From IMG/VR virus record IMGVR_UViG_3300031990_000008, positions 1 through 36,355 of that record: a DNA stretch of 36,355 nucleotides, one strand, 5' to 3'. This document shows positions 1 through 36,355 of this stretch, in pieces. A program made the position numbers and the translations under genes. The notes below the pieces were generated by a model. That model was not told the origin of the DNA and did not search any database. It was given only the letters and a program-made list of their open reading frames with translations. The DNA is from a virus (taxonomy: Duplodnaviria; Caudoviricetes). Position 1 is the first letter of the stretch. Every line of letters begins with the position of its first letter.

Positions 1-567
1 CGGGGCGGCGTCGGGTGCGGGGTCCCGGGCGGCGGCCCAGGCGGCGTCCCAGGCGGCGTCCCAGGCGGCGGCCGCTGCGCGCCGCGCATGATCGAGTGCG
101 ACCTTCGCATCAGCCAGCTGCTGCTCGCTCGTGATCGGGGCCAGCGCACGCAGCTTGGCAGCGTGCTCGGCACACGCGGGCGACCGCTCCAGCCAAGTGG
201 GCAAGTGTTCGCGCACCAACCAGTCGAAAGACATCCAGCTGCGCTGCAGCGTGATTTCGGCGCTCTTCTTCGAGCCGAACAGCACTTCAGCGTGCTGGCT
301 GGCCGGCAGCGAGATCTGCACGACGGGAGCCAGGGCGCCACAGACGCTGTCGTCCCAGATGAACACGCGGCGGAACAGCCAGTCAGCATCGTCCTCGCGC
401 TTGTCTGCGTGCAGCGCCTCGTAGACCTCGACGTACTGGGCCTGGCCGCTGGGGAACTTCTCAGCGAACCAGTCGCTGCCCGAGCTGCAGGCGTCCCAGC
501 CCTCAAGACGGGCCGTCGTGATCAGCAGCTTGTCGTTTGCTTCGGTGATGAGGGGTGTCGTTTGCAT
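1..567 (-). CDS. Phage left-arm hypothetical protein with AAWD/AARD tetrapeptide repeats (3' end runs off the window)
   Basis: Hand translation from ATG 567: MQTTPLITEANDKLLITTARLEGWDACSSGSDWFAEKFP...ALDHARRAAAAAWDAAWDAAWAAARDPAPDAAP; open to base 1, so missing from the ORF track. Confidence 0.8.
   Translation of the reverse strand, partial: MQTTPLITEANDKLLITTARLEGWDACSSGSDWFAEKFPSGQAQYVEVYEALHADKREDDADWLFRRVFIWDDSVCGALAPVVQISLPASQHAEVLFGSKKSAEITLQRSWMSFDWLVREHLPTWLERSPACAEHAAKLRALAPITSEQQLADAKVALDHARRAAAAAWDAAWDAAWAAARDPAPDAAP
24..71. repeat. 12-bp tandem repeat CCC(A/G)GGCGGCG(T/G) x4 encoding AAWD/AAWA/AARD-type units
   Basis: Units at 24-35, 36-47, 48-59, 60-71. Confidence 0.85.
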
Positions 568-579
568 GGCGCCCCCCGA

Positions 580-756
580 TCAGTAGCCGAGGACCGCGCG
601 CAGGCCGGCCATGTCGCTGACGACTTCGATCTCGACGACCAGGCGGCCATCAGCGGTCACGCCTTCGCAGAACACAGCCACGTCGCCCTCTTCACGGGCT
701 TCGGCGTGCACGTAGTGCAGTGCCGCGTAGCTGATCAGCTTTGCTTGGTTGCTCAT
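580..756 (-). CDS. Small hypothetical protein (58 aa), first gene of the PL operon
   Basis: MSNQAKLISYAALHYVHAEAREEGDVAVFCEGVTADGRLVVEIEVVSDMAGLRAVLGY*; AAGGAG RBS upstream; directly downstream of the PL-like promoter. Confidence 0.75.
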   Translation of the reverse strand: MSNQAKLISYAALHYVHAEAREEGDVAVFCEGVTADGRLVVEIEVVSDMAGLRAVLGY

Positions 757-794
757 CCCATCTCTCCTTGCCCGTGGGCGTTGCGGTGATATGG

Positions 795-832
795 AATGTA
801 AGCGTCGCTTTAGGCGATGTCAAGCGGCGCTT
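795..832 (-). promoter_or_regulatory. PL-like sigma70 promoter (TTGACA-17-TACATT) with two repressor operators AAGCGnCGCTT
   Basis: -35 at 818-823 and -10 at 795-800 on the minus strand; palindromes AAGCGTCGCTT 800-810 and AAGCGGCGCTT 822-832. Confidence 0.85.
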
Positions 833-844
833 TAGCGCCAGTTG

Positions 845-867
845 AAAAAAAGTCCCACGGGTGGGAC
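845..867 (-). terminator. Intrinsic terminator of the cI operon
   Basis: GTCCCA-4nt-TGGGAC stem followed by a T7 run on the minus strand, 21 bp after the stop at 889. Confidence 0.8.
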
Positions 868-888
868 CTGTTGTCGGTGTCTTTGTTC

Positions 889-1350
889 TCAGTCGAACGC
901 AGGCGGCACACGGTCTGCGCCGCCAACGTCAATGCTTATTGACAGTCGTCGCTGGATATCGACCGCAGCCTGCGCGACATGAGGAAAACCTCGGCTGAGG
1001 TGTTTCCACATTCCTCTTGCCTCCGGTAAAAGTTCTGGACGTAAGGCGGCCCTGATCGTGTGCGTCCAGACGGAAAATCCAGCAGCCACTATGTGATTAC
1101 CTTGTTTTTTGTAAAGTATCACTGTTTTTGCTAGATTGGTTGGCAATTCGCCGTTACGTATAACGGCCTCAAATGGCAGCATAGGATCATTGCCTGCTTC
1201 CTTTAGTCCTATTTTTATAAAATGGGATATAGCGGCAAGCTCCCCCATTTCCACATCTGATATTGTGGACAATGCGGCGTTGAATGAATTTATGTCTTCC
1301 CTCTGCATTCTAATTGTGCGGTTCTCAAGAAATCTGAATAGCCAATTCAT
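889..1350 (-). CDS. AT-rich hypothetical protein (153 aa) translationally coupled to cI; candidate lysogenic exclusion/defence gene
   Basis: ATG at 1350 overlaps the cI stop (TAATG); MNWLFRFLENR...; visibly more AT-rich than the flanks. Confidence 0.75.
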   Translation of the reverse strand: MNWLFRFLENRTIRMQREDINSFNAALSTISDVEMGELAAISHFIKIGLKEAGNDPMLPFEAVIRNGELPTNLAKTVILYKKQGNHIVAAGFSVWTHTIRAALRPELLPEARGMWKHLSRGFPHVAQAAVDIQRRLSISIDVGGADRVPPAFD

Positions 1351-2021
1351 TATGTTGGCCTCCATTGGCTTGATGAAACCACAGCGCATACAGGATGCAT
1401 TTTTTCTACTTCATTTTTATTTATTGTTTGGCGGTGATTCCCATTTACAGACTCGATCACCACTTCATCAGTTCGCTCTATGACAAGTTCCTTGACCATC
1501 TTTCTTCCGTCATTGAGTTGAATCGCAACGTATTCGCCTGGGGTGCATCGACCGCCCGGAGCGACTACGACAAACCATCCATGCCTAATTGCTGGGTGCA
1601 TGCTGTCGCCTTTTACTCTCAGTGCATATGCGTGCGGATCAGATGTGTATCCATCTACATATCCATCACCGTGGCCTGCAGGGTGTTGTAGTTCTTCAAA
1701 AAAACCATCGTTTCCGAGTTTGGCTGTCCCAACCACGGGAGTTGATCTAGCTGTTCTAGGTCTGCCCGCATCCTCCGCGTCTAGGTCTGGCGGTTCTTTG
1801 CCTGTCATCAGGCGATGAATACTCCAACCAGTGAGGCGGGATACCACCGCAAGGTTCTTCTTTGTGATCTTCCCCGTGCGCTTCCAGTTGGACACAGCCT
1901 GTTCCGAGATGTCGCACTCAGCTGCGATGGCCCCGGGTGAAGGCGCGCCGGGAGCTGACATAGCGTCAGCAAAGTTCTTGGCGAGCAACTTCTGCTCTTC
2001 TGTTTGAGTAGGTTTAAGCAC
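1350..2021 (-). CDS. cI: CI-type repressor (XRE HTH plus S24 autopeptidase)
   Basis: HTH IAAECDISEQAVSNWKRTG; S24 motifs ALRVKGDSMHP and MVKEL; divergent from cro. Confidence 0.95.
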   Translation of the reverse strand: MLKPTQTEEQKLLAKNFADAMSAPGAPSPGAIAAECDISEQAVSNWKRTGKITKKNLAVVSRLTGWSIHRLMTGKEPPDLDAEDAGRPRTARSTPVVGTAKLGNDGFFEELQHPAGHGDGYVDGYTSDPHAYALRVKGDSMHPAIRHGWFVVVAPGGRCTPGEYVAIQLNDGRKMVKELVIERTDEVVIESVNGNHRQTINKNEVEKMHPVCAVVSSSQWRPT

Positions 2022-2096
2022 CGCTTAAGGTTCTCAGAGGCGGCGAGGCCCGGCAACAATCAGTGCTTGACTCATCTTAAAGCGCCGCTTTAAGAT
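2014..2096 (+). promoter_or_regulatory. OR region: operator over the cI start codon, and PR (TTGACT-18-TAAGAT) overlapped by a 23-bp palindromic operator
   Basis: TTAAGCACCGCTTAA 2014-2028; ATCTTAAAGCG-C-CGCTTTAAGAT 2074-2096; -35 at 2067-2072, -10 at 2091-2096. Confidence 0.85.
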
Positions 2097-2102
2097 CGCG
2101 CC

Positions 2103-2369
2103 ATGGAACACAACCCCATTGAACGAGCCTGCAAGGCCTGCGGCTCGGCGACGAAGTTGGCCGGGCATCTGAACAAGACGCCGCAGTTCATCAGTCAGCT
2201 GGCCAAAGGTGCCCGACCGGTACCCGCCGACCTGTGCCCCGCCATCGAGCGGGCCACGGGCGGCGCTGTGCGCTGCGAAGAGCTGCGCCCCGACGTTGAC
2301 TGGTCGGTCCTGCGCACGCCTACCAAGCCCGTCCCGGCCGATGCCGGGCAGGAGGTGGGCCATGGGTGA
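2103..2369 (+). CDS. cro: Cro/YdaS-family HTH regulator
   Basis: GSATKLAGHLNKTPQFISQL HTH and the YdaS-type tail CPAIERATGGAVRCEELRPDVDW. Confidence 0.92.
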   Translation: MEHNPIERACKACGSATKLAGHLNKTPQFISQLAKGARPVPADLCPAIERATGGAVRCEELRPDVDWSVLRTPTKPVPADAGQEVGHG

Positions 2370-2865
2370 GTCTGCCGTCCTTGACCCCTGCTGCGGATCG
2401 CGTGCGATGTGGTTCGACAAGGCCGACCCGCGCGCCCTGTTCGGCGACCAGCGTAGCGAGGTGGTCACGGTCACCGACCGCTCGCATCGCGAGGACGGCA
2501 CGCGCGTGCTGCGCATCCAGCCAGATGTGTTGCTGGACTTCCGTGCGCTGCCGTTCGCTGACAGCGCTTTCAAGTTGGTGGCCTTCGACCCGCCGCACCT
2601 CACCCGTGCCGGCGGCAAATCCTGGATGGCCGCCAAGTACGGCCGTTTGAGCGACGACTGGCGCGACGACTTGCGCCAGGGCTTCGCCGAGTCCTTCCGG
2701 GTGCTGGAGGCAGGAGGCACCCTTGTCTTCAAGTGGAACGAAACGCAGGTCAGGTTGCGCGAAGTCCTGGCCCTCACGCCACACAAGCCGCTGTTTGGCC
2801 AGGTGACAGGCCGAGGCCTGCGCACGCACTGGCTCGTCTTCATGAAGGAGGCGGCGCCGTGCTGA
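2362..2865 (+). CDS. SAM-dependent amino-(N6A/N4C-type) DNA methyltransferase, 167 aa
   Basis: Motif I VLDPCCGS and motif IV-like FDPPH; ATG 2362 with GGAGG RBS, overlapping the cro stop. Confidence 0.85.
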   Translation: MGESAVLDPCCGSRAMWFDKADPRALFGDQRSEVVTVTDRSHREDGTRVLRIQPDVLLDFRALPFADSAFKLVAFDPPHLTRAGGKSWMAAKYGRLSDDWRDDLRQGFAESFRVLEAGGTLVFKWNETQVRLREVLALTPHKPLFGQVTGRGLRTHWLVFMKEAAPC

Positions 2866-2954
2866 TCCTTCACCTCATCGGCCTGGCCCTCTACCGCGCC
2901 TTGGTGCGGGCCTGGGATGCGCTGGCCGCCATTGATCCCAACGATCTGGACTGA
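2859..2954 (+). CDS. Small hypothetical protein (31 aa)
   Basis: GTG start after AAGGAGG, overlapping the MTase stop. Confidence 0.5.
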   Translation: MLILHLIGLALYRALVRAWDALAAIDPNDLD

Positions 2955-2957
2955 GCC

Positions 2958-3068
2958 ATGACAGCACTGCTCATCGTTGCCCTTCTCGCGGCTGTCGTGA
3001 TCGCGCTTGTCGCGTGGGACATCCGCAAGGTGACCCTCAATCCCGATGAGCCGCATGGCTTTCGGTGA
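2958..3068 (+). CDS. Small single-pass membrane protein (36 aa)
   Basis: MTALLIVALLAAVVIALVAWDIRKVTLNPDEPHGFR*; starts 3 bp after the previous stop. Confidence 0.55.
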   Translation: MTALLIVALLAAVVIALVAWDIRKVTLNPDEPHGFR

Positions 3069-3081
3069 GTACCAGTTATGT

Positions 3082-3200
3082 GCCCGCAGGCTTCCACCGC
3101 CCAGCACGCCCGGCCTGATGTAGGGACTGGCTGTTTTTCCTCCCTGAGCAGTGGCGCGCATGTCGCGTCCTGGCTGGGCGAGGCCTGCGGGCTTTTTCTT
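3082..3200 (+). ncRNA. Putative structured small RNA / tR1-like terminator with an anti-SD loop
   Basis: Perfect stems GCCCGCAGGC 3082-3091/GCCTGCGGGC 3183-3192 and CGCCCAGC 3098-3105/GCTGGGCG 3173-3180; inner loop TTCCTCCCT; T-rich tail. Confidence 0.55.
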
Positions 3201-3220
3201 CGAGGTGTCCATGGCAAAAA

Positions 3221-3254
3221 ATTTTGCCCATCGGAGCCTCTCAACACCACTCAA
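3221..3254 (-). promoter_or_regulatory. PRE-like CII-activated promoter (TTGA-N6-TTGA-N14-CAAAAT)
   Basis: Geometry and position next to the CII-like start resemble lambda PRE (TTGC-N6-TTGC). Confidence 0.5.
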
Positions 3255-3274
3255 CTGATTTGCGGAGGCTTGTG

Positions 3275-3676
3275 ATGCAGTTCGGCATCCCCACCGATGT
3301 CACCCCATCCGAGGTCGTTCGCAAAAGCTCCCTTGGTGCAGCCATCTCCCTGTGCGCTGAGGCGGCAGGCCTAGAACCAAAGGCCATTCAGTCCGATCTG
3401 AAGCTCGACAAAGCCCAATGGTCGCGCTGGGAGTCCGGGCAGGAGGGCATCCTCTGGCCCAAGCTCTCGGCGGTCATGGACCGGTGTGGCAACGACGCCC
3501 CCATCCTCTGGATGCTGCACCAGCGCGGCTACGACCTGGCCAGCCTGCGCAAGCGCGAAACCGAGGTCGAGCGCGAGCTGCGCCAGGTGCGTGAGCAACT
3601 CGCTCAGGAGCAGGCCGAGCGCGCCGTCGAACGCAAGCTGTTGGCTCAAGTGCTGACGGGGAGGCTGCCGGCATGA
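3275..3676 (+). CDS. CII-like HTH regulator (133 aa) with C-terminal coiled coil
   Basis: HTH PKAIQSDLKLDKAQWSRWESG; position between cro and the replication gene; GGAGG RBS. Confidence 0.7.
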   Translation: MQFGIPTDVTPSEVVRKSSLGAAISLCAEAAGLEPKAIQSDLKLDKAQWSRWESGQEGILWPKLSAVMDRCGNDAPILWMLHQRGYDLASLRKRETEVERELRQVREQLAQEQAERAVERKLLAQVLTGRLPA

Positions 3677-3984
3677 CCCGCTACGCCTACCCCTTCGGCG
3701 TCTTCTGCATCGACGCCATCCCCAATCAGCCTCAGGTGGCGCACTGCCACTCGTTCTTCGTCCACGCCAGTCACCGTGGCCAGGGCAAGGCCAAGCTGCT
3801 CAAGCAGGCCCAGCTCGAAGTGCTGCGCGCCCAGGGCTTCAACTACGCCACCTGCACCACCGCCAGCGACAACCACCGCCAGCACCGCGTGCTGGAGGCG
3901 TGCGGGTGGAAGCGATTGACCGAGTTCCACAACAGCCGCGACGGTGCTTCTACCGTGCTGTGGGGCTGGGAGGTGGCAGATTGA
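3673..3984 (+). CDS. Minimal GNAT-family acetyltransferase
   Basis: Acetyl-CoA motif A FFVHASHRGQGKA and motif B N-x6-LEACGW; ATGA overlap with the upstream gene. Confidence 0.8.
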   Translation: MTRYAYPFGVFCIDAIPNQPQVAHCHSFFVHASHRGQGKAKLLKQAQLEVLRAQGFNYATCTTASDNHRQHRVLEACGWKRLTEFHNSRDGASTVLWGWEVAD

Positions 3985-4044
3985 CCGATCGAGGGCCAGA
4001 TGCATGACACCCTCCACGATCACCTGCAAAGGGGCGCATACCTG

Positions 4045-5565
4045 ATGACCCCTCTGGACGATGCTCCGCCCGCTCACGCACACGGTGACGACCGGGACCG
4101 GTTGGCTGGCTTGCGCGTGCCGCCTCATTCCATCGAGGCTGAGCAGTCCGTGCTCGGTGGCGTGCTGCTGGACAGCACGGCCTTTGCCAAAGTCTGCGAG
4201 AAGCTCACTGCCGCCGACTTTTACTCGCATGCGCACAAGCTGATTTTCAGCGCCATCTCTGCTCTCGCTGGTGACGGTAAGCCTGTTGACGTGCTCACGG
4301 TGAACGATCAGCTTGGAGACAAAGCACCGGAGATCGGCGGTCTTGGATACCTGCATTCCATGGCCATGAGCGTGCCGAGCGCGGTCAACATTGCCCGTTA
4401 CGCCGAGATCATCGCGGAGCGCGCCACCCTGCGCTCGATCATCGCGACAGCCGACATGGCTGCAAGCGCGGCCTATTCAAACCAGGATGCGTCACAGGTG
4501 CTCGATGATGCCAAGGTGGCCCTGGGTCGCCTGGCTGATCAGCGCAAGCTGGGCACTGGCCGCATGCCGCTGCTCAGCCTGGGCCAGTTGCGCGAGCATT
4601 CACACGCCGTTTCATGGCTGATCAAGCACGTGGTCCCCGCTGATTCCATCGGCATGCTCTACGGAGGCAGCGGGACGTTCAAGTCCTTCATTGCCCTCGA
4701 TGCAGCCTTGCACATCGCTCATGGCCTGCCTTGGATGGGGCGACGCACCAAGCATGGCCAGGTTCTCTACATCGCGGCCGAAGGCGGTGCAGGCCTGTGG
4801 GCGCGCATTGTGGCCTGGCACCGTGCCCGTCGCCTGCAGTGGTCCGCCATCGAGGACCATTTCAAGATCATCCCCGTGGCGGTCAACCTCACGGCCGATG
4901 CATGGCGGGTGGTCGAGGCCGCGCAGTCCCAGGCCTTTGCCCCCATCTTGGTGGTGGTCGACACGCTGAGCCAGACCTACGCGGGCGAGGAAAACAGCGC
5001 CAACGAGATGGCCGCCTACTTCCGCGAGCTTGGTAATCGCTTTCGGGCGCTTTGGAAGTGCTCGGTCCTGATGTTGCACCACACCGGTCACCAGGCCACA
5101 GAGCGCCCTCGTGGGTCCAGCGCCATCCGCGCCAACCTTGACTACATGCTCGGCGTGTTCCGCGACGAGAAAGAGATGCTGGCCACGCTCACGTGCGCCA
5201 AGCAAAAGGACGGTGACGCCTTCGAAGACGCCACCTTTGCACTGTCCGTTCACAAGCTGGGCGAGGACGAGGACGGCGACACCGTCACATCCCTGGTGGC
5301 TCGCCACCTCAGCAGTGCCGAAGACCTCGAAGAGGCCATGTCCGTGGAGCGCAATGCCGGCCGTGGCGGCAGCAATCAGCTGCTGCTCAGCCTGCTGCAA
5401 AACGGCGCCAAGGAATCCGATCTGCGCAAAGCCTTCCGCGATCAGTGCGGGATCGACGACACCGACAGTCAGCGCCGAGCCTACAACCGAGCCAAGAGCT
5501 GGCTCATCAGCAACCGCTTCGCCGAGTTCTCGGGTGGGCACGTCATCACCCTCAAATGCAATTAG
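4045..5565 (+). CDS. Replication protein: DnaB N-terminal domain + RecA/AAA_25 (RSF1010 RepA-like) helicase + probable C-terminal winged helix
   Basis: PPHSIEAEQSVLGGVLLD (DnaB-N); Walker A GGSGTFKS; Walker B VVVDTLS; HHTGH...RGSSA. Start may be 4000 or 4045. Confidence 0.88.
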   Translation: MTPLDDAPPAHAHGDDRDRLAGLRVPPHSIEAEQSVLGGVLLDSTAFAKVCEKLTAADFYSHAHKLIFSAISALAGDGKPVDVLTVNDQLGDKAPEIGGLGYLHSMAMSVPSAVNIARYAEIIAERATLRSIIATADMAASAAYSNQDASQVLDDAKVALGRLADQRKLGTGRMPLLSLGQLREHSHAVSWLIKHVVPADSIGMLYGGSGTFKSFIALDAALHIAHGLPWMGRRTKHGQVLYIAAEGGAGLWARIVAWHRARRLQWSAIEDHFKIIPVAVNLTADAWRVVEAAQSQAFAPILVVVDTLSQTYAGEENSANEMAAYFRELGNRFRALWKCSVLMLHHTGHQATERPRGSSAIRANLDYMLGVFRDEKEMLATLTCAKQKDGDAFEDATFALSVHKLGEDEDGDTVTSLVARHLSSAEDLEEAMSVERNAGRGGSNQLLLSLLQNGAKESDLRKAFRDQCGIDDTDSQRRAYNRAKSWLISNRFAEFSGGHVITLKCN

Positions 5566-5569
5566 CGAT

Positions 5570-5763
5570 CGGGACAGAAAAACGGCAAAGCGGGACAGAA
5601 AAAGCGAGATTCGGGACAAGCGGGACAAAGCGGGACAGGGGGGGTAGGGGGGGGCTCTCGACCGTTAGGGAGAGAGAGATAAATACAGAAGCGCGGGACA
5701 GTTTCCGCATGTGTCCCGGGACAGAAAACGGGACAAACGGGACAGATGAGCGGGACAGGGACA
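5570..5763 (+). repeat. Iteron cluster, putative replication origin
   Basis: CGGGACA starts at 5570, 5591, 5612, 5621, 5631, 5694, 5717, 5729, 5738, 5751; AGGGACA at 5757; inverted TGTCCCG at 5712; G7/G8 runs at 5638-5654. Confidence 0.8.
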
Positions 5764-5880
5764 GCCAAGGCTTTGGCCTTGTCCATCCCGGTCCAGGACG
5801 ACAGAAAGGCAGCCGATGAGCCCTCAAACCCACCGATCACACCCAACCCGCGCGCGCGCGCATTTGGTGACCCCTGAGCG

Positions 5881-6084
5881 ATGCAACTTGACGAAATCCA
5901 CCGGCACCGCTGCGAAGTGCGGCAGCTGCTGCGCTGGCGCAGGCAACACGGCAGCGAGTGGGCGGGTCGCTGGCTTGATGGGGTGGCCAAAGCGCGCGGC
6001 CAGGTCGCAGCCCAGGACCTGCGACGGGATGCATCGGAGCAGTGGAGCAAAGGGAATCGCGGCCAGCCCGGCGACTGGAGATAA
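5881..6084 (+). CDS. Small phage hypothetical protein (67 aa)
   Basis: HRHRCEVRQLL...EQWSKGNRG; stop 3 bp before the rusA start. Confidence 0.7.
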   Translation: MQLDEIHRHRCEVRQLLRWRRQHGSEWAGRWLDGVAKARGQVAAQDLRRDASEQWSKGNRGQPGDWR

Positions 6085-6087
6085 AGC

Positions 6088-6489
6088 ATGACCACGATGA
6101 CGCTCACCCTGCCGTTTCCTCCGAGCGTGAACGCGATGTGGCGAACGCCGCGCACTGGCCCGCTGGCCGGCCGGACCATGCTGTCGCAGGAAGGGCGCGC
6201 ATACCGCCTGCAGGTCCAGCAACTGGTGCAGGTTGCCAAGGCTGCCAGTCAGCTCAGCGAGCGCTTGCACGTCGTCATCGAGGCGCGGATGCCAGACCGG
6301 CGCAAGCGTGACCTCGACAACCTGCCCAAGGCTGTGCTCGACGCCCTGACCCATGCCGGTGTCTGGCTCGACGATGGCCAGATCGATGACTTGCGGGTGT
6401 GGCGATCTGCCAGGTTTGGTGGTCAGGTCATCGTGACCATCCGGGCCGTGGCGAGTCCGCAGGCCTCCCTTCTTGAGGGGGCTGGATGA
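6088..6489 (+). CDS. rusA: RusA-family Holliday junction resolvase
   Basis: LPFPPSVN start; PDRRKRDLDNLPKAVLDAL; DDGQID. Confidence 0.95.
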   Translation: MTTMTLTLPFPPSVNAMWRTPRTGPLAGRTMLSQEGRAYRLQVQQLVQVAKAASQLSERLHVVIEARMPDRRKRDLDNLPKAVLDALTHAGVWLDDGQIDDLRVWRSARFGGQVIVTIRAVASPQASLLEGAG

Positions 6490-6881
6490 CGCTGATCCGC
6501 CAGGTCAAGGTCAAACGCGTGGACTGGTTCCGCGTGCTGGCCGACTTGCGCGGCAACGGTCTGACGCTGCGGGTCATCACAGCTTGCACGGGTATCAGCA
6601 AACCCACGCTGCTGGACCTGCGCAACCAAGACGCCGACCCGAAGATGCACCAGGGCGAGCTGCTCATTGCCCTGTGGGTGCGCACCACCGGCAACCTGGC
6701 AACTCAGGTTCCAAGGCACGGAGATGAGCGAACGGCCATCAAGCGCAGCTATGTCGATTCCTGGGAGAGTGGGTCAATTCACTGCCCACTTTGCGGCACA
6801 GAACACTCCATCAGGGCGCCCAAAGCCTTGAGGGATGAAGGCCCATCCGTTGACGCACGTCAGTTGAGCTTGATTGGCTGA
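6486..6881 (+). CDS. HTH protein with C-terminal CxxC-x3-H motif; putative late-gene activator
   Basis: HTH LTLRVITACTGISKPTLLDLRN; HCPLCGTEH; last early gene, immediately before the first late-promoter motif. Confidence 0.65.
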   Translation: MTLIRQVKVKRVDWFRVLADLRGNGLTLRVITACTGISKPTLLDLRNQDADPKMHQGELLIALWVRTTGNLATQVPRHGDERTAIKRSYVDSWESGSIHCPLCGTEHSIRAPKALRDEGPSVDARQLSLIG

Positions 6882-6884
6882 GTT

Positions 6885-6918
6885 GGTCGGGAAGCCTGCC
6901 GCTTTGCGGGAGAACACT
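6885..6918 (+). promoter_or_regulatory. Late promoter motif, copy 1
   Basis: GGTCGGGAA-N20-ACACT upstream of the first virion-module gene. Confidence 0.65.
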
Positions 6919-6955
6919 GCACCGGTCATCCCTCAACTGACCGGAGTGCATCCAC

Positions 6956-7339
6956 ATGGCCCCCAAAGCCCGCGCTGTGCAGGTTCCTGGCGAACCCACC
7001 CAGGAACTGCCGACCACCGACGACACCACCCAGGAACTGCCGACCAGCGAACCGGGCGAGGTTGGCGATGTCGCTGCAACCGATGATGAGGTCGGTGAAC
7101 CCACCGCCGCTGATCATGTGAACGAGGAAGTGGCCGCCCTGAAGGCGCAGCTCGAAGCTGAAAGCCTGGCCCGCATCGAGGCCGAACAGCGTGCCGCGCA
7201 GGCCGAGGCAGCCGTCCGTTCTGCGCAGACTGCTGCGGTCATCCCTGCGTCCATCTCTGTCAGCCCTGGCAAGGCGGCAACCCTGACACCCGCCGGCTGG
7301 GTTGTGCCCCGCTCCTACGGCGCTCAACCGAAGGGCTGA
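6956..7339 (+). CDS. Hypothetical protein, first late gene
   Basis: GGAG RBS; acidic N-terminus with duplicated TQELPT; coiled coil; LTPAGWVVP tail. Confidence 0.75.
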   Translation: MAPKARAVQVPGEPTQELPTTDDTTQELPTSEPGEVGDVAATDDEVGEPTAADHVNEEVAALKAQLEAESLARIEAEQRAAQAEAAVRSAQTAAVIPASISVSPGKAATLTPAGWVVPRSYGAQPKG

Positions 7340-7341
7340 CC

Positions 7342-7620
7342 ATGTGCGGCGGCGGTGGAGGTGGCTACGACTCGAAGGACGCGGCTCGTGACCGCGAGCA
7401 GGCGCGCCTTGAGGCAGAGGCGCAGCGGATTGCGGCCGAGAACCAAGCGCAGTCCGAGGCGAATGCATCCGTGGCTGCCAAGCGTGTGCGCTCTCGCGCC
7501 AGCACGCTCATGACGCGCAGCAGTCGCCCCAGCCAATCCGCATCTGGCGGCGCGCAGTCATCACCAGCCCTGACGTCCACCGTCATGGCTCGCGGCGCTT
7601 CCACCCTGGGAGGCCAATGA
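7342..7620 (+). CDS. Small pre-portal virion protein (T7 gp6.7/7.3-like position)
   Basis: MCGGGGGG start and ...STLGGQ end, typical of podovirus genes just before the portal; ATGA overlap. Confidence 0.7.
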   Translation: MCGGGGGGYDSKDAARDREQARLEAEAQRIAAENQAQSEANASVAAKRVRSRASTLMTRSSRPSQSASGGAQSSPALTSTVMARGASTLGGQ

Positions 7621-9233
7621 CCATGGACGCGGCTGCCATCGAGAAGCGCCTGAAACAGCACGAGCAACGCAAATCAGAACGTCTGCGCAACGAGGCGACG
7701 ACGCGCGAGTGCTTCGACTTCGTGAACCCAGCTCGCGGCTTCGGCTTCAATGGTGAGTCCACCTTCGATGCCGCGACAGAGCAGGGCAAGCGCGCCCGTG
7801 TGCTGTCTTCGGTTTCGGCCGATTCGGCGGAGAACCTTGCTGCCAACCTGGTGGCCGGGGCAGTGCCGGCAAACGCGCAGTGGTTCGAGGTCGGAGTCTC
7901 TGGAGCCAGTGAGAACGACAAGCGCTGGCTATCCGACTCAGCCCAGGTCATCTGGGAGAACATCCACGCCTCGAACTTCGACGCCGAGGTGTTCGATGGA
8001 ATGTTCGATGTGGTGGCCGCCGGCTACTGCGCGCTGTACGTGGACGAAGACCGCGACATCGGTGGCTTCACCTTCGAGACTTGGCCGCTGCACCAGATCT
8101 ACATCGCCAGCACCAAGCCAGGTGGCCCGGTCGACGTCGTCGAGCGAGCCCACCAAATGACGGCCGAGCAGGCGGCCCAGGCCTACGGCTACGCCAACCT
8201 GAGCGAGAAGACGCAGGACCTTGTGCAGAACAAGCCGGATTCGCTCGTCGAGTTCGTGCACATCATCGAGCCGCGCAAGTTGCACATGCCTGGCGCGTTG
8301 TTGGCCAAGAATCTGCCGATTACTTCCTTCGTGATCGAGAAGGCCGGCAAGCACTTGGTGCGCGAGTCGGGCTATCACGAGATGCCGGTCATCGTGCCGC
8401 GCTGGGCTCGGCTGCCTCAGTCGGCCTATGCCACCGGGCCTGTGGCCTCGGCGCTGCCTGACATTCGCATGCTCAACCGGCTGCGCGCCAATGAGCTCAG
8501 CGCCACCGAGCTGGCTGTGGCTGGCATGTGGATCGCCGAGGACGACGGCGTGCTCAACCCCAAGACCGTCAAGGTTGGTCCGCGCCGTGTGATCGTGGCC
8601 AACAGCGTTGACTCGATGAAGCCTCTGCTCACGGGCGCGGACTTCAAGGTGGCATTCACGGCCGAAGAGCGGCTGGAGCGCGCCATCCGAAAGCGCCTGC
8701 TCGCCGATCAGTTGCAGCCCCAGGACGGCCCTCAGATGACGGCCACCGAGGTTCATGTGCGCGTCGCCCTGATTCGCCAGCTACTTGGCCCTGTATTCGG
8801 TCGGCTGCAGGCCGAGTTTCTGCAACCGCTGGTTGAGCGTTGCTTCGGCCTGGCCTACCGCGCCGGCATCCTGGGTGCAGCGCCGCAGTCGCTGGCCGGG
8901 CGCTCGTTCCATGTCAAGTACATCAGTCCGCTGGCGCGCAGCCAGAAGCTGGAAGACGTCACCGCCATCGAGCGCTATGGCCTCTTCGTGTCACAGCAAG
9001 TGCAGGCCGGCTTCGCCCAGGCCGCCGATCTCTACGACCCAGACGAGGCGTCTCGGCGAGTTGCCGATGGCCTGGGCGTGCCCAAGTCCATCGTGCCCGA
9101 CACCAAGAAGGTTCAGGCCATCCGCGACGGACGCAAGGCTGACCAACAGCAACAGCAGCAAGCCATGCAGCAGCAGGCCGCGCAGCAGTCTATGAACGAC
9201 GCCATGTCCCAACGCATGGCCAACGCAGCTTAA
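7617..9233 (+). CDS. Portal / head-tail connector (T7 gp8-like)
   Basis: 538 aa; [14 protein letters not shown]; MTATEV..R...[21 protein letters not shown]; [10 protein letters not shown]; Gln-rich tail. Confidence 0.95.
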
Positions 9234-9243
9234 GGAGACAACC

Positions 9244-10989
9244 ATGTCAGGCATCAGCGCAGTTCAGACCGGTTCGGGGTGGGACGTCGACGACATCCAG
9301 GCACCCCTGTATGACGCTCAGAAGAAGCGGGCTTCACGTCGCGCCCAGCACAAAGCTGACGCAGCCAAGGCCGCCACAACGCAGGCGCGTGCGTGGGCAT
9401 CTGGCATCACGGTCCAGCCCTGGGAAATGCTGCGCCTCGGTGATGGAGCAGGGGCGTCTGCGACTGCATCTCTCACGTCCAACGCCGTCAGCTCAATCGC
9501 TGTGACTGCCGGCGGCAGCGGATACACCAAGGTTCCGGCAGTCACGCTCAGCGGCGGTGGTGGCACTGGTGCAACCGCGACAGCCGTCCTCACGAACGGC
9601 GTCGTCAGCTCGATCAATGTCACGAACGGCGGCAGCGGCTACAGCACCGCGCCCACTGTTTCCATCGCCGGCAGCAACGGTGCCATTGTGATTGCTGCCC
9701 AGGGAACTGCTGGTGTGACCGGCGCGACTGAACCTGTGATTGCCGCCGGCGCCTCCCCGGCGGCAATCACCGACAACACTGTGAACTGGTGGCCGCTTCA
9801 GGAGCAGACCCGGACTGCTCCAATTGGTGTGCCTGTGCCTGTGATCACAGACAACGCTGGCGCCTCGGCTCGCACGCAGTACGGCATCAACGCGAACCCG
9901 GGCTTGTTTGAGCAAGCGAGCGCGCCGAACGTGTTTGTCATCGCCGGGAGCGGGCAAACCGCCCGCACCATCGCCTGGACCATCAACGACGGTTCATCGA
10001 CGGATTTCGGTGCAGGCGCTGGCCGCATCACGCCTTACCGCACGATTGCTTTCGTGGTTCCTGACGATGTGATCGACATCGGCTACTTCGCCACTGTGGG
10101 CACCTACATCAACAACCGGCCCATCATTGAGGTGGATGGGTATCCAGCCATGGAGGTGCCCCTTGTCCCTGCGGCGTTTGGTGGATCGCGTCACTTGAAG
10201 CTCACCATTCCTGGCGGCCGTCGTGATCGACTGATCCGCATCCGCTGCTCTGGATCCTTCAACTTGCAGTATTTCGGCCTCGCTTCGGATGTCGCCCCCG
10301 TGCGGCCCCCTGTGCGCGGCTTGACCGCCGTGATTCCTTCTGACTCATTTGGCAACACCGAAATGCCCAATGCCTCCGAAGACCACCTGAACCTGTCCTC
10401 GCGAGTTGCCCGTCGTCTCGGCTTTCCAAACTGCGTCATGGCAGTAGCCGGCGGCACGAGCTATTCGTTCGATGACGCCGGATCGGGTCGACAGTCGCTC
10501 AAGAAGATCATGGCCTCGCATGACTTCAGCGCGTTCGGCGCCGACATGTTCATGCCCATGCACGGCTACAACGCTGGCGGTAGCGGTGTGCTTCCTTCCG
10601 TCGAGTGCGCTGACGCTTTGTCGTGCTGGTTGGGTTTTCGCGCAGCCGGACCCACTTCACCTGTTCTTGTGGTCAACGTGCATTACCTGAAGCCTGGCGT
10701 GGTGGCCGCGATGACCACCATGCGCGATGCGCTTAAGGCGCAGTTCCTGGCCTGGGCCGACCCGAACAGCGCGATCATCGACCCGACGGATGGCTCGATC
10801 ACGCTGGGTGATGGCACGGTCGTTCGCGCCGCCGACTCGGCTTGGATCAACGCGACCAATGCCGCCTGGGTGCTGCCACCTTCCGGTGGCGTATTCGACG
10901 GCGCCCACTTGTCGATCGCCGGTCGTGCGTTCTACGAGGACAAGCTCGTGGCTGCGGCGGACTTGGCTCTGAACGCGCTGGGATTCTGA
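9244..10989 (+). CDS. 581-aa protein with duplicated GGSGY beta-repeats and a C-terminal SGNH/GDSL-like esterase domain
   Basis: Two ATATAxL...VSSIxVTxGGSGY repeats; SGNH blocks SDSFG, GGTSY, HGYN, DGAH; TAAGGAG RBS. Confidence 0.7.
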
Positions 10990-10996
10990 TCAGGAA

Positions 10997-11236
10997 ATGG
11001 CCGACCCCCAAACCTATCGCCGGCTGTTCGAGGACAACGCGGATGGCGTCGCCGTCCTTGAAGACCTCGTGAGCCGGTTTTCACAACCCCAGGTGAGCGC
11101 TGGCGGCATCGACGCTGTGCTCAAAACCTTCGAGCGTGGAGGCATGCGCAAGGTGCTGGACCACATCCTGGGGAAGATCAACGCAGCACATGGAGTGCCT
11201 GATGTTTCTGAAGAAGACCCCCCGATTGATGAATGA
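10997..11236 (+). CDS. Small conserved podovirus protein (BPP-1 Bbp19-like)
   Basis: YRRLFE...GVAVLEDLVSRF...GMRKVLDHI; usual position between portal and scaffold. Confidence 0.8.
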   Translation: MADPQTYRRLFEDNADGVAVLEDLVSRFSQPQVSAGGIDAVLKTFERGGMRKVLDHILGKINAAHGVPDVSEEDPPIDE

Positions 11237-12083
11237 AGCTGCCGGCGCTGATGCTGGTTCTGCAGCCTCTGGTGCGGTGGATGCCGCAGCCGCTGGTGCA
11301 GCAGCCGGCGCTCAAGCAGGCACAGTGATGGATCGTGGTGCGGCGCAGGGTGGCGGCGATCCACCGGCCTGGGCAGCCCCTGACAAGTACCAGGTCAAGA
11401 ACGATGCCGGTGAGATCGACTGGCAGGCGACTGCCCGCAAGATCGATGAGGGCCGCAGTCACTTGGAAAAGCGCATGGGTTCCGGCGATGCACCGCCTGC
11501 CGATGTTGCTGGCTACAAGGTCGAGGTGCCGGCCGACTATGCCGATGTGCTCAAGGACTGGAAGCCATCCGAGGACAGCAAGCTTGCGGAGTTTCTGGCC
11601 GATGCCCACAAGGTCGGCTTCACGCAGAAGCAGGTGGACCTGGTGCTCAAGCAGTACGGTCGCCTGTCGTCTGAGGCCTTGGCCGCCCAGATCAGCCCAG
11701 AGCAACAAGCGGCCAAGGCTGCTGACGACGCAGCCAAGACGCTGGGCGAAGTGTGGAAGGAGCCGGGCCAATTCGACAAGAACGTCGGTGAGGCGTTCAA
11801 GGCCAGCCAGAAGATGGCCGCCAAGCTGGGCGTGGAATTCGATGAGTTCAACCAGGCGCTGGGCAACAACCCGATGTTCCTGCGCCTGGCTGCTGCGCTC
11901 AATGCCGAGATGGGTGAAGACTCACCCCAGGGCACCCAGCAGACCGCATCAGATGCGCTGGACTGGGACGCCAAGCGAGCCGAGCTGGTCGCTCAGCGTG
12001 ATGCTCTGCCTGCAAACGACCCGCGCCGCACGCAGATCGTCAAGCAGATCAACGAGCACTACAGCCGCCGATACAAGGGCTGA
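11202..12083 (+). CDS. Capsid scaffolding/assembly protein
   Basis: Ala-rich N-terminus, PDKY, AHKVGFTQKQV, LGNNPMFLR; directly before the capsid gene; GGAG RBS at 11192. Confidence 0.8.
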   Translation: MFLKKTPRLMNEAAGADAGSAASGAVDAAAAGAAAGAQAGTVMDRGAAQGGGDPPAWAAPDKYQVKNDAGEIDWQATARKIDEGRSHLEKRMGSGDAPPADVAGYKVEVPADYADVLKDWKPSEDSKLAEFLADAHKVGFTQKQVDLVLKQYGRLSSEALAAQISPEQQAAKAADDAAKTLGEVWKEPGQFDKNVGEAFKASQKMAAKLGVEFDEFNQALGNNPMFLRLAAALNAEMGEDSPQGTQQTASDALDWDAKRAELVAQRDALPANDPRRTQIVKQINEHYSRRYKG

Positions 12084-12103
12084 GCACCGTCCCGCACGAC
12101 CGC

Positions 12104-12132
12104 AGGCCCGCCATGTGCGGGCTTTGCTGTTT
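12104..12132 (+). terminator. Intrinsic terminator after the scaffold gene
   Basis: AGGCCCGC-CATGT-GCGGGCTT followed by TGCTGTTT. Confidence 0.65.
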
Positions 12133-12136
12133 CGAC

Positions 12137-12170
12137 GGTGGGGAAAGTTGACCGGCTACGGCGCCACGAT
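12137..12170 (+). promoter_or_regulatory. Late promoter motif, copy 2 (capsid)
   Basis: GGTGGGGAA-N20-ACGAT. Confidence 0.7.
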
Positions 12171-12179
12171 GCACCCATC

Positions 12180-12311
12180 GAGGCCCGGATGGCACCCGGA
12201 CACCCTCACGTGATTGCCCGTAGCCGCTGACCTGTAGCCGGGTCGCGAGCCACGACAGCAGGCCCGGCCACACGGCTGGACACCCTGAAACGGCGCCCAC
12301 CCTTTCAGGAG
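12180..12311 (+). ncRNA. Structured capsid 5' leader: twin internal-loop hairpins plus an alternative anti-SD stem
   Basis: GAGG-C-CCGG-N7-CCGG-ACAC-CCTC (12180-12207); CAGG-C-CCGGCC-N4-GGCTGG-ACAC-CCTG (12259-12287); CCTGAAA 12284-12290 pairs with TTTCAGG 12303-12309. Confidence 0.65.
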
Positions 12312-12317
12312 CACACC

Positions 12318-13211
12318 ATGTCTCTCGCGAATCCCAACGTTGCCTACAAGCAGCAGTTCCACGACACCTACCGCGACGCGCTGGCGCAGCGTGAAACCCG
12401 CTTCATGCGGGCCTCAGTTGATCGTGGCATGGTCGATGGAACCAGCTTCACGATCAATGGCCTCGGTGTGACCGAGTTCAAGCCAGTCACCGGCCGATAC
12501 CAAGACAAGACTCCGCAAACGCTGGAGAACGGCACCCGCGTGGTCTACATGAGCGACTACGACGCCACCGTGGTGGTCGATGGCTTCGACATCCCGAAGC
12601 TGTCGGCAGATCCGTCGTTCAAGTATCCAGGCCTGCTGGCTGATGCCTCCAACCGTCTCAAGGACAAGATCATCTACCGTGCGTTGCTCGACCCCGTCGT
12701 GGTCAAGACCAGCGAGAACACATTCGGTACCGTCTCGATGCCCGCGTCGCAAATCATCTTGGCAGGCGGTACGGCCTTCACGAAGGCCAAGGTGATCTTT
12801 GCTCGCTCTCTGTTCCGAAAGAACGAGTGCGACGACAAGAACGGCGAACAACTTTTCATTGCCTACAACGATGAAATGCTGCGCCAAATCCTGGCCGACA
12901 CCACTCTGACCAGCGCTGACTACATGACTGGCCAGATGCTGCAAACCGGTGGCGTGGCCGAGAACTGGCTGGGCTTCACCTGGGTGCCTTATCAAGCGCT
13001 GGACAACGGTGCAGGTGGTGCCGCCGAAGCTCGAACTGTGGCCTGGGCCAAGTCTGGTGTCGAGGTTGGCATGGGCTTGAACTTCAAGACCCATGTGTCC
13101 GAGAACACGCAAAAGCGCGGCCACCCGACCGAGGCCTATGGCTGGCTGTCGCTGGGAGCCGGCCGTCAGGACGAGAAGAAGGCGGTCGTCGTCGACTTCC
13201 TGCGCGCCTGA
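12318..13211 (+). CDS. Major capsid protein
   Basis: 297 aa after the scaffold; YKQQF, LTSADY, WLGFTW, GAGRQDEKKAV; AGGAG RBS. Confidence 0.92.
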   Translation: MSLANPNVAYKQQFHDTYRDALAQRETRFMRASVDRGMVDGTSFTINGLGVTEFKPVTGRYQDKTPQTLENGTRVVYMSDYDATVVVDGFDIPKLSADPSFKYPGLLADASNRLKDKIIYRALLDPVVVKTSENTFGTVSMPASQIILAGGTAFTKAKVIFARSLFRKNECDDKNGEQLFIAYNDEMLRQILADTTLTSADYMTGQMLQTGGVAENWLGFTWVPYQALDNGAGGAAEARTVAWAKSGVEVGMGLNFKTHVSENTQKRGHPTEAYGWLSLGAGRQDEKKAVVVDFLRA

Positions 13212-13241
13212 TCCCTCACCTGAACACTGAAAGGACACCCC

Positions 13242-13748
13242 ATGGCTGTCGTCACCGTCAAGTCGGCCCGGATCACCGGCCGCGATTCCACCCCGCCCGC
13301 CAAGGGTGGCCTGACCCTGGGCCCGCGCCGTCTGTACGACGATGCGGCCACGGTCGAAGTCACCAACGGCGATTCCATCGGATCGAAGTTCATCCTGGCC
13401 ACCGTGCCCTCGCATGCCTCCATGCGTGAACTGGTGCTGCTTTGCGATGCCATCACCAGCGCTGCGGCTGACTTCGGCGTCTACCAGACGACCGCCAACG
13501 GCGGCGCGGTGGTCGATGCCGACTGCTTCGCTTCGGCTCAGTCGATCGCCACGGCCATCACCCTGGGCACCAACATCCTGCACGAGTCCGGCGTGCTGGA
13601 CATCAGCGAGATCGAGCAGCCGCTGTGGCAGATCCTGGGCCTGACTGCAGACCCCGCCATCGACTACGACATCGTGGCCACGCTGACCGCTGCCGCCACC
13701 GCCTCCGGCACCCTGACGGTTCGCGTGAGCTTCGCCCAGGGCAACTGA
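13242..13748 (+). CDS. Capsid cement/decoration protein
   Basis: Beta-rich 168 aa right after the capsid gene, ends TAAATASGTLTVRV; shares the capsid terminator. Confidence 0.75.
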   Translation: MAVVTVKSARITGRDSTPPAKGGLTLGPRRLYDDAATVEVTNGDSIGSKFILATVPSHASMRELVLLCDAITSAAADFGVYQTTANGGAVVDADCFASAQSIATAITLGTNILHESGVLDISEIEQPLWQILGLTADPAIDYDIVATLTAAATASGTLTVRVSFAQGN

Positions 13749-13775
13749 TCACCGCGAGGTGAGATCGAGGGGTTG

Positions 13776-13798
13776 GGGGGCTTCGGCCCCCTTTTTTT
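13776..13798 (+). terminator. Strong intrinsic terminator
   Basis: GGGGGC-TTCG-GCCCCC-T7 (cUUCGg tetraloop). Confidence 0.92.
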
Positions 13799-13813
13799 GA
13801 TCCTGGAGGGGAC

Positions 13814-14386
13814 ATGGCGACCGCAGTTTCGATTTGCTCTAACGCCCTGATCATGTTGGGCGCCGATCCCATCGCATCGTTCACCGAGGGCACGAAAGGC
13901 GCTCGGGTGGCATCCAATCTGTACCCCTACCTGGCGCGCGACTTCCTGCGCGGGCACCCTTGGAACGCGGCTATGAAGCGCGTGCAACTGGCGCCGACGA
14001 CCGCACCGGAATTCGGTTGGCGCGCAGCCTTCCTGCTGCCCAATGACTGCCTGCGCGTGTGGGAGGTTAAGCGCGGAGAGATTGACATCGAACACAAGGT
14101 AGAGGGCCGGCGCGTGCTCTCAGATGTCACCGGCATCGATCTGCTATACATCTGCCAACTGCCTGAGGACCAATGGGACTCAGCCATGGTCACTGCCATG
14201 ACCTACAAGATGGCCGGCGCCATGGCCTACGCCATCACTGCCTCGGCAGCTCTGGCCGATGGCTGGATGTCAGCGGCGGAGCGCAAGATCCGTGAGGCCA
14301 AGACGCTGGACGGCCAGGAAGGCACGCCTGATGAAGTCGGCGACAACCCTCTGATGGCATCTCGCTACCCGGGTGGGGGGTACTGA
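13814..14386 (+). CDS. Tail tubular protein A / adaptor (T7 gp11-like)
   Basis: SICSNALIMLG, HPWNAA, LPNDCLRV. Confidence 0.88.
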   Translation: MATAVSICSNALIMLGADPIASFTEGTKGARVASNLYPYLARDFLRGHPWNAAMKRVQLAPTTAPEFGWRAAFLLPNDCLRVWEVKRGEIDIEHKVEGRRVLSDVTGIDLLYICQLPEDQWDSAMVTAMTYKMAGAMAYAITASAALADGWMSAAERKIREAKTLDGQEGTPDEVGDNPLMASRYPGGGY

Positions 14387-14387
14387 C

Positions 14388-16565
14388 ATGCCCAAAGTCA
14401 CCAACGTCGCCAACAACTTCACCTCGGGTGAGATCAGCCCGAAGATGCGTGCCCGCATGGACGTGGCCCGCTACAACTCAGGCGTGGAAATCATGGAGAA
14501 CGCCTGGCCAAACATCCACGGTGGGTTCTCCAAGCGATGGGGCACGCTCTATCGCGGGGCGGCCAAGCATCCCGACAAGCTGGGGCGTCTGGTGCGCTTC
14601 GTGGTCAACCGATCGGATGCCTACTGGCTGGAGTTTGGTCACCTCTACATGCGCGTTCACAAGGTCAGCGGTCGCGTCGAGACATCGCCAGGAACGGCCT
14701 ATGAGGTGGTCACGCCATACACCGAGACCATGCTGGCCGCCCTGGACTTCAGCCAGGGGGCCGACACACTCATCATCTGGAGCCCCGACAACTTCCCGCG
14801 CCGACTGCGCCGATTCGCCGATGCCCGATGGGTGCTCGACCTGGCCCCGTTCGACCCGGCTCCGTTCTCCGAAGTTGGCAGCCGCTTCAACGTGGCGCTG
14901 ACGCTGAGCGCTGCCGCCGTCGGTTCTGGCCGCACTGTCACCGCTGCATCACCCGTCTTCCTGGAGGCGGATGTCGGCCGCCAGATCTGGTCTGGTGCTG
15001 GCGTGGCCACGATCACGGCAGTGGCATCCGCAACATCGGCAACAGCCGACATCTCTGTCGAGTTCGATGGCACAGCCATCGCAGGCAATGCGTGGACTCT
15101 GGCAATCAGCCCCCAGGCTGCCTGCACGCCCAGCGGCACTGGCCCGGTGGGCGCAAGCATCACGCTGACGCTGAGCGATGCTGGGTGGCGAGCCTCGGAC
15201 GTCGGCAGCCACGTGCAGATCAACACGGGCCTGGTCAAGATCACAGCATTCAGCTCCGACACGGTCGTGAACGGCTTGGTGCTGGTGGCCCTGAACACGT
15301 CGGTGGCCTCGCCGCCCAACGCCTGGACGCTCAACCCGCCCGCCTGGAACGACTTCGACGGCTACCCGGCAACCGGCACCTTCCATGCCCAGCGCCTGCT
15401 GTCCGCTGGATCACGCTCATTTCCTCAGACCGTCTGGGGCTCGGCCGTGGGCGAGTTCTTCAACTTCCAGCTTGGCACGCTCGACACCGACGCCTTCGCT
15501 TTCGAGCTTGTCAGCGATGACGTCAGCCCCATCACTTACATGATCTCGATGGAGTCGCTGGTTGCCCTGTCGTTCGCTGGTGAATTCACGCTTGATGGCG
15601 GCATTGAAAAGCCCATCACCCCCACCAATGTGCGAGCGAAGCCTCGCAGTGCTCGCGGGTGTGCCCAGGTCAGGCCGGTCAAGGTCGGGACCGAGACCTT
15701 GTTCGTGCAGCGCACCGGCAAGCGCGTTCGAGCTGCAGCCTTTCAAGAGGCCTCCGACGCCTGGGGCGTTCCGGACATGAGCGTGGTGGCGGACCACCTC
15801 ACAGAGCCTGGCGTGATCGGACTGACCTGGCACGAAGAGCCCGGCACGCATTTGTTCGCCTTGCGCGCTGACGGCCTGATCGCATCGTGCACCTACGACC
15901 GTGACCAGGATGTGATTGGCTGGTCGCGTCAATCGTTCTCTGGTGGTGTGGTCGAGTCTGCCGCCACGATCCCGGACGATGATCGCGACAGGACCATGCT
16001 TCTGGTGCGGCGCACCATCAACGGCAACACCGTGCGCTACCTCGAATTGCTCGACTCCGACACCTACACCGACTGCGCCATCAAGGGCGAATCGGGCAGC
16101 CCGACCGCAACATGGTCGGACCTCGATCACCTGGAGGGGCAAACCGTGGCCATCCGTGCAGACAACATCCCACAACCTCCTCAAGCGGTGGATGCTGGCG
16201 AGATCACACTCGCGCGCACGGCTTCAACCGTCGAGATCGGGCTGCCGCTGTCCATGCGCGTGAAGCTGCTGCCGCCCGAGGTGTCTGGCGGGGCCGGCGT
16301 TGTCAAAGGCTCCGAGGTACGCGTCAACAAGGTGCTGGTCGAAGTGCTCAACACCATTGGCCTGACCATCAACGGTGACAAGGTGGCCTTCCGTCAGTTC
16401 GGCAATGGTGTGCTCGACTCGGCCATCGAGCCGTTCACCGGCCTCAAGGAAGTGACGGGGCTGGGCTGGGAAAAGGCTGGCGGCTCGGTTGAGATCACGC
16501 ACGATGACCCATTGCCTTGCAACGTCCTGGCGGTGACTCGCAAGGTCACGGTCAACGAGGGGTGA
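14388..16565 (+). CDS. Tail tubular protein B / nozzle (T7 gp12-like)
   Basis: NFTSGEISP...R.D..RY start; GYPATGTFHAQRL; LFVQRTGKRVR; QDVIGWSR. Confidence 0.9.
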   Translation: MPKVTNVANNFTSGEISPKMRARMDVARYNSGVEIMENAWPNIHGGFSKRWGTLYRGAAKHPDKLGRLVRFVVNRSDAYWLEFGHLYMRVHKVSGRVETSPGTAYEVVTPYTETMLAALDFSQGADTLIIWSPDNFPRRLRRFADARWVLDLAPFDPAPFSEVGSRFNVALTLSAAAVGSGRTVTAASPVFLEADVGRQIWSGAGVATITAVASATSATADISVEFDGTAIAGNAWTLAISPQAACTPSGTGPVGASITLTLSDAGWRASDVGSHVQINTGLVKITAFSSDTVVNGLVLVALNTSVASPPNAWTLNPPAWNDFDGYPATGTFHAQRLLSAGSRSFPQTVWGSAVGEFFNFQLGTLDTDAFAFELVSDDVSPITYMISMESLVALSFAGEFTLDGGIEKPITPTNVRAKPRSARGCAQVRPVKVGTETLFVQRTGKRVRAAAFQEASDAWGVPDMSVVADHLTEPGVIGLTWHEEPGTHLFALRADGLIASCTYDRDQDVIGWSRQSFSGGVVESAATIPDDDRDRTMLLVRRTINGNTVRYLELLDSDTYTDCAIKGESGSPTATWSDLDHLEGQTVAIRADNIPQPPQAVDAGEITLARTASTVEIGLPLSMRVKLLPPEVSGGAGVVKGSEVRVNKVLVEVLNTIGLTINGDKVAFRQFGNGVLDSAIEPFTGLKEVTGLGWEKAGGSVEITHDDPLPCNVLAVTRKVTVNEG

Positions 16566-16567
16566 GC

Positions 16568-17017
16568 ATGATCCGAAAAGCCACGACAGAAGACATTCCC
16601 ACCTTGGTTGAACTCGGCGCCAAGATGGCGGCCGAGTCACCAGAGTGGCGTGACATGGGGTACAGCCGAGAGAAGGTGGCTGCGCTGCTCGCCATCCTGG
16701 TGGATAGCGCCCGTGGCCTGGTGATCGTTGCAGACCGTGGCGGCGTGTGCGGTGGCCTGGTGGCAGCAGCCTCCGAGCACTGGGCTTGTGATTCGGTCGT
16801 GGCTTTCGAGTTGGCCATCTACGTCGATCCAGATGCACGCGGTGCTGTTGTCGGCATCCAGCTTGTCAAAGCCTACCGCGATTGGGTTGCGGCCAATGGT
16901 TTCAAGCGCGGCACCGCTGGCGTAACCACTGGCATGCAAACCGAGCGCACGGCGGCGCTCTACGAGAAGGCCGGCGCACGTCGGCTCGGTGTTGTCTTTG
17001 ATGTTGGAGGTGCGTGA
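16568..17017 (+). CDS. GNAT-fold virion-assembly protein (T7 gp13-like position)
   Basis: MIRKATTEDIP, IYVDPDARG, ALYEKAG. Confidence 0.8.
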   Translation: MIRKATTEDIPTLVELGAKMAAESPEWRDMGYSREKVAALLAILVDSARGLVIVADRGGVCGGLVAAASEHWACDSVVAFELAIYVDPDARGAVVGIQLVKAYRDWVAANGFKRGTAGVTTGMQTERTAALYEKAGARRLGVVFDVGGA

Positions 17018-17541
17018 TGTGCACTGGCTTTGAAATTGCCGCGCTCGCTGCGGCTGTCGTCGGGACTGGTGTTGCTGTCCATGGCCAGCAGCAGGCAGCA
17101 GCCGCAGCAGAGGAAGCGGCGCTTGTTGAGGGCCAGGGGGCAGCGACTCAGGCCGGTCAGCAGCAGGATGCCGCCACAGCCGAGGCTGAGCGCATCCGTG
17201 CCGCAGCGCGCCGGCAGCGCGCCGAAGCTGCGGCGGCCTACGCTGGATCAGGCGTTTCCGTGGCCGATGGGACGCCCCTGAAGATCGACGAAGAGATTGC
17301 GCGCGGCGGCGAGCTCGACGCGCTCAACACGATCATCAGCGGCGGCCGAGGTGCGGATGTCCTGACGAAAGAGGCAGCAGCATTCGGCGCTCAAGCTGCA
17401 GCGACCCGCCGAGCCGCTAATGCTAAGTCCTTCAGCACACTCATGTCGTCGGGAAGTCAGTTCGCGAGCGCATCCGGCTGGCGAGCGAACGGCCCTGGCT
17501 ACTCCGGGGGCCAAGCCAAGGCGCCCATCGTCAACGCATAA
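17017..17541 (+). CDS. Internal virion/ejection protein (gp14-like)
   Basis: MCTG plus hydrophobic N-terminus; AAYAGSGV...GTPL; Ala/Gln-rich. Confidence 0.82.
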   Translation: MCTGFEIAALAAAVVGTGVAVHGQQQAAAAAEEAALVEGQGAATQAGQQQDAATAEAERIRAAARRQRAEAAAAYAGSGVSVADGTPLKIDEEIARGGELDALNTIISGGRGADVLTKEAAAFGAQAAATRRAANAKSFSTLMSSGSQFASASGWRANGPGYSGGQAKAPIVNA

Positions 17542-17550
17542 GGGGATCAC

Positions 17551-19566
17551 ATGGCAACCATCCCCATGGGCAACTTCGGCAATACGGTCGTTCAGCCTGG
17601 CCCGGCTCAGCGGGTGTTCGGCGCTCAGGCGGGGCAGATCACGGGTCGCGCCACGGCTGAACTCGGTCAGACCATCCAGCAGGTTGGGCTGCAGGAGATG
17701 CAGCACCAGACGCGTGTGGGAATCGAGGCCTATGAGCGCGAGGCCCAGACCACCGCCGCCCGCGTTCGCATCACCAAGCAGAACGAAATTGACGAGGCCG
17801 CCGACACCCTTGCGGCCGACATCAAGGCAGGGCGCGTGGCCAAGGACAAGGCCGACGAGGAATGGCAGAGCCGCCGCGCCGCCGTGCTCGATGGCGCCTT
17901 TGATGGCCTGGATGAGCGGTACAGGGGGAAGGTGCAGACCGAGCTGGAAGGCCTGGGCCAGATCAAGGGGCGCGTCGTTCGCGATGCTGTCACGCTGCGA
18001 GACCAGGGCGACACGCGCGCCAACATCCTGAGTCTTGGCGAGGAATACCAGCGCCGCGCCATCAAGGACCGCCCTGGCGCGCTCGCCGAGTACGAGACGC
18101 TGCTCGACAACCTGGGGCCGGCTGCAGGCTACGGACCCGACGACATCGCCAAGCAGAAGCAAGGCTTTCGAGAGAACACGGCATTCACCCAGGCCTTCTC
18201 GCTGGTGCGCGGCTCGTCCGGTTCGGTTGCCGAGGTGCGCAAAGCTCGTGAGGCCCTGGCCGGCGATGCCTTCGCCGACGTTGACCCTCAGCGCCGAGCC
18301 GCCCTGGATGCCCAGCTCGACGGGTACGAGACCAACCTGCTTCAGCGCCAAGCCATTGCCGAGCAGCGTGCAGCCGCCAAGGCCGAGGCGCACCTAAACC
18401 GGGCGCGGGCTGCGTTCGAATCCTCCCAGGCTCGCACCGACGCCGGCATCCCGGACAGCGATGAACAGGTGGCCATCACCACGCAGGCCCTGGCCGGCAC
18501 GCCTTTCCTCGACACCTACCGCGCGCTTCAGGCGCAAGCCCGGGAGGTCGGCGGGGCGGGCGCCCAGCCTATCGCCGTGCAACAGGCCCAGCTCGACCAG
18601 GTCAATGCCCAGATCGCCCAGCGTGGCGCCAGTGACGCGCTCATCAAGCGCCGCGACTCACTGCAGCGTGTGCTGGATGCATCGCAGCGCGACTACAAGG
18701 ACGACGCCCTGCGCGCCGGCCTGCAGCGTGGTGTCATTGACGCCCTGCCGCCCATCGACATCAGCAGCATGGATTCGGCCATCCGGACGGTCGGCCAGCG
18801 CCTGCAAGCCGCCCAGATCGTGCAGACCCGCGCCGGACGTCCAGTCTCGCCACTGACGAACGACGAGGCCGAGACCCTGGGCAGCACCATCAACGCTTTG
18901 CCGGTGCAGCAGCGCGCCACCGCCCTGGCCACCCTGGGGCGCAGCATCGGCCCCCAGGCCGCCGCAGGCCTGGCCGCCCAGATCGACAAGAAGGACAAGG
19001 CGCTTGCCCTGGCCCTGCAGTTCGGCACTGCCTCCACCACCGAAGGCCGGACGACCGCCGAAATCATCCTGCGCGGGCAACAGGCCCTGAAGGACAAGAC
19101 CGTCAAGCCCGAAACCCCCGCCGTTGACGGCTGGAAGGCAAAGATTGCCATGGAGGTGGATGGCGTCTACCGCAACCAGAAGCAGGCTGACGACGTCAAG
19201 GAAGCTGCCTTCCTCATCATGTCCGGCCTGCAGTCCGAGGGAACGGGCAACGTCAAGCAGGCGGTGAACCTGGCGGCCGGTGGGCGCATCGTCGAGCGCA
19301 ACGGCGCCAAGATCCCGCTCCCGGCTGGCGTTGACGAGGATGCATTCGATGCCAAGCTGCGCAGCCTGACGTCATCCAACTTCGCCAACCAGGTGCAGGG
19401 CAACGAAGTGCGTGTCGGTGGCCAGCCGGTCCCGCTTGATGCATTCGTGCAGTCGCTGCCCGACGCCCAGCTCATCAACGCCGGCCGGGGCCGCTACAAC
19501 GTGCTGCACGGTGGCCGGGTGGTCACGAACGCTGCAGGCATGCCCATCACCATCACCGCGAAGTGA
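17551..19566 (+). CDS. Internal virion/ejection protein (gp15-like)
   Basis: 671 aa, helical Ala/Gln-rich, MATIPMGNFG start, syntenic position. Confidence 0.75.
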   Translation: MATIPMGNFGNTVVQPGPAQRVFGAQAGQITGRATAELGQTIQQVGLQEMQHQTRVGIEAYEREAQTTAARVRITKQNEIDEAADTLAADIKAGRVAKDKADEEWQSRRAAVLDGAFDGLDERYRGKVQTELEGLGQIKGRVVRDAVTLRDQGDTRANILSLGEEYQRRAIKDRPGALAEYETLLDNLGPAAGYGPDDIAKQKQGFRENTAFTQAFSLVRGSSGSVAEVRKAREALAGDAFADVDPQRRAALDAQLDGYETNLLQRQAIAEQRAAAKAEAHLNRARAAFESSQARTDAGIPDSDEQVAITTQALAGTPFLDTYRALQAQAREVGGAGAQPIAVQQAQLDQVNAQIAQRGASDALIKRRDSLQRVLDASQRDYKDDALRAGLQRGVIDALPPIDISSMDSAIRTVGQRLQAAQIVQTRAGRPVSPLTNDEAETLGSTINALPVQQRATALATLGRSIGPQAAAGLAAQIDKKDKALALALQFGTASTTEGRTTAEIILRGQQALKDKTVKPETPAVDGWKAKIAMEVDGVYRNQKQADDVKEAAFLIMSGLQSEGTGNVKQAVNLAAGGRIVERNGAKIPLPAGVDEDAFDAKLRSLTSSNFANQVQGNEVRVGGQPVPLDAFVQSLPDAQLINAGRGRYNVLHGGRVVTNAAGMPITITAK

Positions 19567-19572
19567 GGCCCC

Positions 19573-21504
19573 ATGCTTGACGACCTGTACCAGGCTGAAA
19601 CCGACGCGACCATCGCCGACCTTGTCCGCCGCCCACCAGCCCCACGCCCGCAGCCCGCCAAGTTCAGCGCCTGGAAGATGCTGACGGCCGCACCTCGCGG
19701 GGTGGGTGCCGGCGCGAACGAGACAGCCGGTGGCGTGGCCGACGTGCTGGGCGCCTTCGGGCAGGTCATGGGGGCAACTGACAACCGCGCGAGCATGTTC
19801 TCGCCCCAGACAGAGGAACAGCGCCGACAGGAGGAAGACGCGCGCAAGCGCATGCAGCAGGGCCTGGAGTTCGACGCGGGCGACCAGTTCCGCAGCGTGG
19901 CGCGCGAGTGGATGCCGGACCCGGCCACGGCGCACACGGCAGAGCAGACGGTTTTCGGGCTGGCCAGGTTCGGCACCAAGGCCGTCACTTCGGTGGCCCT
20001 GGCAGGCCCAGCCGTTGGTGCTGGCCTGGTCGGTCTGGACGAGGCATTGACCACCTCCGATGAACTCAAGCGCCAGGGCGTGGACGTCGGGACGCGCGCC
20101 CAAGTCGGCGCCGTGGCCGGCCTGACCTCAGCCCTCGGCGTTGCCCTGCCTGTCGCTGGCAAGACCGCTTTGCAGACGGCTGCCCTGGTTGCCGTGGGCG
20201 GCCCAGGCTCATTCGTGGCCCAGCAGGTGGCCACCAAGGAGATCCTGAAGGCCGCCGATTACTCGCAGCTCGCCGACCAGTACGACCCGCTCGACCCCGT
20301 GGGCCTGGCCGTGGCAACTCTGGTGCCGGCCGGCTTCGGCATGTGGGCGATGCGCGGCATGCGCAAGGGCGCGGCCAAGGTTGGCGAACCAGTAAGGAAT
20401 CCTGAACAGTTGCCGCCCGAGGCCATGCCCGTGCAGGATCGTGCATCCACCGAGCCAGCGCGGCCGCGCCACACGCCCGACCAGGTGGACGCCGCCCGGG
20501 TCGAGATGCTGACCCAGCATATGGAATCGTCCGGGCTGTACCGCCCCGAGGACGCCCGCGCCGCCGCCATGCACGTCGAGGCCTTCGCGCGCGCTGTCGA
20601 TGATCTGGGCGCTGGCCGACGCGTCGATGTCACCGACCTGGTGCCCGCCGAACGCATCGAGGTGGCCAAGGCCCTAGACACCTTCGTCACCCGCCTGGAT
20701 GAAGGCCGCGCTGACCTCATGGCCCAGGCTGCCATGCGCGCCGAGCCGGGCGCCGTGCGCGCGCTGCAGTCCGAGCTGGCCGACGCCCAGGCCCGGCTGG
20801 TTGAGCTCGAAGACCCGGCCGCCATCAAGACCAGGGCGGGGGAGATTCAGCAGGCCGGCCGCGTCAGCTACAAGCAGGCGCTCGCCCAGGCCAAGAAGGA
20901 ATTCAGCGCCCAGGCCGACGACGTGCGCGCCCGCGTAGCCCGCGTCGAGGGCATGCTCGAAGACAACGCCACCGGCCAGCAGGCGAACGACGCCCTGAAC
21001 CTGCTCGACCGCCAAGCCACGCAGGCCCGCCAGCAGCGCGCCAAGATCGACGCGCCCACTCTGCGCGAGACACCGGCCGCGCAAGCTGCCCGGGAGATGG
21101 CCACCACCCGACAGGAAGCACCAGCCAATGCCAAAGACGCACCGCAAGCAAGAGCAGACGCACCCGCAGATGGCGCGCGACAGCCGGGCCAGGCAGCCCA
21201 GCCGGCGCGAACGGATGCGCCAGGCACTGGCCCTGCAGGAGCGGCAGAGCAGGGGGGGGGAGTTTCCCGAGCCGGAGGTGCCGACGCCGCGCCGGCATTG
21301 GTAGCCGCCCGCCTGGCCGAGGTGTCTCAGCAGTTCCCCGACCTGACCGTGCAGATGGATGGCATGGACGCGCCCATGAAGCTGTCGGACTTCCTGGAGC
21401 AGGTGCAGCGCGAGGCGATGGAAGGGACCGACATGGACCTTGGCGGCAAGGACGCGCCACTGATGCAGGTGGCCGCCTCCTGCTTCCTGCTCAACGGGGC
21501 CTGA
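19573..21504 (+). CDS. Internal virion/ejection protein
   Basis: 643 aa with hydrophobic Gly/Ala segments and coiled coil; ends AASCFL. Confidence 0.72.
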   Translation: MLDDLYQAETDATIADLVRRPPAPRPQPAKFSAWKMLTAAPRGVGAGANETAGGVADVLGAFGQVMGATDNRASMFSPQTEEQRRQEEDARKRMQQGLEFDAGDQFRSVAREWMPDPATAHTAEQTVFGLARFGTKAVTSVALAGPAVGAGLVGLDEALTTSDELKRQGVDVGTRAQVGAVAGLTSALGVALPVAGKTALQTAALVAVGGPGSFVAQQVATKEILKAADYSQLADQYDPLDPVGLAVATLVPAGFGMWAMRGMRKGAAKVGEPVRNPEQLPPEAMPVQDRASTEPARPRHTPDQVDAARVEMLTQHMESSGLYRPEDARAAAMHVEAFARAVDDLGAGRRVDVTDLVPAERIEVAKALDTFVTRLDEGRADLMAQAAMRAEPGAVRALQSELADAQARLVELEDPAAIKTRAGEIQQAGRVSYKQALAQAKKEFSAQADDVRARVARVEGMLEDNATGQQANDALNLLDRQATQARQQRAKIDAPTLRETPAAQAAREMATTRQEAPANAKDAPQARADAPADGARQPGQAAQPARTDAPGTGPAGAAEQGGGVSRAGGADAAPALVAARLAEVSQQFPDLTVQMDGMDAPMKLSDFLEQVQREAMEGTDMDLGGKDAPLMQVAASCFLLNGA

Positions 21505-21738
21505 TCAACCCCCGGACAAGGCCCGCCATACGGTCTGGAAACCGTGCTCCGAGATAGCCATGATGAAGCCGAAGCCCCCGACCACCAGAACCATGGTGCC
21601 CATGATCTTGGCCCACGAAGCCCAGGCATGAAGCGCGCCGCGCCACGATCCTGTGCCGCCCCAGATCATCAGGGGGATGACGGATGACATGACGGCGATG
21701 GCGGCCAAGGTCTTGAGGGCGGTCCACAGGTTTTCCAC
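21505..21738 (-). CDS. Small two-TM membrane protein, antisense to the late operon (moron)
   Basis: 77 aa with two hydrophobic helices; fills the gap between two ejection genes. Confidence 0.7.
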   Translation of the reverse strand: MENLWTALKTLAAIAVMSSVIPLMIWGGTGSWRGALHAWASWAKIMGTMVLVVGGFGFIMAISEHGFQTVWRALSGG

Positions 21739-21755
21739 GCCCCGGAGGGTACACG

Positions 21756-24239
21756 ATGAACCCGAAATGCCGCCAGCAAATCAGTGCCGCCCGAGTGGCG
21801 GCAGGCGGAAAGGCCCTCACGGACGCCCAGGCCCGGGCCATCGATGACCGGATGCAGGCGACCATGCGGCGCCTTGCCCGCCAGGACCCGAACTGGCAGA
21901 GCTACCCGGCCGACCAGCGCATCCTGCTGGCCGCCCAGCAAGCCGCCCAGGACATCGCCGATGAGGCCGCACGCAAGGTGGCCAATGCCCAGCGCCAGGC
22001 GCTCAAGACAGCCGAGATGGAGCAGCGCGTGCAGGCCTACATGCAGCGCCAGGGCAGCGGCCGCACCAAGGCCCTGGTCGAAGACATGGCGTTGACCAAT
22101 GCCTATGTCGATGGCATCAAGCGCGACAACGCCAGGCAGCTCATGGACCTCATCGACGCGGCCGACAACCAGCAAGGCGCCAGCGCGGTACGGCGCTTGG
22201 GCATGGTGCTGTTCGACGTGCAGAACCCCATCATGACGCGCGATCTGGCGCTCGAAGTCTTCGCCCAGGGCAAGGCCGGCACCGGCAACGCCGAGGCCAA
22301 GGCAGGCGCCGATGCCTGGCTCAAGGTCACGGAAGGCATGCGCCAGCGCTTCAACGCGGCGGGCGGCGACGTGGGGCGCCTGGATTACGGCTATCTGCCC
22401 CAGGCGCACGACCAGGCCCGGGTGCTGGCCAAGGGCCGCGACGCCTGGGCGGCTGAGGTGCTGCCGATGCTGGATCGCTCCCGCTACGTGGACGATGCCG
22501 GCGCCCGCCTGCCCGACGCCCAGGTGCTCGACATCTTGCGCGGCGCCTGGGAAACCATCAGCAGTGATGGCTCCAACAAGACCGCTCCTGGCGCGGCGCG
22601 CGGCACTGGCGCCCGGGCGAACCGTGGCAGCCAGTCCCGTGAGATCCACTTCCGCGATGGGCAGGCCTACCTGCAGTACCTGGGCGAGTTCGGCACGGGC
22701 TCCATGTACGACGCGATGATGGGGCACCTGGGCGGTCTGGCACGTGACGTTGGATTGGTCGAACGGTACGGGCCGAACCCAGAAAGCCAGTTCAAGTTGC
22801 AGAACGACCTGGCCGACCGGTCAGACGGTGGACCAAAGCGGGTGTTTGGCAACCGAGCCGACGCCTATTGGCGCATTCTCAGCGGCGCCAGCAGCGCACC
22901 CATGTCCGCACAGATCGCCCAGATTGGCACGCATGTTCGCAACATCGAGACGTTTGGCAAGCTGCAAGGCGCCGTGCTTTCGTCCGTCACCGACCTTGGC
23001 ACCTACTTCGTCACCACGGGCTTCAACAACCTGTCCTACTGGGACGCCGTCAAGAACCTGGGCGCGGCGGTAACGCCCGACACAAAAGCCTTCCTGAACA
23101 CCCACGGCATGATCGCCGAGTCGATGATCTCCGACCTGTCGCGCTGGACAGGCGAGAACATCGCGCAGACTTGGTCCGGCCGGCTGTCCAACTCCACCAT
23201 GCGCCTGTCGCTCATGAACGCCTGGACCGACACCCTGCGCCGTGCGTTCAGCCTGACCATGATGGAAGGCATGGGCCGCCTGCGCTCTACGGACTGGGGA
23301 GACCTCACGGCCTACGACCGATGGCGCATGGAGTCCAAGGGTCTGACGGATGCCGACTGGCAGCTCATCCAGCAGGCGCAGCCGGTGGTGCACCGTGGCG
23401 CCGAGCACATCACCCCGGATGCCATCTACGCGACGGGCGACCCGCGTGCCGGTGAGGTGGTGGCCAAGTTCCTTGGTCTGATCGCCGATGAGTCGGAGGT
23501 GGCCATCCTGAACCCGGACATGGCCACGCGCGCCATCGTGACAGCTGGTGGGCGCCAGCGCGGCTCCATCGATGGCGAACTCTGGCGGTCCGTGGCGCAG
23601 TTCAAGTCCTTCCCGATCGCCATGGTGTCGCGCCACTGGCGCCGGATGATGGAGACGCCGCAAGGCCTGGAAGGCGCGCCGATGACTGCCAACCGCTTGG
23701 CCTACGCTGGCGCGTTGATGGTCAGCCTGACTGCCTTGGGCGCTGTGGCCTTCCAGACCAAACAGCTTGTCAGCGGCAAGGACCCGGTCGACATGACCAC
23801 GCCCAAGTTTTGGACCCGCGCTCTGGCCCAAGGCGGCGGACTCGGGTTCATGGGCGACATGCTGCTGCAAGACACCAGCGAGGACCGCAGTCCCTTGGAC
23901 ACGTTCGGGCGCACTTGGCTGGGCCCTGCCTTCGGCAGCGCGGCCGATATCTACGAGCTGACCAAGGGAAACTTCGACGAGTGGAATGCAGGCAAGGACA
24001 CGCACGCTGGCGCCGAGGCGCTGCGCTTCGCACGCGGGCACCTGCCGCTGGTCAACCTCTGGTATGCCAAGGCGGCACTGGATCACATGGGCCTGTTCGC
24101 CCTGCAGGAGAGCCTGAGCCCAGGCTTCATGGGGCGCATGCAGGGCAAGGCCCGGAAGGAATGGGGCCAGGACTACTGGATCGACCCGGACAGCGGCGAC
24201 GTGCGCGCGCCCGACTTCTCGGCCATCGCGGGGAATTGA
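21756..24239 (+). CDS. Large internal virion/ejection protein (gp16-like)
   Basis: 827 aa; YGYLPQAHD, QFKSFPIAM, QGGGLGFMGD, NLWYAKAA; GGAGG RBS. Confidence 0.8.
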   Translation: MNPKCRQQISAARVAAGGKALTDAQARAIDDRMQATMRRLARQDPNWQSYPADQRILLAAQQAAQDIADEAARKVANAQRQALKTAEMEQRVQAYMQRQGSGRTKALVEDMALTNAYVDGIKRDNARQLMDLIDAADNQQGASAVRRLGMVLFDVQNPIMTRDLALEVFAQGKAGTGNAEAKAGADAWLKVTEGMRQRFNAAGGDVGRLDYGYLPQAHDQARVLAKGRDAWAAEVLPMLDRSRYVDDAGARLPDAQVLDILRGAWETISSDGSNKTAPGAARGTGARANRGSQSREIHFRDGQAYLQYLGEFGTGSMYDAMMGHLGGLARDVGLVERYGPNPESQFKLQNDLADRSDGGPKRVFGNRADAYWRILSGASSAPMSAQIAQIGTHVRNIETFGKLQGAVLSSVTDLGTYFVTTGFNNLSYWDAVKNLGAAVTPDTKAFLNTHGMIAESMISDLSRWTGENIAQTWSGRLSNSTMRLSLMNAWTDTLRRAFSLTMMEGMGRLRSTDWGDLTAYDRWRMESKGLTDADWQLIQQAQPVVHRGAEHITPDAIYATGDPRAGEVVAKFLGLIADESEVAILNPDMATRAIVTAGGRQRGSIDGELWRSVAQFKSFPIAMVSRHWRRMMETPQGLEGAPMTANRLAYAGALMVSLTALGAVAFQTKQLVSGKDPVDMTTPKFWTRALAQGGGLGFMGDMLLQDTSEDRSPLDTFGRTWLGPAFGSAADIYELTKGNFDEWNAGKDTHAGAEALRFARGHLPLVNLWYAKAALDHMGLFALQESLSPGFMGRMQGKARKEWGQDYWIDPDSGDVRAPDFSAIAGN

Positions 24240-24240
24240 C

Positions 24241-24633
24241 ATGCGGCAAGACCAATTCGAACGACTGCAGGCGCTGGGCGAAAAGCTCATGGACGTGTTC
24301 CTTGACGAGGCCGATCCCAGCAGTTGGCCAGGGCAGGGCCTGAAGATCGGCGCCATGGACTCGCAGACACGCGGCGACCTGTACTGGGTCCGCAAGACGG
24401 CGGCGAGCGCCGGCATGCTCTACACCCGGGTGATGTCCATGGTGGGCCAGGTGCAGATGGCAGGCGCCGGCACCACGCCGCCCGCACAGGGTGACGACAC
24501 GCCAGAGCCCGCCGAGACGCAGCTTGATGCCGAGCTGGCGGCGGCCGAGAAGGAAGCCCAGAAGCTGATGCGCGATCTCCAGAACGGGGCAGGCAAGGCG
24601 GCATTCGACAAGCGCGTGCATGGAAAGCCGTGA
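24241..24633 (+). CDS. Putative terminase small subunit
   Basis: 130-aa helical protein overlapping the terL start; RGDLYWVRK. Confidence 0.65.
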   Translation: MRQDQFERLQALGEKLMDVFLDEADPSSWPGQGLKIGAMDSQTRGDLYWVRKTAASAGMLYTRVMSMVGQVQMAGAGTTPPAQGDDTPEPAETQLDAELAAAEKEAQKLMRDLQNGAGKAAFDKRVHGKP

Positions 24634-26266
24634 CGTCACCTTTCTGACCTTCTTCATCATGTGGGCCCGGTTGCAGGGCTGGAAGGTTCCTCTGCTGCAC
24701 GTGCGCATCTGCGTGTGGCTGGAGACTTGCATCGATCCCGAACGCGTGCTGATGGTCTTCCGTGGCGCAGCCAAGTCAACCATCTACGCCGTCTACAAGG
24801 CCTGGAAGCTGTACCGCAACAGGCACCACCGGTCCCTGGTCTGGTCGGCTGACAACGACACGGCCGGCATGCTGACGGCTGACACCATCAACGTTTTGCG
24901 CAATCACCCCCTGACCCAGGGCATGCTGCCGAGCAAGCCAGGTTCGAAGCGCTTCTGGGTGGTGGGGGCACGCGATGCCCGCAACGCCAGCATGCGTGCC
25001 GTTGGCGTGACTTCGAATGCCACCGGGGCCCGCGCCGACGCCGTGGACTTCGACGACATCGAGGTGCCAGGCAACATCGAGACGCCCGAGGCCCGGCTCA
25101 AGTTGCGCCAGCGCATCAGCGAATCGACCCACATCGCGGTTCCAGGCGCCCAGAAAACGTACATCGGCACGCCACACGCCCATGACTCGATCTACCCCGA
25201 GCGCATCGAGGCCGGCGCTGCGTTGCTGAAGATTCCCCTGTTCGAGCACGCCAAGCGTTGGCGGGGTCCGCCCAAGGATGGGCGCTACCTGTTCCCGCAC
25301 CCGGTCGGAGAGGATGGCCTCTACGTCATGGTCGGCATCCACAAGCTGGCGCACATGGCGGTGGAGGGCCTTGACTACACCTGGGATGGCAAGGCCGTCG
25401 TCTTCAAGACGAAGACCGATGCCGTGGTCGATGTCTGCAGCATGTGCGCCTGGCCCGAACGCTTCAACCGCGATGAGGTGAAGCGGCGGCGAGAAGAAAC
25501 GCGCACCTTCAACGCCTGGGACAGCCAGTACATGCTCGAAGCCAAGCCCATCACCGACAGCCGCCTCGACCCTGACCGGCTCAAGCTCTACGACGTGGAG
25601 CCCCACTTCCGCACGCACAACGGCGAGTCCGTCATGTACCTGGGCAAGGCACGGATCGTGTCGGCGACCTGCCATTGGGATCCGTCTGGCGGGAAGGTCA
25701 CCAGTGACACCAGCTCCTTCAGCGTCATGTTCCAGGACGAGACTGGCCGGCCGTATTGGCACCGCGCCGCAGCCCTGATCGGTGAGGTGGCTGAACTCGA
25801 CGACAACGGCAGGGTCATCGGCGGTCAAGTCTGGCAGATCTGCGACCTGGTGGAGAAGCTAGGCCTGCCGCGCGTGACTGTCGAAACAAACGGCGTTGGC
25901 ACGCATGCGCCGGGTCTGCTGCGCGGTGCCCTCAAGGCCAGGCGCATCCGCTGCGGCGTGACAGACCAGCACAACAGCACGAACAAGGCACGCAAGATCC
26001 TGGGCGCATTCGATGCCCCGCTGTCGTCCGGCTACCTCTGGGCCCACGTGTCCGTGGCCGATGCTGTTGAAGAGCAGATGCGCAGCTGGAACCCGGAAGC
26101 CACCAAGCAGCCCGATGATCACCTCGACTCCGGTGCTGAGTGCCTGCTGCAGCAGCCCGTGAAGATCGGCCGAGGCCCGAAGGTCGGGAACCCAGCCCCA
26201 CACGAGCGCGACGATTGGCGCCCATCAGCGGGCACTTTTGAGGTTCAGGTCGACGAAGTGACTTGA
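24620..26266 (+). CDS. terL: Terminase large subunit
   Basis: Walker A FRGAAKST; TGARAD; Walker B VDFDDIE; YIGTPH; nuclease motifs WDPSGG, VETNG, DDHLD. Confidence 0.95.
   Translation: MESRDVTFLTFFIMWARLQGWKVPLLHVRICVWLETCIDPERVLMVFRGAAKSTIYAVYKAWKLYRNRHHRSLVWSADNDTAGMLTADTINVLRNHPLTQGMLPSKPGSKRFWVVGARDARNASMRAVGVTSNATGARADAVDFDDIEVPGNIETPEARLKLRQRISESTHIAVPGAQKTYIGTPHAHDSIYPERIEAGAALLKIPLFEHAKRWRGPPKDGRYLFPHPVGEDGLYVMVGIHKLAHMAVEGLDYTWDGKAVVFKTKTDAVVDVCSMCAWPERFNRDEVKRRREETRTFNAWDSQYMLEAKPITDSRLDPDRLKLYDVEPHFRTHNGESVMYLGKARIVSATCHWDPSGGKVTSDTSSFSVMFQDETGRPYWHRAAALIGEVAELDDNGRVIGGQVWQICDLVEKLGLPRVTVETNGVGTHAPGLLRGALKARRIRCGVTDQHNSTNKARKILGAFDAPLSSGYLWAHVSVADAVEEQMRSWNPEATKQPDDHLDSGAECLLQQPVKIGRGPKVGNPAPHERDDWRPSAGTFEVQVDEVT
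26182..26215 (+). promoter_or_regulatory. Late promoter motif, copy 3 (inside the terL 3' end, ahead of tail fibre and lysis genes)
   Basis: GGTCGGGAA-N20-ACGAT. Confidence 0.65.
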
Positions 26267-26295
26267 CCAAGGCCCGCGCAGCACGCGAGGCCAGC

Positions 26296-27519
26296 ATGCC
26301 CATCGGAGAACAGACGCCATTCAGCCCGCATACCGGCAACGGTGTTGCAACCGTCTTTGCATACTCGTTCGGTGTGCTTGCGGCTTACGACCTGAAAGTG
26401 CTGGTCGATGGCATAGAGGCCACAACTGGCTTCACGGTTTCGGGCATCGGAAGTCGGACGGGGGGCACCGTCACATTCGCTATCGCTCCTGCCGATGGTG
26501 TGGACATCCTGATCTTCAGGCAGGTGGTTCGCAGTCGGGACACCGATTACCAATACGGTGGCGATCTGCGCGATGAAGTGCTTGACGACGACTTCGACCG
26601 GATCTGGATGACGCTCCAAGAGGACAGCGAGCTGCTAACACGTGGAGTCCGTGTCCCAGTCGGCGAGTCTGTTTCAGAGCTTCCAGCCGCAGCCTCCCGC
26701 GTTGACAAGGTGCTGACCTTTGGTCCTGGCGGCGCAATTGTCTTGGTAGACATCGCAGCTTTCACGGGTGGCGGCATTGTCGAACTCGTCCCTGGCGATG
26801 GGTCCGTCACCATGGTCAAGCTCTCGGCGGAAGTCGCTAACCTTGTCAATGGCGCCCTGCAAAGGTCGGGCGGGACGATGGACGGCAAGATCATCCTGGA
26901 TGGCGATGCGACGTTGGCGTTGCATCCGACATCCAAGCAGCAGCTCGATGCCGGCCTCTTGCTTGTCTGCCCTCCTGGCTCCATCAAGCCGATGGCCAGG
27001 CTCACGGCACCGTCAGGATGGCTCCTGATCGATGGCAAAACCATTGGCAATGGTGCGTCTGGCGCAACAGCGCGGGCGAACTCCGATACCTGGCTGTTGT
27101 TTGAACAGGTCTGGGCTTTCCCTTCGGCGTCGGTTCCGATCTTCGATAGTGCTGGAGCGCCTTCTACTCGTGGAGTTTCGGCTGCTGCCGACTTCGCGGC
27201 GGGAAAGCGCTTGGCGTTGTTCACGCCAGATGGCGGCGCCTTCCTGCGGATGTGGACGCCTGGCCAGACCAAGGATGCCGGTCGCGCTGCTGGTTCTGAG
27301 CAGCTTGACGCTTTTCAGGGCCACGAGCATTCCCAGAACGTCACAGCCGTGACCTACCCACTTGACGGTGGCGGTCTTGGTCTTGGGACTGGGAACCACT
27401 ACGGCGAGACGTACAACGTCGTTGCCAAAGCTGGGTATGGAACCCCACGTATCGCCACAGAGACCCGTCCCTACAACTTGGCGATGCCTCATTTCATCTT
27501 CTTGGGAGTGGCGACATGA
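26296..27519 (+). CDS. Tail fibre (T7 gp17-like N-terminal anchor plus collar domain)
   Basis: GNGVATVFAYSF...TDYQ...LDDDFDRIW; collar PPGSIKP..APSGWLLIDG; GSEQLDAFQGHEH; ETRPYNLA. Confidence 0.92.
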   Translation: MPIGEQTPFSPHTGNGVATVFAYSFGVLAAYDLKVLVDGIEATTGFTVSGIGSRTGGTVTFAIAPADGVDILIFRQVVRSRDTDYQYGGDLRDEVLDDDFDRIWMTLQEDSELLTRGVRVPVGESVSELPAAASRVDKVLTFGPGGAIVLVDIAAFTGGGIVELVPGDGSVTMVKLSAEVANLVNGALQRSGGTMDGKIILDGDATLALHPTSKQQLDAGLLLVCPPGSIKPMARLTAPSGWLLIDGKTIGNGASGATARANSDTWLLFEQVWAFPSASVPIFDSAGAPSTRGVSAAADFAAGKRLALFTPDGGAFLRMWTPGQTKDAGRAAGSEQLDAFQGHEHSQNVTAVTYPLDGGGLGLGTGNHYGETYNVVAKAGYGTPRIATETRPYNLAMPHFIFLGVAT

Positions 27520-28013
27520 CCATCGCTTACACGTACACGGTTTTGTCTGTCGACTCAGGAAACAAGTCCATGCTTGTGCGCTTTGAGTCGGCAGGACGCC
27601 AAACCGTCGACGTCATGTTGCCGCTTCCATCAGTTGGCCAGTCCCTTGCAGAGGCCATCGAACCCAATGCCCCGACGTACTTTTGGGAGCAACGAGAACG
27701 GGATGTGGAAAGCGTGACGCCAGGCTCAACTGGAAGCGGCGCAACCGCTCCAACGGTGCTGGTGACCCCAGGTGTTCCGTTTTCGCAGTTCTACGGCCTG
27801 TTCACCAATTCCGAGAAAAACGCATTGATCGGCGCGACCCAGACAGACGTGCCGACGAAGCGCCGATACGACGAGCTGCTGATGCTCAATCTTGTTTCCA
27901 CAGCCCTTCCCGAGGTTGAGATGCTGCTGACCCAGCTCGTGAGCCTGAGTGCACTGACGAACGAACGCAAGACCACAATCCTGGCTGCTCTGCCTGCGCC
28001 GGAGACCCCGTGA
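27516..28013 (+). CDS. Hypothetical protein, possible tail-fibre assembly chaperone
   Basis: ATGA-coupled to the fibre gene; function inferred from position only. Confidence 0.6.
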   Translation: MTIAYTYTVLSVDSGNKSMLVRFESAGRQTVDVMLPLPSVGQSLAEAIEPNAPTYFWEQRERDVESVTPGSTGSGATAPTVLVTPGVPFSQFYGLFTNSEKNALIGATQTDVPTKRRYDELLMLNLVSTALPEVEMLLTQLVSLSALTNERKTTILAALPAPETP

Positions 28014-28312
28014 TGCGCACCATCCTTGCACAGTTGGGCATCAATGGCGGACTCAGCTCCGAGCAGCGGCACGATGTGGGCGTTGCGGTTGCGCAATCCA
28101 CGCCTGGCGCGGTTGCTTCAGCAGGAACCCATATCGCCGGCCTGCCGCTGAGCGATTGGGCGGTGGTGGCCACCATCCTGTTTGTCCTGCTGCAGGTGGG
28201 GCACTTGATCTGGAAATGGCGGCGCGATGCGCGTCGAGAGGACGAGAGGCAGGCAGACCGACGCGCGGGCCGACGTGGGCCAGATCTAGACGAGATGGGG
28301 GCAGACGAGTGA
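28013..28312 (+). CDS. Holin (probably pinholin)
   Basis: GLPLSDWAVVATILFVLLQVGHLIW TM segment, highly charged C-terminus, precedes the endolysin. Confidence 0.8.
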   Translation: MRTILAQLGINGGLSSEQRHDVGVAVAQSTPGAVASAGTHIAGLPLSDWAVVATILFVLLQVGHLIWKWRRDARREDERQADRRAGRRGPDLDEMGADE

Positions 28313-28776
28313 CGCGCGCCCGGATCATCATCGCGGCTCTCTCGCTTTCGGCAGCGGGCCTGATCGGCATTGCGCGATACGAGGGGTACTTGGGGGAGGC
28401 GTACATCCCTGTTCCCGGCGACGTGCCGACCATCGGATTCGGGGCGACTGGTGGCGTTAAGCTGGGCGACCGCACTGACCCCGTGCGTGCCTTGGTCCGC
28501 CTGGGTCAGGACGTAGGCGAACATGAGCGCAAGCTCGCGGCATGCATCCATGTTCCACTGCACCAGTACGAGTGGGACGCCTACGTCTCGTGGGCCTACA
28601 ACGTGGGCGCCGGTGCTGCCTGTGGATCGACCCTGGTGCGCAAGCTCAATGCCGGAGACTACGCCGGAGCCTGCAACGAGCTGCCTCGGTGGAACCGTGC
28701 AGGCGGGCGTGTGCTCTCCGGACTGACGGATCGCCGTGAAGCTGAGCGCAAGCGTTGTCTGGGGGTGGCCAGTTGA
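28309..28776 (+). CDS. SAR endolysin, GH24 lysozyme
   Basis: GTG start; Ala/Gly-rich SAR helix IIIAALSLSAAGLIGIA then EG...TIGFG, YNVG, STLVRKLN, GLTDRREAE. Confidence 0.93.
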   Translation: MTRARIIIAALSLSAAGLIGIARYEGYLGEAYIPVPGDVPTIGFGATGGVKLGDRTDPVRALVRLGQDVGEHERKLAACIHVPLHQYEWDAYVSWAYNVGAGAACGSTLVRKLNAGDYAGACNELPRWNRAGGRVLSGLTDRREAERKRCLGVAS

Positions 28777-29129
28777 ACCCGTCGACCATCCTTACCTGCA
28801 TGCTGCTGGCCGGCCTGGCGCTGACCGGCAGCTACCTGCAGGGCAGGGCCGATGGCGCAGACTCCATCATTGCCAGCCAAGCCAACGATGAGAAGATTCG
28901 CAGAGACACGATCCTGGCAGCAGATGAAGGGGCAGCCCGTGCCATTTCAAGGTTGGAGGTTAAGAATGTCACGATCCGGCAGAACACCCAGACCATCGTG
29001 CGCGAGGTTCCTGTGTATCGTGAGTGCAAGCATGATCGCAGGGTGCTCGACAACATCAATGCCTCGCTCTCCGGAAGCGAGTCCCCTGGTCCTAGTCAGT
29101 TGCCCACCGCTTCAACCCCTGGTCGATGA
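28773..29129 (+). CDS. Rz: Inner-membrane spanin
   Basis: TTG start overlapping the endolysin stop; N-terminal TM, periplasmic helix with Cys. Confidence 0.78.
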   Translation: MNPSTILTCMLLAGLALTGSYLQGRADGADSIIASQANDEKIRRDTILAADEGAARAISRLEVKNVTIRQNTQTIVREVPVYRECKHDRRVLDNINASLSGSESPGPSQLPTASTPGR

Positions 29130-29277
29130 CACTTTCGGGGCGACCACGGACAAGCTGATTGAAGTTGCCTGGCAGTACAACAAGTGCCGACGGGCGGCCA
29201 TTGGTGGGGACGAAGGAATAGCTGGGAGTCGGTGTAAATCTGGGTGTAAAACGCTGTCTGCCAGGGGCGGTTTTTGA
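28966..29277 (+). CDS. Rz1: Outer-membrane lipoprotein spanin overlapping Rz in another frame
   Basis: GGAGG RBS; lipobox MIAG-C; SCPPLQP...QYNKC. Confidence 0.8.
   Translation: MSRSGRTPRPSCARFLCIVSASMIAGCSTTSMPRSPEASPLVLVSCPPLQPLVDDTFGATTDKLIEVAWQYNKCRRAAIGGDEGIAGSRCKSGCKTLSARGGF
29231..29250. repeat. GGTGTAAA x2, probable integrase arm-type sites of the prophage
   Basis: Copies at 29231-29238 and 29243-29250, about 85 bp inside the att core. Confidence 0.55.
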
Positions 29278-29334
29278 TGGACTGCGGCCCTTGTCGCAGA
29301 AGGTGTGTTGGCCTGCCGATGTCCGTCACTTGCG

Positions 29335-29379
29335 TTCACACGGCAGGGGTCGCAGGTTCGAACCCTGCACCGCCCACCA
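29335..29379 (+). other. att core: 3' fragment of tRNA-Val(CAC), from anticodon loop to CCA
   Basis: TTCACAC-GGCAG-GGGTC-GCAGG-TTCGAAC-CCTGC-ACCGCCC-ACCA; no D arm or 5' acceptor strand upstream. Confidence 0.9.
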
Positions 29380-29383
29380 ATGA

Positions 29384-29445
29384 AATCAAGCACTTAGCCT
29401 CACGGCTAGGTGCTTTTTTCTTGCCTGTACGGACTTTGTACGGAC
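29384..29445. promoter_or_regulatory. IHF consensus plus TGTACGGAC x2 (arm-type-like sites)
   Basis: AATCAAGCACTTA 29384-29396 matches WATCAANNNNTTR; repeats at 29426-29434 and 29437-29445. Confidence 0.6.
29388..29418 (+). terminator. Intrinsic terminator after the tRNA 3' end
   Basis: AAGCACTTAGCC-TCAC-GGCTAGGTGCTT plus T run. Confidence 0.85.
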
Positions 29446-29456
29446 AATGCCTTTTC

Positions 29457-30491
29457 TCAACGGCCTCGACCTCCGATGTAGGCGTTGATGATTTGAGTTC
29501 TCCCGTGCCCTAGTTTTTCCGCGATAGCCTGCCGTGCGGTCAGGTCCAACGTGCGTTCCACCGCATGCCCACCATTGACCGGTGCGGGCGATCCCGTCGC
29601 TTCCTGGTATTCATCCGCCGCATACTGGTGCCGTAGGCCGTGCGGCACCACGCCCAAGGCCTTCTTGGTCACGCCGAAGCGCTCCATGACATACCGCAAA
29701 TGCCTGATGGCCTGAACCAACGTCAGTTGTGGATCACTGATGCTGTCGTGCTCTCCAATGACCAAACCCTGAGCCAACTTGATGGCCTGCAGCCGTGCGT
29801 CGGTATCGATCGGCACGTAGCGTTTTCGCCCGCCCTTCGTTCCCCGATGCGTGAAGAGGTATAGCGCGGTGTCGCAGCCTGCCTGACCAGCCTGCACGGC
29901 GGTCAGCACGTCCGCATGCGGGCGCAGCATGCAGGCTTCCTTGAACCGCAATCCAAATGCCTGCATCAGCCGCAGTGAGGCTGCCGCATGCAGATCATGG
30001 CGTTCGACCTGCTCCAGCACCTGATCGACATCGACGCCACGTTCTCGCCAGCTCTTTGGCGTGATCGCGACGTAGCTGCGTGTGATCAACGCCTGGTCGT
30101 CGAAATAGGCGCTCAGCGGTTTGACCAGCTTGGGCTTGGCGATCCATCCCGCAAAGGTCGTGAGGAAGCTGTGGTTCTTCTGCAGCGTTGCCGCGCCCAG
30201 CTCGCCACGCTCAGCCCGCTGGCGCCAATCGGCCATCAACAGGTCCACATGCCGCCCGCTGAATGAGCGCGGATCAAGCTTGAAGCATTTGACTGGGTTG
30301 TCTCGCAGGAACGAAAAAATGCGGAAGCAAAACTGCCTGCGCTCCTCCATCGTGGCGTGCGACACGCCTTTGCTTTTCGTGGAGTGGCGCCAGTTGTGGC
30401 GCTCCAGGATCAGCGCCAGAACGTATTTCCAGCGCTGTGGCTGAACGGGTAGCCTGTCCAGTTCAACAGGCGGCGTGTGAGTCTTGGTCAT
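29457..30491 (-). CDS. Tyrosine recombinase (integrase-domain protein, Integrase_1-like), about 344 aa
   Basis: Full catalytic set: FGLRFKE (R), GTKGG (K), HGLRH (HxxR), LGHGR (H), AYIG (Y); start chosen at MTKTHTPP. Confidence 0.9.
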   Translation of the reverse strand: MTKTHTPPVELDRLPVQPQRWKYVLALILERHNWRHSTKSKGVSHATMEERRQFCFRIFSFLRDNPVKCFKLDPRSFSGRHVDLLMADWRQRAERGELGAATLQKNHSFLTTFAGWIAKPKLVKPLSAYFDDQALITRSYVAITPKSWRERGVDVDQVLEQVERHDLHAAASLRLMQAFGLRFKEACMLRPHADVLTAVQAGQAGCDTALYLFTHRGTKGGRKRYVPIDTDARLQAIKLAQGLVIGEHDSISDPQLTLVQAIRHLRYVMERFGVTKKALGVVPHGLRHQYAADEYQEATGSPAPVNGGHAVERTLDLTARQAIAEKLGHGRTQIINAYIGGRGR

Positions 30492-30539
30492 GATCAATCC
30501 ATTTCGTCCAGTCGAGGGTTGAAGGGGTTGAGAGAGGCG

Positions 30540-31470
30540 CGTGCATCCCATCGCGCGCAAGGTCAGGATTCGGTTGCGAACAAAGCCGCAGCCAGGCCAG
30601 TCGTAAAAGTGAACGCCGTGCACACGGTGTCAGGCACACGTGGCTGCTCGCTCGGGGCGAACCGCAGATCGACCGGTCTGGCCGGAAGGCTGCGCAGCAA
30701 AGTTGCACGGGCGTCACCCGTACGGGATGCCAATCAAGGCACCCACATCGAACGCCGCCGCCAGACCATCTAATGGCACCGAAGCCAACGCGGTGCAGGG
30801 TCTGTTCACGCCAATCCGCAAGCTGTCGGTCGGGCCGACATGACAGGGGATGCTCGAAGCAATGCGTGAGGCGGGGCGAGGGGGATCACGGGCGTCGCGA
30901 GAGCGCGCGCCGTTTGCCAGGGCCTCTATGGGCACAAGGCAAGCATCGTCGGGTCAAGACCGACGTGGATCCACGTTGACACGCAGGCATGCGTGTCGCA
31001 AACAAGCTGGCCACCATCTTGCTGATGGCCAGTGGGGACACTTCGGACTCAAGGTCCAGCGTGACATGGCGTCACGACTCCAGGGCTTCCTTTGGCGACC
31101 GATGCGCCCGGTGTGGAAGCTACCGGCTTGACGCCATCAAAGCATGCGCTAGGCGGCACCTCAATGCAAGCGCAAAAAGTGCCGTTATCCCGCCATTACC
31201 CCTGATCGCCGATGACTGGGTCTGCACGCCCTTGGGGTTGACAAGGCTTCGCGATACCTCTCTCTCCGAAACCGGTTTGGCCAAGCGAAATGCGCCCGAT
31301 TGCAGGCTGACCGCAATCAGACCATCCATGCGATTGACCCCGCCGTGGATGAGCGTGGTCCGTGCGCATTTGGGGCTGAGCCGGACTGGGTTCGAGGCCA
31401 TTGATCCGGCTGATGCCGAAAGCCACCCCATTCAGCGCCCTTTGCCAGTGGCTGGCTGTCCCGCCTTTGC
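30540..31470. ncRNA. Hairpin-dense non-coding region; candidate large structured RNA or ssDNA element
   Basis: More than 15 adjacent or nested stems read by eye; no convincing ORF. Confidence 0.45.
31141..31169 (-). promoter_or_regulatory. Candidate sigma70 promoter TTGCAT-17-CATGCT facing the recombinase
   Basis: -35 at 31164-31169 and -10 at 31141-31146 on the minus strand. Confidence 0.4.
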
Positions 31471-31508
31471 GCACCCTCATCAGCATCTGTTCTTCTTTGG
31501 GGACTTTC

Positions 31509-32537
31509 ATGAGCATCGTGCGCGCCATTGATGTTGGATACGGCATCACCAAGTACATCCGCCGAGTTGTCGGCGACTGCATCGAATGCGGCAGCTTTTT
31601 GTCGATGGCTGAGTTCTGTTCGAGCGACACCACCATGCAAGGGTTGGGTGGTCGGCGCGACACCGTCGCGGTGCCAATGGGCCCTCACTTCTACGAGGTT
31701 GGGCCAGACATTGAACTGGCCCTTGAGCCATGGCGGTCAACGTTGAAGGGCGAGGATTTCATCACCACGCCTGAGTACCTGGCCTTGATGCGCGGCGCGC
31801 TGTACTACATGAACGTCGAGGTCATCGACCTGCTCGTGGTGGGCCTGCCGGTGGCCTATTTTGCGGACAAGAAAGACAGCCTCGTCAAGCTGGCCGAAGG
31901 CGAGCACGCGGTTGGGCGGGGCCGGAAGGTTCTGGTCAAAAGGGCGCTTGCCGTGGCGCAGCCGCAAGGGGCACTGGTGACCTACGCAGCACAGCAAGGC
32001 GTGCTCGATCAAATTCAGCACCAGGACAGCCTGATCATTGACGTGGGTACCCGCACCTTTGACTGGGTATCCACACGCGGCATGAGGCTGTTGATCCGCA
32101 AGAGCCATTCGGTTGATCGGGGCATCAACAACATGCTGCGCATCATCGCGCGCGAGATATCGCGTGACATCGGTGCGGACTACCAGCATCTGGATGCCAT
32201 CGACTTGGCGCTCCGCAAGGAACGTCCACTGACCTTGTATGGCAAGCCCTATTCCATCGAGAAGTTCAAGCCTTTGGCCATGACCGTGGCTCACCAAGCC
32301 GTGGGCGCGATGCTCAGTCAAATCGGAGATACCCAACGGTTTGACAACGTCGTGCTCACAGGCGGGGGCGCCCAGATATTCAAGAAGTACATCAAGGAAG
32401 CGCTCCCCCGGCACAGCTTGCTGGAGTTGGCCGAGCCCCTTTATGCGAACGTGCGCGGCTTCCAGCTTGCGGGACAGGGGCGGGTTGAGGCCGAGGCAGG
32501 ACTTGATGCCGTGGCCCAGGTGGAGCAGCGGCGGTGA
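31509..32537 (+). CDS. ParM/StbA-family actin-like ATPase (PRTRC system protein D-like)
   Basis: Phosphate-1 AIDVGYGITK; LVVGLP; QPQGA; phosphate-2 IIDVGTRTFD; VLTGGGA; ANVRGF. Confidence 0.9.
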   Translation: MSIVRAIDVGYGITKYIRRVVGDCIECGSFLSMAEFCSSDTTMQGLGGRRDTVAVPMGPHFYEVGPDIELALEPWRSTLKGEDFITTPEYLALMRGALYYMNVEVIDLLVVGLPVAYFADKKDSLVKLAEGEHAVGRGRKVLVKRALAVAQPQGALVTYAAQQGVLDQIQHQDSLIIDVGTRTFDWVSTRGMRLLIRKSHSVDRGINNMLRIIAREISRDIGADYQHLDAIDLALRKERPLTLYGKPYSIEKFKPLAMTVAHQAVGAMLSQIGDTQRFDNVVLTGGGAQIFKKYIKEALPRHSLLELAEPLYANVRGFQLAGQGRVEAEAGLDAVAQVEQRR

Positions 32538-32773
32538 CGCGCCGTGCCGATGAATCCGAGCTGGTGATCTACGTGGCGATTGACCAGGACAGTGCGCCGC
32601 TGCTGCACGCCGACCTGGTTCGCTTTCGCAAGGGCCCGAAGCGCGTCCAGCGGCTGCGCATGCTGGCACTGCAAGGGCTGATCTTTGAAACTGGCGCACA
32701 GCCCAAGCCGCCGCGCCCGCAAGGCGGCACCTCCGCCGCTGGTGGCGTCTTCAGCGAGCCAACCGACGACTGA
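32534..32773 (+). CDS. Small partner of ParM (putative ParR-like adaptor)
   Basis: GTGA overlap with parM; KGPKRVQRLRMLALQGL; flexible acidic tail. Confidence 0.65.
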   Translation: MTRRADESELVIYVAIDQDSAPLLHADLVRFRKGPKRVQRLRMLALQGLIFETGAQPKPPRPQGGTSAAGGVFSEPTDD

Positions 32774-33212
32774 TGTGTGCCCGGCATCGCTGCTGTTCTT
32801 GGGCAATAGAGTCTGCGACAAGCTGGCCTGGTGCACCCCTCGGGCGTTTCGCAGCGAATGGATGCGACGGCGGCCATGGGTAAGCACACCGAAGGCCGAG
32901 CCAGGGCAATAAAGTGCGCGACATCAAGGGCCGGCGCGTGACCGCTTCAGGCTGAGCTGCGACATTGGGGCTATCGATGCGAACAGCAGCCCCCGCGCGA
33001 AGCAGCCATTCGAGGACCGCAATCTTGCTCGACCGCAGCACCTCCACCACCGGCCACTCGAATGCGACCGACTGACGCAGGTCGCCAACAGTCTCGATCT
33101 CGGCGTCACCGGCAGGCGGCGAATGGAAGATTGGACAGGCGATACTCATCCGTCTTTTGACATTGATCAGCGACCTCGTACATGCAAAACAATGATGCCC
33201 AAGGAGGCTCAA

Positions 33213-34889
33213 ATGATTGCCATTCATCCGCAATACCTTACGTTATCCAAGCTGCTCGCCGGACGTTTATTCCGCATTCCAGAGTATCAACGTGCTTACA
33301 GCTGGACGAGCAAGCAGCGGACCGACCTGTTCAGTGACATCGACAAGACGCATGCAAAGGGCAAGGACGCGGGCCACTTTATGGCCGCGACAGTGTGCCT
33401 CCGGCGAGCAAAGCAAGTCTTAGGAACCGATGAGTTCCAGGTGCTTGAGGTGGTTGACGGGCAGCAGCGCCTCACAACGCTAATCATCTTGTTCAAGGCT
33501 ATCGAGCTGACTCTCGATCGGGCCGTTGGAGTAGAAGCCAGACTCGCCGATGAGATCGCAGGATTGTTGATCAAGCAGGACGGCGACGAGTTGCTACTTT
33601 TGCAGACAAACCACGACAGCAGTCACCACTTTGAGAGGTTTCTACGCGAGGGGACGAGGCCTGAAGTCGACACGGCAACGACTCTAGCGGACCAAGAACT
33701 GCTCAAAGCCATATCTGAGTGCATGGCTTACGTTGATGGCTGGAAACGGCGTCAGGCGGGCCTTTCGTCGCTGTTGGCGCTTCTTAAGAATCGGCTCCAC
33801 TTTCTACTTCATGAGATCGACGAGGAGAACGCGGTCTACACGGTGTTCGAAGTGCTGAATAGTCGTGGGTTGGATGTGTCTTGGATCGACCGATTGAAGA
33901 GCATATTGATGGGCGCAGCATTCGAGTTGAAGGCCGCCGCAAATAAGACCCTGATCAAGGACCTTCATACAAAGTGGCGCGACATCTACGTCACCATAGG
34001 TCTGCGACAGGGCATGAGCACGGAGGCCCTACGATTTGCTGCAACCCTCCGTACGCCAGACATTCCTAGCAGGCCGTTGGGTGAAGAAAGTTCGGTAGAG
34101 CTGCTGCGTGAGCAGGCCCCAGACGCTAAGGGGATTCGAGACGTTTCTGCTTGGTTGTTAAAGGTAGTGACGGCGCGCGATGCCGTCGCGGCCAATCCAA
34201 GAATCAACGCGGTCACTAGGATTTCCCAAGCACGGCTGTTAGCCGTGGCCATTCACTTGCGAAGTGACTTCAGACCGAAGCAACGTGACGAGCTACTTGC
34301 GAAATGGGAGCGCGTGACCTTCCGGATATACGGAATGCTCTCGAACGACGCGCGTACACGGGTAGGTGACTACGTTCGCCTAGCATGGCGAATCGTCAAT
34401 GATGACCTAGCACCAAGGGAGATTAGTCGAGAACTGGGGGAGATCGGCAGTGACTTCTCGATTTCGGATGCGGTTGATGCAATGCAAGCGAGGAACTGCT
34501 ACGAAGATTGGGGTGAGGAGTTGAGGTACTTCATGTACCGATATGAGGAGCACCTGTCAGCAAAGAATCGTCAGAAATTCAGTAATGAGCAGTGGGAGCG
34601 TATTTGGATGGCAAGTGTTTCGGACTCCATCGAACACATTTGGGCCCAGAGCAAGGCTCCGGAGAAATCTAAGCACCGCCTTGGAAATCTGGTGCTCTTG
34701 CCACCTCGATTGAACTCCAGCTTGCAGGCTAAGGAGCCGGCGGACAAGGCTGACGACTACAGAAAAACTGGCCTGCTCATCGCTCAGGAGGTCGCTGATG
34801 CCATCGGTGCAGGCAAATGGTCGACTAAGGCCGTGGCGGCCAGGGAAGATGCCTTGCTCAAATGGGCGAAGTTGGAATGGGCTGACTAG
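33213..34889 (+). CDS. DUF262 + DUF1524 (HNH) protein, GmrSD/SspE-like defence nuclease
   Basis: IPEYQRAYSW, VVDGQQRLTT, FEVLNSRG, SIEHIWAQ...LGNLVLL...LNS; AAGGAGG RBS before ATG 33213. Confidence 0.92.
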   Translation: MIAIHPQYLTLSKLLAGRLFRIPEYQRAYSWTSKQRTDLFSDIDKTHAKGKDAGHFMAATVCLRRAKQVLGTDEFQVLEVVDGQQRLTTLIILFKAIELTLDRAVGVEARLADEIAGLLIKQDGDELLLLQTNHDSSHHFERFLREGTRPEVDTATTLADQELLKAISECMAYVDGWKRRQAGLSSLLALLKNRLHFLLHEIDEENAVYTVFEVLNSRGLDVSWIDRLKSILMGAAFELKAAANKTLIKDLHTKWRDIYVTIGLRQGMSTEALRFAATLRTPDIPSRPLGEESSVELLREQAPDAKGIRDVSAWLLKVVTARDAVAANPRINAVTRISQARLLAVAIHLRSDFRPKQRDELLAKWERVTFRIYGMLSNDARTRVGDYVRLAWRIVNDDLAPREISRELGEIGSDFSISDAVDAMQARNCYEDWGEELRYFMYRYEEHLSAKNRQKFSNEQWERIWMASVSDSIEHIWAQSKAPEKSKHRLGNLVLLPPRLNSSLQAKEPADKADDYRKTGLLIAQEVADAIGAGKWSTKAVAAREDALLKWAKLEWAD

Positions 34890-35257
34890 GTCTATGGCCG
34901 CATTACCTCGAAGAGCCGCCGTTCGGACAAACGTTTGTCGCCGCGTCTAACGACTGCTTAATGCCAGGCTGCGTGAGTACGCCTGCCAGCAACCGCCGGC
35001 TGCACTCGCTGCACACCTGCCGGTCGCCTATGCGTTTCGGCTCCAGGCCGATAGGAGCCATTCGAACCGGAGAGGCCGCCGGATGGCTGCGACCTCCAAG
35101 AATCGGCATTCAAGGATGTCCGCAGCCCTTGTCGGCGATCACCCCGACCCGGGCCCTTGACGACGATTCACCGTGCCTCCAGGCAAAATCCAGATGATCG
35201 GGGCAAGCCTGGCGTCATTGTGCCGGGAAGCCCACCTTGAAGAATGGAACAGCATCA

Positions 35258-35699
35258 ATGGCACTGACGAAGAAGGGCGAGTTCTGGTACGGGACGACGT
35301 CCGGCGACACCCAAGCCGAGCTGCGCAGCTACAGCGTTGCGAATCGCCATGAGGCCGTCCGGTTTGCCTCGTCCAAATGCGTTTGCGGGTGCCGGACTTT
35401 TGCGCTGCAGACCGATGAAGAAGCCGGCGTGGCAATCCGCACCTGCACCGACTGCGGGCAGGAACACCTGATGGGCGACAGCGCGGACTACGTTGATGAG
35501 GCCGCCCCCGAGGCGCACGAGTGCGTGTGCGAGAACGAGGTGTTCGAGCTGATGTCCGGCTGTCTCCGTGTACGAGGGCACACATGACGTGCGCTGGTAC
35601 TACATTGCTTGCCACTGCGTGGAATGCAATCTGGTTGGGGTCTTCGCAGACTGGAAATGTGAAGCGGGTGATGCGGCGTCCTTCCTCGCCAAGGTATGA
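35258..35699 (+). pseudogene. Cys-rich (Zn-binding) hypothetical protein with a +1 frameshift near 35561
   Basis: Removing one base after ...FELMSG gives VSVYEGTHDVRWYYIACHCVECNLVGVFADWKCEAGDAASFLAKV* (stop 35697-35699). Confidence 0.7.
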
Positions 35700-36024
35700 G
35701 CGCGCGCGCCTGCAGAGATCATGCTCGCAGGCTCGAGCGGCCGAGGAATGTCATGAGGTGGTCGGTAGACTTGGCTGTATCAATGACGGCAATCGCTGGC
35801 AGAGCTGCCGCTGAAGCGGCGAGGTCGGCTTCAGGCTGTGAGCCGCTGGTCGGCCGCCTTCCCATGAATGACGGCTGCCAGGAAGAGCAGACACTTGAGA
35901 GCAACCGGGCTCGCCACTCATATCTGAAAACCTTATGCAGCCAGCGTGGTCAACAGCCCAAGCATTCCGATACAGTCTATTTACATGTCAAAAGTCAATG
36001 CCAGCACTGGCCGTTTCCTGACCT

Positions 36025-36301
36025 ATGCAGGCCGCGCCGGACGGTGACTGCGGGCATGCCCCATCAACCCAGCCGCCAGAGACAGAGGAAACAGGAGACT
36101 TCGAGTTGCAGCCGACACCGCCCATGCCACCTCCGTCCAAACAGCTGCAGACCGATACGCAAGCTCTGCCCGTCGATGCAACTGTACTTTTCGTAGCGCT
36201 GCAGTACCAGTTGCTCGTGGCCGTAGAACAGTGCCACTACCTCATGCCCGGAGAGTGCCTATGGATTGAAGCCATGGGCGATGTCACCGTGCCGGGCAAG
36301 A
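36025..36301 (+). pseudogene. 5' fragment of a probable Cap4/Lamassu-LmuA-type nuclease effector, interrupted by an IS
   Basis: DAT....ALQYQLLVA...LWIEAMGDV resembles the N-terminal YQ...E..D pattern; frame runs into the IS end; real start may be 36106 or 36124. Confidence 0.5.
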
Positions 36302-36355
36302 TGAAGCGCCCCGGGTTTCGCGGAGGCCAGTTGGTTTAAGTCAGGCGGTCGCGGC
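36302..36355 (-). mobile_element. IS3-family element, right end (partial)
   Basis: Terminal IR TGAAGCGCCCCGGGTTTCGCGGAGGC; probable transposase stop at 36341-36343 on the minus strand. Confidence 0.85.

Follow-up and report, generated by a model that had tools for sequence, protein, structure and literature searches.

The 1017-nt gap between a gene for a tyrosine-recombinase-fold protein and a gene for a ParM-like actin, located near one end of a virus record, raises the question of what a densely folded and seemingly non-coding stretch does there. The window, i.e., the whole 36,355-nt stretch analyzed, is a linear virus record consisting of a prophage up to the 3' part of a tRNA-Val gene, with the recombinase-like module behind it. 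Positions 1 to 29380 belong to the prophage and encode, among others, the head-tail connector (PF12236), capsid (PF19821), a DnaB/AAA helicase, and lysozyme; the large prophage open reading frames (ORFs) at 9244, 17551, 19573, 21756, and 24620 had no Pfam match. The tRNA-Val part (29331..29379, plus strand) marks the right end of the prophage and a probable attachment site of an island. Similarity to loci L003, L011, L080, and L081 stops at 29331, these four run on into the remaining tRNA, and L011 has the whole tRNA-Val at the corresponding position; no whole tRNA was detected in the window by ARAGORN. A terminator-like hairpin (29388..29415, plus strand) follows the tRNA part. A tandem 9-bp repeat beside the tRNA end (29426..29445, no strand), found by sequence inspection, probably represents integrase arm-type sites; in genome G002, the two ends of the island likewise carry a tandem repeat.

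The module itself starts with the gene for the 344-aa protein P0001 on the minus strand (29457..30491; PF12835, E 2e-12). Beyond the gap, the plus strand encodes the ParM-like actin, annotated as PRTRC system protein D (31509..32537; TIGR03739, 348 bits with a cut-off of 215; PF17989 and PF21522), then a 79-aa partner (32534..32773), which stands behind parM in homologous loci and is probably a ParR/StbB-like adaptor, and a GmrSD-type restriction nuclease assigned by Pfam (33123..34889), a variable cargo. The partner had no Pfam match, and its nearest named Atlas cluster, PF10784 with a score of 0.85, is a lead only. Similarity to close relatives stops at 32790 to 32990, ahead of the nuclease gene. 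In the window lineage (L003, L011, L080, and L081), the recombinase-like gene abuts the tRNA-Val flank directly and has a divergent C-terminal tail (window 29457 to 29480); in the sister copies L005, L007, L053, and L083, the gene is followed by cargo and a P4-type integrase.

Judged by sequence, P0001 is likely a relaxase of the MpsA family. Residues R182, K219, H284, R287, H329, and Y338 are invariant in 61 homologues. As a stand-in for the SGI1 backbone, the Salmonella record L162 was chosen on the basis of the residues published for MpsA, of P5, and of the neighboring genes: its protein P0123 has R162, H247, R250, H251, and Y319, the MpsA residues of PMC6414798, with P5 upstream and traH nearby. 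P0001 and P0123 (MpsA) share 27% identity over 291 aa (E 1e-16; HHalign, 99.4%), and PF12835 was found in both. The AlphaFold model of P0001 (pLDDT 90) matched the Xer, lambda Int, and Cre recombinases at 13 to 18% identity, and a sequence search of solved structures with P0001 returned only an XerC-like protein (E 0.088). PF12835 is described as a DTR-like integrase signature, and SGI1 mpsA has been named an atypical relaxase (PMC10484663). MpsA is called only a suspected relaxase elsewhere (PMC13635750), and nicking has been demonstrated for MobK (PMC8152469).

The conservation of the fold was analyzed in loci fetched via the protein. Among 157 loci, 133 had enough upstream DNA and 114 of these, as well as the window, contained both anchor motifs; the removal of near-duplicates left 91 sequences, of which 47 belong to clade A, the window type, and 44 to clade B. 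Covariation was scored as the number of tree branches where a predicted pair changes on both sides yet stays paired, and was compared with 5 to 12 nulls each, which preserve the tree, the root, and the per-column change counts and on every one of which RNAalifold was rerun. In the core (30885 to 30590), 29 compensatory double changes were counted in the 47 clade A sequences versus 2.0 ± 1.2 in the nulls, and 40 in the 44 clade B sequences versus 6.1 ± 2.8. The 5' part gave 11 events versus 2.2 (A) and 33 versus 4.2 (B). Little or no covariation was present upstream of the promoter (2 versus 1.1 in A, 4 versus 1.9 in B), and four coding controls of equal length yielded 7, 4, 4, and 4 events. 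In the 3' domain alignment A3, comprising 39 sequences of both clades, 96.3% of cells were paired under a structure derived from that same alignment, compared to 35 to 43% in slid controls, and 20 of 30 pairs had changed on both sides. A home-made all-pairs G-test (APC, tree null) at E ≤ 1 returned no pair in clade A and a single one in clade B, outside the structure. The folding energy compared with shuffles, which an initial annotation of this DNA had suggested as a check, gave a mixed outcome: it was marginal for the whole kilobase (z of −1.74 on the plus and −1.76 on the minus strand, with 0 of 20 shuffles as good), no better than shuffles for the 296-nt core (−0.46 and −0.55), and −2.7 for the 596-nt predicted transcript, both strands alike; the real backing for the stems comes from the sequence comparison.

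All 15 stem and promoter motifs listed in that annotation were found in the interval, in or close to their places. The fold had been proposed to span the whole kilobase, and this holds for one part of it: conserved structure occurs within the gap only at 31135 to 30540, where it covaries, while the ParM-side 230 nt or so, i.e., the parM leader (31280..31508, plus strand) with the proposed multibranch at 31288 to 31371 and hairpin at 31379 to 31411, showed no conserved structure and no covariation in any of four groupings. The stems at about 30960 to 31042, including the GGGA loop, also drop out of the conserved fold, as this lineage-specific stretch of the 5' array is missing or unrelated in distant homologues. 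The absence of a credible ORF was upheld: for none of the 7 window ORFs is the reading frame preserved by more than 2 of the 8 distant homologues from clade A. The structured element at 31135 to 30540 is real and apparently undescribed. No Rfam match was obtained in the window (E ≤ 0.5), and the literature covered, which is incomplete and stops short of the supplement of PMC5737381, holds no account of this RNA in Betaproteobacteria or of arrayed CNNGA loops. An unnamed motif in that supplement, which is presumed to describe EFASI and others, could overlap the fold.

The fold is likely formed on the minus strand, reading into the recombinase-like gene, to judge from most of the evidence. A sigma-70-like promoter, TTGCAT-17-CATGCT, lies at 31141..31169 on the minus strand; it scores below the threshold of a consensus scan, and its pattern TTGnnn-17-nAnnnT is kept in 82 of the 91 homologues. 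Covariation sets in just behind this motif. After a one-sided change, the pair was kept on the minus strand in 83 of 161 cases in clade A (52%) and 153 of 259 in clade B (59%), versus 62 of 151 (41%) and 72 of 235 (31%) on the plus strand. In 22 representatives, cUUCGg loops numbered 10 on the minus strand and 0 on the plus strand. GNRA loops, from which the plus strand had earlier been favored, still point that way (11 plus versus 3 minus in the same representatives). Consensus energies were somewhat lower on the plus strand in clade A and lower on the minus strand for the clade B core. Upstream of the promoter lies a conserved DNA block without structure or covariation (31173..31269, no strand), with TCGGA-AGAGGTA-N12-GTCAACCCC and GGCAC-TTTTTG on the minus strand. 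It is a candidate oriT, operator, or divergent promoter, and a related block occurs in other PF12835 clades. Compared by eye, it fits neither a sigma-54 nor a sigma-70 reading.

The predicted structured RNA of about 595 nt (30540..31135, minus strand) is upstream of and co-directional with the recombinase-like gene. It opens with a 5' hairpin array of variable length (30890..31135, minus strand), a candidate oriT site by analogy with SGI1, to which the 11 clade A events given above belong and which is shortened or deleted in some loci. Core domain 1 (30751..30878, minus strand) is a long interrupted helix with two side arms, whose helices are 90 to 99% paired with 2 to 5 double changes each, except for one helix that is only 75% paired. 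Core domain 2 (30600..30745, minus strand), derived from alignment A3, is made up of hairpins and a multi-way junction with arms ending in CNNGA loops. On the minus strand, CNNGA-loop hairpins are strongly enriched, numbering 33 in clade A (9 sequences) and 50 in clade B (13 sequences) compared to 0.55 and 1.35 in shuffles; the motif was picked after inspection of the data, and the sequences counted are related and hence not independent. Such loops were found as well in more distant groups, 14 in 5 and 15 in 8 sequences, with 3 in 6 sequences of a 288-aa group; the 8 pMOL28-like sequences and SGI1 had none. Loops of this kind may be comparable to those of iron-responsive elements (CAGUGN) or TAR (CUGGGA).

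Domain 2 also includes the terminal motif CACTTTTACG (30602..30611, minus strand), which is related to CACTTACC upstream of SGI1 mpsA. Of 41 distant loci, which fall in a few clades, 22 have the pattern CA(C/T)TT(TT)A(C/A)(G/C), set post hoc, within their last 420 nt, versus 1.7 for shuffled sequences and 2 for the opposite strand; the pattern is absent from the pMOL28 group. In clade A, the motif is predicted to lie within a long helix (favored in 46 of 47 sequences, with one compensatory change), whereas in clade B it is free, and this contrast counts against the mobilization reading given below.

Several loci carry variants of the leader: L077 has the core and no 5' array, L106 lacks most of the promoter block, L069 has the 5' part and no core, and L086 a partial duplication. 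A second PF12835 subfamily (L174, L177, L182, L185, L186, L188, and L167) has a covarying leader of its own, with 19 and 17 compensatory events versus about 4 in the nulls for 7 sequences; this leader contains CNNGA loops and terminates in CATTTTTAAG, and the L174 leader had no Rfam match. In the 288-aa subfamily (L175, L176, L178, L179, L183, L193, L168, L190, L173, and L187), the last 300 nt covary (18 versus 2.1), and the leaders mostly terminate in CACTTACC, as SGI1 does.

The proposed tie between the fold and the recombinase-fold gene was supported. The core is present in 125 of the 133 assessable loci, 90 of which had helped to build the profile. Of the eight loci without it, five encode distant proteins (42 to 54% identity; weak model matches in L060, L073, and L075), L068 is an N-terminally incomplete match, L049 has no clear match, and L069 has lost the core. 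The full-length gene is retained in L069 despite this loss, which also counts against the mobilization reading. When two sets of 151 genomes were scanned with the RNA model, all 14 strong matches, several of them probably records already found by protein, adjoined the gene, compared to 0 of 6 weak matches. RNA type follows the protein tree (FastTree, rooted on MpsA, 4 of the 91 sequences being omitted as short matches): the clade B RNA forms one clade (42 of 42, support 0.96), clade A is paraphyletic, and RNA and protein identity are correlated with Spearman coefficients of 0.93 and 0.83. The closest copies of P0001 have 91 to 95% protein identity and include Aquabacterium records. No relative of P0001 was found in viral contigs, where a clade B motif was also without match, so the module is taken as host island DNA caught in a virus record and not as a phage feature. 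The gap sequence had no blastn match among plasmids.

Not recognized at first as any named family, the module indeed has a fold without Rfam match; its layout is, however, that of the SGI1 mobilization module mobSGI1, which comprises P5, oriT, sgm-sRNA, mpsA, and mpsB (PMC6414798, PMC9299015). In SGI1, a 650- to 700-nt transcript from P5 toward mpsA contains oriT, and its 3' part is the source of sgm-sRNA, which SGI1 transfer requires in trans and which extra MpsAB does not replace; the loss of 34 bp abolishes transfer (PMC9299015). These 34 bp map to L162 6304 to 6337 and cut the CACTTACC motif at 6300 to 6307; the deletion fits a role of the terminal motif without singling it out. The window module shares with mobSGI1 a homologous protein of the same Pfam family with the catalytic R-H-R-H-Y residues, a predicted co-directional leader with a candidate promoter about 645 nt from the gene (about 750 nt from P5 to mpsA in L162), a related CACTT..AC motif near the 3' end (RNA CACUU(UU)AC), and, in a relative, an island with a separate integrase and without its own type IV secretion system (T4SS). 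It differs in that the proteins are only 27% identical, the family is betaproteobacterial, SGI1 has no CNNGA loops, and a ParM partition pair is seen in the window module in place of rep, traN/G/H, or sgaCD. No RNA homology to the SGI1 leader was detected by nhmmer, and the best covariance model hit, 8.8 bits, covered one hairpin. A tblastn search for MpsB, which SGI1 needs, covered every locus as well as the window and matched L162 and L225 only. The window module thus resembles mobSGI1 by layout and protein family and is not a strict member. By this analogy, 31135 to 30540 is likely the betaproteobacterial counterpart of the RNA transfer factor of SGI1, with its own fold and repeated five-base loops.

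Taken together, the covariation, its start behind the promoter, the linkage and co-inheritance of RNA and protein, the homology to MpsA, and the G002 island described below point to a mobilization module of a small genomic island, in which a folded RNA would act as cofactor of the MpsA-family protein in helper-dependent transfer; arguing by analogy, we put the probability of this reading at roughly 60%. A relaxase combined with an RNA cofactor or origin, one of the options in the initial annotation, is the best of them. The island would integrate via its own P4-type integrase. As in SGI1, the promoter at 31169 to 31141 would make a folded RNA of about 600 nt, which may bind the MpsA-like protein, with its recurring CNNGA loops and the CACUUUUAC motif at its end as candidate contacts, and could help the protein nick oriT or dock on the coupling protein of the helper. 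The predicted oriT would lie within 31275 to 30890, a putative helper conjugation system would move the nicked island, and ParM with its partner would only stabilize or partition the excised circle.

Alternatively, the fold might act as single-stranded DNA, as a large structured transfer or lagging-strand origin bound or nicked by the recombinase-fold protein, which we consider unlikely. The covariation is visible on both strands, and CNNG loops are stable in DNA hairpins, a point for the DNA form. Comparative methods cannot separate RNA from single-stranded DNA (PMC5737381), and conserved stem-loops occur in the oriT of SGI1 and its relatives (PMC6414798); the known oriTs of this protein class, however, measure 125 to 186 bp and not 600 (PMC8152469, PMC6414798), and the UUCG loops on the minus strand are RNA-stabilizing (PMC2864571). 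The absence of structure upstream of the conserved promoter motif, just behind which it starts, also counts against this reading.

Slightly less probable still is a long cis-regulatory 5' leader of the recombinase-like gene, acting, for example, by autoregulation via the CNNGA loops or by a switch of the terminal motif. The fold shares the direction of the gene immediately behind it, no terminator-like site was seen on the minus strand near the start codon within the interval, and the terminal motif has two alternative pairings, all of which would agree with such a leader. The distance of this motif from the start codon, about 110 to 120 nt in the window and reaching 400 nt in other clades, is nevertheless too large for direct gating of the ribosome site, and the equivalent SGI1 segment acts in trans, its loss not being rescued by extra MpsAB (PMC9299015).

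The mobilization reading draws further on the island of genome G002, the source of L005. Located between trpE and trpG, this island measures about 20.8 kb, is bounded by a direct repeat of 27 bp, and carries, besides the module, its own P4-type integrase and defense cargo. Among the 20 ORFs scanned in this island, no relaxase or T4SS Pfam match was found. With its own integrase, flanking direct repeat, and no T4SS, it qualifies as an integrative mobilizable element; of the window copy, the record covers only one end, and its integrase is therefore not seen. Members of the P4-type integrase family were found in 40 loci, which represent 20 groups, and 22 of the 68 long loci have one; a tRNA adjoins the 3' end of the recombinase-like gene in only 1 of 60 loci scanned. 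This separate integrase speaks against the attC-like integrase substrate that had been put forward for the fold, which also differs from integron attC in forming one multi-domain fold per locus, with no cassette array in the locus maps. It bears in the same way on the very unlikely case of a P0001 unrelated to conjugation, which would serve as resolvase or integrase and use the structured region as recombination site or guide. In favor of this case, P0001 has the complete catalytic set and the recombinase fold, homologues occur on large plasmids, of which pMOL28 already carries a MOBH relaxase, and no P4-type integrase adjoins the gene in window-type copies; yet the ends of the G002 island carry other repeats, and the protein is homologous to MpsA. 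Chance folding of GC-rich intergenic DNA, in line with the weak single-sequence z-scores and the negative all-pairs test and true for 31280 to 31508, has a negligible probability for 31135 to 30540, where the core covariation, A3 pairing, and CNNGA enrichment contradict it.

ParM, which had been considered a core part of the module, is an optional passenger: it is present in nearly all clade A loci and in 2 of the 42 clade B loci on the tree, so that the RNA occurs in most clade B loci with no ParM beside it. The pair resembles ParMRC/PRTRC systems in having an actin above the TIGR03739 cut-off and a small downstream partner, and the same divergent arrangement occurs on pMOL28 and on Janthinobacterium and Piscinibacter plasmids; in contrast to these systems, no parC repeat array was found and no other PRTRC genes were seen in the scanned neighbors. 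The commonest divergent neighbor, behind or replacing ParM, is a protein of 170 to 200 aa without assigned function (40 loci, 16 groups; L219:19264-19842), and the family of this divergent 192-aa gene had no named relative.

Recombinase-fold proteins also nick oriT in pIGRK (MobK) and pCW3 (TcpM), upstream of the promoter of the respective gene (PMC8152469); MobK, likened here to P0001 by description only, differs in its size of about 28 kDa, and the available text of PMC8152469 describes no RNA for it. Upstream of a P0001 homologue in L224, STAXI (RF01728) matched with 63 and 33 bits; this locus also has the CACTTACC motif, and EFASI has been described near STAXI and integrases (PMC12370729, PMC2864571). 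Structured motifs upstream of integrase-like genes are thus shared, and structured leaders recur in the PF12835 family. STAXI is enterobacterial and consists of short pseudoknot repeats, in contrast to the window region, which had no Rfam match with the same tool that found STAXI in L224. The authors of the sgm-sRNA work consider it possibly the first example of an RNA within a conjugative complex (PMC9299015). A wider proposal, conceivable and still doubtful, is that PF12835 integrases are widespread ribonucleoprotein relaxases, each subfamily with its own large upstream RNA (sgm-sRNA, the STAXI/EFASI-bearing leaders, and the CNNGA-loop RNA) ending in CACUU..AC. In this view, the RNA would belong to the relaxosome as a structural component: its repeated loops would serve as a scaffold for several copies of the protein, and it would connect the nicked island with a foreign secretion system. 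The pMOL28 group, without CNNGA loops (0 in 8) and terminal motif, is excluded from this claim.

The protein-plus-leader layout is found far outside SGI1, in environmental, non-pathogenic Betaproteobacteria, and the diversity of the family suffices for a secondary-structure model and two candidate contacts, the CNNGA loops and the terminal motif. Among plasmid records with a homologue, 133 of 219 are typed non-mobilizable, and islands or plasmids so classified that encode an "integrase domain-containing protein" may be mobilizable. On a 6.9-kb Acinetobacter plasmid (L226), the P0001 homologue is followed by a coupling-protein gene. L226 and the 4.8-kb Aeromonas plasmid L225, both typed non-mobilizable, have a homologue preceded by a long stretch free of genes, and L225 encodes an MpsB homologue (65%). 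Defense-rich cargo was seen in L219 and L220 (G002), L222 and L223 (G474), and L221 (G003), including type I restriction-modification, a RelA/SpoT domain, E2/ThiF/JAB, STAND NTPase, and HerA/PLD types.
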